Below are positions 1 to 64,000 of a stretch of DNA of 64,000 nt, piece by piece (within the stretch, counting starts at the first letter, position 1; each line of letters opens with the position of its first letter). The position numbers and the translations under genes were made by a program. The DNA is from Candidatus Marinacidobacterales bacterium. Lineage in GTDB: Bacteria > Acidobacteriota > Vicinamibacteria > Marinacidobacterales > SMYC01. Location: positions 768,001 to 832,000 of the forward strand of contig CBDCYI010000005.1 in NCBI GenBank assembly GCA_965224085.1, in the 5' to 3' direction. Below the pieces are notes generated by a model. It had not been told where the DNA came from and searched no databases. It worked only from the letters and a program-made list of their open reading frames with translations.

Positions 1-167
1 GGCGTTCCGATTTGGATTGAAACCACTCGCCGTTGATGTAGGAACCACTATGCATGCGAACCTCCGAAACCGCATAGCGTACTACAGTCTGCTATTCGCT
101 GTTGCTGCGGCGAGCTACGTCTTCCGGCGTGTTGCAACGGCGGCGGTGGCACGCTTATTCTCTGCTC

Positions 168-1565
168 ATGAAGATAGACACCGTCATCAAGGGTGGGACG
201 ATCGTCACCGCCGAGGACACCTATCAGGCCGATATCGGCATCGCCGACGGAAGGATTGCCGCGATCGGGCTCGCGATCGAGGGGGAAGCCGCGATCGATG
301 CCTCGGGAAAGTACATCATGCCCGGCGGGCTCGACGTGCACACGCATCTCGACATGCCGTTCGGAGGGACGACGACGGCGGACGATTGGGAGAGCGGCAC
401 GGTCGCGGCGGCCTGTGGCGGCACGACCACCATCATCGACTTCGCTATCCAGGATTTTGGGGAGACGCTCCACGCGGGCGTCGACGCTTGGCACCAGCGG
501 GCGAACGGCCGCGCGGCGATCGACTACGCGTTTCACACCATCGTGCGCGAGCTCCACGACTCCCATTTGAAAGAAATGGACGAGCTCGTCGGCGAGGGCA
601 TCACGAGCTTCAAGCTCTTCATGGCCTATCCCGGCGTCTTCATGGTCGACGACGCCACAATCTTCAAGGCCATGCTGCGCACGCGCGATAATGGCGGGCT
701 CATCTGCATGCACGCCGAGAACGGCGGTGTCATCGACACGCTCGTGGAGCGCGCGCTCCGCGAAGGGCATACCGAGCCGAAGTGGCACGCGTTGACGCGA
801 CCGATGAGCGCCGAAGCCGAAGCCACGCGTCGCGCCATCGCACTGGCCGAGATGGCCGACGTACCCGTATACATCGTGCACTTGTCCGCGGGTGACGCGA
901 TGGAGGAGGTCCGCCGTGCGCGCGAGCGCGGCCTTCCGGTTTTCGCCGAGACCTGCCCTCAATATTTGTTTTTGTCCTACGAAGACTACGAAAAGCCGGG
1001 CTTCGAAGGCGCGAAATACGTGATGTCCCCTCCCCTTCGTCCGAAGGGGAACGAAGAGCGCCTCTGGAACGGCCTTCAGACCGGCGCGCTCCAAGCGGTC
1101 TCGACCGACCATTGCAGCTTTTGCATGAAAGAGAAGAAGCTCGGCGAAGCCGACTTCAGTAAGATTCCAAACGGTGCTCCCGGGATCGAGAACCGTTTGA
1201 TGCTGCTCTATGACGGCGGCGTCCACGGAGGGCGTATTAGCGCCAATCGTTTCGTCGAGCTCGTCTCCACCCGCCCCGCGAAGATCTTTGGCCTCTACCC
1301 GCGCAAAGGCTCCATCGCCGTGGGCGCGGACGCGGACTTACTGTTGTGGGATCCGAAGCGTAAATGGACGATTAGCGCCGAGACCCATCGCATGAAAGTG
1401 GATTACAGCGCCTACGAAGGCCGCGAAGTCACAGGCATTCCCGACAAAGTGCTTTTGCGCGGCAAAGTGATCGTGGATGACCAGAAACACGTCGGGAGCA
1501 TAAAAGAAGGCGCGTTCGTGAAACGCGAACCAGGCTCAGCGCGTACGCCCGAGGGCACAAGTTGA
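168..1565 (+). CDS. hydA: dihydropyrimidinase / D-hydantoinase
   Basis: Amidohydrolase motifs PGGLDVHTH, SFKLFMAY, HAENG, YIVHLS, STDHC, IPNGAPGIE; start taken at ATG 168 (MKIDTVIKGG). Confidence 0.93.
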   Translation: MKIDTVIKGGTIVTAEDTYQADIGIADGRIAAIGLAIEGEAAIDASGKYIMPGGLDVHTHLDMPFGGTTTADDWESGTVAAACGGTTTIIDFAIQDFGETLHAGVDAWHQRANGRAAIDYAFHTIVRELHDSHLKEMDELVGEGITSFKLFMAYPGVFMVDDATIFKAMLRTRDNGGLICMHAENGGVIDTLVERALREGHTEPKWHALTRPMSAEAEATRRAIALAEMADVPVYIVHLSAGDAMEEVRRARERGLPVFAETCPQYLFLSYEDYEKPGFEGAKYVMSPPLRPKGNEERLWNGLQTGALQAVSTDHCSFCMKEKKLGEADFSKIPNGAPGIENRLMLLYDGGVHGGRISANRFVELVSTRPAKIFGLYPRKGSIAVGADADLLLWDPKRKWTISAETHRMKVDYSAYEGREVTGIPDKVLLRGKVIVDDQKHVGSIKEGAFVKREPGSARTPEGTS

Positions 1566-1657
1566 GTCGACATTAGGCTGACACATTCTATTGGATCCAT
1601 GTGTCGCCTGAAGACACCCTACAACTGTGTCCCCGCCAGTTCTCACTAATCCATCTT

Positions 1658-2611
1658 TCACATCTCGAGTACTTTGCCTACGCCTTTGGCGCTTCCCCTC
1701 TCGTAGACGTGTTTCGCCACGGCTACGTCCTCGATCGCCAGTCCCTGGGACTCGAAGAGAGTCATGTCGTCCGGGCTTCGACGTGCTGTGACGTTGCCTC
1801 CGACGACGTCCGCGATTTCGTGCACCGCTTCCCAGGACAGCTTCCCCGTCTCTACGACCGCCGCCACATCGCCGCATTCGATTTTCGCCTGCTCGATGGA
1901 ATCCGCCGCGATGAAGCTCATACGGGTCACGGCCTCTTCGTCGATCTCGATCCGACGAAGCGCGTTCGATCCGATGGCGTTCACATGCTGCCCCGGCTTC
2001 AACCACGCGCCGCGCAAGACCGGCTCGCGCGCATTCGTCGCTGTCACTACAATATCAGCGTCTCGCGGGACCTCCTCCGGTGTTTCGACCGGACGCACCG
2101 GGATTCCGAGCTCCTCGGTCATCTCGTTGCAGAACTGTTCCCGGCGCGCCGCATCACGCCCGTAGGCGACCATCGACACGATCGGCCTCACTTCAGCGAT
2201 CGCTTGCAGCTGTGAGCGCGCCTGCCACCCCGTACCATAGATACCGACGCGCGTCGCATCTTCACGAGCCATATACTTTGTCGCCACACCGCTCGCCGCG
2301 CCGGTGCGAATCTGACCCAACCGATCCGCTTGCATCATCGCCACGAGCTCACCGCTCCTTGCGTCGAACTGCACGAAATAGAACCGCGCGCCATCCGGGC
2401 CGGTCGTATAAGCCTTGAGCCCGACATAGCCGAGCTCACCGCTCCCCGCGGGCAGCACGTGCATCAGGAGCTTGTCGACGCGGACACGCTGCCGCGGCAA
2501 GTTGACGGCTTTGTCCTCCGCGAGCAAGCGAAGCGCGCGCTCAACACACGCGACAGCGTCGTCCATCGGAAGAAGCTCCCCTACGTCCTTCTCTGTATAA
2601 AAACGGGTCAT
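1658..2611 (-). CDS. ornithine cyclodeaminase / mu-crystallin family protein
   Basis: RTGAASGVA, GTGWQA Rossmann motif, HVNAIGS, FESQGLAIED. Confidence 0.9.
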   Translation of the reverse strand: MTRFYTEKDVGELLPMDDAVACVERALRLLAEDKAVNLPRQRVRVDKLLMHVLPAGSGELGYVGLKAYTTGPDGARFYFVQFDARSGELVAMMQADRLGQIRTGAASGVATKYMAREDATRVGIYGTGWQARSQLQAIAEVRPIVSMVAYGRDAARREQFCNEMTEELGIPVRPVETPEEVPRDADIVVTATNAREPVLRGAWLKPGQHVNAIGSNALRRIEIDEEAVTRMSFIAADSIEQAKIECGDVAAVVETGKLSWEAVHEIADVVGGNVTARRSPDDMTLFESQGLAIEDVAVAKHVYERGSAKGVGKVLEM

Positions 2612-2657
2612 ATCGTTTTGACACCTCCGGGAGCGAATGATAGATCAACGCGGACCG

Positions 2658-3179
2658 ATGAGCTCAACTTTCGATAAAACGCTCGAGTTCCGTTATTGCC
2701 CCAAATGCGGTGCCGAGCTCGTAGTCAAGCGTCTCAAAGACCACGAGCCCGAGCGAATGGTCTGTCAAGCGTGCGATTTCGTCTTCTTTCAGGATCCCAA
2801 GCTCGCGGCCGGGACGGTGTTCGAGAGTGATGGCGGGCTCGTTCTCTTGCGGCGCGCCATCGAGCCGGCCTATGGAAAGTGGGTGTTTCCGGGAGGTTTC
2901 GTGGACCGGGGTGAGCGTGTTCTCGATGCCGCGATACGCGAGACGCGCGAAGAAGCGAATGTCGATGTCGCCATTCGTGAGCTCATCGACGTCTACTCTT
3001 ATGCCGGCTCACCGATCGTTATCATCGTCTATGCTGCCGAGATTTGCGGAGGGGAGCTCCGCGCCGCAGACGAAACGCTCGAAGTGAAGATTTTCGAGCC
3101 GTCCGCCATCCCGTGGGATGAGCTCGCCTTTCCGAGCACGCGTGAGGCTGTCTCTGCCTACATAGAAAGGTTTCTCTAG
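2658..3179 (+). CDS. NUDIX hydrolase with N-terminal zinc ribbon
   Basis: YCPKCG...CQAC ribbon; Nudix box GGFVDRGERVLDAAIRETREEAN. Confidence 0.9.
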   Translation: MSSTFDKTLEFRYCPKCGAELVVKRLKDHEPERMVCQACDFVFFQDPKLAAGTVFESDGGLVLLRRAIEPAYGKWVFPGGFVDRGERVLDAAIRETREEANVDVAIRELIDVYSYAGSPIVIIVYAAEICGGELRAADETLEVKIFEPSAIPWDELAFPSTREAVSAYIERFL

Positions 3180-3182
3180 AAC

Positions 3183-3959
3183 ATGCATCGATTTGCCGAT
3201 AAAGTCGTTCTTGTCACCGGAGCGAGCCGCGGGATCGGCCGCGCGACCGCCGAGGCTTATCTCGAAGAAGGCGCCAAAGTCGCTCTTTTGGCCCGCACAC
3301 TGCCCGAACTCGAATCTCTCGCCGACGCGTGGAATCAAAGTCGACGGCGCGCCCTCGCACTCGAGTGTGACGTCACATCGCGGGAGTCGGTCGAGCGCGC
3401 GCTGCACGAGCTCGAGACGAGTTGGGGTACGCTCGACATCGTCGTCAATAACGCGGGCATCTCCGGAAGAACCCCCATCGACGAAGACGCCTACGAGCTC
3501 TGGCAGAAGATCCTGGACGTGAACCTTACCGGGAGCTACTTCGTGAGCCGCGCTGCCCTCGCGCTCATGACCTCCGGGGGCGGCCGTATCATCAACATGT
3601 CTTCCGTGCTGGGACGTTTCGGCGTTGCCGGATACGCCGCATATTGCACATCCAAGCATGGCATCTTGGGCTTCACGCGTGCCCTTGCGCTCGAGCTCGC
3701 GCCGCGTGGCATCACGGTGAACGCGATCTGCCCGGGATGGGTCGAGACCGACATGGCGGACAAGGGGATTCGCGAGACGGCGGAGGCGCTCGGCATCACT
3801 CCCGATGAGTTTCGCGATCAGGCGATCGCCGGGGTCCCGTTGAAGCGCTTTCTCGATCCCAAAGAAATCGCCACGCTGACCCTTTACTTGAGCTCGGATG
3901 AAGCGTCCGCCATCACCGGGCAGACCTACAATATGTGCGGCGGACAAATCATGAACTGA
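3183..3959 (+). CDS. SDR family NAD(P)-dependent oxidoreductase
   Basis: TGASRGIG, NNAG, YCTSK catalytic motif, VNAICPGWVET. Confidence 0.93.
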   Translation: MHRFADKVVLVTGASRGIGRATAEAYLEEGAKVALLARTLPELESLADAWNQSRRRALALECDVTSRESVERALHELETSWGTLDIVVNNAGISGRTPIDEDAYELWQKILDVNLTGSYFVSRAALALMTSGGGRIINMSSVLGRFGVAGYAAYCTSKHGILGFTRALALELAPRGITVNAICPGWVETDMADKGIRETAEALGITPDEFRDQAIAGVPLKRFLDPKEIATLTLYLSSDEASAITGQTYNMCGGQIMN

Positions 3960-3961
3960 TC

Positions 3962-4390
3962 ATGGCCGAGCGACGCGTTTCAGTTTTCTTCTACGGCTCC
4001 TTCATCAATCTCGACGTGCTGAAGCAAGCCGATCTCGAGCCCGAAGGGTTTCGCGTGGCTCGGCTTCACGCTTGGGACATCCATATCGGGCCGCTCGCAA
4101 CGCTCATGCCCAAGGATAATGGCGTCGTCTTCGGTATTGTCGTCGAGTGCACCCACGCTGAGCTCGACCGGCTCGACGCCCAGGACTGGGTCGGCGCCTA
4201 TTTGCCCGAAGCAGTGCTCGTAGAAGTCGACGGTACGTTCCTTCCCGCCCTCACCTACGTGAAGTGGGACTTCGGTGAGGGCGGGGAGACCGCCCCGCCG
4301 ACGCAGGAATACGTCGAGCGGATCGCCGGCCCCGGAGAAACGATCGGCTTTCCAGAGTGGTACATCGAGCACATCCGGAGCTTCATCTGA
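3962..4390 (+). CDS. gamma-glutamylcyclotransferase family protein
   Basis: N-terminal FFYGS motif, ELDRLD, C-terminal P..EY; start ATG 3962 just after the SDR stop. Confidence 0.75.
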   Translation: MAERRVSVFFYGSFINLDVLKQADLEPEGFRVARLHAWDIHIGPLATLMPKDNGVVFGIVVECTHAELDRLDAQDWVGAYLPEAVLVEVDGTFLPALTYVKWDFGEGGETAPPTQEYVERIAGPGETIGFPEWYIEHIRSFI

Positions 4391-4404
4391 TACGATCGGT
4401 AGTT

Positions 4405-4623
4405 ATGGCAGACCCGATCAAGATCTACGGCAAAGCTGGATGACCCTACACCGCCGCGGCCCGTGAGGCCTACGCGACCCGGGACATCGAATATTTCGAC
4501 GTCAAGGCAAACCCCGCACACATGGAAGAGATGCTCTCCGTCAGCGGCGGCGAGCGCGCTGTTCCCATCATCGTGGACGGCGACAACGTGACCGTCGGAT
4601 ATGGCGGCACGTGAGCGGTTTGA
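4405..4623 (+). CDS. glutaredoxin-like selenoprotein, UXX-star type (two in-frame UGA)
   Basis: Manual translation MADPIKIYGKAG-U-PYTAAAREAYATRDIEYFDVKANPAHMEEMLSVSGGERAVPIIVDGDNVTVGYGGT-U-AV*; UGA at 4441 and 4612; Grx-like UPYT and cis-Pro VP motif; fills the gap between two operon genes. Confidence 0.85.
4455..4476 (+). promoter_or_regulatory. putative SECIS hairpin for UGA 4441
   Basis: GGCC-CGTGA-GGCC stem-loop, extendable by CGC/GCG; loop starts ~19 nt after the UGA. Confidence 0.55.
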
Positions 4624-5447
4624 CGCCCGGCAGTCCGCCGAGCCCGAGCCAAGAGCGAGAGACGCCGCATCCCGAGTGGAAGCACACTATCGGCATCATC
4701 GGAGGCCTCGGTCCCCACGCGCATATCGAGTTCGAGACATTGCTCTTGAGCTCTACCGAAAAAGCGCTCGGGGGTGCGGCGCTCGATCAAGACTACCCGT
4801 CGTGGGTGCTGTCTTCGATGCCCACTACGCCGGACCGCACAGCTGCACTTTTGAAAGGCAAGGCGTCGCCCGTCGACGCGCTCGTCCGAAGCGCAGAGCG
4901 CCTCACCGACGCCGACTTTGCCGTCATCCCGTGCAACACCGCCCATGCCTTTCTCAGCGGTATCCGCGCGCGGGTCGCCATCCCCATCCTGGACATGATC
5001 CAAGCAACTGCGGAGCGGGCACTCTCGCATGTCGGCAAGACGGGCTCGATTGGCGTTCTCGCCGCGTCGGGGACGCTTCAGTCGGGGCTCTATACGAGCT
5101 GGATCCGAAGGCTCGCGCCTGACGCGAACGTAATCACGCCGCTCGAGATCATGGGCGGCGAGAAGCTACAAGAAGAGCTCGTGATGGAGCCTATCTTCGG
5201 CGAGCGCGGGATCAAGTCGGGTGCGTTTCGTGACCCCGATCGTAAAGAAGAGCTCGCCGAGCCGCTTCGCGAAGCGGCGCGCACGCTCGCACGCGCGGGC
5301 GCCGAAATTGTCCTCACGGCCTGCACCGAGATACCGCTCGCGCTCGGCCGCGACCGCGTCGACGCGATCCCGCTCCTCGATCCAATGGCGGTGGCCGCCG
5401 AGGAGTCCGTCGCGGTAGCACTCGGCCGCCGTCCCTTACCTTCGTAA
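4611..5447 (+). CDS. aspartate/glutamate racemase family protein
   Basis: IGIIGGLGP, PDRTA, IPCNTAH, LTACTEIP (two catalytic Cys); start uncertain, overlaps the end of the selenoprotein. Confidence 0.88.
   Translation: MSGLTPGSPPSPSQERETPHPEWKHTIGIIGGLGPHAHIEFETLLLSSTEKALGGAALDQDYPSWVLSSMPTTPDRTAALLKGKASPVDALVRSAERLTDADFAVIPCNTAHAFLSGIRARVAIPILDMIQATAERALSHVGKTGSIGVLAASGTLQSGLYTSWIRRLAPDANVITPLEIMGGEKLQEELVMEPIFGERGIKSGAFRDPDRKEELAEPLREAARTLARAGAEIVLTACTEIPLALGRDRVDAIPLLDPMAVAAEESVAVALGRRPLPS
4628..4640 (+). promoter_or_regulatory. putative SECIS hairpin for UGA 4612
   Basis: CGGC-AGTCC-GCCG stem-loop; loop starts ~18 nt after the UGA. Confidence 0.5.
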
Positions 5448-5476
5448 GCTCGCGCCGCACCCGTTATACTTTTTCG

Positions 5477-7036
5477 ATGAGAATATTGACAGCTGCCGAA
5501 ATGCGCAGGGCGGATCGCCGAACGATCCAGGACATCGGCGTCCCGGGCCGCGTGCTCATGGAGAACGCGGGGCGCAGCGTCGCGGGTGCTTTGGAAGATC
5601 ACCTCCCCGAGCTCGCCGACCAACGGATATTCATTGTCTGCGGCAAGGGCAACAATGGCGGTGACGGGCTCGTGCTGCTACGGACTTTGTTCGGGCTAGG
5701 TTACGACGCGCGTGCGGTCGTGTTGTCGCCTTTCGAAGATCTCAGCACCGATGCGCTCGACAACTTGCAATCCGCGGTCAAGCTCAACCTTCCCGTCAAT
5801 GCCGCGAGCGACGAAGCCGCATGGCAGACCGCATTCCTCGAGATGTCGGATGCTGATGTCATCGTGGACGCTATCCTCGGGACCGGGCTTGCAAAAGGCG
5901 CGCACGGACTGCCCCTTCGCGCGATCGAAGATCTCTCCGGGCTCGACGCGTTCAAAGTCGCGGTGGACATCCCGTCGGGGCTATCGTCGGATTCTGGGAG
6001 TCTCCCCGGCGCGGTGCTCGAGGCGGATCTCACCATAGCACTCGCAGCCCCCAAGGTGTGTCATTTCGTTTCGCCAGCGTGCGAGCGTTGCGGCACGATC
6101 GAAGTCGTCGAGATCGGCATCCCGCCCGTCTTCCTGGAAAGGAGCGCACCGCGCCTCGAGACCATCGAGACTATCGAATCAGGGGACGTCGAGCCTTTGT
6201 GGCCCGCACGGCATGCTTCAGCGCATAAAGGAAGCTTCGGCCATCTGTTGATCATCGCCGGCTCATTCGGGAAGACCGGTGCCGCGGTCATGGCGGCTGA
6301 AGCCGCGCTCCGTGCGGGCGCCGGGCTAGTCACTGTAGCCTCCGCAAAGAGCGCTGTCCCTATGATGGCGTCCCAACTGCCCGAAGCAATGTGGGAGCCT
6401 CTCGAGGAGACCGCGACGGGAGCGATCGCCTTCGGCGCGCTCGAGCGACTAGTGGAGCTCGGGGGCGGGCGTTCTGCCATCGCGATAGGTCCCGGGCTCG
6501 GCCTTCAAGACGATACCGTCCGCGTCGTGCAAGAGCTGCTGCAAAAGCTCGCGTCGCCGCTCGTGGTCGACGCCGACGGGCTCAACGCGCTGAGAGGCGC
6601 CGTCGACGAGCTGTCTCCGCGTGCCGATCTCGCCTTGACACCGCATCCCGGCGAGGCGTCCCGGCTGCTCGGTGTGGAAACGGCGGACATCCAGCAGGAT
6701 CGCCTCCGCTACGTGCGCGAGCTCGCCGCCCGCACCCAATCGGCCGTTCTGCTCAAAGGTTTTCGGACGCTCGTGTCGAACGCTGACGGCCATGTGAAGG
6801 TGAACTTGACCGGCAACCCTGGACTCGCATCCGCAGGCTCTGGCGATGTGCTAACAGGTATCGTCGGTGGGCTCCTCGGGCAAGGCGTTCCCGCCTTCGA
6901 GGCGCTCACGCTAGCCGCGCACGTGCACGGGCTCGCGGGCGACCTTGCGAAAAAAGACGTCGGCGAGACCGCCCTCGTCGCTAGGGACGTGCTGCGGATG
7001 CTCCCCGCCGCCATGCGAAAGCTGGGGGCGGATTGA
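5477..7036 (+). CDS. nnr: bifunctional NAD(P)H-hydrate epimerase/dehydratase
   Basis: LMENAG, CGKGNNGGDG, VDIPSG, HKGSFG, TPHPGE, AGSGDVL. Confidence 0.95.
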   Translation: MRILTAAEMRRADRRTIQDIGVPGRVLMENAGRSVAGALEDHLPELADQRIFIVCGKGNNGGDGLVLLRTLFGLGYDARAVVLSPFEDLSTDALDNLQSAVKLNLPVNAASDEAAWQTAFLEMSDADVIVDAILGTGLAKGAHGLPLRAIEDLSGLDAFKVAVDIPSGLSSDSGSLPGAVLEADLTIALAAPKVCHFVSPACERCGTIEVVEIGIPPVFLERSAPRLETIETIESGDVEPLWPARHASAHKGSFGHLLIIAGSFGKTGAAVMAAEAALRAGAGLVTVASAKSAVPMMASQLPEAMWEPLEETATGAIAFGALERLVELGGGRSAIAIGPGLGLQDDTVRVVQELLQKLASPLVVDADGLNALRGAVDELSPRADLALTPHPGEASRLLGVETADIQQDRLRYVRELAARTQSAVLLKGFRTLVSNADGHVKVNLTGNPGLASAGSGDVLTGIVGGLLGQGVPAFEALTLAAHVHGLAGDLAKKDVGETALVARDVLRMLPAAMRKLGAD

Positions 7037-7473
7037 CGAGAGAAACCGTCCACAACACGAAGACCCCCGACGAAACCCTAGGCGTTGCACAGGCCCTCGC
7101 CAAGCAGCAACCCGATTGTCCGGCTTACTACCTCGAAGGCGAGCTCGGCGCGGGCAAGACCCTCTTTACCAAAGGTCTCGCAGCCGCCTACGGCATCGAC
7201 GCCGCGCTCGTCGTGAGCCCGACCTTCGCCCTCGTCAACCGATACAGTGGCAGCTCGCGCGATCTCTACCACCTCGATCTCTATCGCATCGAAAAGGAGC
7301 GCGAGCTCGACGAGCTCGGGATCGAGGAAATGGAGGAAGAGGGCGCCTTGGTAGTGGTAGAGTGGGCAGAAAAGCTGGGACGCTGGCGACGAGAAGACGC
7401 GACCATCGTGCACTTCAACGTCCTGAGCGAGACCGAAAGACGACTCCGTATCGAGGCTCGGCCGCAGGCCTGA
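7033..7473 (+). CDS. tsaE: tRNA threonylcarbamoyladenosine biosynthesis ATPase
   Basis: GELGAGKT Walker A, SPTF, HLDLYR, VEW; follows nnr as usual. Confidence 0.93.
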   Translation: MTRETVHNTKTPDETLGVAQALAKQQPDCPAYYLEGELGAGKTLFTKGLAAAYGIDAALVVSPTFALVNRYSGSSRDLYHLDLYRIEKERELDELGIEEMEEEGALVVVEWAEKLGRWRREDATIVHFNVLSETERRLRIEARPQA

Positions 7474-7480
7474 ATCAGAG

Positions 7481-8169
7481 ATGACGAAGGCGCTCAAAGG
7501 CATCATCGCCGCCATTCCTACGCTGTTCGACGCGTCGGAAGAGCTCGCGCTTGACGCCCTCGTCCCCGACATCGAGAAGTGGAACGAGACTCGTTTAGCT
7601 GGCTACACGGTGCTCGGAACGACCGGCGAGTTCGTTGCCCTCGACACGGATGAAAAAAAACGCCTCTTGGAGCGTGCGCGTGACGTCATCCCCGCGCACA
7701 GAGTGATGCTCGCGGGGACGGGCGAAGAGTCGACCCGAGCAACAGCAAGTCTTTCCCGCTGGGCCGGCGAGATCGGCTGCGACTACGCGATCGTGGTGAC
7801 ACCTCACTATCATCGCGGGGCATTCTCGTCCTCACCGGAGCGGCCCACGTGCTCTACGCGGCTTTCACTGTTGGTGCGGAGGGCGCTATCCTGGCGGATG
7901 CATGCTCGGCCTATGATGTTTGCGTGGATATCGAAGAAGCTTTCCAAGCGGGGAAGCTCGAACGGGCTCGAGAGCTCCAGGGGCGCCTCGCAATCTTCTC
8001 TCGGGTTTTGATTGGAAAGTATGGGATCCCGGGCGTGAAGGCGCTTCTCGAAAAACAGGGATTTTACGGAGGCCCGTGTCGGATGCCTTTGACGGCGCTC
8101 CCGAGCGAAGCGGCGGAGGAGCTCGTCGTCGCTTTTGCCAACGTTTCCGGTGAAAAGACTGTCTCATGA
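7481..8169 (+). pseudogene. dihydrodipicolinate synthase (DapA/HOGA) family, internal deletion with frameshift at ~7822
   Basis: N-half (GTTGE, TPHY) and C-half (GAEGAI, GIPGVKALL, CRMPL) are in different frames; the central segment with the catalytic Tyr and Schiff-base Lys is missing. Confidence 0.8.
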
Positions 8170-9575
8170 AGAGAAGCATCGTCGTTTTGTGCCTTCTCGT
8201 GTTTGCTACCTGCGGCGATTCCGGCAAGTCCGGACTCGAGCCCGTCCATCGCAATGCCGGCATCAACGTTGTCTTGATCACGGTGGATACACTCCGCGCC
8301 GATCATTTGAGCGCCTACGGCTATCCAAGGAACACGAGCCCCAGAATCGACGAGCTCGCTTCGAAAGGCGTTCTCTTCGAAACGGCCTTCACCTATTGGC
8401 CGAAAACGCGCGGGAGCTTTGCTGCGCTCTTCACCGGCCTCTACGCGTCCCAGCACGGGCTCACGGTCAGAAACCGCGACCTGCCCGATTTCAATAAAAC
8501 CCTCGCCGAGACGTTCCGAGAAGCGGGCTACCGCACCGGCGCGGCCCTTGACAACGGTAACCTGGACCAGGCTCTCGGCTTTGCTCAAGGCTTCGACACC
8601 TACGAGCAGACGTGGCTCACCAGCGAAACGGAGCTCGAGCGGACCGAAGCCATTACCGAGTTCGGGCTCGACTACCTATCCGCGACCGGCGACGAGCGCC
8701 CGTTCTTCATGTGGCTCCACTATGTCAACCCGCATACACCTTACGACCCTCCTCAGGAGCTTCTTTCGCAATTTCGCGGGGACGGCGTTATCCCCCGTGG
8801 ACCTGAGCTCGAGAAAGTCACCGGCTATCACGGCGGGGTCAACCGGCACCTGGCCGTCGAGGGTGAGACCCATTGGGGTGACTACGTGGATCGTTATGAC
8901 GCGGAGATTCTCGCCGTCGACGCACATATCGGTCGCGTGCTCGACGGGCTCGCCGCGAGCCAGCATGCGGGAGAGACGCTCGTCCTCTTCACCTCCGATC
9001 ACGGAGAGAGCCTCGGCGAGCACGACTACTTTTTCGACCACGGTTTCAATCTCTTCAACCCGTCGCTCCGGATCCCGCTCATCGCATCGTTTCCCGGATT
9101 TCTTCCCGCGGGCGAGCGCATTCATGGGACGGTCTCGACCCTCGATGTCTATCCAACGATTCTGGATCTAGCGCAAGTATCGTTCCCCGCAGGACTCCGG
9201 GGAAAATCCGTTTTGCCGCTCGTACGCGGTACGAGAAACCGGCTCCACCCTCAGATATTTTTCCAGAACGACCAACATCTCATGGCGATCACGAACGGTC
9301 GGTTGAAGCTCGTCCGATATCCCGAGACGGAAGGTAGGGGCGCACGATTCCGGCTCCTCGACATGTATCGCGATCCCGCCGAGGTCGAAAATCGCTATGA
9401 GGGATCGGCGGCCCGCATCGCTCCTTTCGAGGCACAGCTCTCGAGCTTCCGGACGCAAACCGTCGCCTGGCAGCAAGCCACCGAGACGAAGCGCACCGGC
9501 CCTTCGACCGGAGACGAGGAGCTTTCCGAACAAACGCGCCGAAGCCTCGAATCCCTCGGCTATATCGAAAAGTAG
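8166..9575 (+). CDS. sulfatase-like hydrolase (lipoprotein)
   Basis: Lipobox FATC; DTLRADH, KTRGSFAALFTG, HYVNPHTPY, TSDHGE, LESLGYI C-terminus. Confidence 0.88.
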   Translation: MKRSIVVLCLLVFATCGDSGKSGLEPVHRNAGINVVLITVDTLRADHLSAYGYPRNTSPRIDELASKGVLFETAFTYWPKTRGSFAALFTGLYASQHGLTVRNRDLPDFNKTLAETFREAGYRTGAALDNGNLDQALGFAQGFDTYEQTWLTSETELERTEAITEFGLDYLSATGDERPFFMWLHYVNPHTPYDPPQELLSQFRGDGVIPRGPELEKVTGYHGGVNRHLAVEGETHWGDYVDRYDAEILAVDAHIGRVLDGLAASQHAGETLVLFTSDHGESLGEHDYFFDHGFNLFNPSLRIPLIASFPGFLPAGERIHGTVSTLDVYPTILDLAQVSFPAGLRGKSVLPLVRGTRNRLHPQIFFQNDQHLMAITNGRLKLVRYPETEGRGARFRLLDMYRDPAEVENRYEGSAARIAPFEAQLSSFRTQTVAWQQATETKRTGPSTGDEELSEQTRRSLESLGYIEK

Positions 9576-9582
9576 CTTCCGG

Positions 9583-10254
9583 CTACGCCTGCTCTTTGAT
9601 CTCCGTGATGATCCACCGAGATATCGGCGTAATGTTGCGCTCCTTGTCCGCGAGCTCGTAACGTTTCAGCATGAACACGTAGCCCTTCTCCGCCGAGCCG
9701 TCATTCACTTTGAGATGGAGCTCTTTGCCTTTCACGTTCCCATCGAATTTCTCGCTGACGGAAGTGTTCAAGGAAAGCCCCGCCGCGGATTTCAGGTCGT
9801 CCATAATCGCAGTTATCTCTTTCTCTTCTTCCTCGAGCTTCGACTGCGCTTCCATGCGCTTTTCCCACTCTGTCTGAAACTCCCCGAGCTCGCCCTCGAA
9901 CATGGAGTCGGTATCCTCGGCTTTTTTCTTCTTGTACTCATCGAACAACTCGCGATGGTCGCCGGCATAGTTCGCATTGGTGCCATTCTCAATTTTGATC
10001 TCGCTGCGTTTTTTCATCAACTGCTCATGGAGCCCGGGAAGCTCGAACGGCGCGACCGATTCCGGCCCCATCTCGACGAGCTCCCAAGTCTCAACCCCTC
10101 CTTCGAACGCCGCCAGCGAGACGCTCGCCAAAACGGCCGCGTCGCCTCCTTTTACCGCCTCGAAGAAGTTGCTCAAGACCTGTTGCTCCTGGCCAGAGCA
10201 GGACACAACAACGACAATGGCAACCGCGACCGACATCTTTCTCAAGCTTCGCAC
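9583..10254 (-). CDS. hypothetical lipoprotein with coiled coil
   Basis: Signal peptide ending VVVSC; charged helical middle region. Confidence 0.7.
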   Translation of the reverse strand: MRSLRKMSVAVAIVVVVSCSGQEQQVLSNFFEAVKGGDAAVLASVSLAAFEGGVETWELVEMGPESVAPFELPGLHEQLMKKRSEIKIENGTNANYAGDHRELFDEYKKKKAEDTDSMFEGELGEFQTEWEKRMEAQSKLEEEEKEITAIMDDLKSAAGLSLNTSVSEKFDGNVKGKELHLKVNDGSAEKGYVFMLKRYELADKERNITPISRWIITEIKEQA

Positions 10255-10528
10255 AAATCCCTCCTCTTGAATCGGGCCGCCAGCCCATAGGGCGCCTCGA
10301 GACGAGGGTCCGTTTTTTCGACTGCCGCGCTAAAGGGGCCAACGTCCCACGGTCGTGTGTGGGGTGGGATTGCCCAGGGGCAGGTGACCACCGTGAGCGC
10401 ATCGTAGATCCGTTCGCTCCCGGACGCAAGCACTTGGTAGTCTGTCTCAGTAAAGCGTTTGGTCTTCGCCGCGCACGCGGATCAACTCTTTGTAATGTTC
10501 CAGAATGAATGATGAATGATGGCGACGA

Positions 10529-10723
10529 GTGAGCTCTTCGCTCGAAGGCACGATGGTTCCACTCGTCACCCCTTTTGACGACTTGGACTGGATGGCGCGC
10601 ACGAACAATCCGACCGGCATCATCAAAGCGGGTCTACGGGCCCAAGAGCTCCCGTGGGCCTCCCGCGCGCGCCTGGCCGCGACTTGGAAAGCGACGAGCT
10701 CGCGAGCTTCGACGAAGCGCTAG
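10529..10723 (+). pseudogene. collapsed DapA-family remnant
   Basis: Begins LEGTMVPLVTPFDD (DapA N-terminus), immediately followed by NPTGIIKAGL (DapA C-terminal-like); only 64 aa. Confidence 0.55.
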
Positions 10724-10728
10724 AGCAG

Positions 10729-11943
10729 TTACTCGCCTACGGGCTTTGAGCTCACGAGCTCCTTCGCCTTTCGGATTACCACAGCGGGGGTAATCCTCTT
10801 TAGACATTGGCTGTCCCCATCGCAGGGCGACGCGCGATGGTTGTAGGCCATAACGCACGGCGAACAAGAGAGGTTCAAGTAGAAGTGATGCACTTTTTTT
10901 TGGAGGCTTCCATAGAGCACCGGCGTTTCCGGGCCATAGAGAATGATGCTCGGGATGGGTGCCATCGCCGCGAAATGTCCCGGCCCACCATCGTTCGTGA
11001 CGAGCAAATCCGCCACATGGAAGAGCACCATGAGCTCGCGCACCGTCTTGGTGTATCCGGTCACGTCGAGACAATCGGCTTCGCCAATCGCCTCCTGGAG
11101 CTTCGTGGCCAAAGGCTTGTCGGCCACGAGGCCGATCACGCCGACGACGAATCCCTCGTTAGCCATTGCCGAAGCCAGCTCGACATAGGACTCGATGGGC
11201 CAGGCGCGGATGGGCAGAAGGCCCCCGCCAGGATAGAGGAGCACGAGGCGCCGGCCTCCCGCCGCGGGAAAGCTGTCTTCGAAATGTCGCCGCGCCGTCT
11301 CGAGCTCCCCCTCCACCAGCTTCATCCGCGGCAGCGTGAGGTCGGCGTCCACGATGGGGCGCTTCACCGTGGGCACCCCGCTTCCTTCGATGGCCTCCGC
11401 AAGCGTCAAGAACTGCTGTGCGGTGTGCTGATAAGGGTTGTAGAGAACCGGGCGATTGATGAAGCTTCCCCGGTAGAGTCCTTCTTGCGTGTGCCGCTCG
11501 AAGCCGACACGCACACGCGCTCCACTCGCGATCGAGTAGATCGAGCTGACGCGGGAGAAGAGCTCGCAGTCGACAACCGTATCGATGCCGATGAAACGCA
11601 GCATCTTGATGGCTGCGAAGCTGTCTTGCCGGAGCGCCTTCAGCGAGCTATTTCGCACCGTGAGGATATGACCTTCTGGAATTATTTCGAGAAGCTCGAG
11701 CACTTCCTTGTTCTGTTGAAAGACGAGCGCATAGAGCGCGGCCTCGGGGTACTTCTCTCGAAGCCGCAAGAGCATCGGGCGTGCGAGAAAAAGACTCCCC
11801 ATCTCGGAGAGCAGGATCACGAGGATCTTCTTGGGTCGCGGCGCGTCCGCGGCGCGATCGCGTGCCCGCGGCAATAGCGACAGCAACCGGCAAATCGGCA
11901 CGCCGAGATAGCGGTCGACGCGCCGCTGAGATTCGATGTTCAC
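10729..11943 (-). CDS. glycosyltransferase family 9 (heptosyltransferase-like)
   Basis: SEMGS, RAWP, VTNDGGPGH, LYGPETP, CSPC; GTG start at 11943 overlaps the upstream stop (GTGA). Confidence 0.88.
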   Translation of the reverse strand: MNIESQRRVDRYLGVPICRLLSLLPRARDRAADAPRPKKILVILLSEMGSLFLARPMLLRLREKYPEAALYALVFQQNKEVLELLEIIPEGHILTVRNSSLKALRQDSFAAIKMLRFIGIDTVVDCELFSRVSSIYSIASGARVRVGFERHTQEGLYRGSFINRPVLYNPYQHTAQQFLTLAEAIEGSGVPTVKRPIVDADLTLPRMKLVEGELETARRHFEDSFPAAGGRRLVLLYPGGGLLPIRAWPIESYVELASAMANEGFVVGVIGLVADKPLATKLQEAIGEADCLDVTGYTKTVRELMVLFHVADLLVTNDGGPGHFAAMAPIPSIILYGPETPVLYGSLQKKVHHFYLNLSCSPCVMAYNHRASPCDGDSQCLKRITPAVVIRKAKELVSSKPVGE

Positions 11944-13595
11944 ATTCGGCCCCGGCGAAAACGGCGCACCACGAGCTCTTGGCGGACGAGGAGGTGGAGC
12001 TCGCGCTCGAACGCGATGCGCCACATCTCGGATAGCGAATGCCGTGACGTCAGATCGAGACGGCGCGCGAGAACCCGGAACGGTCCCGTGGCCGTCTCGC
12101 CGACAGCTCGACGCACGACGACCATCCGACCCGATGCGAGGAGGTGCTTTAGGCGAGCGCTGTCCGACGGGTCGTAGCTTTCGACGCGCATTCCCGGAAG
12201 GAGAAAACGGTGTTGCTGGTGCCTACGAACGAAATCCTCGGGGACATAAACGCGTCTGCCCGCGAGGCGCGCGACGCGGGCCGGTTCGAACCGGCCCGCG
12301 GGCCCCTCGAAGGGCGCGGTCGCCGTCGTGAGAGACAGGAAGCTCAGAAACACTAGGGCATGGAAAAGTTGGGGCGCTCGACGCACCGAGAACGTGGCGA
12401 AGAGCCAGCCGCCGAGCGCTAACACGGGCACGGCGAGCTGCCACGGAGCATAGCTTCCGGCCGGCAGAAAGTCGCTCCGTGCGGCCCACATGAGGGAGAT
12501 AAGCACGACGAGCATCGCGATTCCGGGGAGATGGAACAGACGGAACCAGCGAGGGTCGATCGACGGCCACCGCATCGCGAGCAAAATCGAAAGCGCCGGG
12601 ATGGTTGGGATCAGATAGTTTTCCTGGCGCTGGCTCGGGACGGAAAACACGATGAGAAAAGACAGCACGAGAATCCACAAACCCTTCTCGTCCACCGTGG
12701 CGCTCTTGCGTTCGCGCACGCTCCGGACCACGAGATAGATGAGAGGGACGGCGAAAAGGCCCGCATTGCCGATGTGTCCGAGCCAGAGACGGTAGATCGG
12801 ATAAGGCTAGGCAAAAAGCTTCTGAAAATAGCCTTCGCCGCCGAGCTTCCGGAGATTCTCTTCGAGGACGAAGTGCTGCAAGATCGCACCGGGCTCGGGA
12901 TCGAAGAGGGGCCATACCGCAAAGCAGCCCAGCGCCACGATCACCGCCACCGCAATCCGCAGCGCGTCTCGAACGAGAAAATCACCTCGCTCCATGAAGG
13001 TAAACCAGGTTAGGGCGAGTCCCACCGGTGCTACCAGCGCAAAGGATTTGAACAAGCACGCGATTCCAAGAGACACACCGATGCCCACCCAGAGCGCGAG
13101 CCGATCCCGGTATCGACGCCCGAGAAGCAGGATCGCGAAGGACAGAAACACGAACAAGGATTCCAGTTGGTTTGTCAGAAAAGGCCGGCCGTATTGAAAG
13201 CTCGAATAGAACCCGAGAAAGGTCAAGCCACCAAGTACGCCCCGCATGCGGTCTTTCGTCAGCCGCTCGGTCACGAAAAAGACGAGCGCCGCCAAGAGAA
13301 ACGTGCACAGGGCGATGGGCAGCCTCAATCGAAAGAGCGTGAAGTGACGACCCCAATGGGTCGAGGCGATCCCAATCCAATATAGAAGCGGCGGCTTCGT
13401 GTTCTCGAGCCCGGGCGCGGTCTTTAGCGGAAGCCAGGCGCCGCTCGCGCCCGTCAGACGCGTGATTTCAATATACGGCGCTTCGTCCCCGATATGCGGG
13501 ATGTAGAGACCGTCGAGCGCGTACAGATAGGCGACGACGGCGAGGACAAACACCCCCAGCCACCAGAAGCGCGCGGGTTTCCAGGTGGCGCTCAC
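11940..13595 (-). pseudogene. ArnT/GT39-like lipid-carrier glycosyltransferase interrupted by an in-frame TAG (12809-12807)
   Basis: GDEAPY, TKPPLLYW, multiple TM helices, RQENYLIP; both ORF halves are in one frame, reading KLFA*PYPIYRLWLG. Confidence 0.75.
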
Positions 13596-14203
13596 TCCAC
13601 GCGCAGCGCCTCGATAGGATCGACGCGGGTGGCGCGCCGCGCCGGCAGGTAGCTCGCGACGAAGGCGGCGAGCCCGAGAACGACGGCCACCGAGACGAAT
13701 ACGGCCGGGTCGAGCGTGCCCACCCCATATAGCTGCCCTGATAAGAACCGGGTGAGCCCGAGCGCTGCGATGAGCCCGAACGCCATCCCGAGGCCGACAA
13801 GGGTCATGCTGTTGCGCACGACGAGACGCACGAGGTCGACTCCGGAGGCGCCGAGCTCCATGCGGAGCCCCATCTCCGTCGTGCGCTGAGACATCGAATA
13901 AGCAATAACGCCAACCACTTCGGCCTTACCGTGTGGATTGTCTATGATCTTGCCGATAGGATCTTTCCAATCGAGAAAGGTCGGCGGAGACACGAATTCA
14001 GTGCCGCCTTCCGGTTTTCGCTCCCAGGCCGCGACGAGCTCCTCCGAATCGTTGTACGGAAGGGCATCGAGCAAAACACCTTTGACGAGGCTAAAAATAG
14101 CCGTGTTCGCGCCAATGCCGAGCGCCAGCGTAAGAAGCGCCACGACCGAGAACACCGGTTGGCGAACGAGTGTGCGGAACGCGTATTTCAAATCGTGCAT
14201 CAT
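13592..14203 (-). pseudogene. ADOP/MacB-FtsX ABC permease, internally deleted but still in frame (203 aa)
   Basis: Typical N-terminus DLKYAFRTL...TLALGIGANTAIFS and C-terminus SQRTTEMGLR...PARRATRVDP joined through a short DPIGK...EVVGVI piece; intact members are ~800 aa. Confidence 0.8.
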
Positions 14204-14287
14204 GAGCGCGCAAAGAATATCACCGAGGCCTTTCGGTCGCGAGTCGGCTCGTGACTTCTAAGGCCAAGGCCACTAGAATCCACGCGT

Positions 14288-16225
14288 ATGAATCTTCGAC
14301 ACGGTCTCCTTACTGCTATCGTCGTGCTCTCGTGCTCCACGCTCATGGCTCAACATGGAGCTCAAAATGGAGAGTGGCCTTATTACGGAGGCGATCTTGG
14401 CAGCACGCGCTACGCCCCGCTCGACCAGATCAACCGGGACAACGTCTCCGAGCTCGAGATCGCCTGGCGCTGGAACGGTAACAATCTCGGTCCTGGCCCC
14501 GACATCAACTTCCGAGCGACGCCGATCATGATGAACGGGGTGATGTATACCACCGCCGGCACGCGCCGCGCCGCAGTGGCGATCGACCCCGAGACCGGCG
14601 AAACGCTCTGGATCTATCGTTTCGAGGAAGGCGAGCGCGCGAAGAGCGCGCCGCGCAAGACATCGGGCCGCGGCTTGTCCTATTGGACGGACGGCGAGGA
14701 CGAGCGCATCTTCTTCCTCACGCCAGCGCACTACTTGGTAGCACTCAACGCCAAGACGGGACGGCCCTACCCGGATTACGGGCGGGATGGGATCGTCGAC
14801 CTCAGAGAAGGCTTGGACCAGAACGTCGACCTCATGAACGATCCCGTCGGCTCGAGCACGCCCGGGATCGTCACCGGAGATGTCATCGTCATCGGCAACG
14901 CTTTTCCGGCGGGCGGCGTGCCACCGACCAAAGAAATGCCCGTGGGCCACATCCGAGGTTATGACGTGCGGACCGGCGAGCGGAAGTGGATTTTCCACAC
15001 CGTACCGCGACCTGGCGAGGAGGGGCACGACACTTGGGAAGGCGATTCTTGGAAATATACGGGGAACGTTTCCGTGTGGACGTCCATGTCCGCGGACCCG
15101 GAGCTCGGCTACGTGTATCTTCCGACCGAAGCGCCGACTGGGGACTATTACGGCGGTCATCGACACGGCGATAATCTTTTTTCTCAGAGCCTCGTGTGTC
15201 TGGACGCGAGAACGGGAAAGCGCGTCTGGCATTATCAATTGGTCCATCACGGCATCTGGGACTACGACCTTCCGGCCGCTCCCGTGCTCGCCGACATCAC
15301 CGTCGACGGCAAGAAGGTGAAAGCCGTCGCCCAAGTCACGAAACAGGCATTCACGTTCGTTTTCAATCGAGAGTCGGGTGAGCCCGTTTGGCCGATCGAG
15401 GAACGTCCGGTCCTGCAGACTAAAATCCCTGAAGAGAAAACGGCACCGACCCAACCCTTCCCGACGAAACCCGCGCCGTTCGATCGCCAAGGTGTGAGCG
15501 AGGACGATCTCATCGACTTCACTCCGGAGCTCGAGAAACAAGCCCTGGAGATTGGCGCGACCTACACGCTCGGCCCGCTTTTCACGCCGCCGACCGTTGT
15601 GACCGAGACCAACAAAGGAACGCTCAATCTGCCGGGCTCTCAAGGCGGCGCGAACTGGCAGGGCGCGGCCTTCGACCCGGAGACGGGCTATCTCTACGTC
15701 TCGTCCTCAACCGACCCGACACCGATCGGTCTCGTGCATTCCCCGAACTTGTCCAACATGGACTACGTCCGCGGACGACGGTTGCGCCTACCCGAAGGGG
15801 GTGGCCCACAGGGACTCCCTCTCATCAAGCCCCCTTGGGGCCGTATCACAGCCATCGATTTGAACACGGGTGAGCACGTGTGGATGATGGCGAACGGCGA
15901 AGTCCCGGACTATGTCCGCGAGCACCCAGCGCTCGAAGGTGTTGCGCTTCCACGCACCGGGCGGCCGGAGCGCGTAGGCTTGCTCGTCACGAAAACGCTC
16001 TTGTTCGCCGGTGAAGGCAGCGGTCTTTTCGGCATGTTTGGCGGTGGCGGCCCGCTTCTTCGAGCACACGATAAGGCCACCGGCGAGATCGTTTCGGAAT
16101 TCGAGCTACCGGCGCACCAGACCGGTGTGCCAATGACCTATATGCACGAAGGCGTGCAATACATCGTCGTCGCCGTAGGAAAGCGCGAGCACTCTGCGGA
16201 GCTCGTAGCGCTCCGGCTACCTTAG
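14288..16225 (+). CDS. PQQ-dependent (glucose/quinate-type) dehydrogenase
   Basis: Signal peptide; EWPYYGGD..STRYAPLDQIN, HHGIWDYD, GGANWQG, KPPWG. Confidence 0.92.
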   Translation: MNLRHGLLTAIVVLSCSTLMAQHGAQNGEWPYYGGDLGSTRYAPLDQINRDNVSELEIAWRWNGNNLGPGPDINFRATPIMMNGVMYTTAGTRRAAVAIDPETGETLWIYRFEEGERAKSAPRKTSGRGLSYWTDGEDERIFFLTPAHYLVALNAKTGRPYPDYGRDGIVDLREGLDQNVDLMNDPVGSSTPGIVTGDVIVIGNAFPAGGVPPTKEMPVGHIRGYDVRTGERKWIFHTVPRPGEEGHDTWEGDSWKYTGNVSVWTSMSADPELGYVYLPTEAPTGDYYGGHRHGDNLFSQSLVCLDARTGKRVWHYQLVHHGIWDYDLPAAPVLADITVDGKKVKAVAQVTKQAFTFVFNRESGEPVWPIEERPVLQTKIPEEKTAPTQPFPTKPAPFDRQGVSEDDLIDFTPELEKQALEIGATYTLGPLFTPPTVVTETNKGTLNLPGSQGGANWQGAAFDPETGYLYVSSSTDPTPIGLVHSPNLSNMDYVRGRRLRLPEGGGPQGLPLIKPPWGRITAIDLNTGEHVWMMANGEVPDYVREHPALEGVALPRTGRPERVGLLVTKTLLFAGEGSGLFGMFGGGGPLLRAHDKATGEIVSEFELPAHQTGVPMTYMHEGVQYIVVAVGKREHSAELVALRLP

Positions 16226-17016
16226 AGTGCTCGTCGGTAGCGGGCGAGAAGAGATCGGTATTCCGAGGCCTTGAAGACGGGATAGCGCAAACGCGCGAAT
16301 TGGGCGAGCTCCTCGGCGGTAGGAAACGTAAAGTAGTTCCCCGCACCGGCCTCCTGTTCTCGCGTCTCGAGCGTTTCTCCCGCCGCGAGCTTCGCGATCG
16401 CTTTTTCGACGAGTCGCGCGCCGGGCGCGTAGAGACTCAAGACGTGGCCGAACAGAGAACCATTCGCGTCGACGGCGACGCGAGCTTCATCGACGATGGG
16501 ACCGTTATCAATGGTCGCGTCCGAGATGACATGGAGCGTGCAGCCTATTTCGTCGTCGCCAGCGAGAAGAGCTTGAAACGTCGCGAGAATACCGCGATAG
16601 CTCGGCAACAAACCAGAATGCAGATTGAGTACGCCGAGCCTCGGGACGGCGACGAACGCGTCCTTGAAAATACGTCCATAGCGGATCGAGACGACGAGGT
16701 CGGGGGCGAGGACTCCGAGCCGCTCGATGAAGGGAGGCTCATTCGGCTGATGAACGGTCTCGAGACGACTCGCGAAGCGACGGCCGAGCTCCGCGAAGCT
16801 CAGAAGCTCGCCGGGCTCGTCGACGCCGGGATACACGTGCTCGTTGGGGATGTCCTGCTCGATGAGGCGCAGAAGATCGAGCGTCTCGTGCCCCGGCGCG
16901 CGACCGACCTTATCGGAAAAGAAGAGCGAGACCTCGTGATCTCGAAGCACGTCCTTCAAGTGGTTTAACGCAACGTTCGCGTGGATGTCACGATTGAGGA
17001 AAAAGGCGATCTTCAT
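16222..17016 (-). CDS. formyltransferase family protein
   Basis: LNLHSGLLPSYRG motif, GCTLH, IDNG. Confidence 0.85.
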   Translation of the reverse strand: MKIAFFLNRDIHANVALNHLKDVLRDHEVSLFFSDKVGRAPGHETLDLLRLIEQDIPNEHVYPGVDEPGELLSFAELGRRFASRLETVHQPNEPPFIERLGVLAPDLVVSIRYGRIFKDAFVAVPRLGVLNLHSGLLPSYRGILATFQALLAGDDEIGCTLHVISDATIDNGPIVDEARVAVDANGSLFGHVLSLYAPGARLVEKAIAKLAAGETLETREQEAGAGNYFTFPTAEELAQFARLRYPVFKASEYRSLLARYRRAL

Positions 17017-17186
17017 GGCCCGGCGGGCCAAGCATACCGCGCCTAGCGGATCCCGCGCGCCGAGTTGCTCTACTCTCACCTCTCATTGGGCGCCGGTTTG
17101 CTCCTGTTGACCCGAATCTGAGACTATCCTCCCGGCCAGCATGGTCGTACTGTTTTTTGATGATCAACCGCTAAATGGAGGAAGTT

Positions 17187-17402
17187 ATGACTGACAGCGT
17201 TTACAAAGTCGTCGAATTGGTGGGCTCGAGCGATGTTTCCTGGGAGGAAGCCGCCAAGAACGCCGTGGAGACTGCCGGCAAGAGTCTGAAAAACTTGAGA
17301 ATCGCAGAAATCAACAAGCTGGACATGGCCATCGAAGACGGGAAGGTTACCTCGTACCGTGCACGGGTGAGTCTGTCTTTCAAGTACGATCATGGCAAAT
17401 AA
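17187..17402 (+). CDS. dodecin family protein
   Basis: VYKVVELVGSS..SWEEAAKNAV...SFKY; GGAGG RBS upstream. Confidence 0.92.
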   Translation: MTDSVYKVVELVGSSDVSWEEAAKNAVETAGKSLKNLRIAEINKLDMAIEDGKVTSYRARVSLSFKYDHGK

Positions 17403-18234
17403 GCGGACAGACAGGAAGAAACCGCCGGAAGACGCGAAACTCTCGGACGCAACAAGCGAGAAGCTCAAGAAAAAAACGTACAACAAGGCTCTGGCCAACT
17501 TTCAGGTGGAGCTCGTCAAGCTCCAGAAGTGGATCCAAGACAAGGGACTCCGCGTCGTCGTTATTTTCGAAGGACGCGACGCCGCCGGCAAGGGCGGTGC
17601 CATCAAGCGCATCACCCAAAGCCTCAACCCACGTATCTGTCGCGTGGTAGCCCTAGCTACGCCGACAGAGCGGGAGAAAACCCAGTGGTACTTCCAGCGC
17701 TACGTTTCTCATCTCCCGGCCGCTGGCGAGATGGTGCTCTTCGATCGGAGCTGGTACAACCGCGCCGGCGTGGAGCAGGTGATGGGATTCTGCAGCGAGG
17801 AGGAGTACCGGGAGTTTTTGCGCTCGTGTCCGGAGTTCGAGCGCATGCTGGTTCGCTCCGGGATCAAGTTGATCAAGTATTGGTTCTCAGTGAGCGACGA
17901 AGAGCAGGAGTCTCGATTTAGACAGCGCATCAACGATCCCATTCGCCAGTGGAAGATCAGTGCGATGGATCTCAAGTCGCGGGCAAAGTGGGTCGAGTAT
18001 TCCAGGGCCAAAGACAAAATGTTCGACCACACCGATATCAAACAGGCCCCTTGGTTCGTGGTGCGAGCGGACGACAAGAAGCGGGCGCGACTCAACGTCA
18101 TCGCACATCTGCTGAGTCAGATTCCCTATGACGAGCTCGAGGACCCCGAAATCAAACTTCCCCCGAGGCAAAAGAACGTCGGTTACGTACGGCCCCCGTT
18201 GTCGGACCAAACGTTTGTGCCGGAAGTGTTCTAG
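17392..18234 (+). CDS. ppk2: polyphosphate kinase 2
   Basis: FEGRDAAGKGG, QWYFQRY, FDRSWYNRAGVE. Confidence 0.95.
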   Translation: MANKRTDRKKPPEDAKLSDATSEKLKKKTYNKALANFQVELVKLQKWIQDKGLRVVVIFEGRDAAGKGGAIKRITQSLNPRICRVVALATPTEREKTQWYFQRYVSHLPAAGEMVLFDRSWYNRAGVEQVMGFCSEEEYREFLRSCPEFERMLVRSGIKLIKYWFSVSDEEQESRFRQRINDPIRQWKISAMDLKSRAKWVEYSRAKDKMFDHTDIKQAPWFVVRADDKKRARLNVIAHLLSQIPYDELEDPEIKLPPRQKNVGYVRPPLSDQTFVPEVF

Positions 18235-18306
18235 ATCGTTAGAAATTCACCTGTACGAAGAGCTCGACATCCTCGCGGAGCGTTGCGAGCGCGAGACGCG
18301 TCATTA

Positions 18307-19920
18307 TCAGGCTTGGATTTGAACGAGCTCCGGCTCTTCGACGCCTTTGCACACCCGGCATGTCTTGGACTCGAGGATGTCCTCCCACATCGTCTCGCGC
18401 AGCCGGCGCCATTTAGGCCCGGTCCAAATCTCCTCGATGGATTGTTCGTGGACGTTTCCCATCGCTAGCGTGCCTTCGTAATCCGTGCAGCACACGGTCA
18501 CGGTTCCATCCCAGAGAATGACGAACTGCTCGTTCGGCGCCGGGCAATAACCGTCGACCTTTTGCTTCACCGCCTCACCTTGAATGATGTTGCCCCATGT
18601 GTGAAGCTCCTTCCAGAGAATATCGACGCCGGGAAGGATTTCGTAACGGCCCGTATCGGCGTCGTGCTCGAGAAAGCGAAAGCCACCATCGACGAAGTTG
18701 AGGTCGTGCTTTTTGGGCTCGAGCCCGTATTTGCGCTCGATGGAGCGCGCGAAGGAGATCCAGTCGAGCATGACCCGATCCGCCTGGCTGTTCGCCCCGA
18801 CGATCTGGATGCCGGCAGAGCCGAGCGTATTCATGATGTCGATCTCGAGCTTCGTCGAAGCACCTGTCGCGATCTTGCGCTCGACGGCCATTCTCACCTT
18901 CTCGAGATAGATATCGAAGGTGAGCTTCTTGTTCTTGACCTTGCGCGTCTCGAATGACTCCGCGTCGGGCGTCTGGTAGCTGAGGATGTAATTCGTGAGC
19001 CCCGCGCCATACAGGCCGTCGACGAGCTCGGGCGTCAGGAGGCTGCAATTGGTATTGAGCTCGATGGGAAGGCCTTTCTCCTGTTCGGCGTAGCGCACGA
19101 TGTCCACGAGCCGCGGATGGATCGAGGGCTCGCCCATTTGATGGAGCTTGATGGGATAGAGCGGGCCGAGGCGGTTTTTCTCGCGCGCGACCTGGTCGAA
19201 AATCTTGCACGCGTCCTCGAAATCCATCAGGCCGCGCTTGCGCTCCATGATCTCGTCCGGGCAGAACGTGCAGTGGAAGTTGCAGAGGTTCGTGATCTCG
19301 ACGAAGAGCCACCAAATGGGATAGACGCGCTCGGGAGATTTTCGAATCGACGGGAGAGGTGCACGCGCGGTGAAGCCCGTCATGTCTCCGGGGAGCTCGC
19401 TTTGGACTTTGGTCGAGACAGCCACGCGGCCGATGTGGAAATCCTGGCGGATCTCCATCCGGAAGCTTGCTCCAACGTTCTGCGAGCGAGCCCCGCCATC
19501 GACACCGAAGTCGAAGTCCTCAATAAGAAATCGCGCGCGCTTCCACGTCGGCTTTGCGGTCGTAACGCCGTCCCAGCGCTGCTCGGCTTCCTTGTAGAGC
19601 CCGCCATAGGGTGCGTCCTTGTCGGTCGAGACATATTGCAGCCGGAAGGTAGCGAACTCGTTGCCGAAATAGTCGACCTCGATGACGGCGCGCGGCGCGA
19701 GCTTTCGTTTGAGCGCATCGCTCAAGCGAAAGTAGAGATATTGCGACCACGCTTCCGGCGTGACGGCAGATCGACCCGCTTTGTCGACGATGTCATAGCG
19801 GCCGTCGCCCTCGTTCACGAGCTCGATGGCGCCGTCCGCACTCGCGACTCTCGGGAGCACGAACTCGGCAACCTGCGCGCTCGCCGGACGCCCGAGAACA
19901 CGATCGATCAAGGTCGCCAT
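18307..19920 (-). CDS. radical SAM/SPASM protein with extra N-terminal domain
   Basis: CNFHCTFC, GEP; SPASM/Twitch cysteines CPAP...CCTD...CRVC. Confidence 0.9.
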   Translation of the reverse strand: MATLIDRVLGRPASAQVAEFVLPRVASADGAIELVNEGDGRYDIVDKAGRSAVTPEAWSQYLYFRLSDALKRKLAPRAVIEVDYFGNEFATFRLQYVSTDKDAPYGGLYKEAEQRWDGVTTAKPTWKRARFLIEDFDFGVDGGARSQNVGASFRMEIRQDFHIGRVAVSTKVQSELPGDMTGFTARAPLPSIRKSPERVYPIWWLFVEITNLCNFHCTFCPDEIMERKRGLMDFEDACKIFDQVAREKNRLGPLYPIKLHQMGEPSIHPRLVDIVRYAEQEKGLPIELNTNCSLLTPELVDGLYGAGLTNYILSYQTPDAESFETRKVKNKKLTFDIYLEKVRMAVERKIATGASTKLEIDIMNTLGSAGIQIVGANSQADRVMLDWISFARSIERKYGLEPKKHDLNFVDGGFRFLEHDADTGRYEILPGVDILWKELHTWGNIIQGEAVKQKVDGYCPAPNEQFVILWDGTVTVCCTDYEGTLAMGNVHEQSIEEIWTGPKWRRLRETMWEDILESKTCRVCKGVEEPELVQIQA

Positions 19921-20915
19921 TGATTCGTCCTTCTCTCCAGGCTAAAAAAGCTCCCGACGATCTCATCGATCCAGGGCTCGATGGCATAGTACACCCGATT
20001 GCGCGCGTTGAACTTGTAAATGAAGCTTTTTCGGTCGTTCACGAAATAAACCGTGCGCTCGAGATGACTGGCGAGCTGAGTCTCGACGGCGTAGAGGGTC
20101 GAGATCGCGCCCACCTCTTCCATGACTTCGTGCTTCAGGAGCCGATAGGTATCGCCGAGTAGCTCGGCGCGCTCGACATAGAAACTCTCGACGGTGACTT
20201 CGGGCGCGACTCGATTCACGGTGACCTCGAGCGTCGCGTGTACCGTCATACCATCTTTTTCGACCGCGAGCGGCGTGCTGCGAAAGCCGACGAAGAGCGA
20301 CTCGCCGGCTTTGGCGGCCGCGTGGGTGCGCGCCCAGCTACGGGGATGTTTGATCACGAACTCGCCGTCCGGCGCCTCGTAGGCGTCGAAATACTTTCCC
20401 TGCTCGAGCGAGAACTCGCCGTACATGCGGTTGACGGCATCGCCATACGCTTCGAGGGTGCGCGTCTCGCCCGTGACATAGAGGCCGTAGAGCCGGCCAT
20501 CCACATCGGTAAGCATCAGCTTCGAAGCTTCGTCGCCGTCCATGGAGAGAAACGACCAGAACTTCCCATCCGAGCCGTGTAACGAGTAGTTCTCTTCGCG
20601 CTCGATCTCGAGCTCGCGGCGAAATCGCGCCGCCACGTCGTCCACGGCGCCGTCGGGCATCGGCCCCGCCAAAATCTGCGCGCGAATACCCGGCCGATCG
20701 GGAACGTCGATGGAGCGCCCGGTGAAGGTCTGCATGTGAAAGCCGGCCTGCATGACGGCCTCGTCCGCCGTCCAACCTTGCGGCAGAGGGAATGAAACTT
20801 GCTGGGTCGAGCTATAGACCGTGATGGGCGCAGGCGACGTTCGCAGCTCGCAGCCAATGATGATGATGCCGAAAGCGACACAAATGCCCAAGGGCCACTT
20901 ACCGAATCGTTGCAT
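19908..20915 (-). CDS. hypothetical exported protein (two PsbP-like repeats)
   Basis: Signal/lipobox IIGC; repeated SFPLPQGW and IKHPRSW segments. Confidence 0.65.
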   Translation of the reverse strand: MQRFGKWPLGICVAFGIIIIGCELRTSPAPITVYSSTQQVSFPLPQGWTADEAVMQAGFHMQTFTGRSIDVPDRPGIRAQILAGPMPDGAVDDVAARFRRELEIEREENYSLHGSDGKFWSFLSMDGDEASKLMLTDVDGRLYGLYVTGETRTLEAYGDAVNRMYGEFSLEQGKYFDAYEAPDGEFVIKHPRSWARTHAAAKAGESLFVGFRSTPLAVEKDGMTVHATLEVTVNRVAPEVTVESFYVERAELLGDTYRLLKHEVMEEVGAISTLYAVETQLASHLERTVYFVNDRKSFIYKFNARNRVYYAIEPWIDEIVGSFFSLERRTNQWRP

Positions 20916-20923
20916 GCCAATAA

Positions 20924-22384
20924 CTAGTCGAGCTGATAGTTCGGAGCTTCTTTGGTGATAATGACATCGTGCACGTGGCTTTCACGATGACCCGCCGCGG
21001 TAATGCGCACGAAGCGCGCTTTTTTCTGCAAGTCCTCGATGCTACCCGCGCCGCAATAACCCATCCCGGAGCGGAGTCCCCCCACGAGTTGGTCGACGAC
21101 ACCATGCAGGGCACCTTTGTACGGCACCCGTCCCTCGATGCCTTCGGGTACGAGCTTCGAAGCTTCCACTTCCTGCTGGAAGTAGCGATCCTTGGTCGCG
21201 TCGCTCATGGCACCGAGCGATCCCATGCCCCGATAGGTCTTGAAGGTCCGGCCCTGGTAGAGAATCGTCTCGCCCGGGCTCTCGGCGGTGCCGGCAAAGA
21301 GGCTTCCGATCATGACGCTCTGCGCTCCTGCCGCAATCGCCTTGACGACGTCGCCGCTAAACTTAATCCCGCCATCGGCAATGAGAGGCGTGCCATGCTT
21401 CGCCGCGACCTCGGCGCAATCGAATATGGCCGTGATTTGCGGCATGCCCGCTCCTGAGACGATCCGCGTCGTGCAAATCGAGCCGGGTCCCATGCCGATT
21501 TTGACCGCGTCGACGCCGGCTCGGATCAAGTCTTCGGCCGCTTCGCCGGTCCCTACATTGCCGGCGATGATGCCGACGTCTCTGACCATGCCGCGAAGCC
21601 TCTCTACCGTTTCGAGAACCCCGCGGCTGTGGCCATGCGCCGTGTCCACGACGATGACGTCCACTTTGGAATCGATGAGGCGCTTCGCGCGCTCGATAGA
21701 ATCGTCACCCGTTCCTATGGCCGCGCCCACGAGCAGCCGTCCCAAGTCATCCTTGGCGGAGTTCGGGTACTTCATCGCCTTCTGGATGTCTTTGACGGTG
21801 ATGAGCCCTTTCAGCTGGTAGTCGTCATCCACGACGAGAAGCTTTTCTACCCTATGTTGGTGAAGCAGTGCCCGCGCCTCATCGAGGGTCGTACCGACAG
21901 GAACAGTGATGAGGTTTTCCTTCGTCATGACCTCCGAAATCGGAAGGTCGTGCCGCGACTCGAAGCGGAGGTCGCGGTTCGTGAGAATCCCGAGAAGCCG
22001 TCCCTCCTCAGTGATGGGAACGCCCGAGATGCGATATTTCGACATCACCGCCAAGGCGTCTTTGATGGGTCGGTCCGCCGTCATTGTGATCGGGTCCACG
22101 ATCATTCCGCTCTCGGAGCGTTTGACCTTGTCGACCTCGTCCGCTTGGACCTCCGCGGTGAGGTTACGGTGGATGACGCCGAGCCCGCCGAGCTGTGCTA
22201 CGGCGATGGCGAGCCCTGATTCGGTCACCGTGTCCATGCTCGCGCTCAAGATCGGGATCTTGAGGCGGATTTTCGCGGTGAGCTGGCTGGAGACGTCGAC
22301 CTGGGATGGAAGAACTTCGGACTTTTGCGGAATGAGAAGAACGTCTTCGAAAGTCAGGGCTTCTGGGAAATTCGGCGCGCTCAC
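20924..22384 (-). CDS. guaB: IMP dehydrogenase
   Basis: SMDTVTE, CBS pair, [22 protein letters not shown]. Confidence 0.97.
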
Positions 22385-22420
22385 AATTTCCTTTTCATGT
22401 AATAGCAGTGGTTCGAAAAA

Positions 22421-25192
<2,772 letters not shown>

Positions 25193-25349
25193 AATTGAGT
25201 TTACGACCTAGTAAAATATCCCAGTCTAGCAGAGGGGTTTACGGCGGGCAAACCTTGCTGAGATCCAATCAAGGTTCGACACCTACTTCTTTCAAGAGCT
25301 CGCTCACGGGCAAACTCCCCCGTGAAAAAACACGTGACCGCGGCCGTAA

Positions 25350-26288
25350 CTAGGGCCCCGTGGCGGTGGCGATAGGTCGGTTTCTCGGGTCGAAGGAGCG
25401 GTAGTATTCAAGGATGTAGTCGAGTGGATGAACCGTCGTGTCATCGACCCAAACTTCGTAGTGGAGATGCGGGGCGCGACTGCGGCCGGTGTTCCCCACA
25501 TAGCCCACGACGTCGCCGCGTTTGACGCGGGCGCCGGCGCGGACGTTGAACTTGGACAAGTGCGCGTAGCGGGTCATCATCCCGAATTTGTGATCGATGA
25601 CCACGATGTTCCCATAGGTGCCCCGGCGCGCCGCATAGAGGATGATGCCATCCGCTGTGGCAACGACTGGCCGTCCCGTGGACGTCGAGATATCGATGCC
25701 GTAATGCATGGCGCGCTCGCGCGTGAACGGGTCATTGCGTTGGCCGTAGGTGGACGAAAAGTAGCCCCGAACGGGCCAAATCGACGGTGTCGAGGCGAGC
25801 ATCAGCGTGTTCTGCTGGTAGAAGCGCTCGAGGACACGACCGCGCTCCTCGAGGTGGGAGAGGTCGCCGCGCATGCGATCGAGCTCGTCCTTCACCTGCG
25901 CATAGGCGCTGGTTTTAGTCGAGAGATCTAAGTCCAAAGAGCCGCCGACGCCCGCATCCGTGAGCTGGGGCGTCTCATCGAGCCCGGCCATGACCGATAG
26001 CTTCATGACGAAGTCTTGCAGCGAGGCCACCTGCTCGTTCAGGTGCTCTACGGAGACTTCGTAATCGATGTTCTGCCGTTTGAGCTCGGTATTCGCCAAT
26101 CTGAGCTCACGAAGATCCGTAAGGCCTTGGTAGAAAGCAACATAGTGCGCCACCAGCACGCCGGTCGCGATCAGAGCCAAGCCAGCGAGAGCGGCAAACG
26201 CCTTCACTATCCCAGAAGAAAAGCGCCATTTGCGAAACTGCTCCCCCGTGTGCGGCACGAGCATCACCGTATATAACTGTTTCATCAT
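25350..26288 (-). CDS. M23 family metallopeptidase
   Basis: TM helix plus coiled coil, TPSIWP, HYGID, YAHL, HLHYEV. Confidence 0.92.
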   Translation of the reverse strand: MMKQLYTVMLVPHTGEQFRKWRFSSGIVKAFAALAGLALIATGVLVAHYVAFYQGLTDLRELRLANTELKRQNIDYEVSVEHLNEQVASLQDFVMKLSVMAGLDETPQLTDAGVGGSLDLDLSTKTSAYAQVKDELDRMRGDLSHLEERGRVLERFYQQNTLMLASTPSIWPVRGYFSSTYGQRNDPFTRERAMHYGIDISTSTGRPVVATADGIILYAARRGTYGNIVVIDHKFGMMTRYAHLSKFNVRAGARVKRGDVVGYVGNTGRSRAPHLHYEVWVDDTTVHPLDYILEYYRSFDPRNRPIATATGP

Positions 26289-26470
26289 AACGGACTCGGT
26301 TGGATAAGACCGTGCAAGGTATTTTCTTATGAAAGTGACTTCCATCTCGAGATAGCGATGAAAGATCACCTTAGCCAGAAAGCGGCAAGAAACTACTACG
26401 GGATGATACTGGTGTCAAGTATAACAGGGGTGTAGGGGTTTTTAAACCGTTGGGGCGCAGCGGGTTGGAC

Positions 26471-27829
26471 TCAGCGAATGTAGCCGAGAGCCCGAAGTTC
26501 GCGTAGAACTTCTTCATCCACAGGACTTTCGCGAGTCCCCCCCTCTCGCGAGCCGGTATCGTGGGAAGCGATGAAAGTTACAGGGCGAAAAGCCAACAGT
26601 TTCCGGTCGAGAGCTTCCGTAAGCACGCGGCCGTCCATATCACGCCCCTGGGGAAGCCCCATCAGATACAGCGCCGTCGGCGCCACGTCGAAAAGCGACG
26701 GCATCTCGAGACGCACGCCGGCTCGTACGGGCCCTCCCCAGAGAAATATCACGCCGGGAGTCTCCCGGACCCCCCCGCGGCCGTCGTCGTAGTGGTTGAA
26801 GCCGTAGTTGCGAAATTGAAAGCCGTGATCGGACAGCACGATGAGCACCGTGTCCGATTCCATGCGCTCCATCAACCGACCCAAACGCGCATCCTCGTGT
26901 ACGTAGACGGGCTCGAGCACCCGCGCATAGGCTTCATCCATCGTGCTCGAGATAGCCTGGGTCACGGGCTTGCCTTCTCCGCGAAGCTCGTCCCACACGC
27001 GCTGCGCGACGCGCCGCTCGATGAATCGCCACATGAAATGCGTGTAGACGTCAGCCGTCCGGAAGAGTGCGGCGACGAGATCCGCTTGCCCGCGTGTCTC
27101 TAGCAGGTGAGTCAAGCTCCGCTCCGTGATCATGTCGTCGTTGAAGACACCGGCGGCCGTCTGGAAACGCGCTCGAAAATTGGTCGAGGGCATGAAGGCG
27201 CTATCCGCGAGCTCCCGAGAGAAGACCGGCATCCCCGCCGCCGCGAGCTCCGCATGGGCTGCCTCCCGCCCGGGAAGCCCCAGTGCTTCAAGCTCGACCG
27301 CGAGCTCCTCCGGGTAAGTCACTTCCGCGATGTCTTCGTGGAGCGAGCGCGGAAAATGATTGGAGACGATCTCGCCTATCACTTCTTCCGCAGGCCACGT
27401 CGCCCACCAATTGAGGATCTGCACTGATTGGTTCGCGGTTGTCGCGATGTTCCAAAACGCTTCGGTGCCACGCGACTGGCCAGAGGCCAGCACTTTGCGC
27501 TGTCCGTCTTCGGAGAGCAGCTGCCAATCCACAATGCCGTGCTTTTCCATCCGTTTACCGGTCGCGACCGAAGTCCAGAGTACGACCGACTTCGTCGGCT
27601 TGAACGTCTGGCACGCAGAGAAAGCACCTTCGTCGATGAGCTTCTGAAAGTTCGGGAGCTTGCCTTGCGAGAGAAAATAGTCGAGGAACTCGGGGTCCAT
27701 CCCGTCGAAACCAAAGATCGCGACCTTGTAAGAGGACGCGTCCGCGGAATCGGTAGCATCAGGCGTCCTTCCACCCAGGAGAACGACGAGTGTCACAACG
27801 ATCGCGGTTCCCAAAATCCACAAGCGCAT
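26471..27829 (-). CDS. alkaline phosphatase superfamily / nucleotide pyrophosphatase-phosphodiesterase
   Basis: GFDGMD, WTSVATG, SDHGF, DVAPT, LRALGYI. Confidence 0.85.
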   Translation of the reverse strand: MRLWILGTAIVVTLVVLLGGRTPDATDSADASSYKVAIFGFDGMDPEFLDYFLSQGKLPNFQKLIDEGAFSACQTFKPTKSVVLWTSVATGKRMEKHGIVDWQLLSEDGQRKVLASGQSRGTEAFWNIATTANQSVQILNWWATWPAEEVIGEIVSNHFPRSLHEDIAEVTYPEELAVELEALGLPGREAAHAELAAAGMPVFSRELADSAFMPSTNFRARFQTAAGVFNDDMITERSLTHLLETRGQADLVAALFRTADVYTHFMWRFIERRVAQRVWDELRGEGKPVTQAISSTMDEAYARVLEPVYVHEDARLGRLMERMESDTVLIVLSDHGFQFRNYGFNHYDDGRGGVRETPGVIFLWGGPVRAGVRLEMPSLFDVAPTALYLMGLPQGRDMDGRVLTEALDRKLLAFRPVTFIASHDTGSREGGTRESPVDEEVLRELRALGYIR

Positions 27830-27839
27830 CACGGTCTTT

Positions 27840-28214
27840 TCACTCTAGCTCACGAAGGTCCATCGTCGGAACATCTTCGAGATCCCACGTCACGCTCTTC
27901 CCAGCCCGTGCTTGCTCCGACTTCTCGAGACAACGCAACGCTGTCGTGACGAGCGCCGCGACGTCGAGACTTCGGCTCTCAGGCGCGAAAGGCTCGAGCC
28001 GCGCGATGCCGCGCGACAAAAGATGGACGGCGCCGGGATGGTTCCCGGCCGCAACATGGTAGAACCCGACCGAGATCTCGATGAGCGCTTTGAGAAATGA
28101 ACGGTCATCCCCCCGGGCGTCGTTCCAAGCTTCTTCGAGCAAGTCGTGGCATTCGAAATACAGCTTGTCGTTGAACAAGCCCGCCGCCTCGCGCATTACT
28201 CGCTGGTCAACCAC
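27840..28214 (-). CDS. DUF309 family protein
   Basis: LFN...YFECHDLLEEAW motif. Confidence 0.85.
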   Translation of the reverse strand: MVDQRVMREAAGLFNDKLYFECHDLLEEAWNDARGDDRSFLKALIEISVGFYHVAAGNHPGAVHLLSRGIARLEPFAPESRSLDVAALVTTALRCLEKSEQARAGKSVTWDLEDVPTMDLRELE

Positions 28215-28637
28215 CCTGGGCCGCTGTCTCCGCTCCCACGATACATCACGGCTTCAGGTTGATGTTTTGTAGCATGAGCTGCGGTTCTAGGAAACAAGCT
28301 GCGGCTGTGGGAGGCTGAGTTGCGATTCTAACGCATGGGCGACCTGTCAGTCATCATTATTGATCCGGACGGGCTGCACAGGCCATGCTCGAAAGCGACG
28401 GACGACGAGAGCGTGGTCGACACGCGAGAGGACGTCTTTCGGTGACGAGTTTTACGGGAATGACACCTTTCCCTGCCCTTGCCGTTGATGCTGTTCGGGT
28501 CGTGTCTGGCTTGTTCTTCCGCAGTGATCGGCAGACTCTTTTTGAAGCGAATCAGGTATCAAAACTCACAATTTTGAGAGTTCTCGCAATCTCCTTGAGA
28601 AAAACAGTTCCTGAGTTTGCCAGGAGGAAGACGAGCA

Positions 28638-29237
28638 TCAGGTCTGCTCGAAAATGAGGATGGGGCAGACATAAAAACACGTTTGAGTATGAGATAGAGT
28701 TCTAACCAAACACTGAAAAAAGTTATGGGAAACCGGGCAGCTGCTCTGAAGAAAACGATATCTTGCGAGAAAAAGAAATTGGTTGCTCAAATAGGACCAA
28801 GAAATGAACCACCCCAGCAGAATAAGTTCTGAGTCACCGAAAAGACTGCCAAACCCGGAGTGTCTCACTGCATAAATCGACATTCCAACGAGGGCTAAAG
28901 AACGGCCAATGGAATCGCAAAACTGGTCAAGGTAGCCACCCGGTCCATCGAATGTTCCCCTGAGTTTGGCAAGCTTGCCGTCAATCCCGTCAAGAAGAAT
29001 CCCAAATTCAAATAAAAGGACCCCGATTACCCCGATACCCAGTGGAGAGAGGGGCTCAAAAACAAAAATAAGAGCTCCGCTCAGGAAAGAAATAAGACCC
29101 AATAGCGTTACGAATTTTGAAGTAAGCCAGGTCTTGAAAAACAGAGGAGCCAAGAAAGTGGATAGGGGATCGTTCAGATAGATATCAACCAAGTTAGTTA
29201 TGACTGAATCTTCATATTTTTGCTTGCTGATTTGCAT
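28638..29237 (-). CDS. CDP-alcohol phosphatidyltransferase family protein (AT-rich, possibly degenerate C-terminus)
   Basis: DGIDGKLAK...GGYLDQFCD signature; AT-rich codon usage unlike the flanks. Confidence 0.75.
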   Translation of the reverse strand: MQISKQKYEDSVITNLVDIYLNDPLSTFLAPLFFKTWLTSKFVTLLGLISFLSGALIFVFEPLSPLGIGVIGVLLFEFGILLDGIDGKLAKLRGTFDGPGGYLDQFCDSIGRSLALVGMSIYAVRHSGFGSLFGDSELILLGWFISWSYLSNQFLFLARYRFLQSSCPVSHNFFQCLVRTLSHTQTCFYVCPILIFEQT

Positions 29238-29632
29238 TTCGTCAGTGCTTCAAACCGATCGGACCCGTACAGAGGGGTTTTTCGCCGCTGTTGAAAATAG
29301 GTCAACAGCCCCCGAATGAAAGAGCTGATTTACCTCACGGTGGTTTCTCCGCAATCAAAACGATCTCCTCGCCGACGCGTCTCGAGAGCGGGCGTAGAAG
29401 TTGCTCGACGAGTCCGAAGGCCAAGCCCTGGAGCTTCAGTGCCGGCGTAAGGTACGTTGCGAATAGCATTTGGAAATCGTCCACGTGCCCAGCGATATGG
29501 CCGCGGCCGGTCAAGTCGTTCAGCCGGAGCAGTTCGGGACGGCTGTCACGCCCCGCTAGCCGCGAAAACCTCGCTCGTAGAAGTGCCTCAAGGGAGTTGA
29601 ACCCGCGCCAGGCAGAGACTTCGCCTGGCGTA

Positions 29633-29649
29633 ATAACATCGGTTATACT
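29633..29649 (+). promoter_or_regulatory. putative TA operator overlapping a -10 box
   Basis: Perfect inverted repeat ATAAC-ATCG-GTTAT overlapping TATACT, ~20 nt upstream of the antitoxin start. Confidence 0.55.
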
Positions 29650-29665
29650 CAGGTGTGGAGGTTCT

Positions 29666-29890
29666 ATGGCTTCCGTGAAAGTTGTCGCAGTGGGAAATTC
29701 GACCGGGATTATCTTGCCGAAGGAAATCGTGCAACGCCTGCGCGTCGAGAAGGGCGATATGCTGTATTTGGTGGAGACGCCCGACGGGATCGAGCTGACG
29801 CCCTACGATCGCGAGTTCGCCGAGCAGATGGAGGCGGCGGAGAACATCATGCGCGAGGATCGTGACGTGCTGAAGAAGCTCGCCGAGTAG
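29666..29890 (+). CDS. AbrB/MazE-family antitoxin
   Basis: VGNSTGIILPKE...GD.L; GGAGG RBS; directly upstream of the Doc toxin. Confidence 0.9.
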   Translation: MASVKVVAVGNSTGIILPKEIVQRLRVEKGDMLYLVETPDGIELTPYDREFAEQMEAAENIMREDRDVLKKLAE

Positions 29891-29893
29891 CAC

Positions 29894-30283
29894 TTGCCCG
29901 ACGAGCCGGTCTGGATTCGAGACGATGTCGTCCGCGCCATCCACAGGCGGCAGCTCGCCGAGCACGGCGGGAGCGAGGGTGTTCGCGACGCCGGTTTACT
30001 CGACTCCGCGCTGGCACGACCGAAGAACCTGTTCGCCTATGCGGACGCCGCACCCGAGCTGGCGGCGCTCGCCGCGGCCTATGCGATCGGGATCATCAAA
30101 AACCATCCTTTCGTCGATGGCAACAAGCGGACCGCGTTCGTCGTGTCGCGCACGTTCCTCGTCTTGAACGGAGTGGACATCGATGCGACGAAGGAAGAGA
30201 AATACCGGACTTTCATGAAGGCGGCTGCGGGGATGCTCACCCAGGACGAACTCGCGGACTGGTTTCGCGTGCACTCGGTCTGA
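29894..30283 (+). CDS. doc: Fic/Doc family death-on-curing toxin
   Basis: HGG..GVRD.GLLDSALARP and HPFVDGNKRT. Confidence 0.92.
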   Translation: MPDEPVWIRDDVVRAIHRRQLAEHGGSEGVRDAGLLDSALARPKNLFAYADAAPELAALAAAYAIGIIKNHPFVDGNKRTAFVVSRTFLVLNGVDIDATKEEKYRTFMKAAAGMLTQDELADWFRVHSV

Positions 30284-30451
30284 GTACGTTCCGAGACCGT
30301 CTACCTAGGTATCGGCTCCACCCTATAGACAGGGACCCGGTGGCGGATGCGGGTGTAGTGCTCGGACCGCCCCCCGGCGGCCGGGAATTAATTAATTACG
30401 TAGTAAAAGACGTAACCGTAGCCGTACGTGCCGGCGTAGACGTTTGGTCCA

Positions 30452-31879
30452 TCATCCATTGCCGTTTTCTCCGCTCGCACGATAGACCACAGCTTCCTGA
30501 AGATGCGGCGGCTCGATCGTCTCGGTTTCGGCGAGATCGGCGATCGTTCGTGAGACTTTCAGAATCCGGTGGAAAGCGCGCGCTGACAGACCGAGACGAT
30601 CGACGGCTCGTTTCAGAATAGCCACGCCGCTCGGCTCGAGCGCGCAGTAGCGTGCGATCTGGCGGGGCGTCATGGCGGCATTCAGCTTCGCCCGACCTCG
30701 GCGAAAGCGCCGCTCCTGCGCGCGGCGCGCCCTCACGACCCGGCGCCTCACGTCGTGAGAGCTTTCCCCCGTCCCCCGTCGCAAAAGGTCGTCCGATGAG
30801 AGCGTGCGTACGGGAACGCGAAGGTCGACGCGATCGAGCAGCGGCCCCGAAATGCGAGCTTGGTATCGACGCACCATGCCCGGCGTGCACTGGCATGGCC
30901 GCGCCTCCGCGTCCCGATAGCCGCAGGGACAAGGATTCATCGCGGCGACGAGCGTGAACCGGGCCGGCAGCGAAGCGACCCGTTCGACGCGTCGGATACG
31001 AACGCGTCCGTCCTCGAGCGGCTGGCGCAACGACTCGAGGGCAGAGCGTGAGAATTCAGGGAGCTCGTCGAGAAACAAGACGCCGCGATGCGCCAAGCTC
31101 GCTTCGCCCGGCGTGAGCCTGCTCCCGCCTCCCACCATCGCCGCGGTAGAGAGCGTGTGGTGAGGTGAGCGGAGGGCGGCGCTTCGACGAGCGCGCCGTC
31201 GTCGAGAAGGCCGGCGACCGAGTGGATCTTCGTGACTTCGAGCGCTTCCGCGGGCAAGAGCGGCGGAAGAATCGACGGCATTCGCATCGCTAGAAGACTC
31301 TTGCCCGCTCCCGGCGGGCCGGACAACAAGAGGTTGTGGCCGCCCGCCGCAGCGACCTCGAGGGCGCGCTTCGCATGACGCTGCCCTTTGACGTCGGACA
31401 GATCGAGTGCTACGGACGGGCGCTGACGGCTGCGCGTCGCTGTTCTCGGATGAAGCTTTTCGGCTGACAGAAACTCCACGGCCTCTCGCAAGCTCGAAGC
31501 GGAGTACACCTCCGCAGCCTTTACGAGGCAAGCTTCGGCCAAGTTGTCTTCGGGCACGACGATGCGGGACACGCCTTCCTGCACCGCCTGCGAGACGATC
31601 GGCAGAACCCCGCGAACGCGTCGCAAGTCGCCGTTTAAGGCGAGCTCACCGAGAAAAGCGTGTCGCCGAGCCGCCCCGGCGGACCGTAATAGCAGCCTCG
31701 CACTTCCAGAACCCGCTATTCGCGAGTGCCGAGCGCACGCGTACTTGCGCCTCGCGCACGGCCGCATCGGGGAGCCCAACCATACGAAACGCGGTAAGCC
31801 CCGAGCCGAGATCGACCTCGACCCGGATCACGAGCCCGTCGACACCGGTGACGGCGCCGGAATACGTCTTAGCCAACAT
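30452..31879 (-). pseudogene. comM: YifB/ComM Mg-chelatase-like AAA+ ATPase, internal deletion (~31700) and frameshift (~31165)
   Basis: VGLPDAAVRE, GELALNG, GPPGAGKS, SPHHT, LFLDELPEF, AAMNPCPCG are spread over three frames. Confidence 0.88.
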
Positions 31880-32041
31880 GATGACTATGGACGAGTTCCG
31901 GTCGGTGAATCCTCTGTCTCGCTTCCGCATTTTGTGAAACTCACGCGTTTAGGTTAAGTTCGGGACGGAGACCGAGACACGCACAAGCACAGCAGCGACC
32001 CGATCGGGTCCGGATTCACGTGGAGATAGAAGAAAAACGCG

Positions 32042-32458
32042 ATGACGGTCCTGCGTCGGTTCGTGGGCGCCCTTTTTGCCGCCGGAGTGCTGGGAATCGG
32101 CATCGAGCTTTGCCTCCTCGGCCATACAGAAGATCGCTGGCAGCTCGTTCCGCTGGTGCTGCTCGGGCTCGGGCTACTCGCGCAGATTTGGCTCGTTTGG
32201 CGCACAAGCGCCGCGAGCGTTCGCGCGTTCCGATCCCTGATGCTTTTATTCGTGCTCAGTGGTTTCGTGGGCCTCTACTTGCACTACAGCGCCAATGTCG
32301 AGTTCGAGCTCGAGATGTATCCGTCGCTCAGAGGACTGAACCTGGTTCGGGAAGCTTTGACCGGCGCGCTGCCGGCGCTCGCTCCCGCGACCATGATGCA
32401 TCTCGGGTTCTTGGGATTGGCGTCTACTTACCGATATCCGAAAGGAGTTACACCATGA
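32042..32458 (+). CDS. hypothetical membrane protein
   Basis: About four hydrophobic helices; ATGA overlap with the next gene. Confidence 0.7.
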   Translation: MTVLRRFVGALFAAGVLGIGIELCLLGHTEDRWQLVPLVLLGLGLLAQIWLVWRTSAASVRAFRSLMLLFVLSGFVGLYLHYSANVEFELEMYPSLRGLNLVREALTGALPALAPATMMHLGFLGLASTYRYPKGVTP

Positions 32459-33099
32459 AAATAAAAGCTTCGCTTGGGTTCGCCATAGCGCTACTCGTCG
32501 CCTTTACCGCCGTGCATGGCGTCGCCCAGGTCGGTAAGAACGACGATGTGGTTAATCCGAACCTCGCCGGGAAAGACGAGCTCCTTCGCCTGGTACATCT
32601 CGACGAGACCCTGGTCGAGTCGATCCTCGAGCGACGTCCGTCCATCGGCATGCTCGATCTCCACGGACTTCTGAAGCAAACCTTGAGCGAGGAAGCGCTC
32701 GAGCAGCTCTACGCGCAACTATTCGTCCCGATCGATCTCAACACGGCGAGCCGTGAAGAGATCCTTCTCGTCCCCGGTGTCGGCCCCCGAATGGCCCACG
32801 AGTTCGAAGAATACCGCCCCTATCAGGCCATGGCGCAATTCCGGCGAGAGATGGGCAAATATGTCGACGACGACGAGGTCGCGCGAATGGAGCAGTACGT
32901 TTTCGTCCCCATCGATCTCAACGCGGCCAGCGAGGAAGACATTCTCACCATTCCGGGTGTCGGGCAACGCATGCTTCATGAGTTCATGGAGTACCGTCCC
33001 TACCGCAGCATCGCACAATTCCGGCGCGAGATCGGCAAGTATGTCGACGACGACGAGCTGAACCGCCTCGCGCGCTATGTGACGCTTCGAACCGAGTGA
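32455..33099 (+). CDS. exported helix-hairpin-helix protein (ComEA/PsbU-like)
   Basis: Signal peptide; two ~60-aa repeats IDLN.AS.E.IL..PGVG. Confidence 0.8.
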   Translation: MKIKASLGFAIALLVAFTAVHGVAQVGKNDDVVNPNLAGKDELLRLVHLDETLVESILERRPSIGMLDLHGLLKQTLSEEALEQLYAQLFVPIDLNTASREEILLVPGVGPRMAHEFEEYRPYQAMAQFRREMGKYVDDDEVARMEQYVFVPIDLNAASEEDILTIPGVGQRMLHEFMEYRPYRSIAQFRREIGKYVDDDELNRLARYVTLRTE

Positions 33100-33278
33100 C
33101 GGACTGTCGAAGGCGCTTTGTTAGATAGGCCTCGCGCGCCACAGCCCGAGCGGTTCTTCTCTCCGTCGTCTCAGTGACATTCCGGCGACGCCCTGTACGC
33201 TTGCCGAAGCATCAGTGCAGCGAAAGCGTGTGTTGCGGGAAGAGTCGGTAGGAAATGTCTGTGTACAAGGCCTCATCC

Positions 33279-33346
33279 CGCGCCTCTGGCGCGAGGCCAG
33301 CATCCTCTCGCGCCTTTGGCGCGAGTCAGTCAGATCGTCTCGCGCC
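33279..33346. repeat. three ~30-bp-spaced CGCGCC-containing repeats, two forming hairpins
   Basis: CGCGCC-TCT-GGCGCG (33279-33293), CTCGCGCC-TTT-GGCGCGAG (33307-33325), half-site TCTCGCGCC (33338-33346). Confidence 0.7.
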
Positions 33347-33511
33347 GGCAAGAAGAGGGTGAACCTGCTGTGCGACAATAGTGAGCCCCAGCCGCTACAA
33401 ACGACCGGGGCTCTGATGTTTGGATGGCCCCCGGAGGAGGCGCTCCACTACAAGTTGAAGCTAGCCTCTCACATCCGGGCGGCCATCGTCCAGCACTTTG
33501 CTGAGTTCCGA

Positions 33512-33925
33512 ATGGCCACCAAACCTGTCGTTCTTCTCCGGCTTTTCTGCCGCAACAAAAGCTGTGGGATGCCTTTCTTCATCTGCAAGTCATGTTACCA
33601 GGGACAGTGCTACTGCGGTCCAACCTGCCGTGACGAAACCCGGCGAGAGAACCAGCGCGAAAATAACCGAAATTACCAGAAAGGTTTCAACTCACGAAAA
33701 CTCCACGCGGCTCGGCAACAGAATTATCGTCTACGCCAGGCGGCGAAAATAGTGACGGAGCAAGGGTTCATTCACCCCAGTAATTCTGGCAGTCTAGGAG
33801 TTCGTGAAATTCAAGCTAGTGGCCCGATGGCTCATTCAATGAAAACGAAGATTGACAGTATCAGATATGCCAAATGCTGTATCTGCGGCCGACGCGGGAG
33901 GCTAAAGGATGTCGAAGCTGGGTAA
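33512..33925 (+). CDS. Cys-rich putative Zn-binding passenger protein
   Basis: CRNKSC...ICKSCYQGQCYCGPTC, basic helix HAARQQNYRLRQ, C-terminal CCICG; resembles small proteins I recall beside IS21/DDE-type transposases. Confidence 0.7.
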   Translation: MATKPVVLLRLFCRNKSCGMPFFICKSCYQGQCYCGPTCRDETRRENQRENNRNYQKGFNSRKLHAARQQNYRLRQAAKIVTEQGFIHPSNSGSLGVREIQASGPMAHSMKTKIDSIRYAKCCICGRRGRLKDVEAG

Positions 33926-34325
33926 TGAACCGCTCACGAGCGATGCTCTGACAGAAAACAATTACGTCCGGACGATTTTGGACCTCTATCTTTCCATTCC
34001 GAACACACCTGAGCGGCCACGGCGCGACGACCGCTTCATCGCGACGCAGCTCTACCGCCAAGGAGTCCCGTTACACGAATTCGAGTGTGCCCTACTTCTG
34101 GGTTGCGCTCGTAGGGAGCTACAAGAACATGAGGAGCCACTGCAGCCCATTCGCTCCCTTCGTTATTTTTCACCTGTGCTCCAGGAAGTGCAAAGTCAAT
34201 ATCTAGACCCGCCTTATGTTCTTTACATTCGAGAAAAACTCTCGGACGTGCTTCGCCCGAAACTACCGAGAAAAAACCGAGCACGAACTCGTGGCATCGC
34301 GCGACAACTCCGATTGCCATGGTAG
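33909..34325 (+). CDS. hypothetical passenger protein
   Basis: Overlaps the previous gene; YVRTILDLY..P.TP.RPRRDDR..A.QLY.QGVP...IRSLRYF.PV..EV pattern recalled from transposon-associated proteins. Confidence 0.7.
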   Translation: MSKLGNEPLTSDALTENNYVRTILDLYLSIPNTPERPRRDDRFIATQLYRQGVPLHEFECALLLGCARRELQEHEEPLQPIRSLRYFSPVLQEVQSQYLDPPYVLYIREKLSDVLRPKLPRKNRARTRGIARQLRLPW

Positions 34326-34369
34326 AGCAAATATCACGATGAGCTTGGACTATTTTCGATTTCGTCAGC

Positions 34370-34510
34370 AGCTTGCCGGCAACGCCATACGTCGCCCTGC
34401 GCTCCTAGCGCCAGGAATGGACATGCGTGCCGGCAATTCTTTTGTGATGGACATCCAGTGGGGAGTTGCGCTTCGAGCGCCAGTACAGGGGCCGATGAAA
34501 CATCACATGC
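34370..34510 (+). ncRNA. putative IS110 bridge RNA (target-binding and donor-binding loops)
   Basis: Two parallel stem-loops (outer stems TTGCCGGC/GCCGGCAA and TGTGATG/CATCACA), each with an inner GCGCT-NNN-AGCGC hairpin followed by CAG and flanked by guides matching the element junctions; exact ends unknown. Confidence 0.8.
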
Positions 34511-34520
34511 GCTGGCGGAA

Positions 34521-35789
34521 ATGAGTTCTTCCATGAATCAACTCAAATACGACTTCTTCGTCGGTATCGACCTGGGTCAATGGCTTCACTTGGCCAGTGT
34601 GGTCGATGCCAAAGGTAACTTCTTGGCGGAGAGAGGCTTCCCCCATAGCCGCGAAGGACTATCGGGAACCATCGACTGGCTTTTGGAAGAGACCTCGCAA
34701 GATACCGAGCGCATCGCGGTGGCGATCGAAAAACCTCATGGGGCCGTCGTCGAGCTCTTTCTTGACCACGGCATCGCCATTTTCTCCATCAATCCCAAGC
34801 AGGTCGACCGTTTCCGCGACCGGCATTCTATGAGCGGCGCCAAGGATGATCGGCGAGACGCCTTCGTTCTCGCCGATTCGCTCAGAACCGACGGCCACCG
34901 CTTTCAGCGCTTGCATCTCCCACCTACGGAGATCCTCGCTATGCGCGGGTTGCTGAGTACCCGCGACCAACTCGTCAAAAACCATGTGGCCCTCAGCTCG
35001 CAGATCCGAGAACTCCTTACTCGTTGCTGGCCTCACCTCGTCTCGCTCGCGCCAAAGGACAAGGCTCTCGACGCTTTTTTCTGCGAGCTCCTAAAACTCT
35101 TCTTCGAATCCAGCCCCAACCCTCTTAGCCGCCACTCCATTGAGACCCTCGCTCAAAAACACCGCATCCGACGTCTAAAACCCGAGAAGATCCTCGATAC
35201 CCTCAAACAAAAACCTCTCCGGGTCGCAACCGCAACCACTCAAGCTACCGCCGAGCATCTCCAACTACTACTCCAGCAGTTGCTCCTCGTTCGACAACAT
35301 CGTCGTGCCTCCGACCAGCATCTCGAGAAGTGGTTCAAGCGCGTGCAAGCACTAACCGACGAGCATTGCTCCGACCCTGCCATTCTTGCCTCTTTGCCCG
35401 GCGTCGGTGCTTACGTGCTCGCCTCCGTGCTCTGCTATGCCCACGACCCCATTCGGCTCCGTAATCTCAACGCCTTCAGGACTCTCGGCGGCATTGCTCC
35501 TGTCACAAAAAAGAGCGGCAAGCGCGGTCAGTTGCGACCAACGATCCTGATGAGGAGAGCTCGCTCTTTGCCCCTCAATAATGCTCTCCACCATTGGGCA
35601 CGCACTGCCGTTTTGCACGACCCCCACTTCAAAGAACACTACGACCGGCTTCGTGACAGAGGCCACAGCCATGCCAGAGCTCTCAGAGGCGTCATGGACC
35701 GCATTCTCCCCATCGCCATTGCGATGCTTCGACAAGGAACCCTTTACGACCCCTCCCGGTGGCCCACAAAAAAAGCGAATCGCGGATGA
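34521..35789 (+). CDS. IS110 family transposase / bridge recombinase
   Basis: DEDD RuvC-like motifs VGID, AIE, KDDRRDA; C-terminal SLPGVG and APVTKKSGK (catalytic Ser); start 34521 or 34533. Confidence 0.95.
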   Translation: MSSSMNQLKYDFFVGIDLGQWLHLASVVDAKGNFLAERGFPHSREGLSGTIDWLLEETSQDTERIAVAIEKPHGAVVELFLDHGIAIFSINPKQVDRFRDRHSMSGAKDDRRDAFVLADSLRTDGHRFQRLHLPPTEILAMRGLLSTRDQLVKNHVALSSQIRELLTRCWPHLVSLAPKDKALDAFFCELLKLFFESSPNPLSRHSIETLAQKHRIRRLKPEKILDTLKQKPLRVATATTQATAEHLQLLLQQLLLVRQHRRASDQHLEKWFKRVQALTDEHCSDPAILASLPGVGAYVLASVLCYAHDPIRLRNLNAFRTLGGIAPVTKKSGKRGQLRPTILMRRARSLPLNNALHHWARTAVLHDPHFKEHYDRLRDRGHSHARALRGVMDRILPIAIAMLRQGTLYDPSRWPTKKANRG

Positions 35790-35811
35790 CTATTACGAAG
35801 AACGTTTTCTC

Positions 35812-35817
35812 TTGATC
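35812..35817 (+). promoter_or_regulatory. outward-facing -35 box (TTGATC) of the predicted circle-junction promoter
   Basis: On circularisation through one CC core it lies exactly 17 bp from TACGCT (33196-33201). Confidence 0.65.
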
Positions 35818-35846
35818 CGGCGTGGGGAGTCCATTCCCCCTAAAGG

Positions 35847-36179
35847 CTAGATTCCGAGCCGTCGCTTGTCTGGAAGCCGGGCCTCTTTTGGAATGGACTT
35901 CATCCACTTGGAGACGCGGGCGACTATCCGGTCTTTGGTTCTCTCTTTTTCAAGCGGGTCTGGCGACTCGTGCAGGTGGATGTCGAGCGCGATCCTGCCT
36001 GCAGCCTCATCTGCGTAGACACTTCTCTCTCGGGACCATTTACCCTTTACTCTCCACAGCCTGTCTCCACCCATCCATCCCTTTTCCTCAACCCATCTTA
36101 GGCTGTGGATTCTCATGAGGCTCACTTCAATTTCTCGCTCAAACAGCTCCCATCGTTCGGGGTCGTAGCTCGTCTTCAA
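35847..36179 (-). CDS. hypothetical protein
   Basis: 110-aa ORF with GAGGAGG upstream; no recognisable motif. Confidence 0.4.
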   Translation of the reverse strand: MKTSYDPERWELFEREIEVSLMRIHSLRWVEEKGWMGGDRLWRVKGKWSRERSVYADEAAGRIALDIHLHESPDPLEKERTKDRIVARVSKWMKSIPKEARLPDKRRLGI

Positions 36180-36385
36180 AACGCCTCCTCGGGAAAACGA
36201 CTGGAGGAGAGCTCACACGCTTGCGCCTTGATCCGCTCAATGCGCCTCGGTCAGCTTGGTCCAGGCTAATTGATTCTCTGACACAACCCTGCAATTTAGC
36301 ATATCTTGTGGTTCTGGCGTTTGGCAAAGAAGTCTTGACAAGAACGTCTTTTTGAGGCACCTACAGCCGTTCCTCTGAGGACCGG

Positions 36386-36680
36386 ATGCAAGGATTCTCA
36401 CTTTTCGAAGCCCAGGCCGGCACCGCCGCACGGCGTTTTCTCTATTCCTCTATCTTTTGGCTGCTGCTTCCGGGGGCCTTTGGCTTGGTTCTCGCGTCGC
36501 TTCTCTATGTGCCCGAGCTTCACGACCGGCTACCCATGGCGGTCAAGCCCTATCTGAGCTTCGGCCGGCTTCGGCCAACCCATGTGAATTTGACGGTTTT
36601 CGGATGGCTTTCGATGGTTTATTGCGGGGCCATCCTTTATATCTTGCCTCGGCTCACGCGGGCGCCGAGGAAAAGCGCAA
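36386..36680 (+). pseudogene. cbb3-type/heme-copper oxidase subunit I N-terminal fragment
   Basis: LSFGRLRPTHVNLTVFGW...YILPRL, after which homology stops and the frame runs into the convergent LysM gene. Confidence 0.75.
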
Positions 36681-36709
36681 CAGAGAAGAGCCGTTCGGCG
36701 GGCGCACCG

Positions 36710-38746
36710 CTAGTTCGTGCCGGCTGGAGCGTAAATCGTAAGGCGCTCTCCAGCTACGATGCGGTCGGAGCTCATCTGATTCCACCGGCGGATCTCTTCG
36801 ACGGTGACGCTGAAGCGGCGAGCAATCGTCGAGAGCGTATCGCCACGCCGAATGCGATAGCGCGTCGTTGTCGATGCGGAAACTTCGGCTATTGCCGTCG
36901 CTTCACGGACACGAAGCTTCTGGCCGGAAACTATCCGCGTCTGGCGGCTCGAGAAACCGTTCAAGCGCCGCAGCACCGAAAGACCGAGGCCGTGTGCTTC
37001 GGCGATGTGCCCGAGTGTGTCTCCGGGCTGCACGATATAGATGTCGGTGTCGCTCGGCACCAGCGACGAGGACGATGCCGAGCGCGTGTTGCGCGCGGCT
37101 CGCTCGATGACGACGAGCCTTTGACCGGGATAGATGCGGCTTGAGCGCGGCCGCAATCCGTTCAACTCACGCAGCAGTCGAAGTGACATGTTGAACGAGG
37201 TCGAGATCTCACCGAGCGTATCGCCCCGTTGCACGAGGTAGACCTCCTGACCGTTCTCGGCCACCGCTTCTCGCCTCTGCACGGCACGGATGCGCTGGGC
37301 GCCCGCGCCCGGAGGCACGGGAACGGTGAGCACTTGTCCAGGATGAATGAGGGAGCGCCGGCTGATGTCGTTGGCGGCGGTGAGCGCATTCACGGTCGTA
37401 CCATAGCGGCTCGCGATCTGGGACAGCGTGTCGCCGCGGCGGACGACATGCGTCCCGAAACGCACCCGCTCCGCCTCCGGAATCTCTGCGAGCGCGGCGC
37501 GAAACACTTCGGTGGTTCCTTTGGGGACACGCAGGGCGTAATTTTCGCTGTCGAGAGGAGTCACCCAACGGCGGAGCTCGGGGTTCAGAAACTTCATGTC
37601 GTCGACGCTCACGCCCGCGGACTTGGCCGCAGTCGCGAGATCCACGGGATATTCGACACGCACGACGTCATATTCGAGCGGCGCAGTCGTGGGAGGCTCG
37701 AAGCCATACTCCTCGGGGTTTTTGGCGACCACGATCGCGGCGAGAATGAGCGGCACATAGCTCCGCGTTTCGCGCGGGAGCACGCGGCGTTTCGCGTGAA
37801 CCCAGAAATCACGGCTCCCGGTGCGCCGGATCGCGCGCTCTACACGCCTAGACCCGGAGTTATAGGCAGCCATCACGAGATACCAATCGCCAAACTGTTC
37901 GTAGAGGTCCTTCAGGTGGCGTGCCGCCGCGCGCGTCGCTTTTTCCGGATTGAAGCGATCGTCGACCCAAAAATCTTGCCGAAGGTCGTAACGCTGTCCG
38001 GTGCCGCGGATGAACTGCCAGATGCCTCGCGCACCTGCTCGCGACATCGCGCGAGATTTGAAAGCACTCTCGACCATCGCGAGGTAGAGCAGATCCTGGG
38101 GCATGTCTTCTTCGGCAAAGATCTCTTCGATCATCGAGCGGTAATAACCGGAGCGGTCGAGGGCCTCTTGGAACCAATCGTGGCGGCGAAGCTGGTACAT
38201 CTCGATGATGGAGCGCACCCGCGCATTCAGCACGATCGGGATGTCGTAGGTCGCGGTGGGCAGATCGGCCTCCGCCGCGGCACCGACGTCTTCGGGAAAC
38301 TCCTCGAGCGCATCGCTCGTCAGCTCGTCGACGGCCGCGAACTCGAATTGCTCCTGCGCATCCGCATCAAGAGCGCTGCGTTCCGTTTCCTGGACGGTCG
38401 CGATGATCTCGTCATAGAGTTGCGCCGACTCCGGGTAAGCGGCGATGCCACCGGGAGCATCCAAAAGCAGGTCGACCGCGCGATCGAGAGCGAGCCGCGC
38501 TTCGCTCCAATTACCGCGATGCGCGAGCTCCTCGCCTTTGTCGAGCTCGATGCGCGCTTGGCGCACGGCTGCGCGCTGGAGCGATGCTGTGACTTCCGCG
38601 GTCGGCGGCGGTTCGGGTCCAGATGCGGGCTTCTTAGACGAGCAGGAAGCGGCCACCAGGCCAAAAGAACAAATCCATATCCATCGCCAAATCCATGGGT
38701 GGGAAAGCTCCAGCACGCGCAAACCTCCAAGTAGTCTTGCTTTCAC
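36710..38746 (-). CDS. MltD-like lytic transglycosylase with multiple LysM domains
   Basis: Lipobox AASC; AMVESAF, GIWQF, AAYNSG, ETRSYVP; four LysM repeats (GDTL..IA). Confidence 0.93.
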   Translation of the reverse strand: MKARLLGGLRVLELSHPWIWRWIWICSFGLVAASCSSKKPASGPEPPPTAEVTASLQRAAVRQARIELDKGEELAHRGNWSEARLALDRAVDLLLDAPGGIAAYPESAQLYDEIIATVQETERSALDADAQEQFEFAAVDELTSDALEEFPEDVGAAAEADLPTATYDIPIVLNARVRSIIEMYQLRRHDWFQEALDRSGYYRSMIEEIFAEEDMPQDLLYLAMVESAFKSRAMSRAGARGIWQFIRGTGQRYDLRQDFWVDDRFNPEKATRAAARHLKDLYEQFGDWYLVMAAYNSGSRRVERAIRRTGSRDFWVHAKRRVLPRETRSYVPLILAAIVVAKNPEEYGFEPPTTAPLEYDVVRVEYPVDLATAAKSAGVSVDDMKFLNPELRRWVTPLDSENYALRVPKGTTEVFRAALAEIPEAERVRFGTHVVRRGDTLSQIASRYGTTVNALTAANDISRRSLIHPGQVLTVPVPPGAGAQRIRAVQRREAVAENGQEVYLVQRGDTLGEISTSFNMSLRLLRELNGLRPRSSRIYPGQRLVVIERAARNTRSASSSSLVPSDTDIYIVQPGDTLGHIAEAHGLGLSVLRRLNGFSSRQTRIVSGQKLRVREATAIAEVSASTTTRYRIRRGDTLSTIARRFSVTVEEIRRWNQMSSDRIVAGERLTIYAPAGTN

Positions 38747-40482
38747 ACCCGCACGAAAATATTGTGATCGTTGCCGAGCTCACGTGCCGATGGCGTGATG
38801 ACCGTCGCGGGACTGACGGGCAGCTTTCGACCGTCGCTCACGGCGCCCCGTACATCGTCCTCCGAAACGAACTCGAGTGCAACCACTGCCGGGGCGGGCC
38901 CTTCGCTCGACGAAGCGGTCGTCGCCTGGGAAGCCTCAGCTTCGAATGAAGCATCGGAGCCACGGCTCCGAGGCGACGTCACGCCGCGGCTTTCGAGAAA
39001 CGAGGAGACGCGAGATTCGAGCGGGACCTGTCGCGCGCCCGTAGCGGTCGAGGGCACGGCCCGAGGCGGCGGCGCGGTGATCTCCCCCGTATAGCCGTAA
39101 GCCTCGAGCGCTTTGGCGACGTCGACACCGCGAATCTCATAGGCGAGCCGCTTCACGTTGATGAGGTGAAGCGGCGTGATGTTGTCGGAGGTGATGTTCC
39201 CTCCGTAAGAGCCGCAGCCGAGAGTCATCGCGGGCGCGAGCCCTGTGCTGAAGCCCACCGCGCCATGAGTGGCCGACGAGTTGGCCACTATCCGCGAGGC
39301 GGGCTTTTGAAGCGCAAACTCGCGGATGATGTCGTTGTTTTTCGAGTGGATGGAAAGGGTGTGTCCCATGCCTCCGTAGCGGAGCACTTGCTTCGCGCGC
39401 TCGCAGCCCTCTTTCCAGTCCTTGACCACGTAGAAGGCCAAGATGGGCGAGAGCTTCTCGATCGAGAGCGGATAGTCGCGGCCCACTCCGTTGAGCTCGA
39501 CCACCAGGGCGCGCGTGCCTTCGGGCACTGAGGAAGAGAAGCCGACCTTTTCCGCGATGAAGCCCGCGCTCTTCCCGACGATTTCCGGATTGGCGAGCCT
39601 CGACGGCAAGACAGCGACCTGCGCGAGCGTCGCCGCCTGCTCACTCGAGAGAAAGTAGCCGCCTTCGTGTTGCACTTGCTCCCGCACCTCGCGCTCGATG
39701 GCGCGATCGCAGATCAACGCTTGCTCAGAACAGCACAGGGTTCCGTTGTCGTAGCTCTTGCCCGTAATGATGTCGCGCACTGCTTTGGGAACGTCGGCCG
39801 AGGACTCGATATATGCAGGCACGTTTCCCGGACCGACGCCGAATGCGGGTTTTCCCGAGCTATAAGCGGCGCGAACGAGCCCCATCCCGCCCGTCGCCAG
39901 GATCACGGACGTGCGGCGATGGCTCATCAGCTCTTGCGTTGCTTGCAGCGAAACCTCGCTCAAACAGGCCACAATCCCTTCCGGCGCCCCCGCAGCAATG
40001 GCAGCACGCTCCATGACCTCGGTCGTCTTTAGAATGCAGTTCTTGGCCGCTGGATGCGGCGAGAGCACGACGCCGTTGCGTGATTTGAGACAGATGAGGA
40101 TTTTGTAGATGGCGGTCGAGGTCGGGTTGGTCGAGGGGATGACGGCCGCAACAACGCCCACCGGCTCCGCAATCTCGTACACTTTGCGTTCAGGGTTCTC
40201 GCGAATGATTCCGACCGTCTTCATGTCGCGGATGAACGCGTAGAGGTCTTCGGCAGCGAATTTGTTCTTGATGAATTTGTGCTCGACGACACCGTAGCCT
40301 GTCTCTTCGACCGCGAGCTTCGCGAGCTCGTACGACGCGTCGGAGGCCGCGACAGCACTTGCGGCGACGATGCGGTCGACCTCCTCCTGGCTCGAATGCG
40401 CGTAGCTCTCCCAAGCTTCGCGGGCGGCGAGCACCAAGTCGCGCGCTTGTTGTATCGACCGGAGGTCCTTGTCGCTAGCCAT
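38743..40482 (-). CDS. acylating aldehyde dehydrogenase (EutE/PduP-like, BMC-associated)
   Basis: [34 protein letters not shown]; C-terminal extension. Confidence 0.92.
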
Positions 40483-40493
40483 GTCCACTCGGA

Positions 40494-40784
40494 TTAGGGC
40501 TTGGGCAACACCGCTTCGACATCGCCATAAGGTCTTGGGATGACGTGCACCGCGATGAGCTCGCCCACGCGACGCTCGGCGGCGGCGCCTGCATCGGTGG
40601 CAGCCTTGACCGCAGCAATGTCTCCGCGCACCATGACTGTCACATAGCCGGCGTCGATCGTCTCGTAACCAACGCAATCGACGCCCGCCGCTTTGACCAT
40701 CGCATCCGAAGCCTCAATCGCGGATATGAGGCCGTGCGTTTCCACCATGCCTAGCGCTTTACCCTTTGCAAATGGATCGGCCAT
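40494..40784 (-). CDS. BMC-H microcompartment shell protein (EutM/PduA-like)
   Basis: [27 protein letters not shown]. Confidence 0.95.
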
Positions 40785-41014
40785 TAACTAGACGTGCTCG
40801 TCGCTAAGTTGTTCAAAATGTGGCCCCTTCGATTGGTGACGACTATAGCAAAGCGGTCGAAACCAGGTCAAGAAAAGGAGCGTCCGCGCCCCGTCGCCCT
40901 CAAGATATTGACGGAGGCGAGGCGCTATGACATACTCCCGAGTTTGCTTGCGGAGATGTTGGCGAAAGCCGCAACGGATTCGGGAGCGAACGCAAACGAG
41001 GAGGTTTGTAGGGC

Positions 41015-41927
41015 ATGAAAACGCAACAACCGAGATTCGAGATCTTCCGCGCGACGATCTTGGGCACTCAGCCTCGCCGGCCTAGCCATGGTCGCGTGCG
41101 GTGGAAACGAACCCACGGAGAGGCGGCCCATCACGGCGAGCTTCGAAGTCAACAAGCCCCGGGCGCCCATCGGAAGCCCCATCGAGATCACATATAGCTT
41201 CGACATCGCCGCCGACTCTGAGCCGATTTCGAAAGACTACACCGTGTTCGTCCATTTTCTGGACTCCCACAACGCCCAGCTTTTCACCGACGACCATCAG
41301 CCCGAAATACCTACGAGCGAGTGGAAGGCCGGATCCAAAGTCGAGTATATGCGGACGTTCTTTATCCCGCTATACCCTTATCTCGGCACGGCGACGGTGG
41401 AGCTCGGTCTCTACCTCCCCGGCGAAGGCGGAAGCCGTCTCGGTCTCGACGGCGCCGATAGCGGGCGCCTTTCCTACCGAGCCGGGCAGCTCGAGCTTTT
41501 GGACCAAAAGGAGAATATTTTTCTCGTCTACAAAGAAGGCTGGCACCAGCTCGAATCCGCTCCCGAGAACCCTAACTTGGAATGGCAGTGGACGAAAAAA
41601 GAAGCCGTCTGCTCGTTCCGGAACCCGAAAAAGGAAAGCGTTCTCTATCTCGAAGCCGACGCGAACGTCGAGGCTTTCGAGGAGCCCCTGAACGTTTCCG
41701 TATTGATTGGCGAGACCGAGATCGCCGCGTTCGGCGTGACTGGAAGGGACCCGTTCCTGCAGAAGCTCACCATCCCGGCCGACGCCCTTGGCGAGGAGGA
41801 TTGGGTCGACCTCCGAATCGTGAACAGTACTTCGTTCATCCCGTCGGATGCGGGCGTGGGAGACGACACGCGTGATCTAGGGCTTCGGGTTTATCACTTG
41901 TACATCGATACGTTCGCCGGGACCTAG
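41015..41927 (+). pseudogene. hypothetical lipoprotein, apparent +1 frameshift in the signal peptide (~41062)
   Basis: GAGGAGG RBS before ATG 41015; removing one G from TTGGG gives ...ATILALSLAGLAMVAC, a lipoprotein signal continuing into ORF 41088-41927. Confidence 0.6.
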
Positions 41928-41949
41928 TGCCCTGTATCAGCATCGGGAT

Positions 41950-43250
41950 TTAGCTGTCGTCCTCTGTCAGGTCGAGTTCTAGGCGTAGGCGTGTTTGGGT
42001 GCCTTTTTCTCGGGGCGGGAGCTCGACTCGAATCGCTTTCGAGACCGTGTAGTGCGTGTCGTCACCCACGAGCTTGAGGTTGACGACGACGCCCGACGCC
42101 TCTTCTAGAACTTTGGCAGGGATTTCGACAACGGCAGCGCCTTCGACCAAAACTTTCTCGTCTTCCTTAGGCCCTTTTTTCTTCTTTGCTTTTGCGGTAC
42201 CGAAGGCCATCTCGCGAAGATTCGACAGCTCTCGATCGATGTCGAGTTTCGACTGTGTCCGAACGCGCAAAGGCCGAAGCCCGGCTAATGTTTTAGAGGA
42301 GTCGATTGTCTCCCTCTCGGTCCTGTTCGCGGCGAACTCTATCTGGACCTCGGACGTGTCGCCTGGCGGAGTGGTTGCCGCGGGAAACGTTTTTTCCTCG
42401 ACACGGTCGGCCGCTTCGGGGTCGACATCGTCGAGCTCGGCAAAGGGGGCGTCCCGATAGACGCGCTCGTCGTCTCGTCGCTGGCCGGCTCCGCGACGTC
42501 GATGAGGGGCATCGGAGCGTCCGCCCCGCCAATGGCTTTGTCCGTCATCGTTTCGGGCGGCGACACATCGACCTTGACCGCCGTGGCCTCCACCGCCTCC
42601 GAGTCCTCGACTGCGGGCTCCCGGATGGAGGCGCCGACGAGCACGGGCTCTTCCTGGGTCCCAGAGATCTTTCGGTGCACCGCGGCCAGTGTTTTTTTCG
42701 AGATCGTCTTGAGCGTTTCGAAGACGCCAACGCTGTGGAGCGCGGCCCCTTCCAAAACATCGTAGCCATCGTGGTTCAAATGCCGGTCCAAGGCTTCGAC
42801 GGGCAAGATGTTTCGAAGATCGCGCTTGTTGTACTGGAATATGAACGGAATCTTGTCGAGAGGCTGGCTCAGCTCTTCGAGGTTCTGCTTCAGGTTGTGG
42901 AAGCTCTCGATGTTCGCGTCGAGCGCCACTTCCTGAGAATCCGCGACGAAGACGATCCCGTCGACGCCCTTGAGTACGAGCTTTCGTGTCGTGTTGTAGA
43001 ACACTTGGCCGGGAACGGTGTACAGCTGCAAGCGCACACGCATCCCTCCAATCGTACCTACCTCGAGCGGCAGAAGGTCGAAGAACAATGTTCGATCCGC
43101 CTCGGTCTCGAGGCTCACCATCTCCCCGCGTGAGTCCGGGTCCGTGCGCTTATGGATTTGGTGCAGATTGGTCGTCTTGCCGCAGAGTCCTGGGCCGTAA
43201 TACACGATCTTCGCAGACACCTGCATCGTCGTGTAGTTGAAGAAAACCAC
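41950..43250 (-). CDS. mglA: MglA-family small GTPase with long C-terminal extension (frameshift near 42450)
   Basis: KIVYYGPGLCGKTTNL, DRTLFFD, YTVPGQVFY, QYNKRD; the tail continues in another frame to 41950. Confidence 0.8.
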
Positions 43251-43479
43251 GGGCTGGCTGTACCCTTATTCCTTTGAAACTCAGATAGATAGAGATATCC
43301 AAATCTTAACCGGAGCAACGTGAAGCGTCAAACAATACCCCCGAGCGCAGAGTCTCATCTAAGGGCCCGGAGAAGAATAACTACCGTTATATCTGGATAT
43401 TATTCGCTCCTCGCGCCTTGCCGTACGGGCGCCGTTTACTAGATTGGGCCAAGAATCGGCATTGATTCTTGCCCGGACA

Positions 43480-45210
43480 CTATGGCTTGAGGATCGCATA
43501 AACCGGAAGACCCACCCCTTCGAATCGTTTTATGACCTCACGAGCCGGTGAGGCCTCCGGGTCCTCAGCTCGAAATTTGATTTTCACGTAATCGTCGAGA
43601 CGTGCGAGCACGTCCGGGTCTTCGAACGTAGTTTTGTCCATCGTGAGACAGTTCTTGCACCACGAGGCCCAGATGTCGACGAGCACCATTTTGTTCTCGG
43701 CCTTGGCCTGTTGCAACCCCCCTTCGAGGGAAGGCACCCAACCCGAGTCGATCTTCGCCTGAACGCTCTCCGCGACGGCCGCCCCATCCACCCAGCGCTG
43801 GCTCACGATGTCATAGCCTAGATATCCGTAGTAAGAAGCGAGGCCCAGGATCAAAACGCCGAAAGCTTGTTTGACCCGAACCATCCAAGCACCCGGCTTC
43901 GGAAGCAGTGAGATACCCGCACCCGCGATCGGCCACGGGATAGCCATGCCGATGCCGAGAAGAAACGGCAGCGCAAGGGCAGCGACTTGGCCTTTCGCAT
44001 AGAGGTCGCTCGAGAAGATGACGACTTGAATGACGACGGGCGCCACACAAGCGCCCGCGAGAAGTGCCGCGACCGCACCCATGCCGAACGCCACGAACAA
44101 CTTTCCCGTGCCGGCGGAAAACTGGACCTTGGATTGAAAGCTCGAGAAATCGATTGTGATGACGTCGAACATAGCGAGCGCGAGCACCACGAAAAGGACG
44201 GCAATCCCAAAGTTGAACCATGGGGACGCATTGATCGTTCCAAAAGTTCCGGCAGTGAGGATGACGACGAGCCCGAGAGCGCCGTAGACAATGGCCATTG
44301 CCAAGCCATAGGCGCCGCCAAGCGCAAAACCGCGCGCTTTGCTGCCCGCGCGAGCGCCGGCCCCGATGATCCCGAGATTGATGGGGATCATGGGAAGGAC
44401 GCAGGGTGTCAAGTTGAGCGCGAGCCCACCGAAAAGCACGATGGTGACGATGGCGAGAGGCCCCCTGGCTTCGAACCATCCTTTCCGAGTGCGGCCCGCC
44501 TCGGCGTCATCGATGAACTCGATAAACGCATCCTTCCCGAGAAACCCGCCGGTAGTGCCGGAAAGGGTGAACGCGTCGAGAAGCTCGTGTGTGTTTCGGT
44601 CGCCGCTCCCCGTCGCAGCGACCACTTCATTCAAGTCGAGCGCAGGCAGTTCCTCTAGCATCTCGACAGGGCTCGTCTTCGAAAAGTCGATCGCATCGAA
44701 GACGCTCGCGTATTGGGGCGCGGCCAGCTCGTCCGGCGAAGAAACGCGAAGCGCAATCTCAACGGGTCGCTTATCCGGCCGATAGCAGACGTTGTCGTCG
44801 CAAGCTTGGTAGTTGAGCTGGCCCAAGAGCGCGTGGTCGCCGGGCGACACGCTCGCATCGATCGACATCAACACTCCGATCGCAAACTCTTTTTCGAACA
44901 CCGCAAGCGGCGTCTCGGATCCGCCAGTGACGAGGTGAAAGGCTTCAGGATAGGCGAGCGAATCGACGCTCACACCCTCGAGCGGTGCGAATTGCAGCGA
45001 AGTCGGGATGAGGTACTTCTCGAGCGGCTCGTTCGAGTTCACGTGAAAGCCGTCCTGCAACCGAACCTGAACCGCAGCCCGAACCGACTGTCCGGGATGA
45101 AGAACATCCGCCTCAACCACCGGCATCACATCCACTTGAATACGCCCCGGCTGCCCCCAGACACTCCCCGTCCACAGGACCAACAAAACCGCGCCCAACA
45201 CTTTCCGCAT
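43480..45210 (-). CDS. dsbD: protein-disulfide reductase DsbD family
   Basis: N-domain YQACDDNVC, TM domain LTPCVLP / ACVAP, thioredoxin WCKNC. Confidence 0.88.
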   Translation of the reverse strand: MRKVLGAVLLVLWTGSVWGQPGRIQVDVMPVVEADVLHPGQSVRAAVQVRLQDGFHVNSNEPLEKYLIPTSLQFAPLEGVSVDSLAYPEAFHLVTGGSETPLAVFEKEFAIGVLMSIDASVSPGDHALLGQLNYQACDDNVCYRPDKRPVEIALRVSSPDELAAPQYASVFDAIDFSKTSPVEMLEELPALDLNEVVAATGSGDRNTHELLDAFTLSGTTGGFLGKDAFIEFIDDAEAGRTRKGWFEARGPLAIVTIVLFGGLALNLTPCVLPMIPINLGIIGAGARAGSKARGFALGGAYGLAMAIVYGALGLVVILTAGTFGTINASPWFNFGIAVLFVVLALAMFDVITIDFSSFQSKVQFSAGTGKLFVAFGMGAVAALLAGACVAPVVIQVVIFSSDLYAKGQVAALALPFLLGIGMAIPWPIAGAGISLLPKPGAWMVRVKQAFGVLILGLASYYGYLGYDIVSQRWVDGAAVAESVQAKIDSGWVPSLEGGLQQAKAENKMVLVDIWASWCKNCLTMDKTTFEDPDVLARLDDYVKIKFRAEDPEASPAREVIKRFEGVGLPVYAILKP

Positions 45211-45367
45211 AACACTTCATTTTACTCCAAGCGCATGTGGCCCGCTGTGAAGATCCGCATTCCGGGTCTGCTGCCTGCTCCCTGCTACCGCATGTTTTTC
45301 GCCCCTGCTACCCGTCCGGTGGAGGAAGCTGCAGCGAAACACGGACCTGTGATATCTTCCGCCGCTC

Positions 45368-45853
45368 ATGCGGTTCGCCGTCACCATCGTTCTTGGGATT
45401 CTGGCGCTCTCCGTTAGCAGCTGTGGCGGGGATGCGGGCGCATCGCCAACTCAGCCGATCGCGTTTCCTCACAAGCTTCATGCGGACAACCAAATCGATT
45501 GCGCGTTTTGTCACGAGTTCTACGATCGACAGGCCGCGGCCGGTATCCCGCGAACCGAGCTCTGCGGCGCGTGCCACATGGCAATGCCTCAGGAAAGCGA
45601 GGCCACTCAGAAGCTCATGGAATATGTGGATGCCGAGGCGCCCATCCCGTGGGTCCGTCTTTACAAGCTTCCGCAATTCACCTATTTCCCTCATAAATGG
45701 CACGTACGGGCCGGGCTCAGCTGCGAGACGTGCCACTCGGATATCGGACAAAGCATGACAGCAGTCCGCCACCAGGTCCTCGAGATGGAGTGGTGCATCG
45801 AGTGTCACGAGCAGGAACAGGTTTCGGTGGACTGTGTTGTCTGCCACAAGTAG
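45368..45853 (+). CDS. pentaheme cytochrome c (ActA/QrcA-like)
   Basis: Five CxxCH motifs (CAFCH, CGACH, CETCH, CIECH, CVVCH); QPIAFPH. Confidence 0.9.
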   Translation: MRFAVTIVLGILALSVSSCGGDAGASPTQPIAFPHKLHADNQIDCAFCHEFYDRQAAAGIPRTELCGACHMAMPQESEATQKLMEYVDAEAPIPWVRLYKLPQFTYFPHKWHVRAGLSCETCHSDIGQSMTAVRHQVLEMEWCIECHEQEQVSVDCVVCHK

Positions 45854-45857
45854 ACCG

Positions 45858-47864
45858 ATGGATCGACGCGAATTTCTCAAAGGCAGCGTATTTGCCGCGA
45901 CCGCCGGGCTCGCTCTCGACGCATGCACCCCCGATTCTTCCCAGCTCATCCCGATTCTGATCCCGGAAGAGCCTTTCATCCCCGGTGAGGAGATTTGGAC
46001 GCGGTCGACTTGCTTCGAATGCAAGTCGGCTTGCGGCATCGAAGTTCGCAAAATCGACGGGCGGCTCGTCAAAGTCGAAGGCAATCCCGAACAACCGATG
46101 AGCCGGGGCGGGCTTTGCCCGCGCGGCCAGGCGGCGCCCCAAGCAATGTACCACCCGGATCGCATCCGCACGCCTATGGCGAAGCAAGCTGACGGCTCCT
46201 TCGACGAGCTGACGTGGGACGAGGCGCTCGAGCGCGTGGCTACCGCACTCGGCAGTTCCGATCGCACCGCTTTTGCCTTTCTCACTGGCACCCTCACGGG
46301 ACATCGGCGCACGATCGTCGAGCGATTCTTGAAGGCGTTCGGATCCTCGGACCATATCCTTCACGAACCCTTCTCGACCGCGACGCTCGAGCGTGCGGGC
46401 ACGCTTGCGACCGGCCACCACCGGCTCGCAGATCCTGATCTAGAGAACGCAGGCTACGTCGTATCTTTCGGCGCAGAGATATTGGAAGCAGATGTGTCGC
46501 CGGTGCGTTTTCACCGCGGGCTGGCCGAGCTGCGGCAGGGCCGTCCCGGACGCCGCGGCAAGTTCGTGATGGTGGGCCCACGCCTGTCCCTGACCGCGGC
46601 CAACGCGGACGAGTGGATCCCGGCGCGTGCCGGCGAAGCGATCGAGCTCGCTCTAGCCATCGCGCATGTGTTGATCCGGGATGGCCGGAAGGCCCCGTCG
46701 GGATCCGAGGGTTTCGAAGCATTCCGCACCCTCCTCGAGGAGGTCGAGCCGAGCGCAACCGCAGAGCGATTGGCGCAAGAGATGGCCGAGCACGGCCCAA
46801 CGATTTGCCTCACAGGAGGCTCGGCGGTGCGGTCGGGAGCAGGACTGGCCCTCGCTCTAGCGGTGTCCCACTTGAACGCGCTCTCAGGCGCGAACATAAA
46901 GCCAGCCGAAGCGCCACCTTTCGCTCCGTGGGCCGCGATCGAGGGACCCGAGATCAAGAAGCGTGCTCTGACCGAAGCGCTCGGCTCCGAGCCTCCGAAC
47001 GTTCTTTTCATCGCGGACACGAACCCGCTCTACAGCCTACCAGCCGCGTTCGAGGCCGAAACCTGGCTCTCCTCCGTCTCGCTCCGGGTGAGCTTTAGCG
47101 CGTTCATGGACGAGACGACCGCAGCAGCCGACCTCGTGCTCCCAGAGTCCATGTCGTTCGAGCGTTTCGAGGACGCCGTCCCCGACGGCGCTCCTGTTCC
47201 CATGGCCGCCCTCTCACAGCCGCTTCTCGTACGTACACTTTACGACACGCGGTCGATGCCGGATGCGCTACTCGCTATCGCAAAGAGCTCGGGTCGAGCT
47301 GACGCGTTTCCGTGGAGCTCCTACGAGGCGGCGCTTCGCGAAGCTTGGGCCGGCCTCGACACTTCCTGGAGCGATGCACTCGCTCGCGGAGGGTTTTGGA
47401 GCGCGAAAAGGGCGGGCGAGCCCGGACGCTACCGCTTCGACATCGCGGCTATCGCTGAGCGGTCTCCCCCGTCACCAGGGCTCGAGCTCCACGTCTACGC
47501 GTCGAATGCTCTAGGTGACGGGCGGAGCGCCCATCTCCCCTTTCTTCAAGAGCTGTCGGATCCGATCACAGGCATCCGTTGGGGGAGCGTGGTCGAGATC
47601 AACGCGGATCGGGCCGACGAGTTCGGTATAGGGAGCGGAGACCTCCTCGAGCTCCGATCCGAATCGGGAGCCATCGAGGCGCCCGCACACGTCACGCCAG
47701 GTCTTCATCCCGAAATCGTCGCGATCGCCGCCGGGCAAGGCCACACCAGCTACGGCCGCTACAGCGAAGGGCGCGGCGTGAATGCCCTCGCACTACTGGA
47801 CCCTGCATCGGATGCGGATGGGGCGCTGCTCGCGGGGACAAAAGTTACGGTACGCAAGCTATGA
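45858..47864 (+). CDS. molybdopterin-oxidoreductase-family subunit (QrcB/ActB1-like), Tat signal
   Basis: MDRREFLK Tat motif; CFECKSAC...LCPRG Fe-S motif; YHPDR, DETT..ADLVLP. Confidence 0.88.
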   Translation: MDRREFLKGSVFAATAGLALDACTPDSSQLIPILIPEEPFIPGEEIWTRSTCFECKSACGIEVRKIDGRLVKVEGNPEQPMSRGGLCPRGQAAPQAMYHPDRIRTPMAKQADGSFDELTWDEALERVATALGSSDRTAFAFLTGTLTGHRRTIVERFLKAFGSSDHILHEPFSTATLERAGTLATGHHRLADPDLENAGYVVSFGAEILEADVSPVRFHRGLAELRQGRPGRRGKFVMVGPRLSLTAANADEWIPARAGEAIELALAIAHVLIRDGRKAPSGSEGFEAFRTLLEEVEPSATAERLAQEMAEHGPTICLTGGSAVRSGAGLALALAVSHLNALSGANIKPAEAPPFAPWAAIEGPEIKKRALTEALGSEPPNVLFIADTNPLYSLPAAFEAETWLSSVSLRVSFSAFMDETTAAADLVLPESMSFERFEDAVPDGAPVPMAALSQPLLVRTLYDTRSMPDALLAIAKSSGRADAFPWSSYEAALREAWAGLDTSWSDALARGGFWSAKRAGEPGRYRFDIAAIAERSPPSPGLELHVYASNALGDGRSAHLPFLQELSDPITGIRWGSVVEINADRADEFGIGSGDLLELRSESGAIEAPAHVTPGLHPEIVAIAAGQGHTSYGRYSEGRGVNALALLDPASDADGALLAGTKVTVRKL

Positions 47865-48577
47865 CCGAATGGGGCATGGCCATCGACGTCGACCGCTGCA
47901 CCGGTTGCGAAGCGTGCGTTGTTGCGTGTCGCGGTGAGAACAACGTTTCTTTTGCGGGGCCGGTCGAATCTTCGCGCGGCCGTACGACCGAATGGCTCCG
48001 CATCGAACGATTCATCGAAGGCGCCTTTCCTGACGTCAGGATGCGGTTCAAACCCGTCCTCTGCGTTCAGTGCGACAACGCGCCTTGCGTCAAAGTGTGC
48101 CCCGTATCGGCGACCTACGAAACGCCCCAAGGTCTGAACGCGCAAATCCACCCGCGTTGCATCGGCACCCGGGCTTGCGCGCATGCTTGTCCCTACACCG
48201 TCCGTTTTTTCAATTGGTCCGAGCCGAGCTGGGAAGCACCGCTCGAGCAGACCATCAATCCTGACGTCGCCGTACGCTGGAAAGGCATCATGGAGAAATG
48301 CACGTTCTGCGTGCAGCGCATACGGCGCGCCGAGGACGCAGCCAAGGAGGAAGAGCGGTCGGTCAGGGACGGCGAAGTCGATCCCGCGTGCGCTCAATCC
48401 TGCCCGACCCGCGCCATCACGTTCGGGGATCTCGAAGATCCGGATTCGGTCGTAGCACAGCTGTTCAAGAGCCCGCGCGCAGAGCTTCCGCTCGCCGATT
48501 TGGGTACGGGCCCGCGCGTCGCCTATTTGAAGGAAGGAGAGTGGCGTGGAAGCGTCCGAGCGCGATCGCAAGATTGA
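47861..48577 (+). CDS. 4Fe-4S dicluster subunit (QrcC/ActB2/NrfC-like)
   Basis: CTGCEACVVAC, CVQCDNAPC, CIGTRAC..AC, EKCTFC. Confidence 0.92.
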   Translation: MTEWGMAIDVDRCTGCEACVVACRGENNVSFAGPVESSRGRTTEWLRIERFIEGAFPDVRMRFKPVLCVQCDNAPCVKVCPVSATYETPQGLNAQIHPRCIGTRACAHACPYTVRFFNWSEPSWEAPLEQTINPDVAVRWKGIMEKCTFCVQRIRRAEDAAKEEERSVRDGEVDPACAQSCPTRAITFGDLEDPDSVVAQLFKSPRAELPLADLGTGPRVAYLKEGEWRGSVRARSQD

Positions 48578-49868
48578 GGACTCGCTTCTCCGTCACGTCT
48601 TCGAAACGGGGAGAGGCTTCTATCTCGTCGTCTTCGCCCTTTTGACGGTCATTGCCTTCGGTGGGCTCGCGTGGATGGGACAGCTCCGCGGCGGTCTCGG
48701 CGTCGCCGGCATGAACCAGCCCGTTTATTGGGGCCTCTACATCACGAACTACATCTTCTTCATCGGCATCAGCCACGCAGGTACGCTCATCTCCGCGATA
48801 CTGAGGCTCACCGGCGCCGAGTGGCGCCGTCCTATAACAAGGGTGGCCGAAGTCATCACCGTAGTCGCGCTCATCATGGGCTCGAGCAATATCCTCTGGC
48901 ATCTTGGACGGCCCGAGCTGATCTACTTACCGATGATCGAGCCACAGTTCTTGTCACCATTGATTTGGGACGTCGGTGCGATCTCGCTCTACATCACCGG
49001 CAGCATCGTGTATCTGTATCTGCCGCTCATCCCGGACCTCGCATTGCTGCGCGATCGGAGTCCACGATTGCGTGGGCTCTACAAGGTTTTAGCACTCGGA
49101 TGGACCGGCACCGAACGCCAACATGCGCGTCTCGAAAAGGCGATTTCTATGATGGCCGTCGCCATCATCCCGATCGCTGTGTCGGTGCACACCGTCGTGT
49201 CCTGGACTCTCGCGATGATGCTCGTTCCGATGTGGCACACCGCGATCTTCGGGCCGTACTTCGTCGTCGGTGCCATCTTCAGTGGCATTGCTGCTCTTAT
49301 GATCGCAATGGCTATCCTTCGCAAAGTCTTTCATCTCGAGAGATTTATTGGGGCCCTTCAATTCAACAACTTGAGCCTCCTCCTCGTCACGATGAGTTGT
49401 CTCTGGGCTTACTTCACGCTTGCCGAGCACCTCACAGCCTGGTATGGACACGAGCATGCCGAGATGGCGGTCTTGTCGAGCCGCCTCACAGGCGCGTTCG
49501 CACCTTATTTCTGGGGAATGGTGATCGCGTGTTTCGTCATGCCGCTCGCTATACTCGGGCCGAGCAAAACCCGGACGATTACAGGCTCCGTCGTGGCGTC
49601 GACATTCGTTTTGACCGGTATGTGGCTCGAGCGGTTCATCATCGTCATCAGCTCGGCCGGACGTCCTCGCTCGGAGCAGATGTGGGACGCCGGCACGTAT
49701 AGCCCATCGACGGTCGAGATCGCGATAACGGCGGCCGAGTTCGCCGCTTTTATCCTTTTCTACGTCGTCTTCGCCAAGCTCTTTCCGCTCGTCTCCATCT
49801 GGGAAGTGAAGGAGGCGCCCGACGGGACTTCCGATGTCGGAGCAAGCTCGGGAGGTGTCTTGGTATAA
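48546..49868 (+). CDS. NrfD/PsrC-family membrane subunit (ActC/QrcD-like)
   Basis: WGLYITNYIFFIGISHAGTLISAIL, SVHTVVSW, GPYFVVGAIFSG. Confidence 0.92.
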   Translation: MEASERDRKIEDSLLRHVFETGRGFYLVVFALLTVIAFGGLAWMGQLRGGLGVAGMNQPVYWGLYITNYIFFIGISHAGTLISAILRLTGAEWRRPITRVAEVITVVALIMGSSNILWHLGRPELIYLPMIEPQFLSPLIWDVGAISLYITGSIVYLYLPLIPDLALLRDRSPRLRGLYKVLALGWTGTERQHARLEKAISMMAVAIIPIAVSVHTVVSWTLAMMLVPMWHTAIFGPYFVVGAIFSGIAALMIAMAILRKVFHLERFIGALQFNNLSLLLVTMSCLWAYFTLAEHLTAWYGHEHAEMAVLSSRLTGAFAPYFWGMVIACFVMPLAILGPSKTRTITGSVVASTFVLTGMWLERFIIVISSAGRPRSEQMWDAGTYSPSTVEIAITAAEFAAFILFYVVFAKLFPLVSIWEVKEAPDGTSDVGASSGGVLV

Positions 49869-49896
49869 TGACGTTGTTGAAGGAGGCGAGAAACGG

Positions 49897-50292
49897 ATGC
49901 GCAACGTTCTGTTCACGGTTCTGCTGGCAAGCACCTGCGGCCTCGGGCTCGCAGTAGCGCAAGAAATCTGGGAAGTCCCCGACGAGGCCAAGGCCGTCGA
50001 GAACCCGGTCGAGGCGACGGCGGAAGCCGTCACCGCCGGTTCTGAGCTTTTCAAGACGCACTGCACGATGTGTCACGGCGAGACCGGAAAAGGTGACGGG
50101 CCCGCAACCCAGTTCATCAAACCCACCCCAGCGGACATCTCGACCGCCGAGGCGAAAGAGCGGATGTCGGACGGAGAGATCTTTTACAAGATCACGACCG
50201 GCAAGAGCCCCATGCCCTCCATGACACGGAAGATGAACGAGACCGAGCGCTGGCAAGTCGTGCTGTTCGTTCGGACGCTCCAACCAGAGTAG
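49897..50292 (+). CDS. monoheme cytochrome c
   Basis: Signal peptide, CTMCH, MP axial Met; AGGAGG upstream. Confidence 0.9.
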   Translation: MRNVLFTVLLASTCGLGLAVAQEIWEVPDEAKAVENPVEATAEAVTAGSELFKTHCTMCHGETGKGDGPATQFIKPTPADISTAEAKERMSDGEIFYKITTGKSPMPSMTRKMNETERWQVVLFVRTLQPE

Positions 50293-50299
50293 CGTTTTT

Positions 50300-50896
50300 A
50301 TGGGCGGAAGGTGGGCATTCCTGATCCTTGCCTCGGTGGCCGCGCTCGGGTGTCAGGAGTCGGTCGCAGAGTCCGACTCGAGCGAGCCCGGCGAGCCCAG
50401 CGAGCCCGGCGAGCCCGGCGAGCCCAGCGAGCCCGGCGAGCCCAGCGAGCCCCGCAATCATGCCGCACCCGATCTCGTTCTGAGCAAGATCGATGGCAGC
50501 GGCACCGTCTCGCTCGTCGAGAACCGAGGCAAAGTCGTCCTCGTGGATCTGTGGGCCACCTGGTGCGTTCCGTGCATCGCGGAGCTCCCGCATCTCGAGG
50601 AGTTGTCCCAAACTTTTGGGGAAGACGATTTCTTGATGCTCGGGATCGTGCTCGAATCGGGCGAGCGCGAAGATGTCATGGAGTTCGTCGCGAAGCACAA
50701 CGTCACTTATACACAGGTCATGGGCGAACAGGACACAAGCGAAGCCTTCGGACCCTTTCTCGCCTACCCCACGAAGTACTTGATTGACCGTCGAGGTAAC
50801 GTCGTCAAACGTTACATCGGCAACGTGGGTAAAGAGCTCTCGGTTGACGTTCAGACCCTCATCGAGAACGGCGTTCTCGATGACGCCGACAACTGA
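50300..50896 (+). CDS. TlpA/ResA thiol-disulfide oxidoreductase lipoprotein
   Basis: Lipobox ALGC; WATWCVPC; YPT. Confidence 0.9.
   Translation: MGGRWAFLILASVAALGCQESVAESDSSEPGEPSEPGEPGEPSEPGEPSEPRNHAAPDLVLSKIDGSGTVSLVENRGKVVLVDLWATWCVPCIAELPHLEELSQTFGEDDFLMLGIVLESGEREDVMEFVAKHNVTYTQVMGEQDTSEAFGPFLAYPTKYLIDRRGNVVKRYIGNVGKELSVDVQTLIENGVLDDADN
50381..50452 (+). repeat. coding tandem repeat, 8 x 9 bp (RGCGAGCCC; S/G-E-P linker)
   Basis: Direct reading of the sequence. Confidence 0.92.
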
Positions 50897-51056
50897 CCCG
50901 CTGGCACTTCCCTCGTTTGCAGGGTATATTTTTAAGTTAGGCCATCCACGATCGTCGATGGTGTCGTCGTCCTAATTTTGAAAAAATCCTAGTTCGAAGG
51001 CCTAACCTTCCGGAGCGCGGCCAATTCGCGCGAGTAAAGTCGAGGAGCTTATCAAC

Positions 51057-51407
51057 GTGGTAAACGAAGAGACGATCCTGGCGGCCAAAACGAGCTTCAA
51101 TGGCAAGCTCGATGGCGCCAATATTACCCTTCAAGGTGAATTCCGTGGCGATCTCAAGGCAACTGGAATCGTGCGCATCCTCGAAGGCTCGGACGTAAAC
51201 GCCAAAGTCGAAGCCAACGCCGTCGAGATCGGCGGCCGCTTCCGAGGCAACGTGCTCACAGAGTCGCTGCGGCTTCTCGGTCCAGCGCGAGCGACGGGCA
51301 CTTTTCGCGCGAAGAAGTTGACTGTCGAGGAGGGCGGCCAGCTCGACGGGGATTTCGAAATCGGTGAAGGCCCACCGCAGCGCTTAGCGCAGAAGGCACC
51401 CGTCTGA
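51057..51407 (+). CDS. bactofilin (polymer-forming cytoskeletal protein)
   Basis: Beta-helix repeats G.F.G.L, L.VEEGG.L.G. Confidence 0.82.
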   Translation: MVNEETILAAKTSFNGKLDGANITLQGEFRGDLKATGIVRILEGSDVNAKVEANAVEIGGRFRGNVLTESLRLLGPARATGTFRAKKLTVEEGGQLDGDFEIGEGPPQRLAQKAPV

Positions 51408-51440
51408 CGGGACAGGACCGCAATAAGGGACCTCGATCGA

Positions 51441-51839
51441 GTGTCAAAAACCAAAAAAAAGAAGAAAAAGGCGGCCACAAGAAAACGCGCCGCGGCGAAG
51501 CCCAAAGACAACTCCACCGAGATTGTCTTCTCTCACGGAGAGATCGATTTTCTGCGTAAGATCACTGGGAAGGATGCCGACGGCTCGACACCCAAGAACC
51601 GGCGCGCGCGTCTTTCGCTTCGCGACAAGCTTCTCGAGATCAATTTCGGCGCCCCCGAGGCCGGCGGCGGGCTCATCGTCCTAGAGCTCGTCCGGCCCGA
51701 AGTCGAGTTCCTCCAGCGGACGACGAAAGAAGTCTACAGCTTTATCACAGCGGAGGAGCGTCGCGCGCGGCTCATCCTCCGCGAAAAAATCCTCATCGCC
51801 GTTGAGAAAGTGACGGGCAGGAAGATCATTCCAGAGTAG
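51441..51839 (+). CDS. hypothetical protein
   Basis: Lys-rich N-terminus and an internal duplication (EIDFL...RARLSLRDKL / EVEFL...RARLILREKI). Confidence 0.6.
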   Translation: MSKTKKKKKKAATRKRAAAKPKDNSTEIVFSHGEIDFLRKITGKDADGSTPKNRRARLSLRDKLLEINFGAPEAGGGLIVLELVRPEVEFLQRTTKEVYSFITAEERRARLILREKILIAVEKVTGRKIIPE

Positions 51840-51873
51840 CCCGCCTACGCCGTTTGAGCGTCCGACGGACGGT

Positions 51874-52345
51874 CTAGCGAGAGCGTTCGGTAAACCGGCA
51901 GCAGTCAGGCTCGTAATCGAACGTAACGGAGGTGGCGTCGTCGCTTTCCGCCTTCAGGACTTCGAGCTCGACCGCGCCCGCCGCCGACCCGCGAAAGATG
52001 GCCGCGAGGTCCACGTCACGAGACGAGAGCAAGGTCGAGTCGGTCGTGGCGGCAAGAATCAACACATCGAGCGAGTCTGCGAGCGTTTTCAGCTGGGAGA
52101 CAACAGCCTGAGACGACCGGCCGCCGCGCGCGACTTTGTCGAGTGAGTCGATCACCACGATGCAGCTTTCGTCGCCGCTATCCGCGAGCAGCTTCTCCAC
52201 GAGCTCTCCGGCAAACACGAGGTCCAGCTCTCCATCCACCTCGTAAACGAATACCTGCTTGAGCCAATCCGCGGCCCGGCGACCCTCCGCGTCGAGCCGC
52301 TGCCACTCGAGGGAGTCCTTCTTGAGCCGACCCCGCTCGAGGTTG
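51874..52345 (-). pseudogene. DnaB/KaiC-like RecA-fold ATPase C-terminal fragment
   Basis: IVVIDSL (Walker B-like), LKTLADSLDVLIL; no N-terminus or Walker A. Confidence 0.5.
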
Positions 52346-52636
52346 CTCGTAGCTCTCCGGATCGATATAGACGTTGTGAAACTCGGGAAAGGGTGCTTCG
52401 GGCGGGTTCAGTTCGTTGGGCGTCAACGGCGTCCCGACATAAATCCACTCTCGATACCCGGTCGGCCGTATCAAACGGCCCTGATCATCGTACTGGACGA
52501 TGGCACGTGACTGGGCCGTGCTCGCCGCGAAAAGCGCCTCTGGACGCGAGTCGATGAAGCCAACGAAAGCCACCGCGACGAGCATCCCGATGACGGCCAG
52601 CTTGACACCTCTTCTTGAGAAAACTTGGTCGTTCAT
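52346..52636 (-). pseudogene. cytochrome P460 family N-terminal fragment
   Basis: Signal peptide; GRLIRPTGYREWIYVG...FHNVYIDP; truncated before any CxxCH. Confidence 0.75.
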
Positions 52637-52999
52637 TTTTTTAGCTCCTTTGTCATGCAACGTGTGCGGCCGTCGAGGATGTTGCTCGTTCGGCCTGATC
52701 TTTCGTCGCGCGAGAAACGACTCGGTTACGTTGCAAGAAGTGTCAAGGGAGCGTCAGGAGACAAGAGTCGTCCGTCATGAAGGCACTTGAGAAGAAGCGG
52801 TGTAACGCTCGACGCCGAGGCGCGACTACTCCCGAGAGAGTCCGAAATGAAAACAAAGCCGTTCGTTGGCGTCGGAACCCGCTACAGGGTCGCCCCGGTC
52901 GAAGCCCCGAGGCTTCGCGAAATGAACTACCGGGAGCTGTCGCTTACACCGCAATCGCCCAGTGAGACCGGCGATTTCAAAGTCATAAGGAGACAGAGC

Positions 53000-53392
53000 A
53001 TGAACAAAACACTCTACGAGCGTCTTGGTGGCTACGACGGCATCTCTGCCGTAACCGCCGACTTGATGCAACGCATCAAAGCGGATTCGGAGCTGGGCCG
53101 CTTCTACCGATATCGAGGAGAGGACGGCATCGAACGTGAAGAGCAACTTCTCGTTGATTTTCTGTGCTACTGTGCCGGCGGTCCCATGTACTACACCGGA
53201 CGCGATATGAAGACTTTGCACAAAGGGATGAAACTCAGTGAAAGCGACTGGACGGTGTTGTTGCGGCACCTGAACGACACTCTAGAGGTTTTCGAGGTTC
53301 CTCGAGCTGAGCGTGACGACGTCGTCGCTTTCATACAAAGCACCAAATCAGAGATCGTCGAAATCCAGACGCCGACCGAGGCGACTCCTTGA
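53000..53392 (+). CDS. group 1 truncated hemoglobin
   Basis: TLYERLGG, GGP..YTGRDM...H.GM; AAGGAG RBS. Confidence 0.92.
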   Translation: MNKTLYERLGGYDGISAVTADLMQRIKADSELGRFYRYRGEDGIEREEQLLVDFLCYCAGGPMYYTGRDMKTLHKGMKLSESDWTVLLRHLNDTLEVFEVPRAERDDVVAFIQSTKSEIVEIQTPTEATP

Positions 53393-53835
53393 AACGCGAG
53401 AAGCTCAAATTCGTTACCGGAAGCGCCGTCATTCTCGCCGCTGTTCTCGTCCTCGCCATCGCCGGAATGGAGGAGAGTACGGCCTACTACCACACCGTGC
53501 TCGAGCTCAAAGAAATGGGCGCCAAAGCGGAGGGTCGCCGTGTGCGAGTGGCCGGCAACGTCGTCGCCGACTCTATCGAGCGACGCGACGAGGGCGAAGT
53601 GACTTTCGTTATCGACGGTGAAGACGAGACGCTTCTGGTTCACTACGTCGGTCGAGGCCCTCTGCCCGACACACTCGTGGACCGTGCGCAAGCAGTAGCG
53701 GAAGGCAAGCTCAGGCCTGACGGGACGTTCGAAGCGACGAACGTCCAGGCGAAATGCGCGTCCAAGTACGAAGCCAACTATGAAGGCGAGTTAGTGAGTG
53801 AGGCCGCTGGCGGGCTCTTGGGGGCCGCCTCCTGA
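53389..53835 (+). CDS. ccmE: cytochrome c maturation heme chaperone, CxxxY type
   Basis: YY.TV.E, RVRVAG.V, LPD, AKCASKY. Confidence 0.88.
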   Translation: MKREKLKFVTGSAVILAAVLVLAIAGMEESTAYYHTVLELKEMGAKAEGRRVRVAGNVVADSIERRDEGEVTFVIDGEDETLLVHYVGRGPLPDTLVDRAQAVAEGKLRPDGTFEATNVQAKCASKYEANYEGELVSEAAGGLLGAAS

Positions 53836-54060
53836 AAGCCTAGGCAGCCTAGGCGGAGACGCGAGCCTTCCACGAGCTTTTGAGCATTTGCAATCTTGCG
53901 CCGACCCTACGATAACGGACCCGCGATTCGGAATCGCTGCTTGGTGTAGGTAATTCCCCCAGCTTTCGACTCGGATTTCCCCACGACGAGGCCGCCGCGC
54001 TCAGTTCTAAACGGCCCAAGTCTTTCAAACGTGGTGGCTTACAACAATCACTGAGCGACC

Positions 54061-57000
54061 GTGTTGGCGCGTTCTTTGCAGAAAGACCAAAGACCTGACG
54101 ATGAGGGGATTCGACGTTCACGCTGCGACCACGCCACCACATGCCCAACGGACCGTAGGTCGGGGCGCTCGACAGCGTTGGGCAGGGTTTTTTCATCAAG
54201 AGCTGCCACACTAGGGATGATCCTGGCTCTCGCTCATTCCGCTACGGCACAGAGCACCGGTACTTATTCAGGGAACGGAAATGACAACCGTGCCTTCACG
54301 GGATTGGGCTTCCAGCCCGTCGTGGTGATCATCAAAGGCGACTCGGGCGCCGAAGCCTACATCCGCACCTCGACCATGTCAGGCGCCAAGAGCCTTGGGT
54401 CGGGGTCTCCGATCGTCTCCAACCATATCCAATCGCTGGATGCGGATGGGTTCACCATAGGAGACGACAACAACGTCAACGAATGCAGCGTCGATTTTTA
54501 CTGGGTCGCCTTCCCGGCGTTGCCGTGGCCACAGATGCAGCGTGGGTCGTATGGAGGCAACGGCAGCAGCCAATCCATCACCGGGATGGCGTTTTCGCCG
54601 GAATACGTCATCGTGATGTCGGCCGCGGGCCACGAACCCGTCCATCGCTCGGCAAGCATGACGACAACCTACCAATTCAAAGGAGATGGGGGGAGTTCCG
54701 GTCGGGTCACGTCACTCGACGCGAACGGCTTTACCGTGGGGGGAATCCTGAGGTCAATGAAAGTGGCACAACCTACCATTACGTGGCCTGGAACAAAGTG
54801 CTCGGGAAAATGAACGAGGGCTCGTATCTGGGAAATGAGCTCGATAATCAGAACAAGACAGGGGTCGGCTTTCAACCCAAATATCTGATCATCAAGGACT
54901 CCGCCGGCGAACGGGGCGTCCATCGGACGGAATCCTTAACCGGGGATAGTACGCTTGACTTCGAAGGCAATGCCAACATTCCAAACGCCATACAGGCACT
55001 TCAAGCGGACGGCTTCCAGGTAGGCTCGGACGTCACCGTAAACAAAGACACTGCGACGGATTACTGGATCGCCTTCGCTAACGCGACGACGAAGGTCACC
55101 CTCGCTTCCTTTGAGCCCACCGGCTATGACGGTGAAGTCCTTCTGGAGTGGGAGACAGCGTCCGAGCTCAACAACCTGGGGTTTCAACTGTATCGCTCGA
55201 CGTCGCAAGACGGTCCCTATGAGCGGATCACCGCTCAAGCGATACCGGGGTTGGGCTCGTCCGTTGTGGGCGCGAAGTACAGCTACCGCGACACGGACGT
55301 TACGAACGGGACGACGTACTACTACCGATTAGAAGACATCGAAACGACGGGACAGACCGAGATGCACGGACCGGTCTCGGCGACGCCTCGGGCAGGTGGT
55401 TCGTCGAGTAGCCGGGATCGCCGTCGTAGGGCGCGTCCACCGTCAGACGAGACGCTGATCACCTATGGAGAGCCTTCCGCGAGCTCATGGAACGTGTTGC
55501 AGCGGGGTCGCGATCAGATACTCATCGAGCTACGGACGGGCGGTTTCTACGCAGCGCCGCAAGAAGATGGAACGGTACAGATTACGATCCCGGACTTTGT
55601 GGAGCTCCGCGAAGCGGGCGCGCCAGCGATTCCGGTCAAGCGAGCGAGGGTGGAGGCGATCGCGGGTCGCAAGGTGCGGCTGGTTTCCGTGAGGGCCCAT
55701 GACGTGGAGGCCTTCACGAGCTTGCGTCCCGCGCAAGCGGAGATGCCGGAGATCGTGGCGTCGCAAGACGGTACCGTGCGGGCCTCTCGTCGTCGAGCGC
55801 GGTCGGCGTTTCGAGGAGAGGAACTGAGCCCGTCGAGCGCGGCGCGGATCGTCGAAGTGGGATTCCAGGGCGACGTGAAAAAAGCTCTGGTGGAGCTGGC
55901 GCCCGTTCGTTGGGATGCGGCAAGGGGACAGCTTTTGCTCGCGCGTCGTCTCGTCGTCCGGCTGTCCTTCAGAGAGCGAGAGCCTTCGGAGACAACGACG
56001 CGGGGTAGACGTGGTCGCCGCTACCGAAAGCGGGATAGCCACGACGAGCGCAGCGTCGCCACGCGTCTCGCCACGACCGAGAGAGGCCTCTACGCTTTGC
56101 GTTACGAGGACGTGTTCCGTCTGCGCCGCGGCGTACGTGCGAGCGAGCTCCGTCTGAGTCGTCAAGGCGAATCGGTGGCGTACCATCTCGAGCCGAGCCC
56201 GACGCGCTTCAAGCCGGGATCGACACTCTACTTCATGAGCGAAGGCGCTGCGGTGAACCCTTACGGCAACGAGGCTGTCTACGAGCTCGAGGTGGGCCGG
56301 GCGGGAGCGATGATGCTCTCGAGCTCACAAGCGCCCTCCGGAGAAGACACGACGTTTTATATGAAACGGGTGGAGCAAGAGCAAAATCGCTATTACCAAG
56401 CTGCTCTCGTCGCAGCGCCGGATCGATGGCTATGGGACCTGTTGTTTGCACCCGTGACGAAGAGCTACCCGTTCGAGGTGAACGCTCTCGCGCCCACGAC
56501 GCAACCCTCGACACTCAGTGTATGGCTCCAAGGAGTGAGTGATTTTGACGCGGACCCGGACCACCACTTGCGCGCCTACGTGAATGGGACGTTTGTCGGC
56601 GAGGTGAGCTGGGACGGCAAAGCGTCGCGGCGCATCGATGTGGAGCTACTGCCGGGCGTTCTCTCCGAAGGGGAAAACACTCTGGAGCTCGAGAACGCGG
56701 GAGATACGGGCGCCTTGTACTCGATGGTCCTGCTCAACCGATTCGCTTTGAGCTATCCGCGCGTCGCGGTGGCCGAAGGCGGAACGCTCGAAGGTAGGTG
56801 GATGGAATCGGGAGTAGCGGAAGTCAGCGGGCTGAGCGGGGAAGCTCATGTGCTCGAGCTGAGCGGAGAGCACCCGCAGTGGCTGAGCGGAGCCCAGCTC
56901 CCCGAAGCGGGGACCGTGCGATTCCGAGCGGAAGCGGGTGGGAGCTACCTAGCGGTGAGCGCGGAAGCAGTGCGTCGTCCCGAACTGCGCCAGGTCTTCG

Positions 57001-58088
57001 CGAGCAGCCTTCAACACTTGAAGAACCGGCGCAACCGTGCGGACTACCTGCTCATTGGCCCTCGGAACTTCCTCGTGGCGGCGACGCCCTTGCTCGAGCA
57101 CCGGAAGCGCCAGGGTCTGAAGGTGAAGTCGATCGCCATCGAGGATGTGTACTCGGAGTTCGGCTATGGGGAGTCGGCGCCCGAAGCTCTTCGCGAGTTC
57201 TTGAGCTATGCGTACCACAACTGGCGTGAGCCTTCGCTGCGCTACGTGGTGCTTTTCGGGGACGCGACCTACGACTTCAAGGACTACCTAGAGACGGGAG
57301 TGCAGAATCAAGTGCCACCGCTCATCGTGAAGACCAGCTATATGTGGACGGCGTCGGATCCGGGCTATGCGGCGGTCAACGGTGAGGACCTCCTACCGGA
57401 CCTGCCGATCGGACGACTGGCGGCGAGCACGGTGGACGAAGCGCGGAGTATGGTGGAGAAAATCCTCACCTACGAGACGGGCGAAGCGACTCTCGCGGCG
57501 CCGGTGGTGTTGGTAGCGGACAACGCGGACGAGGCGGGAAACTTCGAAGCTGATGCCAAAGCACTTGCCGGGAGTGTTCTCGCTTCGAGGCATCCCGAGA
57601 AGATCTTCCTAAGTCAACTGGGGACCGCCGCGACGCGCGACGGGATCATCCAGAGCTTCGACGACGGCGCATCGATCGTGAGCTACATCGGCCACGGCGG
57701 CATCGTGGTTTGGGCGTCGGAGAATGTCTTCAACTACACGGACGTCGAGGCCTTGGCCCCTCAAGCGCAACAGCCGGTGCTTCTGACGATGAACTGCCTC
57801 AATGGCTTCTTCCACTTGCCACACATCAACGCGCTCAGCGAGGAGCTCGTCAAAGCGACGGACAAAGGAGCGATAGCGGCGTTCTCACCGAGCGGTCTGA
57901 GCTTGAACGATGCGGCGCATATTTATCATCAGGCGCTTCTGCGCGAGCTCGTCGATTTCAAAGGGCGTCACGAGCGTCTCGGAGATGCGGTGCTCGCAGC
58001 ACAGGCGGCCTACGCCGAGACGGGAGCCTTCCCTGAGCTTTTGAGCATATATCATCTATTCGGCGATCCCGCCTTGACCCTCCGGTAA
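54061..58088 (+). CDS. large exported C25 (gingipain-family) cysteine peptidase; frameshift in G6 run 54738-54743
   Basis: ADYLLI, LFGDATYD, IGRL, YIGHG (His), MNCLNG (Cys), LFGDPAL; N-terminal GxYxGNG...G.GFQP repeats; start uncertain. Confidence 0.8.
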
Positions 58089-58210
58089 CCGGCGAGGACT
58101 TGTTGCCGGATGTGGCTCTCGGGCGCCTTCCCGCGGCGAGCGTCGAAGAAGTCCGAGCTCTGGCAGACAAGATCCCGTGCGATCTCGGCGAAGAGTCGAG
58201 TTTGTAGGAG

Positions 58211-60490
58211 CTACTGGACGTAGCCCAAAGCGCGCAGCCGTTCGAGCTCGGCGGCGTCGATCTGGCCGGTCGCCGCTTCGTCGTCGAGGCGCGCCGCTTC
58301 CGCGAAGCCGCGCCAGTTGTCGAGCATCTCGGTGAGGCGCTCGACGATCTCGGGGTGCTCACCGGCCACGTCGCTCTGGTCGAGCGGATCGTCGCGGTGC
58401 GCGTAGAACTCGAATCGCGGCTCGTCCCCGCCGTCGAACCGCACGAGCTTCCATCCGTCCGAGATGATGGACCGCGTTACTGTGGTGAGGCGCAAATTGG
58501 GTAGCATTTCCGTGATGGCGGGACGATTCCACCGCGCTTCGCCACTTTCTTCGAAGAGCGACGTGAGGCTTTGCCCTTGGGCCGCGTCGGACGCGGGGAG
58601 CCCGCTCAGCTCCAGCAGGGTGGCATCAAGTCGACGGTCTGGACCATCGTTCCGACGCGTCGTCCCGCGGGGACGAAGCTTGGGCGCCAAAGCATCATCG
58701 GTACGCGGTTCAGCTCTCCATAGACGCTGTGGCCGTGAAAGTGCGCGTCGTGCTCCAGGAGCTCCGTTCCGTGATCGGCCACGACGGCGACGAGCGCGCG
58801 CTCGGCGAGCCCGAGCTCGTCCAGCTTCGCGAAGACTTTGGCGAGGGCGGCGTCCATGCCCCGGATCGAGCCGTCCATGCCGTTCGTCTCGTGGCGCACG
58901 AAGAGATCGGGATCCACCTTGGCCTCCACGAGCTCGGATGTCGTCGGCATACCGAATGCCTTCATGAGCGGGTCCTGTATATGCGGCCGCACCTGTTCCG
59001 TCAGCGCGTCGAGCTCGTCCATGTCTCCGGGCTCGGCATAAGTCGTTTCATAATCTTCTGTAGGGCGAAACGGACTATGAGGATCGGCCACGTGGAGCAG
59101 CGCGAAAAACGGTGTGTCGCGGTGCGACTCGATCCACAGCAGCAGACGCGGCACGAGCTCAGGCGAGCTCTTCAGGTTCTCCCAATCCGGTAGAGAGCCC
59201 GACTCGTGCATCACCTCATAACCCTGGTGCAGATTCGTGAGCTGCCCGACGAAAGGGATAGATGTCAGGGCAAGCGTCGCGTAGCCGGCGGAGCGGTAGG
59301 CCTCGGCGATCGTCGCCGCCGATGCGGGCAGGCGATCCGGGATGTCTTCGACGGCGTGCGTCGTGGGGTAGAGTGATGTCTGGATGGTCGTGACCGAGAC
59401 TTTGGTCCACGTCGCCTGACTGATTGTATCCTCGAACCAGACACCTTCACCCGCGATGCGCGCGAGCGTTGGCGCCGTTTGCCGGCCGTAGCCGTAGAGT
59501 TCCAAGTGATCGGCGCGCAACGTGTCCGTGATGATGAGAATGACGGCTTGCGGCTGATTTTCGGGTGCCGCATTCGAGCGTATGGCGGGTGCGCCCCAAA
59601 ATCCGAGAGTTCCGGGATCAGCGGCATCGATGCTCAGCGTAACGTCGACGCGCTCTCCACCCATCCCCTCGAGGTCGAGCGAGGCGGCGTGCCAAGCGTC
59701 CGGTTCGTCGACGACGGTCTCGAGCACGCGGTCGCCGACTTCGACACGAAAAGTCACGGGCCCCGTTTCGATCGTGGCAACGCCTAGATCCAGAAACGGT
59801 TCGGCGGGAAGATCGACTTGATAGCGCACGCGTTCCGGCGCGCGGGTCACGATTGCCTCGTTGTAAATCTCGGACATGCCGTGCCAGCCCACGCCCGAGG
59901 CGATCGAGCGTAGATGCTCGCCTCGGAAAATGAGCCGTATCGTCTCGATCTCGAAATCGGCGTCGGCTTCGTTCGTCGGGACCAAGAGCACGTGCGCCAT
60001 CTCTTCCGGCGACCGCTTCGACGTGGCCCGGATCAGATAGGTCTGCATGTCGTCCCCCGGCCGGACGGGTGTCGTGAAGGCGCCGAGGGGATCGCCGAGC
60101 GTTACGCGGGAGCACGAGCTCGGGGCCGCTGAAACGCACCGTCATCTGTGTCCCCGCGCTGACGCGCGCACGGACCTCGACGGCGTAGAGCATCTCGGAC
60201 GCGGGCACATCTCCACCACGCGCGACGATTAGGACGGGTTGGTCCGAGCTCGAACGTCCGCGTAGGAGGCCGTCCTCGATACGCAGGCCTTCGATGCCCT
60301 GGACGGCGTCCCAACCGAGCCTGCCCTCGTCGAAGCTCCATACGGTGGGCGCGTAATCGGCGCCTACGGGCTCCGGCGAACCCTCGACGATGGCTTCGGA
60401 GAAGATGTCGACGAAACGAACCGGCGCGGAAGACGGCGGTGGTCCCCCGCATCCGGCAAACAACGCTACCACGACGAGTGTTTTACGCAT
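58211..60490 (-). pseudogene. sulfatase-like lipoprotein with two frameshifts (~60090, ~58620)
   Basis: Lipobox FAGC; DTLRADH, WTKVS, DPHSP, ADHG; C-terminal LRALGYV in a third frame. Confidence 0.8.
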
Positions 60491-60493
60491 GCG

Positions 60494-61378
60494 TTACCTC
60501 TCCTTGACGCCTTGAATGGCGCCTTTGATGAGATTGTAGGCCGCGAGACGCGAGAGTCCGCCGACATCCCGTGCGCCCCACGACGTCGACGCGATCCCGA
60601 GAGCCGCCGCTTTCTCGTAGCGGAACATCTCGGTGAGCGCTCCGGCGAGCTCCAAGCTCGTCGGACCGTTCGGCACCGTCAGCGGGTGGCCGGCGACTTC
60701 CTTCGGATCGAGCACGTCCATGTCGATATGGATGTAGATCTTGTCGACGAGCGAGGACAAGCGTTCCATCTGCGCGTGGATCTTCTCCGAGCGTTCGCGA
60801 ATGTCGTCGGTCGTTATGTGCTCGACCTCGCTGCGGTCGAGGAGCTCTTGCTCGAGCGGATCGGTGTCGCGTACCGTGGCCTCGACGATATAGCGCTCGG
60901 GGAGCGGAACGTCGAGGCCGGATTCGAGGCGCAAGTTCCGTAAGCACATGCCTACGGCCACCGCGACGGGCATCCCGCCGAGCATCCCGCTCAGCGTCGT
61001 CTCGGGAGCGTTGATGTCGCCATGGGCGTCGATGAAGACGAGGCTGATCTTGAGCGGCCGGCGCGATGAACCGGAGCTCTGGAGACCGCCGAGAACGCCG
61101 GAGAGCGAGCTGCAATTCGCAAGGAGGCCGACGGTCAAGTACCCCTCGCGCTCGTTATCGGCGACGATGTCCCCAAGATGAGCGTTGGCCATCCCGAGAC
61201 GATGCCACTCGCCGTAATCGTTCTCCTCTTCTTTGGTGAGCTTTACCGTGGGGATGGTCCTCACCGTGCCGCCGGATTCTTCGATTACCTGAACTACGCC
61301 GCCGTCGTCCGAGCTCTCGTATTTCTGCGCGGAGGCGAGCACCGGTGCCAGCAAGGCCAAAATGAGCCACTTCTTCAT
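60494..61378 (-). CDS. arginase/ureohydrolase family protein (signal-peptide-like N-terminus)
   Basis: FIDAHGDIN, GMP, HIDMDVLDP. Confidence 0.88.
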   Translation of the reverse strand: MKKWLILALLAPVLASAQKYESSDDGGVVQVIEESGGTVRTIPTVKLTKEEENDYGEWHRLGMANAHLGDIVADNEREGYLTVGLLANCSSLSGVLGGLQSSGSSRRPLKISLVFIDAHGDINAPETTLSGMLGGMPVAVAVGMCLRNLRLESGLDVPLPERYIVEATVRDTDPLEQELLDRSEVEHITTDDIRERSEKIHAQMERLSSLVDKIYIHIDMDVLDPKEVAGHPLTVPNGPTSLELAGALTEMFRYEKAAALGIASTSWGARDVGGLSRLAAYNLIKGAIQGVKER

Positions 61379-62784
61379 TGGGGCTCTCCTTCGGTCAACA
61401 CCGCGTCAAGGATTTTGTCGGCGTCGTCCCATCCGTGCTCGTACTGGACCTCACGACAGCGTGCGAGTATAACGCCGAAAGACTTTCCCGGTTGCAAACC
61501 CTGGGCGATCAAATGCCGCCCGAAAACGACGTCTTTCGGCGCTGCTACTTCGAGCTCCAGTGCTTGCATCTGCTCGCGGAAGTGGTCCCCTGCGGGATAG
61601 GAGCGCGCGAGGGCGCCTTTCGTCGTTCGGCCGAAGTGATCGGCGGTTGCGACACGCAGGAGAAGCTCCATCGTGGCGCCGCCCGCTTCGAGATCACGCG
61701 CGAGGCGGCGGTAGCCTCTGGCGGTTGCGCCGTTTTTGAAATAGAGGCCCGGGGCGAGGTGGTGGCGTACGAGCACACGGACGCGGTCGACGAGCTCGGT
61801 TGAGGCGCGTAACCGCTCGAGAAACGCGGCCGCGATGGGGACACCTTCTGTGTCGTGTTTGTGCGAGCGGATCCGGCCGTCGACTTCCTCGGTCGTTGCG
61901 GGCTTCCCGAAGTCGTGACAAAGCGCGCCATACATGAGCGCGAGATCGTGCTCGTCGCTTTGACGCAGTCGAGCCGCTTCGTCGATCACCATCAGCGTGT
62001 GGACGAAGACGTTCCCTTCGGGATGCCACTCCGCGTCTTGCGGCGTTTCGATCATGGCTTCGATCTCAGAAAAAAAACTAAGCAGCCCCGTCTCGCGAAG
62101 AAACTCGAACGCGACGGAAGGCCGCTCCGCCATCAAGAGGATCTTGTTGAGTTCGGCAAAGACCCGCTCCGCCGGAAGCTCCGAAAGGTCGAGTGCCGCG
62201 CAAAGCCGCTTCAGCTCGTCATCCGGCGTCATCCCGAAACGCGCCGCGAACTGTGCCACACGGAGGCCGCGAAGCGGATCTTCCGAGAAATGTGACGGAT
62301 CGCTGGCCCGGAGGACTTTGGCCTCTAGATCGTCCTGTCCGCGGAAGGGGTCGACGAGAGCCCCAGTCCCGATGTCGTAGCCAACACTGTTGATAGTGAT
62401 GTCGCGTCGCCTCGCGGCCTCCTCGAAGCTCATGTCCGGGTCGTAGGTGACGTCGAACCCCGTATGTCCTACGGCGACCTTGCTGTCCTTGCGTGGCAGT
62501 GAGAAGTCGGCGTCGATGCCCTTCACGCGAAGGACCCCGAAGGCCCGCCCGACATGGGTGACGCTGCCGAAACGCGCGAGCACGTTTTCCACGCGCTCCA
62601 TGGACAGACCGAAGACTTCGATATCGACGTCTTTCGAAGGGATGTCGAGAAGGCGATCGCGCACGGTGCCGCCGACGAGAAAGGCCCGCCCGCCCGCCTC
62701 ACGAAACGCGGCCGCGATCTGGGGTAGCGGCTTTTCGAGATGGATATGGATATTGACGCGCAACGTCCTCAGGGCTCGCGCCAC
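61375..62784 (-). CDS. tRNA nucleotidyltransferase / poly(A) polymerase family protein with HD domain
   Basis: VGGTVRD, DVDIE, RRDITINS, EDPLR, HPEG.V..H, HDFGK; start uncertain. Confidence 0.92.
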   Translation of the reverse strand: MARALRTLRVNIHIHLEKPLPQIAAAFREAGGRAFLVGGTVRDRLLDIPSKDVDIEVFGLSMERVENVLARFGSVTHVGRAFGVLRVKGIDADFSLPRKDSKVAVGHTGFDVTYDPDMSFEEAARRRDITINSVGYDIGTGALVDPFRGQDDLEAKVLRASDPSHFSEDPLRGLRVAQFAARFGMTPDDELKRLCAALDLSELPAERVFAELNKILLMAERPSVAFEFLRETGLLSFFSEIEAMIETPQDAEWHPEGNVFVHTLMVIDEAARLRQSDEHDLALMYGALCHDFGKPATTEEVDGRIRSHKHDTEGVPIAAAFLERLRASTELVDRVRVLVRHHLAPGLYFKNGATARGYRRLARDLEAGGATMELLLRVATADHFGRTTKGALARSYPAGDHFREQMQALELEVAAPKDVVFGRHLIAQGLQPGKSFGVILARCREVQYEHGWDDADKILDAVLTEGEPQ

Positions 62785-63215
62785 TCTACGGGATCGCCTA
62801 GCGCAATCTTGCCGTCATCGAGGACCTCGCCAAAAGCGCCGCCTAACCATTCGGAGCGCATGGCGCTTCGGAGACCTTGATGCGCTTCGTCCATTCGCTC
62901 GCAGGGTCTCGTCTCCCCGTAAATGCGGATGCGTACGGCGCCGATGGCGAGAACGCGTCCGCCGGCGTCTTTCAAGTCGACGCCGCTCACCATGAGATTG
63001 GCGCGGCGCGACGACGGGTCGGCGTTGCCATTCGTCTGCTCCATCAGCTCTTTCCATGCTTCTTGGGAAAGGATGGTGACTTGGCGTTTGCCGCCCTGGT
63101 TGGCGTTGCCGTCGATGCCGCGGCCTTCGACCAAAGTGGCTTCCAATTTAGGATCCATGGGCCCGCGTTTGAAACGCTTGACCCAAATGGCTTCGAGACG
63201 TCCCTGATGTGTCAT
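62769..63215 (-). CDS. MOSC domain protein
   Basis: RQVT, RRANL, TRPCERM, G.IALGD. Confidence 0.88.
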   Translation of the reverse strand: MTHQGRLEAIWVKRFKRGPMDPKLEATLVEGRGIDGNANQGGKRQVTILSQEAWKELMEQTNGNADPSSRRANLMVSGVDLKDAGGRVLAIGAVRIRIYGETRPCERMDEAHQGLRSAMRSEWLGGAFGEVLDDGKIALGDPVEWREP

Positions 63216-63343
63216 GTCGGACACTATTTTAGACGAGATTCGCGATATTCTCTTGTGTGGCGGTTTGCGAGGGCCCGCTTGACGGGGGGTAGGTCGAAGC
63301 CGGGCTAGGCTCTTCATCGGTGATGACCACGACGGAGCTCGCG

Positions 63344-63830
63344 TCAGCGATGAGGGATTCGAAACTCTCCGGATCCGTCTGGATCATTTGCGGCGTGGCT
63401 GCTGCCGGACGCCCCGGCGGTGTTGGCGCAGGCACGACCGGAGGAGGAGGCGTGAGTTCGGGGGCAGTCTGATCGCTGTCTGCTGTCTGAGCGACGAGGA
63501 GAAGGGCTTGTGTCTCCTCGGGGCGGCCTGCCTTCGTGGTCGTGCTGAGAGAGAGTATTTCGTTCGCGAAGTATAGTCGCCTTTCGGCTGACCACGTCGT
63601 CGAGAGCAGGACCAGAAGCTGCAGGCAAGCGGTCAGGCGCGATACTCACCCGGCCGGTACGCGGTGAGAGCGGGAAACGACCAGCGAGCGATTCTCTCGT
63701 CAGTTCTATCAGCTCGGGGTCCTCGAGGAGCGTGTCGACGGGTTCGAGTAGATCATCCTTGATGAGCGACGCCTGTTTGGAGAAGTTGACGTAGAAGAGG
63801 GCGGACTGCCTGGTAACGGTCCCTATAACG
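63344..63830 (-). pseudogene. IS5/ISNCY-like transposase N-terminal remnant
   Basis: Manual translation RQSALFYVNFSKQASLIKDDLLEPVDTLLEDPEL...RTGRVSIAPDRL resembles such transposase N-termini; no DDE domain follows. Confidence 0.5.
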
Positions 63831-64000
63831 CCTAATAAATATCATCCCTTAGGCTACAAGTCAAGAAAAAAACGACCAAATACAAAATAGTTGGGAAAAT
63901 TCTTGCGGATCGATCCAGGCGCGTTTGGCGCCGGCAAATCACAGATCTGTCAGCTGCCCGATTGGACGCGGATTGAAACCAACGGTGAAAGCGGTTACGT

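Follow-up and report, generated by a model that had tools for sequence, protein, structure and literature searches.

A 2.6-kb RNA-guided IS110-type element with several near-identical copies in an Acidobacteriota-like genome

Genes, ends and copies of the element

The window, the whole stretch of 64,000 nucleotides that was analyzed, contains an IS110-type element in which a left terminus, about 320 nt of non-coding DNA, two small open reading frames (ORF1 and ORF2), a two-loop bridge RNA, a recombinase gene and a short right end follow one another in this order. All features described here are on the + strand. The recombinase gene (34521..35789) encodes an IS110-family DEDD/Ser protein of 422 aa, which matches the DEDD (RuvC-like) domain PF01548 (E 2.9e-31, residues 14-171, profile positions 1-155 of 155) and the C-terminal Tnp domain PF02371 (E 1.1e-11), and scores 162.8 bits, above the cut-off of 140, with the NCBIfam model NF033542 (“IS110 family RNA-guided transposase”). 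A putative catalytic Ser was placed by eye only, in the motif VTKKSGKRG. ORF1 (33512..33925) encodes a Cys-rich protein of 137 aa with an Arg-rich helix, and ORF2 (33909..34325), the start of which overlaps the end of ORF1, encodes a five-helix protein of 138 aa; neither belongs to a named family. The interval 33194-35832 contains neither istA nor istB, and no other transposase is found in the element.

The non-coding left end (33194..33511) begins with the terminus TGTACGCTTGCC, which is common to nine copies. An open frame within it (33215-33415) behaves as non-coding, because its dN/dS is 1.06. The same region holds two 26-nt direct repeats (33270..33325), each with the palindrome CGCGCC-N4-GGCGCG, which are possible protein-binding sites. 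The right end (35790..35830) finishes with the terminus GGCGTGGGGAGT, one of 11 right termini in the genome. String checks and comparison of the flanks across copies place the left target half with its core (CGACGC-CC) at 33186..33193, and the second CC core, followed by the right target half (ATTCC), at 35831..35837. The left junction therefore reads CGACGC-CC-TGTAC (33186-33198) and the right junction GTGGGGAGT-CC-ATTCC (35822-35837). The 16-mer of the right junction is found a single time in the window and in none of 100 shuffles. For the left junction, the guides predict a 13-mer, which with one mismatch at most also has a single match in the window, but 11 of 100 shuffles match it as well, so the left junction alone is weak evidence.

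An earlier reading of this DNA, made from the sequence only, had proposed 33194-35832 as the mobile unit and suggested looking for further copies and for empty sites. Both were found. The host genome holds four full-length copies, three of 100% and one of 99.85% identity, with unrelated flanks and with the bounds GC-CC|TGTACGCTTGCC on the left and GGCGTGGGGAGT|CC-ATxCC on the right. It also holds two copies with internal deletions, partial copies and another subfamily of about 85% identity (we refer to the two subfamilies as types A and B). All copies start with CC|TGTACGCTTGC, finish with GGGGAGT|CC, or both, which gives nine true left and 11 right termini in the genome.

Two genomes of the same genus, G401 and G404, are empty at the site of copy C11b: exactly 2,639 bp are absent, and one CC is kept. 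The site reads GTAATAGC-CC-ATATCGCCC in G401 and GTAGTCGC-CC-ATATCGCCC in G404, versus GTAGTAGC-CC-[2,637 bp]-CC-ATATCGCCC when occupied. Insertion is thus scarless, with one CC in the empty site and a CC on either side of 2,637 bp in the occupied one, and the same arrangement is seen in all copies. The rejoining expected for the window copy, of 33193 to 35833, has its counterpart at the C11b site, but the window copy itself is without an exact orthologous empty site; in the same-genus genomes G402 and G403 the 93 bp to its left are absent too. G402 holds a copy of the element, and the ORFs are kept in the copy of a same-genus genome. Copy boundaries, the empty site and the length of 2,639 bp given by the termini agree on the proposed unit, which comprises 2,637 bp and a single 2-bp CC core. 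We put at roughly 90% the probability that an active IS110-group element has one of its copies at 33194-35832 and is moved as a whole by a bridge recombinase, with RNA-guided ends and target.

Bridge RNA and proposed mobilization

The bridge RNA region (34366..34512), recognized by guide matches, a consensus fold and guide-to-flank comparison, is placed directly 5' of the recombinase ORF. An RNA in the left end, upstream of the recombinase, characterizes the IS110 group, and an RNA in the right end the IS1111 group. The target-binding loop (about 34371-34438) carries the guides CGTCGCCC (34390-34397) and GGAATGGAC (34414-34422), and the donor-binding loop (about 34444-34506) the guides GTGGGGAGT (34458-34466) and GTACAGGG (34483-34490); every guide and junction string that the sequence-only reading had listed is present in the window where it had placed it. 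The donor loop matches the donor halves at 9/9 and 8/8 positions, the 8/8 match being to 33191-33198. The consensus fold of 11 relatives is a two-loop RNA of 30 pairs, with compensatory changes in 16 of them, and the alignment of relatives shows conserved donor guides and variable target guides. As a single sequence, the RNA region folds no more stably than its shuffles (z = -0.8). A search of the region against Rfam matched no family, a result that is uninformative if Rfam has no such model.

Target-loop guides covary with the flanks across lineages. The majority base per position over seven type A left junctions gives CGTCGC, identical to the loop 1 left guide. On the right side, type A has the guide GGAATGGAC and an exact ATTCC flank at 4 of 8 junctions (ATACC at 0 of 8), and type B has the guide GGTATGGAC and the flank ATACC at two of three. 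The guide GGGATGGAC of L043, the recombinase of which is 62% identical, goes with the flank ATCCC; GGGGGGGAC, shared by L047, L046, L056 and L054, goes with CCCCC; and AGCGAGGAC of L065 goes with TCGCT. In the G402 copy, the left-guide region AACCTCTCCC and the flank AACCTCACCC match at 9 of 10 positions. The right guides extend 1-2 nt over the core into the half of the partner, which fits the handshake guides described for IS621 (Hiraizumi et al. 2024, PMC11208158).

Loop 2 thus corresponds to the joined ends, GTGGGGAGT-CC-TGTAC, as the donor and loop 1 to CGTCGC-CC-ATTCC as the target, and the entire 2.64-kb unit is mobile, ORF1 and ORF2 included. By analogy with IS621, the element would be excised as a circle, the junction of which would rebuild the promoter TTGATC-N17-TACGCT from a proposed -35 half at 35812-35817 (TTGATC) and a proposed -10 half at 33196-33201 (TACGCT). 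Such a promoter would transcribe ORF1 and ORF2, then the bridge RNA and the recombinase gene. Eight of nine related elements keep its geometry, but only 7 of its 12 consensus positions are matched; a junction promoter has been described for IS110 elements (Durrant et al. 2024, PMC11208160). An internal sigma-70-like promoter was looked for in the element and not found, nor was an RE-LE circle junction found in the assembly. With the bridge RNA placed 1.1 kb away from the presumed junction promoter, how the RNA is produced becomes a testable question.

These features follow what the main accounts of IS621 and the IS110 group describe (PMC11208160; PMC11208158): a recombinase with DEDD and Ser domains, a two-loop RNA 5' of it in which the target loop precedes the donor loop, a 2-nt core, scarless insertion, the lack of terminal inverted repeats, and -35/-10 halves positioned for a promoter over the joined ends. 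The element departs from the same accounts in having 2.64 kb and three genes, compared with about 1.3 kb and one gene, and in the location of its RNA, 1.17 kb from the left terminus. Its core is CC, whereas that of IS621 is CT (PMC11208158), and its target is a protein-coding motif, where IS621 uses a REP sequence; the present element is known from sequence alone.

ORF1, ORF2 and the growth of the left end

The left ends of IS110 elements had been said to be normally short, and this agrees with 31 of the 38 relatives examined, in which CCTGTAC lies 194-340 bp 5' of the recombinase match. Against 1,496-1,712 bp in six relatives, the length is 2,016 bp in L043, 2,602 bp in type B and 2,639 bp in the window copy. 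The distance from the left end to the RNA is 62-165 nt in the relatives, 612 nt in L043 and 1,136-1,174 nt here; in the window copy, the 1,174-nt gap contains ORF1 and ORF2. With 2,639 bp and three genes, the element falls outside the compact format of about 1.2-1.6 kb and a single gene, which is a descriptive norm and no mechanistic requirement. These sizes, 1.5-1.7 kb, 2.0 kb and 2.6 kb, form a natural series in which element growth can be studied.

Both ORFs within the mobile unit are real genes, as had been claimed: dN/dS of ORF2 between the two subfamilies is 0.30 (0.21 for the recombinase), ORF1 has eight Cys residues invariant across 22 homologues, and homologues of 34-38% identity exist elsewhere. 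The start of ORF1 was set by alignment to an IS21-borne homologue. The ORF1 family comprises at least 4,081 cluster representatives at E<=1e-3, and nothing in Pfam, NCBIfam or PHROG reaches threshold with it. ORF2 has 72 homologues and an AlphaFold2 model with pLDDT 80, which gave no significant match in a fold search of PDB and BFVD. None of the family, fold and complex analyses gives ORF1 or ORF2 a function.

Homologues of both proteins are found inside the ends of four-gene IS21-type elements from the same phylum (found as L152, 1647-5044; ORF1 34% identity, E 6e-13; ORF2 38%, E 2e-19), where they are packed tightly with the transposition genes, as in the element described here. The machinery is unlike that of the IS110-type element, consisting of the istA DDE transposase, the istB ATPase and 41-nt inverted repeats, and the two homologues flank istA and istB instead of adjoining each other. 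The ORF2 homologue adjoins istB at 24/28 loci and the ORF1 homologue adjoins istA at 16/28, several of these loci being from one genome and non-independent. The sequence-only reading had described the two genes as cargo. They do ride in the unit, but are better read as an accessory pair that IS21-type elements also carry than as adaptive cargo; probably, they encode small accessory proteins that ride on transposons and do not serve the host. If we had to guess, ORF1 would be a nucleic-acid-binding protein, and the two proteins would modulate expression or transposition. This marks two unnamed protein families, of which one is large, as linked to transposons of two classes.

The sequence-only reading had suggested checking whether close recombinase homologues share the two ORFs. 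Both subfamilies and the same-genus copy do, but 58 of 60 recombinase-relative loci have neither ORF; L043 carries ORF1 alone. The distribution suggests that ORF1 was gained first in the lineage and ORF2 later. We find it rather unlikely, though a reading to be taken seriously, that the ORFs are neutral passengers, acquired once from an IS21-type element and tolerated with no role for the element. Their absence from the 58 loci and the sufficiency of 1.5-1.7 kb for the relatives would fit such a history, as would two type B copies, C5div and C11div (99.9% identical to each other), in which ORF1 is frameshifted; because of these frameshifts, ORF1 is either unneeded in cis or supplied in trans by type A. 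It is at odds, however, with the purifying selection on ORF2, with the retention of ORF1 alongside a recombinase as distant as that of L043, and with the recurrence of both families in IS21-type elements of many genera (loci non-independent).

Target sites and relation to other elements

At least seven of 13 junction sets are in codons of the Ser/Thr kinase glycine loop (GGMG(E/D)VY), and the flanks match Pkinase from profile position 13 (E 3.3e-32, 7.3e-45 and 1e-4). The preferred target is the antisense of the GGMG(E/D)V codons of this loop, and the window copy occupies a non-kinase site resembling it. The landing repeat is a conserved coding motif that a large family of paralogous genes supplies, so each insertion breaks a gene, and in one genome several kinase genes have been disrupted. 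That this clustering is an accident of composition or of selection after insertion, with a guide not shaped for the motif, is improbable. Six of 13 junction sets do lie outside recognizable kinase genes, and the genome retains no perfect 13-mer target and 28 one-mismatch sites. Yet the target of the guide reads GGA-ATG-GGC-GAC-G (G-M-G-D) in antisense, all seven kinase insertions are in antisense orientation, and an element in another genus occupies the identical kinase codons. Moreover, the guides of type A, type B and L043 differ at the third position of a Gly codon (GGA, GGT and GGG), each matching its own flanks, which documents the co-evolution of guide and target on a coding motif.

A broader proposal, which we advance tentatively and would not bet on, is that ORF1 and ORF2 are a portable cofactor pair recruited by unrelated transposons (DDE-type IS21 and an RNA-guided IS110 lineage) and that, separately, the bridge RNA has been tuned to the kinase glycine loop. 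If true, this would be the first case of a bridge-recombinase element that brings its own protein partners, and these might act on the left-end repeats, on the long transcript from which the bridge RNA must come, or on whether the element is excised or inserted; the tuned guide would track synonymous codon variants and make the element a gene-family-specific disruptor.

That ORF1-ORF2 forms a small mobile element of its own, which is nested in an ordinary IS110 left end and moves alone, is very improbable. Homologues of both ORFs are indeed found in other mobile elements, but there they lie within IS21-type inverted repeats beside istA and istB and form no free two-gene unit; the host genome has no copy of ORF1/ORF2 without an IS110 left terminus, its partial copies with the ORFs all start at 33194, and L043 has ORF1 alone. 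We give still less credence to a true IS of bridge RNA and recombinase only, with a left end near 34330 and 1.1 kb of neighboring DNA copied by duplication or one-ended events of the half-match, one-sided kind reported in expanded IS110 loci (bioRxiv 10.64898/2026.08.14.744561): the match of the donor loop is to 33191-33198, all 2,639 bp are missing from the empty site, both subfamilies and the same-genus copy keep the ORFs, and all left boundaries but one are at 33194. The exception, the only trace of such a left end, which the sequence-only reading had named as evidence that would speak against its unit, is copy C4short. The first base of this copy corresponds to 34320, three bases ahead of the stop codon of ORF2; the copy lacks the donor motif CC-TGTAC there and abuts a kinase gene broken mid-domain; this boundary is a truncation and not a second left end.

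Cargo-bearing expanded IS110 loci were reported in August 2026 by Hu, Xie, Yang and Rubin (bioRxiv 10.64898/2026.08.14.744561), so gene-carrying IS110 elements as such are already on record, and the known mechanism is unchanged. The whole-unit element described here shares the defining features given in that preprint: IS110 domains, more than 2 kb, extra genes, no other transposase, guides complementary to the flanks, and identical bodies in differing contexts. According to its main text, expanded loci grow mostly 3' of the transposase, by plasmid DNA with resistance genes, with half-matches and declining whole-unit mobility. Growth here does not appear to be of this one-sided, half-match type: the extra genes, which are transposon-associated orphans, occupy the stretch from the left terminus to the RNA, 5' of the recombinase; the donor is matched in both halves, and the unit has moved in its entirety no fewer than four times. 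Neither “kinase” nor “zinc” appears in the main text of the preprint, the supplements of which might list similar elements. A bridge recombinase can thus move a unit about 1 kb above its 1.5-1.7-kb relatives, with both donor halves intact, if the added genes are placed between left terminus and RNA. Finally, as far as the available descriptions of ISPpu9 and ISPpu10 (REP/intergenic repeats) and of IS1111 members in transposon ends go, these elements likewise use a repeated, many-copy sequence as a landing pad, but the repeat used here lies in coding sequence, in a motif conserved among paralogous genes.

Guides, termini and copies of the element

The guides and junctions that the sequence-only reading had assigned to the IS110 bridge-recombinase element at 33194-35832 are all present in the window. 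The target-binding loop 1 has the guides CGTCGCCC (34390-34397) and GGAATGGAC (34414-34422), and the donor-binding loop 2 has GTGGGGAGT (34458-34466) and GTACAGGG (34483-34490). The right junction (35822-35837) reads GTGGGGAGT-CC-ATTCC and the left junction (33186-33198) reads CGACGC-CC-TGTAC, CC being the core. Pfam and NCBIfam matches confirm that the gene at 34521-35789 encodes an IS110-family recombinase (PF01548, E 2.9e-31; PF02371, E 1.1e-11; NF033542, 162.8 bits, cut-off 140). The right-junction 16-mer has a single occurrence in the window and none in 100 shuffles. When one mismatch is allowed, chance matches to the left-junction 13-mer appear in 11 of 100 shuffles, and thus the distant left end needed evidence from beyond the window.

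The host assembly searched for copies comprises 6.87 Mb in 12 contigs, of which C5 holds the window (C5:768001-832000). Two subfamilies were found. Type A has four full-length copies, three of them 100% identical and one 99.85%, namely the window copy, C4:1682506-1685158, C11:289307-291953 and C11:626414-629060. Internal deletions mark a type-A copy on contig C9, which lacks the equivalent of 33840-34013, and C5:333078-334701, which lacks 34525-35552; partial type-A copies lie at C5:1945120-1946508 and C4:1703792-1704405. The second subfamily, type B, shares about 85% identity with type A, and its own copies are 99.4-99.9% identical to one another; it is represented by one full copy (C5:1762835-1765452) and three partial ones. 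An exact-motif count found eleven right termini in this genome and, leaving aside a single chance hit, nine genuine left termini. When aligned, the nine left and eleven right junctions have the predicted ends and otherwise unrelated flanks: on the left, GC-CC always precedes TGTACGCTTGC, and on the right, GGCGTGGGGAGT is always followed by CC-AT.

Every copy in the host genome that holds the ORFs begins at the equivalent of 33194, and no other start was seen. A candidate for a second left end near 34330 is the copy C4short, whose sequence begins at the equivalent of 34320, but no CC-TGTAC is present at that boundary, which abuts a kinase gene broken within its domain. We therefore regard it as a truncated copy that gives no evidence of a second left end. 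Separately, an inverted 35-nt right-end fragment truncates the left side of the type-B copy C11:764568-766952 at the equivalent of 33482, which suggests a rearrangement between two copies.

The flanks of another host copy, C11b, are contiguous in two same-genus genomes, G401 and G404, with an overlap of 5 and 2 bases, respectively, between the two alignments. The empty site reads ...GTAATAGC-CC-ATATCGCCC... in G401 and ...GTAGTCGC-CC-ATATCGCCC... in G404, and the occupied site in the host reads ...GTAGTAGC-CC-[TGTACGC...GGGGAGT-CC]-ATATCGCCC... The occupied and empty sites differ by exactly 2,639 bp, the unit length predicted from the window. The expectation of an empty site was therefore borne out for C11b but not for the window copy, whose exact rejoining was not found in the same-genus genomes G402 and G403. 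What is missing from the orthologous intergenic site in both genomes is the element plus some flanking DNA: 93 bp on the left (33101-33193) and the adjoining 8 bp on the right (35833-35840). The stretch 33101-33193 is unique in the host genome and has 76-78% matches elsewhere in G402 (loci L117 and L118; the tally of this window-flank search includes an unpublished genome, G427). Given the missing flank and these matches, the window copy apparently lies within a small repeat unit; the approximately 100 bp around it may constitute such a repeat or else a miniature mobile element. Searches with the flanks of the copies C4a and C11a against four same-genus genomes returned paralogous kinase or repeat matches only. 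The L117 and L118 matches to the window flank lie inside a structure bounded by inverted GCGCAAAGG-rich repeats. The left neighbour of the window copy, a gene for a helix-hairpin-helix protein (32020-33099; HHH_3, E 2.4e-17), is uninterrupted and has 88-94% conservation in the same-genus genomes.

Bridge RNA and target choice

The RNA alignment was built from eleven sources: type A, type B, the G402 copy, the relatives L043 and L108 and six distant relatives. The L108 RNA is identical to that of L043 in the alignment, so that L108 adds no independent evidence. The consensus fold from the eleven sources has 30 pairs, 16 of them with compensatory changes. Its two loops are built alike: in each, an outer stem encloses a left guide and a right guide, with a small hairpin between them. 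When folded as a single sequence, the RNA region is no more stable than shuffles (z = -0.8), and no Rfam family was matched in 32500-36500 at E<=1. The assignment of 34366-34512 as the putative bridge RNA rests on covariation.

All members of the alignment share conserved donor guides, and their target guides vary in step with the flanks. The right target guide is GGAATGGAC in type A (right flank ATTCC in 4 of 8), GGTATGGAC in type B (ATACC in 2 of 3), GGGATGGAC in L043 (ATCCC), GGGGGGGAC in the distant relatives L047, L046, L056 and L054 (CCCCC) and AGCGAGGAC in L065 (TCGCT); in L048 the right guide fits its flank poorly (2/5). On the left side, the per-position majority of seven type-A flanks is CGTCGC, which is the guide itself, and the G402 copy has the guide region AACCTCTCCC against the flank AACCTCACCC. 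Right guides cross the core and take in 1-2 nt of the partner half, namely GT on the right-end side and C on the left-target side; in this they are like the handshake guides of IS621 (PMC11208158). The four relatives with the guide GGGGGGGAC, which are 1.5-1.7 kb long, are inserted in C runs (for example, ...GCCCC-CC on the left and CC-CCCCCC... on the right), and L047 has GCCCTCTGCGCCCC repeated in both flanks. These relatives thus appear to use a C-rich repeat as landing pad.

Each modelled empty site was also translated in antisense. The N-terminus and glycine loop of a Ser/Thr kinase appear in seven of the 13 junction sets (for example, ...LGPYEILSPVGKGG[M]GEVYKAKDTRLDRTVAIKVL...), and in all seven the element is antisense to the kinase. 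Left flanks match Pkinase (Pfam) from profile position 13 in C4a (E 3.3e-32), in C11a (E 1e-4) and in L043, which is from another genus (E 7.3e-45); the host genome has 46 Pkinase matches. In antisense, the target of the guide reads GGA-ATG-GGC-GAC-G, and it is at the third base of the Gly codon that the type A, type B and L043 guides differ (A, T or G). The window copy itself lies outside any kinase gene, and its site in antisense happens to read LGGMGV. In the Ser/Thr kinase gene C11:654476-655213 (region to 655230), 14 nt of left terminus (...cac-CC-TGTACGCTTGCCGA...) stand in place of the glycine-loop codons, an arrangement that looks like the scar of a lost, almost wholly deleted copy. 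Our literature searches, judged by listings and abstracts, found no paper on IS110 elements targeting kinase genes.

Enlarged left end and a candidate junction promoter

The mechanism is IS621-type bridge recombination: each of its defining features that is testable here was found, bar compactness. In this clade left ends are usually short, as the sequence-only reading had stated for IS110 recombinase elements. One scan of species-representative genomes gave 60 recombinase-relative loci; left-end distance was checked in 38 of the 59 other loci, and 31 of these have CCTGTAC upstream of the recombinase match, at a distance of 194-340 bp. On the question of whether recombinase homologues carry the same two genes, ORF1 (33512-33925) and ORF2 (33909-34325), either gene is present at only two of the 60 loci: L059, whose recombinase is 90% identical and frameshifted, has both, and L043 (62% identical) has ORF1 only. 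Whole-element lengths, computed from the termini, are 1,496-1,712 bp in six relatives (62-165 nt from left end to RNA), 2,016 bp in L043 (612 nt), 2,602 bp in type B (1,136 nt) and 2,639 bp in the window copy (1,174 nt). As a comparison of sequences, this series shows a left end that would have grown stepwise in this lineage, with ORF1 gained first and ORF2 later.

Across the modelled circle junction, the best promoter-like match has the same geometry in eight of nine elements, with a -35 hexamer starting 21 nt before the core end, a spacer of 17 nt and a -10 hexamer in the left end. The candidate in this element, TTGATC-N17-TACGCT, agrees with the consensus at 7 of 12 positions; PMC11208160 describes junction promoters in IS110 elements. 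No sigma-70-like promoter site turned up when 33100-35900 was scanned, and terminator-like sites in this region number 5 against 2.8 expected. The bridge RNA lies 1.1 kb downstream of the candidate junction promoter. The non-coding left end upstream of ORF1 also contains, at 33270-33346, two 26-nt direct repeats 30 nt apart and a third partial copy, each 26-nt repeat holding the palindrome CGCGCC-N4-GGCGCG; the ORF1-only relative L043 is without these repeats.

Gene-carrying IS110 elements are already reported in an August 2026 preprint (bioRxiv 10.64898/2026.08.14.744561). According to its accessible text, those elements grew mostly downstream of the transposase, carry plasmid-derived and resistance genes, and have one-sided matches, with whole-unit mobility falling. 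By that account, the present element differs in both the position and the identity of its genes, keeps both donor halves and has a different target.

ORF1 and ORF2

ORF1 most likely starts at 33512 (MATKP...), because the frame upstream has a dN/dS of 1.06 and an IS21-borne homologue aligns from that residue. It has eight invariant Cys among 22 sequences and, in a low-confidence model (pLDDT 57), contains a long Arg-rich helix; with 4,081 cluster representatives at E<=1e-3, it belongs to a large family. ORF2, the start of which overlaps the end of ORF1, was modelled as five helices (pLDDT 80). Complex prediction for the two proteins scored 0.00, with the output "no answer", and so speaks neither for nor against binding. 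Neither protein had a match above threshold in Pfam, NCBIfam or PHROGs, and scans of all alignment members gave sub-threshold matches only (RepB_primase_C in 4 of 40 for ORF2, Rhodanese_C in 9 of 22 for ORF1). Among solved structures, profile searches found nothing with an E below 0.03, Foldseek searches with the ORF2 model reached the threshold of E<=0.001 in neither PDB nor BFVD (best E 1.2 and 0.24, respectively), and an ESM Atlas search returned "hypothetical protein" clusters only. A possible likeness of ORF2 to DnaD-type replication-organiser domains was rejected, its sole support being BFVD ranks 8-9 (E 1.1-1.2). Literature searches, judged by listings and abstracts, found no paper on IS110 accessory proteins.

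Among 400 other genomes of the phylum, relatives of ORF2 occur in 23 and relatives of ORF1 in 26, often in multiple copies. An istB gene is directly upstream of the ORF2 relative in 24 of 28 fetched loci, and istA is directly downstream of the ORF1 relative in 16 of 28, several loci in these counts sharing one genome. The unpublished genome G049 is included in the genome tallies, and its loci L030 and L138 are one in each 28-locus count. The IS21-type element at L152 1647-5044 (genome G015; 3.39 kb) has four tightly packed genes between 41-nt inverted repeats, in the order ORF1-like, istA, istB and ORF2-like; another, at L155 1749-5112 (genome G385), spans 3.36 kb. L152 is 99.9% identical to the two other fetched copies of its own genome, and L155 to the single other one of its own, and the source genomes have 7-11 matches each. 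In some IS21-type elements, the ORF2 domain is fused to an N-terminal helix-turn-helix region. No paper on the four-gene IS21 form was found in literature searches, judged by listings.

We infer that ORF1 and ORF2 are transposon-linked accessory proteins, and that ORF1 probably binds nucleic acid. That they are instead tolerated passengers appears less likely: the frameshift of ORF1 in two type-B copies speaks for this, and the dN/dS of ORF2, 0.30 versus 0.21 for the recombinase, speaks against it. Apart from the IS21-type elements, some ORF1 relatives (loci L130, L131, L145 and L126) adjoin putative IS256-type transposase, ArdC-like and ParB-like genes, as judged from motifs by eye, and one of them appears, also by eye, to be fused in frame to a recombinase-like sequence.

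What the first reader, a model, noticed from the sequence alone, without database searches (positions are those of the whole stretch)
34370..34510. Bridge RNA candidate with twin loops and handshake-like bases
Seen: both loops share the scaffold [left guide]-T-GCGCT-NNN-AGCGC-CAG-[right guide], which suggests an internal duplication. In register, the right guides read (as reverse complements) GT-CC-ATTC and CC-CC-TGTA, placing a CC core. The two bases beyond the core in the target loop pair with the donor GT rather than the target GC, so they match the product after strand exchange. Established: such handshake pairing promotes strand exchange in IS621. Inference: this is a programmable bridge RNA with a CC rather than CT core, and so a candidate new tool scaffold.
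Basis: partly seen in the sequence, partly recalled or inferred. Interest (0 to 1): 0.8.

Follow-up and report, generated by a model that had tools for sequence, protein, structure and literature searches.

The report
Bridge RNA of kinase-targeting IS110 element
The interval encodes a genuine two-loop bridge RNA of a 2.6-kb IS110-family mobile element that uses a CC crossover site, homes into the glycine-loop codons of Ser/Thr protein kinase genes and carries two unknown cargo genes; it is a known kind of system in an unusual variant.

Summary
Observation confirmed and interpretation supported. Window 34364-34511 (+) is the bridge RNA of an IS110-family element (body 33194-35830, CC core on each side) that occurs in about 11 full, deleted or variant copies in this genome. 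Loop 1 is the target loop: LTG ACGUCGCCC, RTG GGAAUGG, handshake AC. Loop 2 is the donor loop: LDG GUGGGGAGU, RDG GUACAGG, handshake GG. The donor guides match the element's own ends (GGGGAGT-CC-TGTAC). The target guides match the insertion flanks (36 of 49 LT and 29 of 35 RT positions). The structure is conserved in 45 relatives, with compensatory changes at 26 of 33 pairs. A covariance model built without this lineage finds the interval at E 1.4e-20. The CC core, the donor sequence and the AC handshake are traits of a whole clade (Acidobacteriota, Gemmatimonadota, Alphaproteobacteria, Myxococcota), not of this copy alone.

- The natural target is the G-M-G-(D/E)-V codons of Hanks-type kinase genes, and guide differences between sub-lineages fall on third codon positions.
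- About 1.15 kb holding two unknown ORFs lies between the left end and the bridge RNA. ORF2 relatives elsewhere follow IstB in IS21-type elements.
- A promoter-like -35/-10 pair spans the circle junction.

No expression data could be obtained.

The parts
33185..33191 (+). Left target half (LT, GCGACGC) of this copy's insertion site
   Evidence: Flank immediately 5' of the left core. It matches LTG positions 1-7 at 5 of 7.
33192..33193 (+). Left copy of the CC core
   Evidence: All 7 main-family left junctions and the one variant left junction read (LT)-CC-TGTACGC.
33194..35830 (+). Body of the IS110-family element (2637 bp; the circle would be 2639 bp with one core)
   Evidence: The repeat boundaries are shared by copies lying in different flanks.
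33194..33198 (+). Right donor half (RD, TGTAC), paired by the RDG
   Evidence: The reverse complement of RDG GUACAGG is CC-TGTAC.
33196..33201 (+). -10-like hexamer TACGCT of the putative circle-junction promoter
   Evidence: It lies 17 nt from TTGATC once the RE, the CC core and the LE are joined. The position is conserved in relatives. This is an inference only.
33215..33925 (+). Cargo ORF1 (236 aa from GTG; true start uncertain), Cys-rich, family unknown
   Evidence: No hit in Pfam, NCBIfam or PHROGs. There are 12 homologues and the cysteines are conserved. The AF2 model is poor, pLDDT 45.
33909..34325 (+). Cargo ORF2 (138 aa), helical, family unknown
   Evidence: 72 homologues with 20 invariant columns. 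AF2 pLDDT 79, five helices. No PDB fold match, best E 0.76. Distant homologues follow IstB genes.
34364..34511 (+). Bridge RNA (extent of the covariance-model match)
   Evidence: Model R1, built from 41 relatives without this lineage, scores 105.9 bits, E 1.4e-20, over its full length. It is the only hit in the window.
34373..34436 (+). Target-binding loop module: outer stem 34373-34385 with 34425-34436, A34382 bulged
   Evidence: Helix 1: 13 of 14 pairs show compensatory change and 94% of cells are paired.
34389..34397 (+). Left target guide (LTG) ACGUCGCCC, same sense as LT plus core
   Evidence: It matches the left flanks at 36 of 49 positions over 7 junctions. The variant copy differs at position 3.
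34399..34411 (+). Hairpin of the target loop, GCGCU-CCU-AGCGC
   Evidence: Helix 2: 3 of 4 pairs show compensatory change.
34414..34420 (+). Right target guide (RTG) GGAAUGG, pairing with CC-ATTCC
   Evidence: RT flanks match at 29 of 35 positions over 7 junctions. The variant RTG GGUAUGG goes with ATACC in 2 of 3 variant copies.
34421..34422 (+). Handshake guide AC of the target loop, pairing with donor positions 6-7 (GT)
   Evidence: GG+AC together with donor GT is found in 42 of 45 relatives. The rule is taken from PMC11208158.
34444..34506 (+). Donor-binding loop module: outer stem 34444-34449 with 34501-34506, extended by 34452-34455 with 34494-34497
   Evidence: Helix 3: 6 of 6 pairs show compensatory change. 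Helix 4 is weaker, with 76% of cells paired.
34458..34466 (+). Left donor guide (LDG) GUGGGGAGU, same sense as the element's right end
   Evidence: The right end reads GCGTGGGGAGT-CC. The guide is conserved in the clade.
34468..34480 (+). Hairpin of the donor loop, GCGCU-UCG-AGCGC
   Evidence: Helix 5: 99.6% of cells are paired and 2 of 5 pairs show compensatory change.
34483..34489 (+). Right donor guide (RDG) GUACAGG, pairing with CC-TGTAC
   Evidence: It matches the left end of the element.
34490..34491 (+). Handshake guide GG of the donor loop; the first G pairs with target position 7 (C)
   Evidence: In relatives this base pairs with target position 7 in 32 of 39 loci: 16 G:C and 16 C:G.
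34521..35789 (+). IS110-family recombinase gene (422 aa)
   Evidence: Pfam DEDD_Tnp_IS110 3e-31 and Transposase_20 1e-11. NCBIfam NF033542 scores 162.8 bits against a cut-off of 140. It aligns to IS621 chain 8wt6_A at E 2e-7, with the GID, IE, DDxxD and SG residues in place.
35812..35817 (+). -35-like hexamer TTGATC in the right end
   Evidence: A TTG/TTT-initial hexamer sits at the same place in 13 of 13 right ends examined. This is an inference only.
35824..35830 (+). Left donor half (LD) GGGGAGT
35831..35832 (+). Right copy of the CC core
35833..35837 (+). Right target half (RT) ATTCC of this copy
   Evidence: It matches the RTG at 5 of 5 positions.

Best explanation
Window 34364-34511 encodes the bridge RNA of an active IS110-group insertion sequence. 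By analogy with IS621, the recombinase (34521-35789) binds this RNA. Loop 2 (donor loop) pairs with the joined ends of the excised circle (GGGGAGT-CC-TGTAC): the LDG with the bottom strand and the RDG with the top strand. Loop 1 (target loop) pairs with a genomic site of the form ACGTCGC-CC-ATTCC: the LTG with the bottom strand and the RTG with the top strand. Strand exchange takes place at the shared CC dinucleotide. The two bases 3' of each right guide (AC in loop 1, GG in loop 2) pair with the partner DNA after top-strand exchange, which is the handshake. The preferred target is the antisense strand of the codons GGN-ATG-GGN-GA(C/G/A)-GT, that is G-M-G-(D/E)-V of the glycine-rich loop of Hanks-type Ser/Thr kinase genes. 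A large paralogous gene family (61 Pkinase matches in this genome) therefore serves as the repeated landing site. Shown here: the element boundaries, the guide/flank and guide/end complementarity, the conserved RNA structure, the recombinase family and the kinase targets. Inferred, not shown: that the RNA is made and bound, the chemistry at CC, the handshake function, and that a promoter formed across the circle junction drives one long ORF1-ORF2-bridge RNA-recombinase transcript from which the RNA must be processed.
For: 1. Mobile unit. The window, C4 and C11a copies are 100% identical over 2647-2653 bp, C11b is 99.8% identical, and there are deletion derivatives and three copies about 91% identical, all in different flanks. 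The RNA model finds ten copies in the genome.
2. Donor guides equal the element ends.
3. Target guides match the flanks: LT 36 of 49 and RT 29 of 35 positions in the main family. The variant RTG goes with ATACC in 2 of 3 variant copies and in 0 of 7 main copies.
4. Relatives: own LTG against own flank averages 7.77 of 9, against 4.81 for mismatched pairings (39 of 45 loci with a usable left junction, 22 distinct LTG loops). RT matches average 3.5 of 5 against 1.62 (18 loci).
5. Structure: 93.2% of cells are paired, 26 of 33 pairs show compensatory change, 0 of 500 shuffles reach the observed values, and slid controls give 25-42%.
6. An independent covariance model gives E 1.4e-20.
7. Recombinase.
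8. CC core and kinase target. In-silico empty sites restore ...GKGG|MGEVYKAKD......GQCG|MGDVYLAQD... and ...GAGG|MGVVYRAKD.... The flank continues as Pkinase from profile position 13, at E 3e-32, 1.9e-52 and 1e-4. Intact GGMGEV is seen in 7 of 8 homologous kinases of sister genomes.
9. The four TBL versions (window, variant, L014, L030) all decode to G-M-G-(D/E)-V and differ at third codon positions.
10. Handshake covariation: 32 of 39 loci.
11. The loop side lengths, 13/13 and 12/13, are close to the 13/15 and 12/14 of IS621, and there are conserved bulged A's.
Against: No sigma-70-like promoter was found between 33100 and 35950, and the RNA lies about 1.17 kb from the left end, so how it is transcribed or processed is unknown. 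The single-sequence fold is only marginally better than shuffles (z -1.7). Rfam 15 gives no match. The LDG matches donor positions -1 to 7 and reaches the core only through a possible U.G wobble, which is 1-2 nt out of register with the LDG of IS621 (positions 1-8). Many insertions sit in imperfect sites. This window's copy is not in a kinase gene and matches LT at only 5 of 7 positions. Only 6 of 11 insertion sites are in kinase glycine-loop contexts. The variant's LDG base change (G to A) has no matching change in the variant right end. Some right ends in relatives were probably mis-called: 5 of 18 match RT at 2 or fewer of 5 positions.
Confidence: 0.9

Rival explanations
1. The structured region is only a 5' leader that controls translation or stability of the recombinase mRNA, and the complementarity to ends and flanks is incidental.
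For: In the MFE fold, the 5' flank (about 34359-34368) pairs with about 34511-34520, just before the ATG, which could occlude the ribosome-binding region. No separate promoter was found.
Against: Four guide segments match the two ends and the two flanks in the strand pattern known for IS621. The target guides change together with the flanks across 22 distinct guide classes, and a leader has no reason to do that.
Confidence: 0.03
2. The RNA is a real bridge RNA, but the 2.6-kb unit is a decaying or composite locus: a canonical IS110 whose left end was separated from its RNA by an unrelated insertion. Movement would then be residual or driven in trans, and the cargo would have no role.
For: Canonical relatives have the left end only 40-50 nt before the RNA, whereas L014 has 612 nt and the window, L006 and L030 have 1135-1173 nt. 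Several copies carry internal deletions. ORF1 looks frameshifted in the variant copies, giving two HSPs. ORF2 relatives belong to IS21-type elements.
Against: Three full copies are 100% identical over the whole 2.65 kb in different flanks, with the cargo included, and the RDG matches the distal left end. The same cargo architecture is kept at 84-90% protein identity in another genome, L030. ORF2 is conserved as a protein across 72 homologues.
Confidence: 0.15
3. The near-identical hairpin scaffolds of the two loops arose by a recent internal duplication in this lineage.
For: Both hairpins are GCGCU-NNN-AGCGC followed by CAG.
Against: The two-module architecture is shared by all 45 relatives. 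In most of them the two hairpins differ in sequence and length, for example GUGAUC...GAUCAC against GCACCACC...GGUGAGUGC. Pseudo-symmetry of the TBL and DBL is a described property of IS621 (PMC11208158). Any duplication would be ancient, and the similarity here is more simply explained by the common consensus G(C/U)GC..GAGCGCC that the same protein recognises.
Confidence: 0.05

Closest known systems
IS621 bridge RNA and recombinase of E. coli (Durrant et al. 2024, PMC11208160; Hiraizumi et al. 2024, PMC11208158; passages read)
   Same: The RNA is encoded upstream of a DEDD/Ser IS110 recombinase. It has a target loop followed by a donor loop. Left guides have the same sense as the top strand and right guides are complementary to it. 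The core is included in the pairings, and 2-nt handshake guides lie 3' of the right guides. There are bulged A's and similar loop side lengths. A promoter-like -35 in the right end and -10 in the left end span the core.
   Different: The core is CC, not CT; in IS621 the T is near-invariant and is read by the main chain at G63. The segment aligned to IS621 E60-A-T-G63 reads E-K-P-H-G here. The recombinase has 422 aa against 326-328, and is detectable against 8wt6 only at E 2e-7, mainly over the Tnp domain. The LDG stops at donor position 7. The RNA lies about 1.17 kb from the left end, behind two ORFs. The target is a protein-coding motif rather than REP sequences.
ISCro4 / IS622 bridge recombinase (bioRxiv 10.1101/2025.05.14.653916, passages read; PDB 9t56)
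   Same: It belongs to the same family and its guides are laid out in the same way.
   Different: It uses a CT core. It is a close relative of IS621 and only a distant one of this protein (E 1.9e-6).
Cargo-bearing 'expanded' IS110 elements (Hu et al., bioRxiv 10.64898/2026.08.14.744561; abstract and section 5 read)
   Same: These are IS110 elements larger than the canonical 1.0-1.6 kb that carry extra genes. In them too, LTG/RTG complementarity to the flanks is used as the hallmark.
   Different: Here the cargo is small (two ORFs). It sits between the left terminus and the bridge RNA, moves as one unit in identical copies, and is conserved in a sister lineage. It is not plasmid-derived and is not a resistance gene. 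I could not check whether this clade appears in that paper's data, because supplements are closed.
IS1111-group elements with a 3'-encoded seekRNA (recalled from memory: Siddiquee et al. 2024; not read here)
   Same: These are RNA-guided IS110-family recombinases that target repeated sequences.
   Different: In that group the RNA lies downstream of the recombinase gene, whereas here it lies upstream, as in the IS110 group.

Membership tests
IS110-group bridge RNA system (IS621 type) | The adjacent gene encodes a recombinase with a RuvC-like DEDD domain (PF01548) and a Tnp domain with a catalytic Ser (PF02371) | tested here: met
   PF01548 3.1e-31 and PF02371 1.2e-11. NF033542 'IS110 family RNA-guided transposase' scores 162.8 bits against a cut-off of 140. 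GID, IE, DDrrD and kkSGk align to D11, E60, D102/D105 and S241 of IS621; the RuvC part of that alignment is weak.
IS110-group bridge RNA system (IS621 type) | A non-coding RNA upstream of the recombinase has two stem-loops, each with a large internal loop, and the structure is conserved | tested here: met
   45 sequences and 33 pairs: 93.2% of cells are paired, 26 pairs show compensatory change, and 0 of 500 shuffles reach this. RNAalifold agrees. Model R1 gives E 1.4e-20.
IS110-group bridge RNA system (IS621 type) | Guides of the first loop match the insertion-site flanks (LTG bottom strand, RTG top strand) and vary between elements | tested here: met
   LT 36 of 49 and RT 29 of 35 positions in this genome. 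In relatives the own-pairing mean is 7.77 of 9 against 4.81 for mismatched pairings.
IS110-group bridge RNA system (IS621 type) | Guides of the second loop match the element's own joined ends and are conserved | tested here: met
   LDG GUGGGGAGU equals the right end GTGGGGAGT, and RDG GUACAGG pairs with CC-TGTAC at the left end. The LDG register is 1-2 nt off that of IS621.
IS110-group bridge RNA system (IS621 type) | A short core is shared by donor and target, duplicated at both junctions and included in the pairings | tested here: met
   CC lies at 33192-33193 and 35831-35832. The RTG and RDG both carry GG in register, and the LTG carries CC. The LDG carries U at core position 1, so only a wobble is possible there. 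Reconstructed kinase reading frames require exactly LT-CC-RT.
IS110-group bridge RNA system (IS621 type) | Handshake guides pair with the partner DNA after strand exchange | tested here: met
   By sequence only. TBL AC with donor GT is found in 42 of 45 relatives, and the first DBL handshake base pairs with target position 7 in 32 of 39 loci, with both G:C and C:G classes. The function itself is not testable here.
IS110-group bridge RNA system (IS621 type) | The RNA is expressed (from a promoter rebuilt at the circle junction) and bound by the recombinase | not testable with these tools
   TTGATC-17 nt-TACGCT spans the junction and is positionally conserved: a -35-like hexamer in 13 of 13 right ends and TAnnnT in 10 of 12 left ends. 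The RNA lies about 1.17 kb downstream of that site.
IS621 subgroup (CT-core bridge recombinases) | CT core with a near-invariant T at position 9 | tested here: not met
   The core is CC here and throughout the clade sampled. The element is therefore not a member of the CT-core subgroup.
Rfam RNA families | A match to any curated covariance model | tested here: not met
   There are 0 matches at E up to 1 in 33500-36500.

The most novel reading that the evidence does not exclude
This is a lineage of bridge-RNA elements whose target loop has been naturally programmed against a protein-coding motif, the glycine-rich loop of Hanks-type kinases. Guide evolution tracks synonymous codon variants, so a whole signalling gene family becomes the landing pad and is progressively knocked out. 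In addition, the element carries two conserved accessory proteins (one shared with IS21-type elements) between the junction promoter and the bridge RNA. The guide RNA would then be cut out of an mRNA, and the accessory proteins may take part in transposition or its control. The CC-core clade would also extend bridge recombination to sites lacking a T at core position 9.
Probability: 0.3. Interest if true: 0.75.

Novelty: new variant of a known kind. Interest (0 to 1): 0.55.

Why it matters
Bridge RNAs are a recently discovered way of directing DNA recombination, and the systems characterised so far use a CT or NT core. A well-populated natural clade with a CC core, a conserved donor and widely varying target guides gives candidates for widening the range of addressable sites. 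It also provides a natural experiment in retargeting, with 22 distinct target guides among 39 loci. Biologically, targeting a conserved coding motif of a paralogous kinase family is an unusual homing strategy for an IS: it guarantees many sites in kinase-rich genomes at the cost of gene knock-outs. The placement of cargo between the promoter and the guide RNA raises a testable question about how the RNA is produced.

Tried and rejected
- Rfam scan of 33500-36500: no match.
- Sigma-70 scan of 33100-35950: 0 promoter-like sites, so no internal promoter can be proposed.
- RNAalifold proposed an extra helix pairing CxUCC with the GGGG of the LDG (A2 columns 100-113). It has no compensatory change, and I dropped it from the structure that was counted.
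- Alternative cores were considered. A GT core (LT ...CCCT-GT-CCATTC) and a CC shifted by one base (RD = CTGTAC) were both rejected, because only LT(...C)-CC-RT restores in-frame kinase genes.
- ORF1 and ORF2 have no family in Pfam, NCBIfam or PHROGs. The ORF2 model has no PDB fold match. The Atlas gives only hypothetical Acidobacteriota clusters. The ORF1 model is too poor to search.
- The paralogues of ORF1 (C11:499903-500124) and ORF2 (C4:61740-61943) in this genome have uninformative neighbours.
- An orthologous empty site for the window copy was not cleanly obtained. Same-genus genome G402 has the two outer flanks about 25 nt apart and no IS, but window 33101-33191 is missing there as well.
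- Genome scan for the predicted 14-mer targets: 0 perfect and 3 one-mismatch sites for the main guide, and 1 perfect site for the variant guide. These counts are not above those of shuffled patterns, so genome-wide site counts do not by themselves show targeting.
- Complex prediction, read laying and the viral and metagenome scans were not used.
- Literature: no occurrence of 'cc core' in the 15 bridge RNA/IS110 papers listed, and no 'protein kinase' in the primary bridge-RNA papers listed. Supplementary data of Durrant 2024 and Hu 2026 may contain this clade and could not be seen.
Full report
WHAT IS THERE

The interval sits directly upstream of an ORF (ATG 34521 to 35789, 422 aa). That ORF carries Pfam DEDD_Tnp_IS110 (3.1e-31) and Transposase_20 (1.2e-11). 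It also passes the NCBIfam equivalog 'IS110 family RNA-guided transposase' at 162.8 bits against a cut-off of 140. Against solved structures it finds only IS621 (8wt6, E 2.2e-7) and ISCro4 (9t56). The motifs GID, IE, DDrrD and kkSGk align to the catalytic D, E, D, D and S of IS621, although the RuvC part of the alignment is weak.

TGCGCTNNNAGCGCCAG occurs twice in the window, at 34398 and 34467, against 0.07 expected.

THE MOBILE UNIT

BLAST against the window's own genome (6.87 Mb in 12 contigs) shows that the repeat is much longer than a canonical IS110.
- Window positions about 33189-35841 recur at 100% identity on C4 and C11, and at 99.8% at a second C11 site.
- On C9 the copy carries a 174-bp internal deletion.
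- Three further copies are truncated or internally deleted, and three copies are about 91% identical.

Aligning the ends gives flank-CC-TGTACGC... on the left and ...GCGTGGGGAGT-CC-flank on the right. In the window the cores are 33192-33193 and 35831-35832, and the body is 33194-35830. A covariance model finds ten copies of the RNA in the genome, seven identical and three variant.

READING THE GUIDES

I used the rules stated in Hiraizumi et al. (PMC11208158, passages read). The left guides have the sense of the top strand and pair with the bottom strand. The right guides pair with the top strand, core included. Two handshake bases follow each right guide.

- Loop 1, 5' side (13 nt): CAU-ACGUCGCCC-U. 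Its 3' side (13 nt) is CA-GGAAUGG-AC-AU.
- Loop 2, 5' side (12 nt): CA-GUGGGGAGU-U. Its 3' side (13 nt) is CA-GUACAGG-GG-CC.
- GUGGGGAGU equals the right end of the element, and GUACAGG is the complement of CC-TGTAC at its left end. Loop 2 is therefore the donor loop.
- ACGUCGC-CC and the complement of GGAAUGG (CC-ATTCC) describe a target, ACGTCGC-CC-ATTCC.

Over the seven main-family left junctions, 36 of 49 LT positions match. Over the seven right junctions, 29 of 35 RT positions match.

The 91% variant RNA differs in the LTG (ACUUCGCCC) and the RTG (GGUAUGG, which predicts ATACC). Its three copies have RT ATCCC, ATACC and ATACC. None of the seven main copies has ATACC.

The first G of the loop-2 handshake pairs with target position 7 (C).

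One departure from IS621 is that the LDG covers donor positions -1 to 7 and meets the core only with a possible U.G wobble. In IS621 the LDG covers positions 1-8.

THE CORE IS CC

Three C's precede TGTAC on the left and two precede ATTC on the right, so several crossover registers were conceivable. Only LT(...C)-CC-RT gives in-frame genes when the flanks are joined in silico:
- ...PYEILSPVGKGG|MGEVYKAKDTRL...
- ...IGQCG|MGDVYLAQDTKL...
- ...LGAGG|MGVVYRAKDTRL...

The DNA next to the left junction continues as a Pkinase domain from profile position 13, at E 3e-32 and 1.9e-52. A third, truncated case gives 1e-4, which is below the cut-off. Homologous kinases in four same-genus genomes and one same-family genome show the uninterrupted ...GGN GGN ATG GGC GAG GT... 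in 7 of 8 loci read; the eighth has a frameshift.

THE TARGET IS A CODING MOTIF

The reverse complement of ACGTCGC-CC-ATTCC is GGA ATG GGC GAC GT, which encodes G-M-G-D-V of the kinase glycine-rich loop. The element always lies antisense to the kinase.

Six of the 11 insertion sites in this genome are in such a context. Three were confirmed with Pfam. Three (C9, v_C11, v_C4) I read from the flanks as YEI/V...G.GGM. The other five, including the window copy, are in unrelated DNA with partial matches. The window copy matches LT at 5 of 7 and RT at 5 of 5 positions and is intergenic. A 2026 preprint reports 'half-match' off-target insertion for IS621 (abstract read), which may be the same behaviour.

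The genome has 61 Pkinase matches.

The closest foreign relatives decode to the same peptide with different third codon positions:
- L014 (62% protein identity): LTG ACUUCACCC and RTG GGGAUGG, giving GGG ATG GGT GAA GT.
- L030 (90% identity): ACCUCUCCC and GGAAUGG, giving GGA ATG GGA GAG GT.
- The in-genome variant: GGT ATG GGC GAA GT.

The flanks of L014 are ACTTCGC-CC and CC-ATCCC, and L030 has ACCTCAC-CC.

COMPARATIVE SUPPORT FOR THE RNA

The search for related loci returned 60 loci, mostly at 33-43% protein identity, from Acidobacteriota, Gemmatimonadota, Alphaproteobacteria, Myxococcota and others. I aligned the upstream regions of 43 of these loci together with the window and one variant copy, 45 sequences in all. 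Loci without a recognisable donor-loop motif were left out.

- RNAalifold and a structure I specified agree on five helices.
- 93.2% of cells are paired, and 26 of 33 pairs have changes on both sides.
- 0 of 500 shuffles reach any of the measures.
- Controls slid by 1-3 columns give 25-42% paired.
- Bulged A's at A2 columns 21, 49 and 147 are conserved, recalling the flipped-out A's of IS621.
- A model built from the 41 relatives without the window, L006, L014 and L030 hits the window only at 34364-34511 (105.9 bits, E 1.4e-20, full length).

Donor guides and the motif GG+AC are nearly invariant: 42 of 45 sequences have GGAC together with donor GT. Target guides fall into 22 classes.

For the 39 of 45 loci where a left junction could be placed, the own LTG matches the own flank at a mean of 7.77 of 9. 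Pairings with loci of a different guide class average 4.81. For the 18 loci with a candidate right junction, RT matches average 3.5 of 5 against 1.62. Five of those 18 match at 2 or fewer positions and are probably mis-called ends.

The first handshake base of the donor loop pairs with target position 7 in 32 of 39 loci, split evenly between G:C and C:G.

The CC core, the donor GGGGAGT-CC-TGTAC and the handshake are therefore traits of the clade.

PROMOTER AND CARGO

In 13 right ends I examined, a TTG/TTT-initial hexamer lies 17-18 nt upstream of TACnnn across the RE-CC-LE junction. These 13 were the ends with plausible RT matches; I dropped five doubtful ones. The hexamer is TTGATC in the window and TTGACA in L021 and L036. 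The -10 has the form TAnnnT in 10 of 12 left ends. This mirrors the junction promoter of IS621 (PMC11208160) but rests on sequence only.

In canonical relatives the left end is 40-50 nt before the RNA. It is 612 nt before it in L014, and 1135-1173 nt in the window, L006 and L030. The extra DNA holds two ORFs.
- ORF1 (33215-33925) is Cys-rich, has 12 homologues, and is also present in part in L014.
- ORF2 (33909-34325) has 72 homologues and 20 invariant columns. Its model is helical at pLDDT 79.

Neither ORF has a known family or a PDB fold match.

In a sample of 400 other genomes of the phylum, 21 carry ORF2 relatives (30-48% identity), often in 10 or more copies. In 8 of 8 loci where I scanned the upstream or enclosing ORF, it is an IstB-like ATPase of IS21-type elements. 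No IS110 gene lies within 1.5 kb. The tally includes one unpublished genome, G049, which I did not analyse further.

No sigma-70-like site lies inside the element. How the bridge RNA is produced behind the cargo remains open.

COMPARISON WITH WHAT IS KNOWN

The system works like the IS621 bridge system and meets every family-defining feature that could be tested by sequence. It fails the CT-core criterion of the IS621 subgroup. Cargo-bearing IS110 elements have been reported (bioRxiv 10.64898/2026.08.14.744561; abstract and section 5 read).

I found no mention of a CC core in the bridge-RNA papers listed, and none of kinase genes as targets in the primary bridge-RNA papers listed. Their supplementary tables could not be opened and may list this clade.

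LIMITS

The handshake, the junction promoter and any role of the cargo are inferences.

VERDICT

This is a new variant of a known kind. Its interest is moderate and rests mainly on the CC-core clade, the coding-motif target and the cargo placed upstream of the guide RNA.

Noticed in passing
G000:C11:655150-655400 (- strand), outside the window: This is a kinase gene in which the GGMG codons are replaced by the reverse complement of the first bases of the IS left end. The left-end sequence overlaps the kinase I-G-K codons by about 8 nt of microhomology. It looks like the scar of an imprecise loss of an IS copy, and it leaves a frameshifted kinase.
   Followed up: partly
G000:C4:1482109-1484000 (variant copy, locus L008): This variant copy is truncated at the point equivalent to window 34320, just before the bridge RNA. 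It is fused inside another kinase ORF that lies in the same orientation, while its right flank is a kinase N-terminus in the opposite orientation. This suggests a rearrangement between two kinase loci.
   Followed up: partly
Loci L079-L099 (ORF2 homologues in other Acidobacteriota genomes): ORF2-like genes are multi-copy there and lie immediately downstream of IstB (PF01695, E 2e-28 to 3e-70), or are fused to it, in IS21-type elements. One of them (L081) is followed by a Pkinase gene. The cargo of the IS110 element thus seems to be borrowed from another IS family.
   Followed up: partly
G000:C5:333078-334701, C9:115777-118250 and C5:1945120-1946508: These are deletion derivatives of the element. 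One lacks the stretch equivalent to window 34525-35549 (the recombinase gene) but keeps the cargo and the bridge RNA. One lacks 33840-34013, which spans the ORF1/ORF2 overlap. One ends at 34573.
   Followed up: no
window 33101-33191: The 91 nt between the conserved left flank and the IS are absent at the orthologous intergenic site of same-genus genome G402, which also lacks the IS. Their origin is unexplained.
   Followed up: no
window 34359-34368 with 34511-34520: In the MFE fold a 10-bp helix joins the 5' flank of the bridge RNA to the bases just before the recombinase ATG. L014 keeps GUCAGC/GCUGAC at the corresponding places by eye. This may couple RNA folding to translation. I did not test it for covariation.
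   Followed up: no
window 32722-32877 and 32902-33057: There is an internal direct repeat of about 156 nt at 76% identity inside the helix-hairpin-helix ORF 32020-33099.
   Followed up: no
Relatives L017, L018, L025 and L027: These elements have target guides that specify C-runs (GCCCCC-CC-CCCCC), and their flanks match. The Acidobacteriaceae group targets CCGCAACG-CC-CCGAT. What these sites are was not examined.
   Followed up: no
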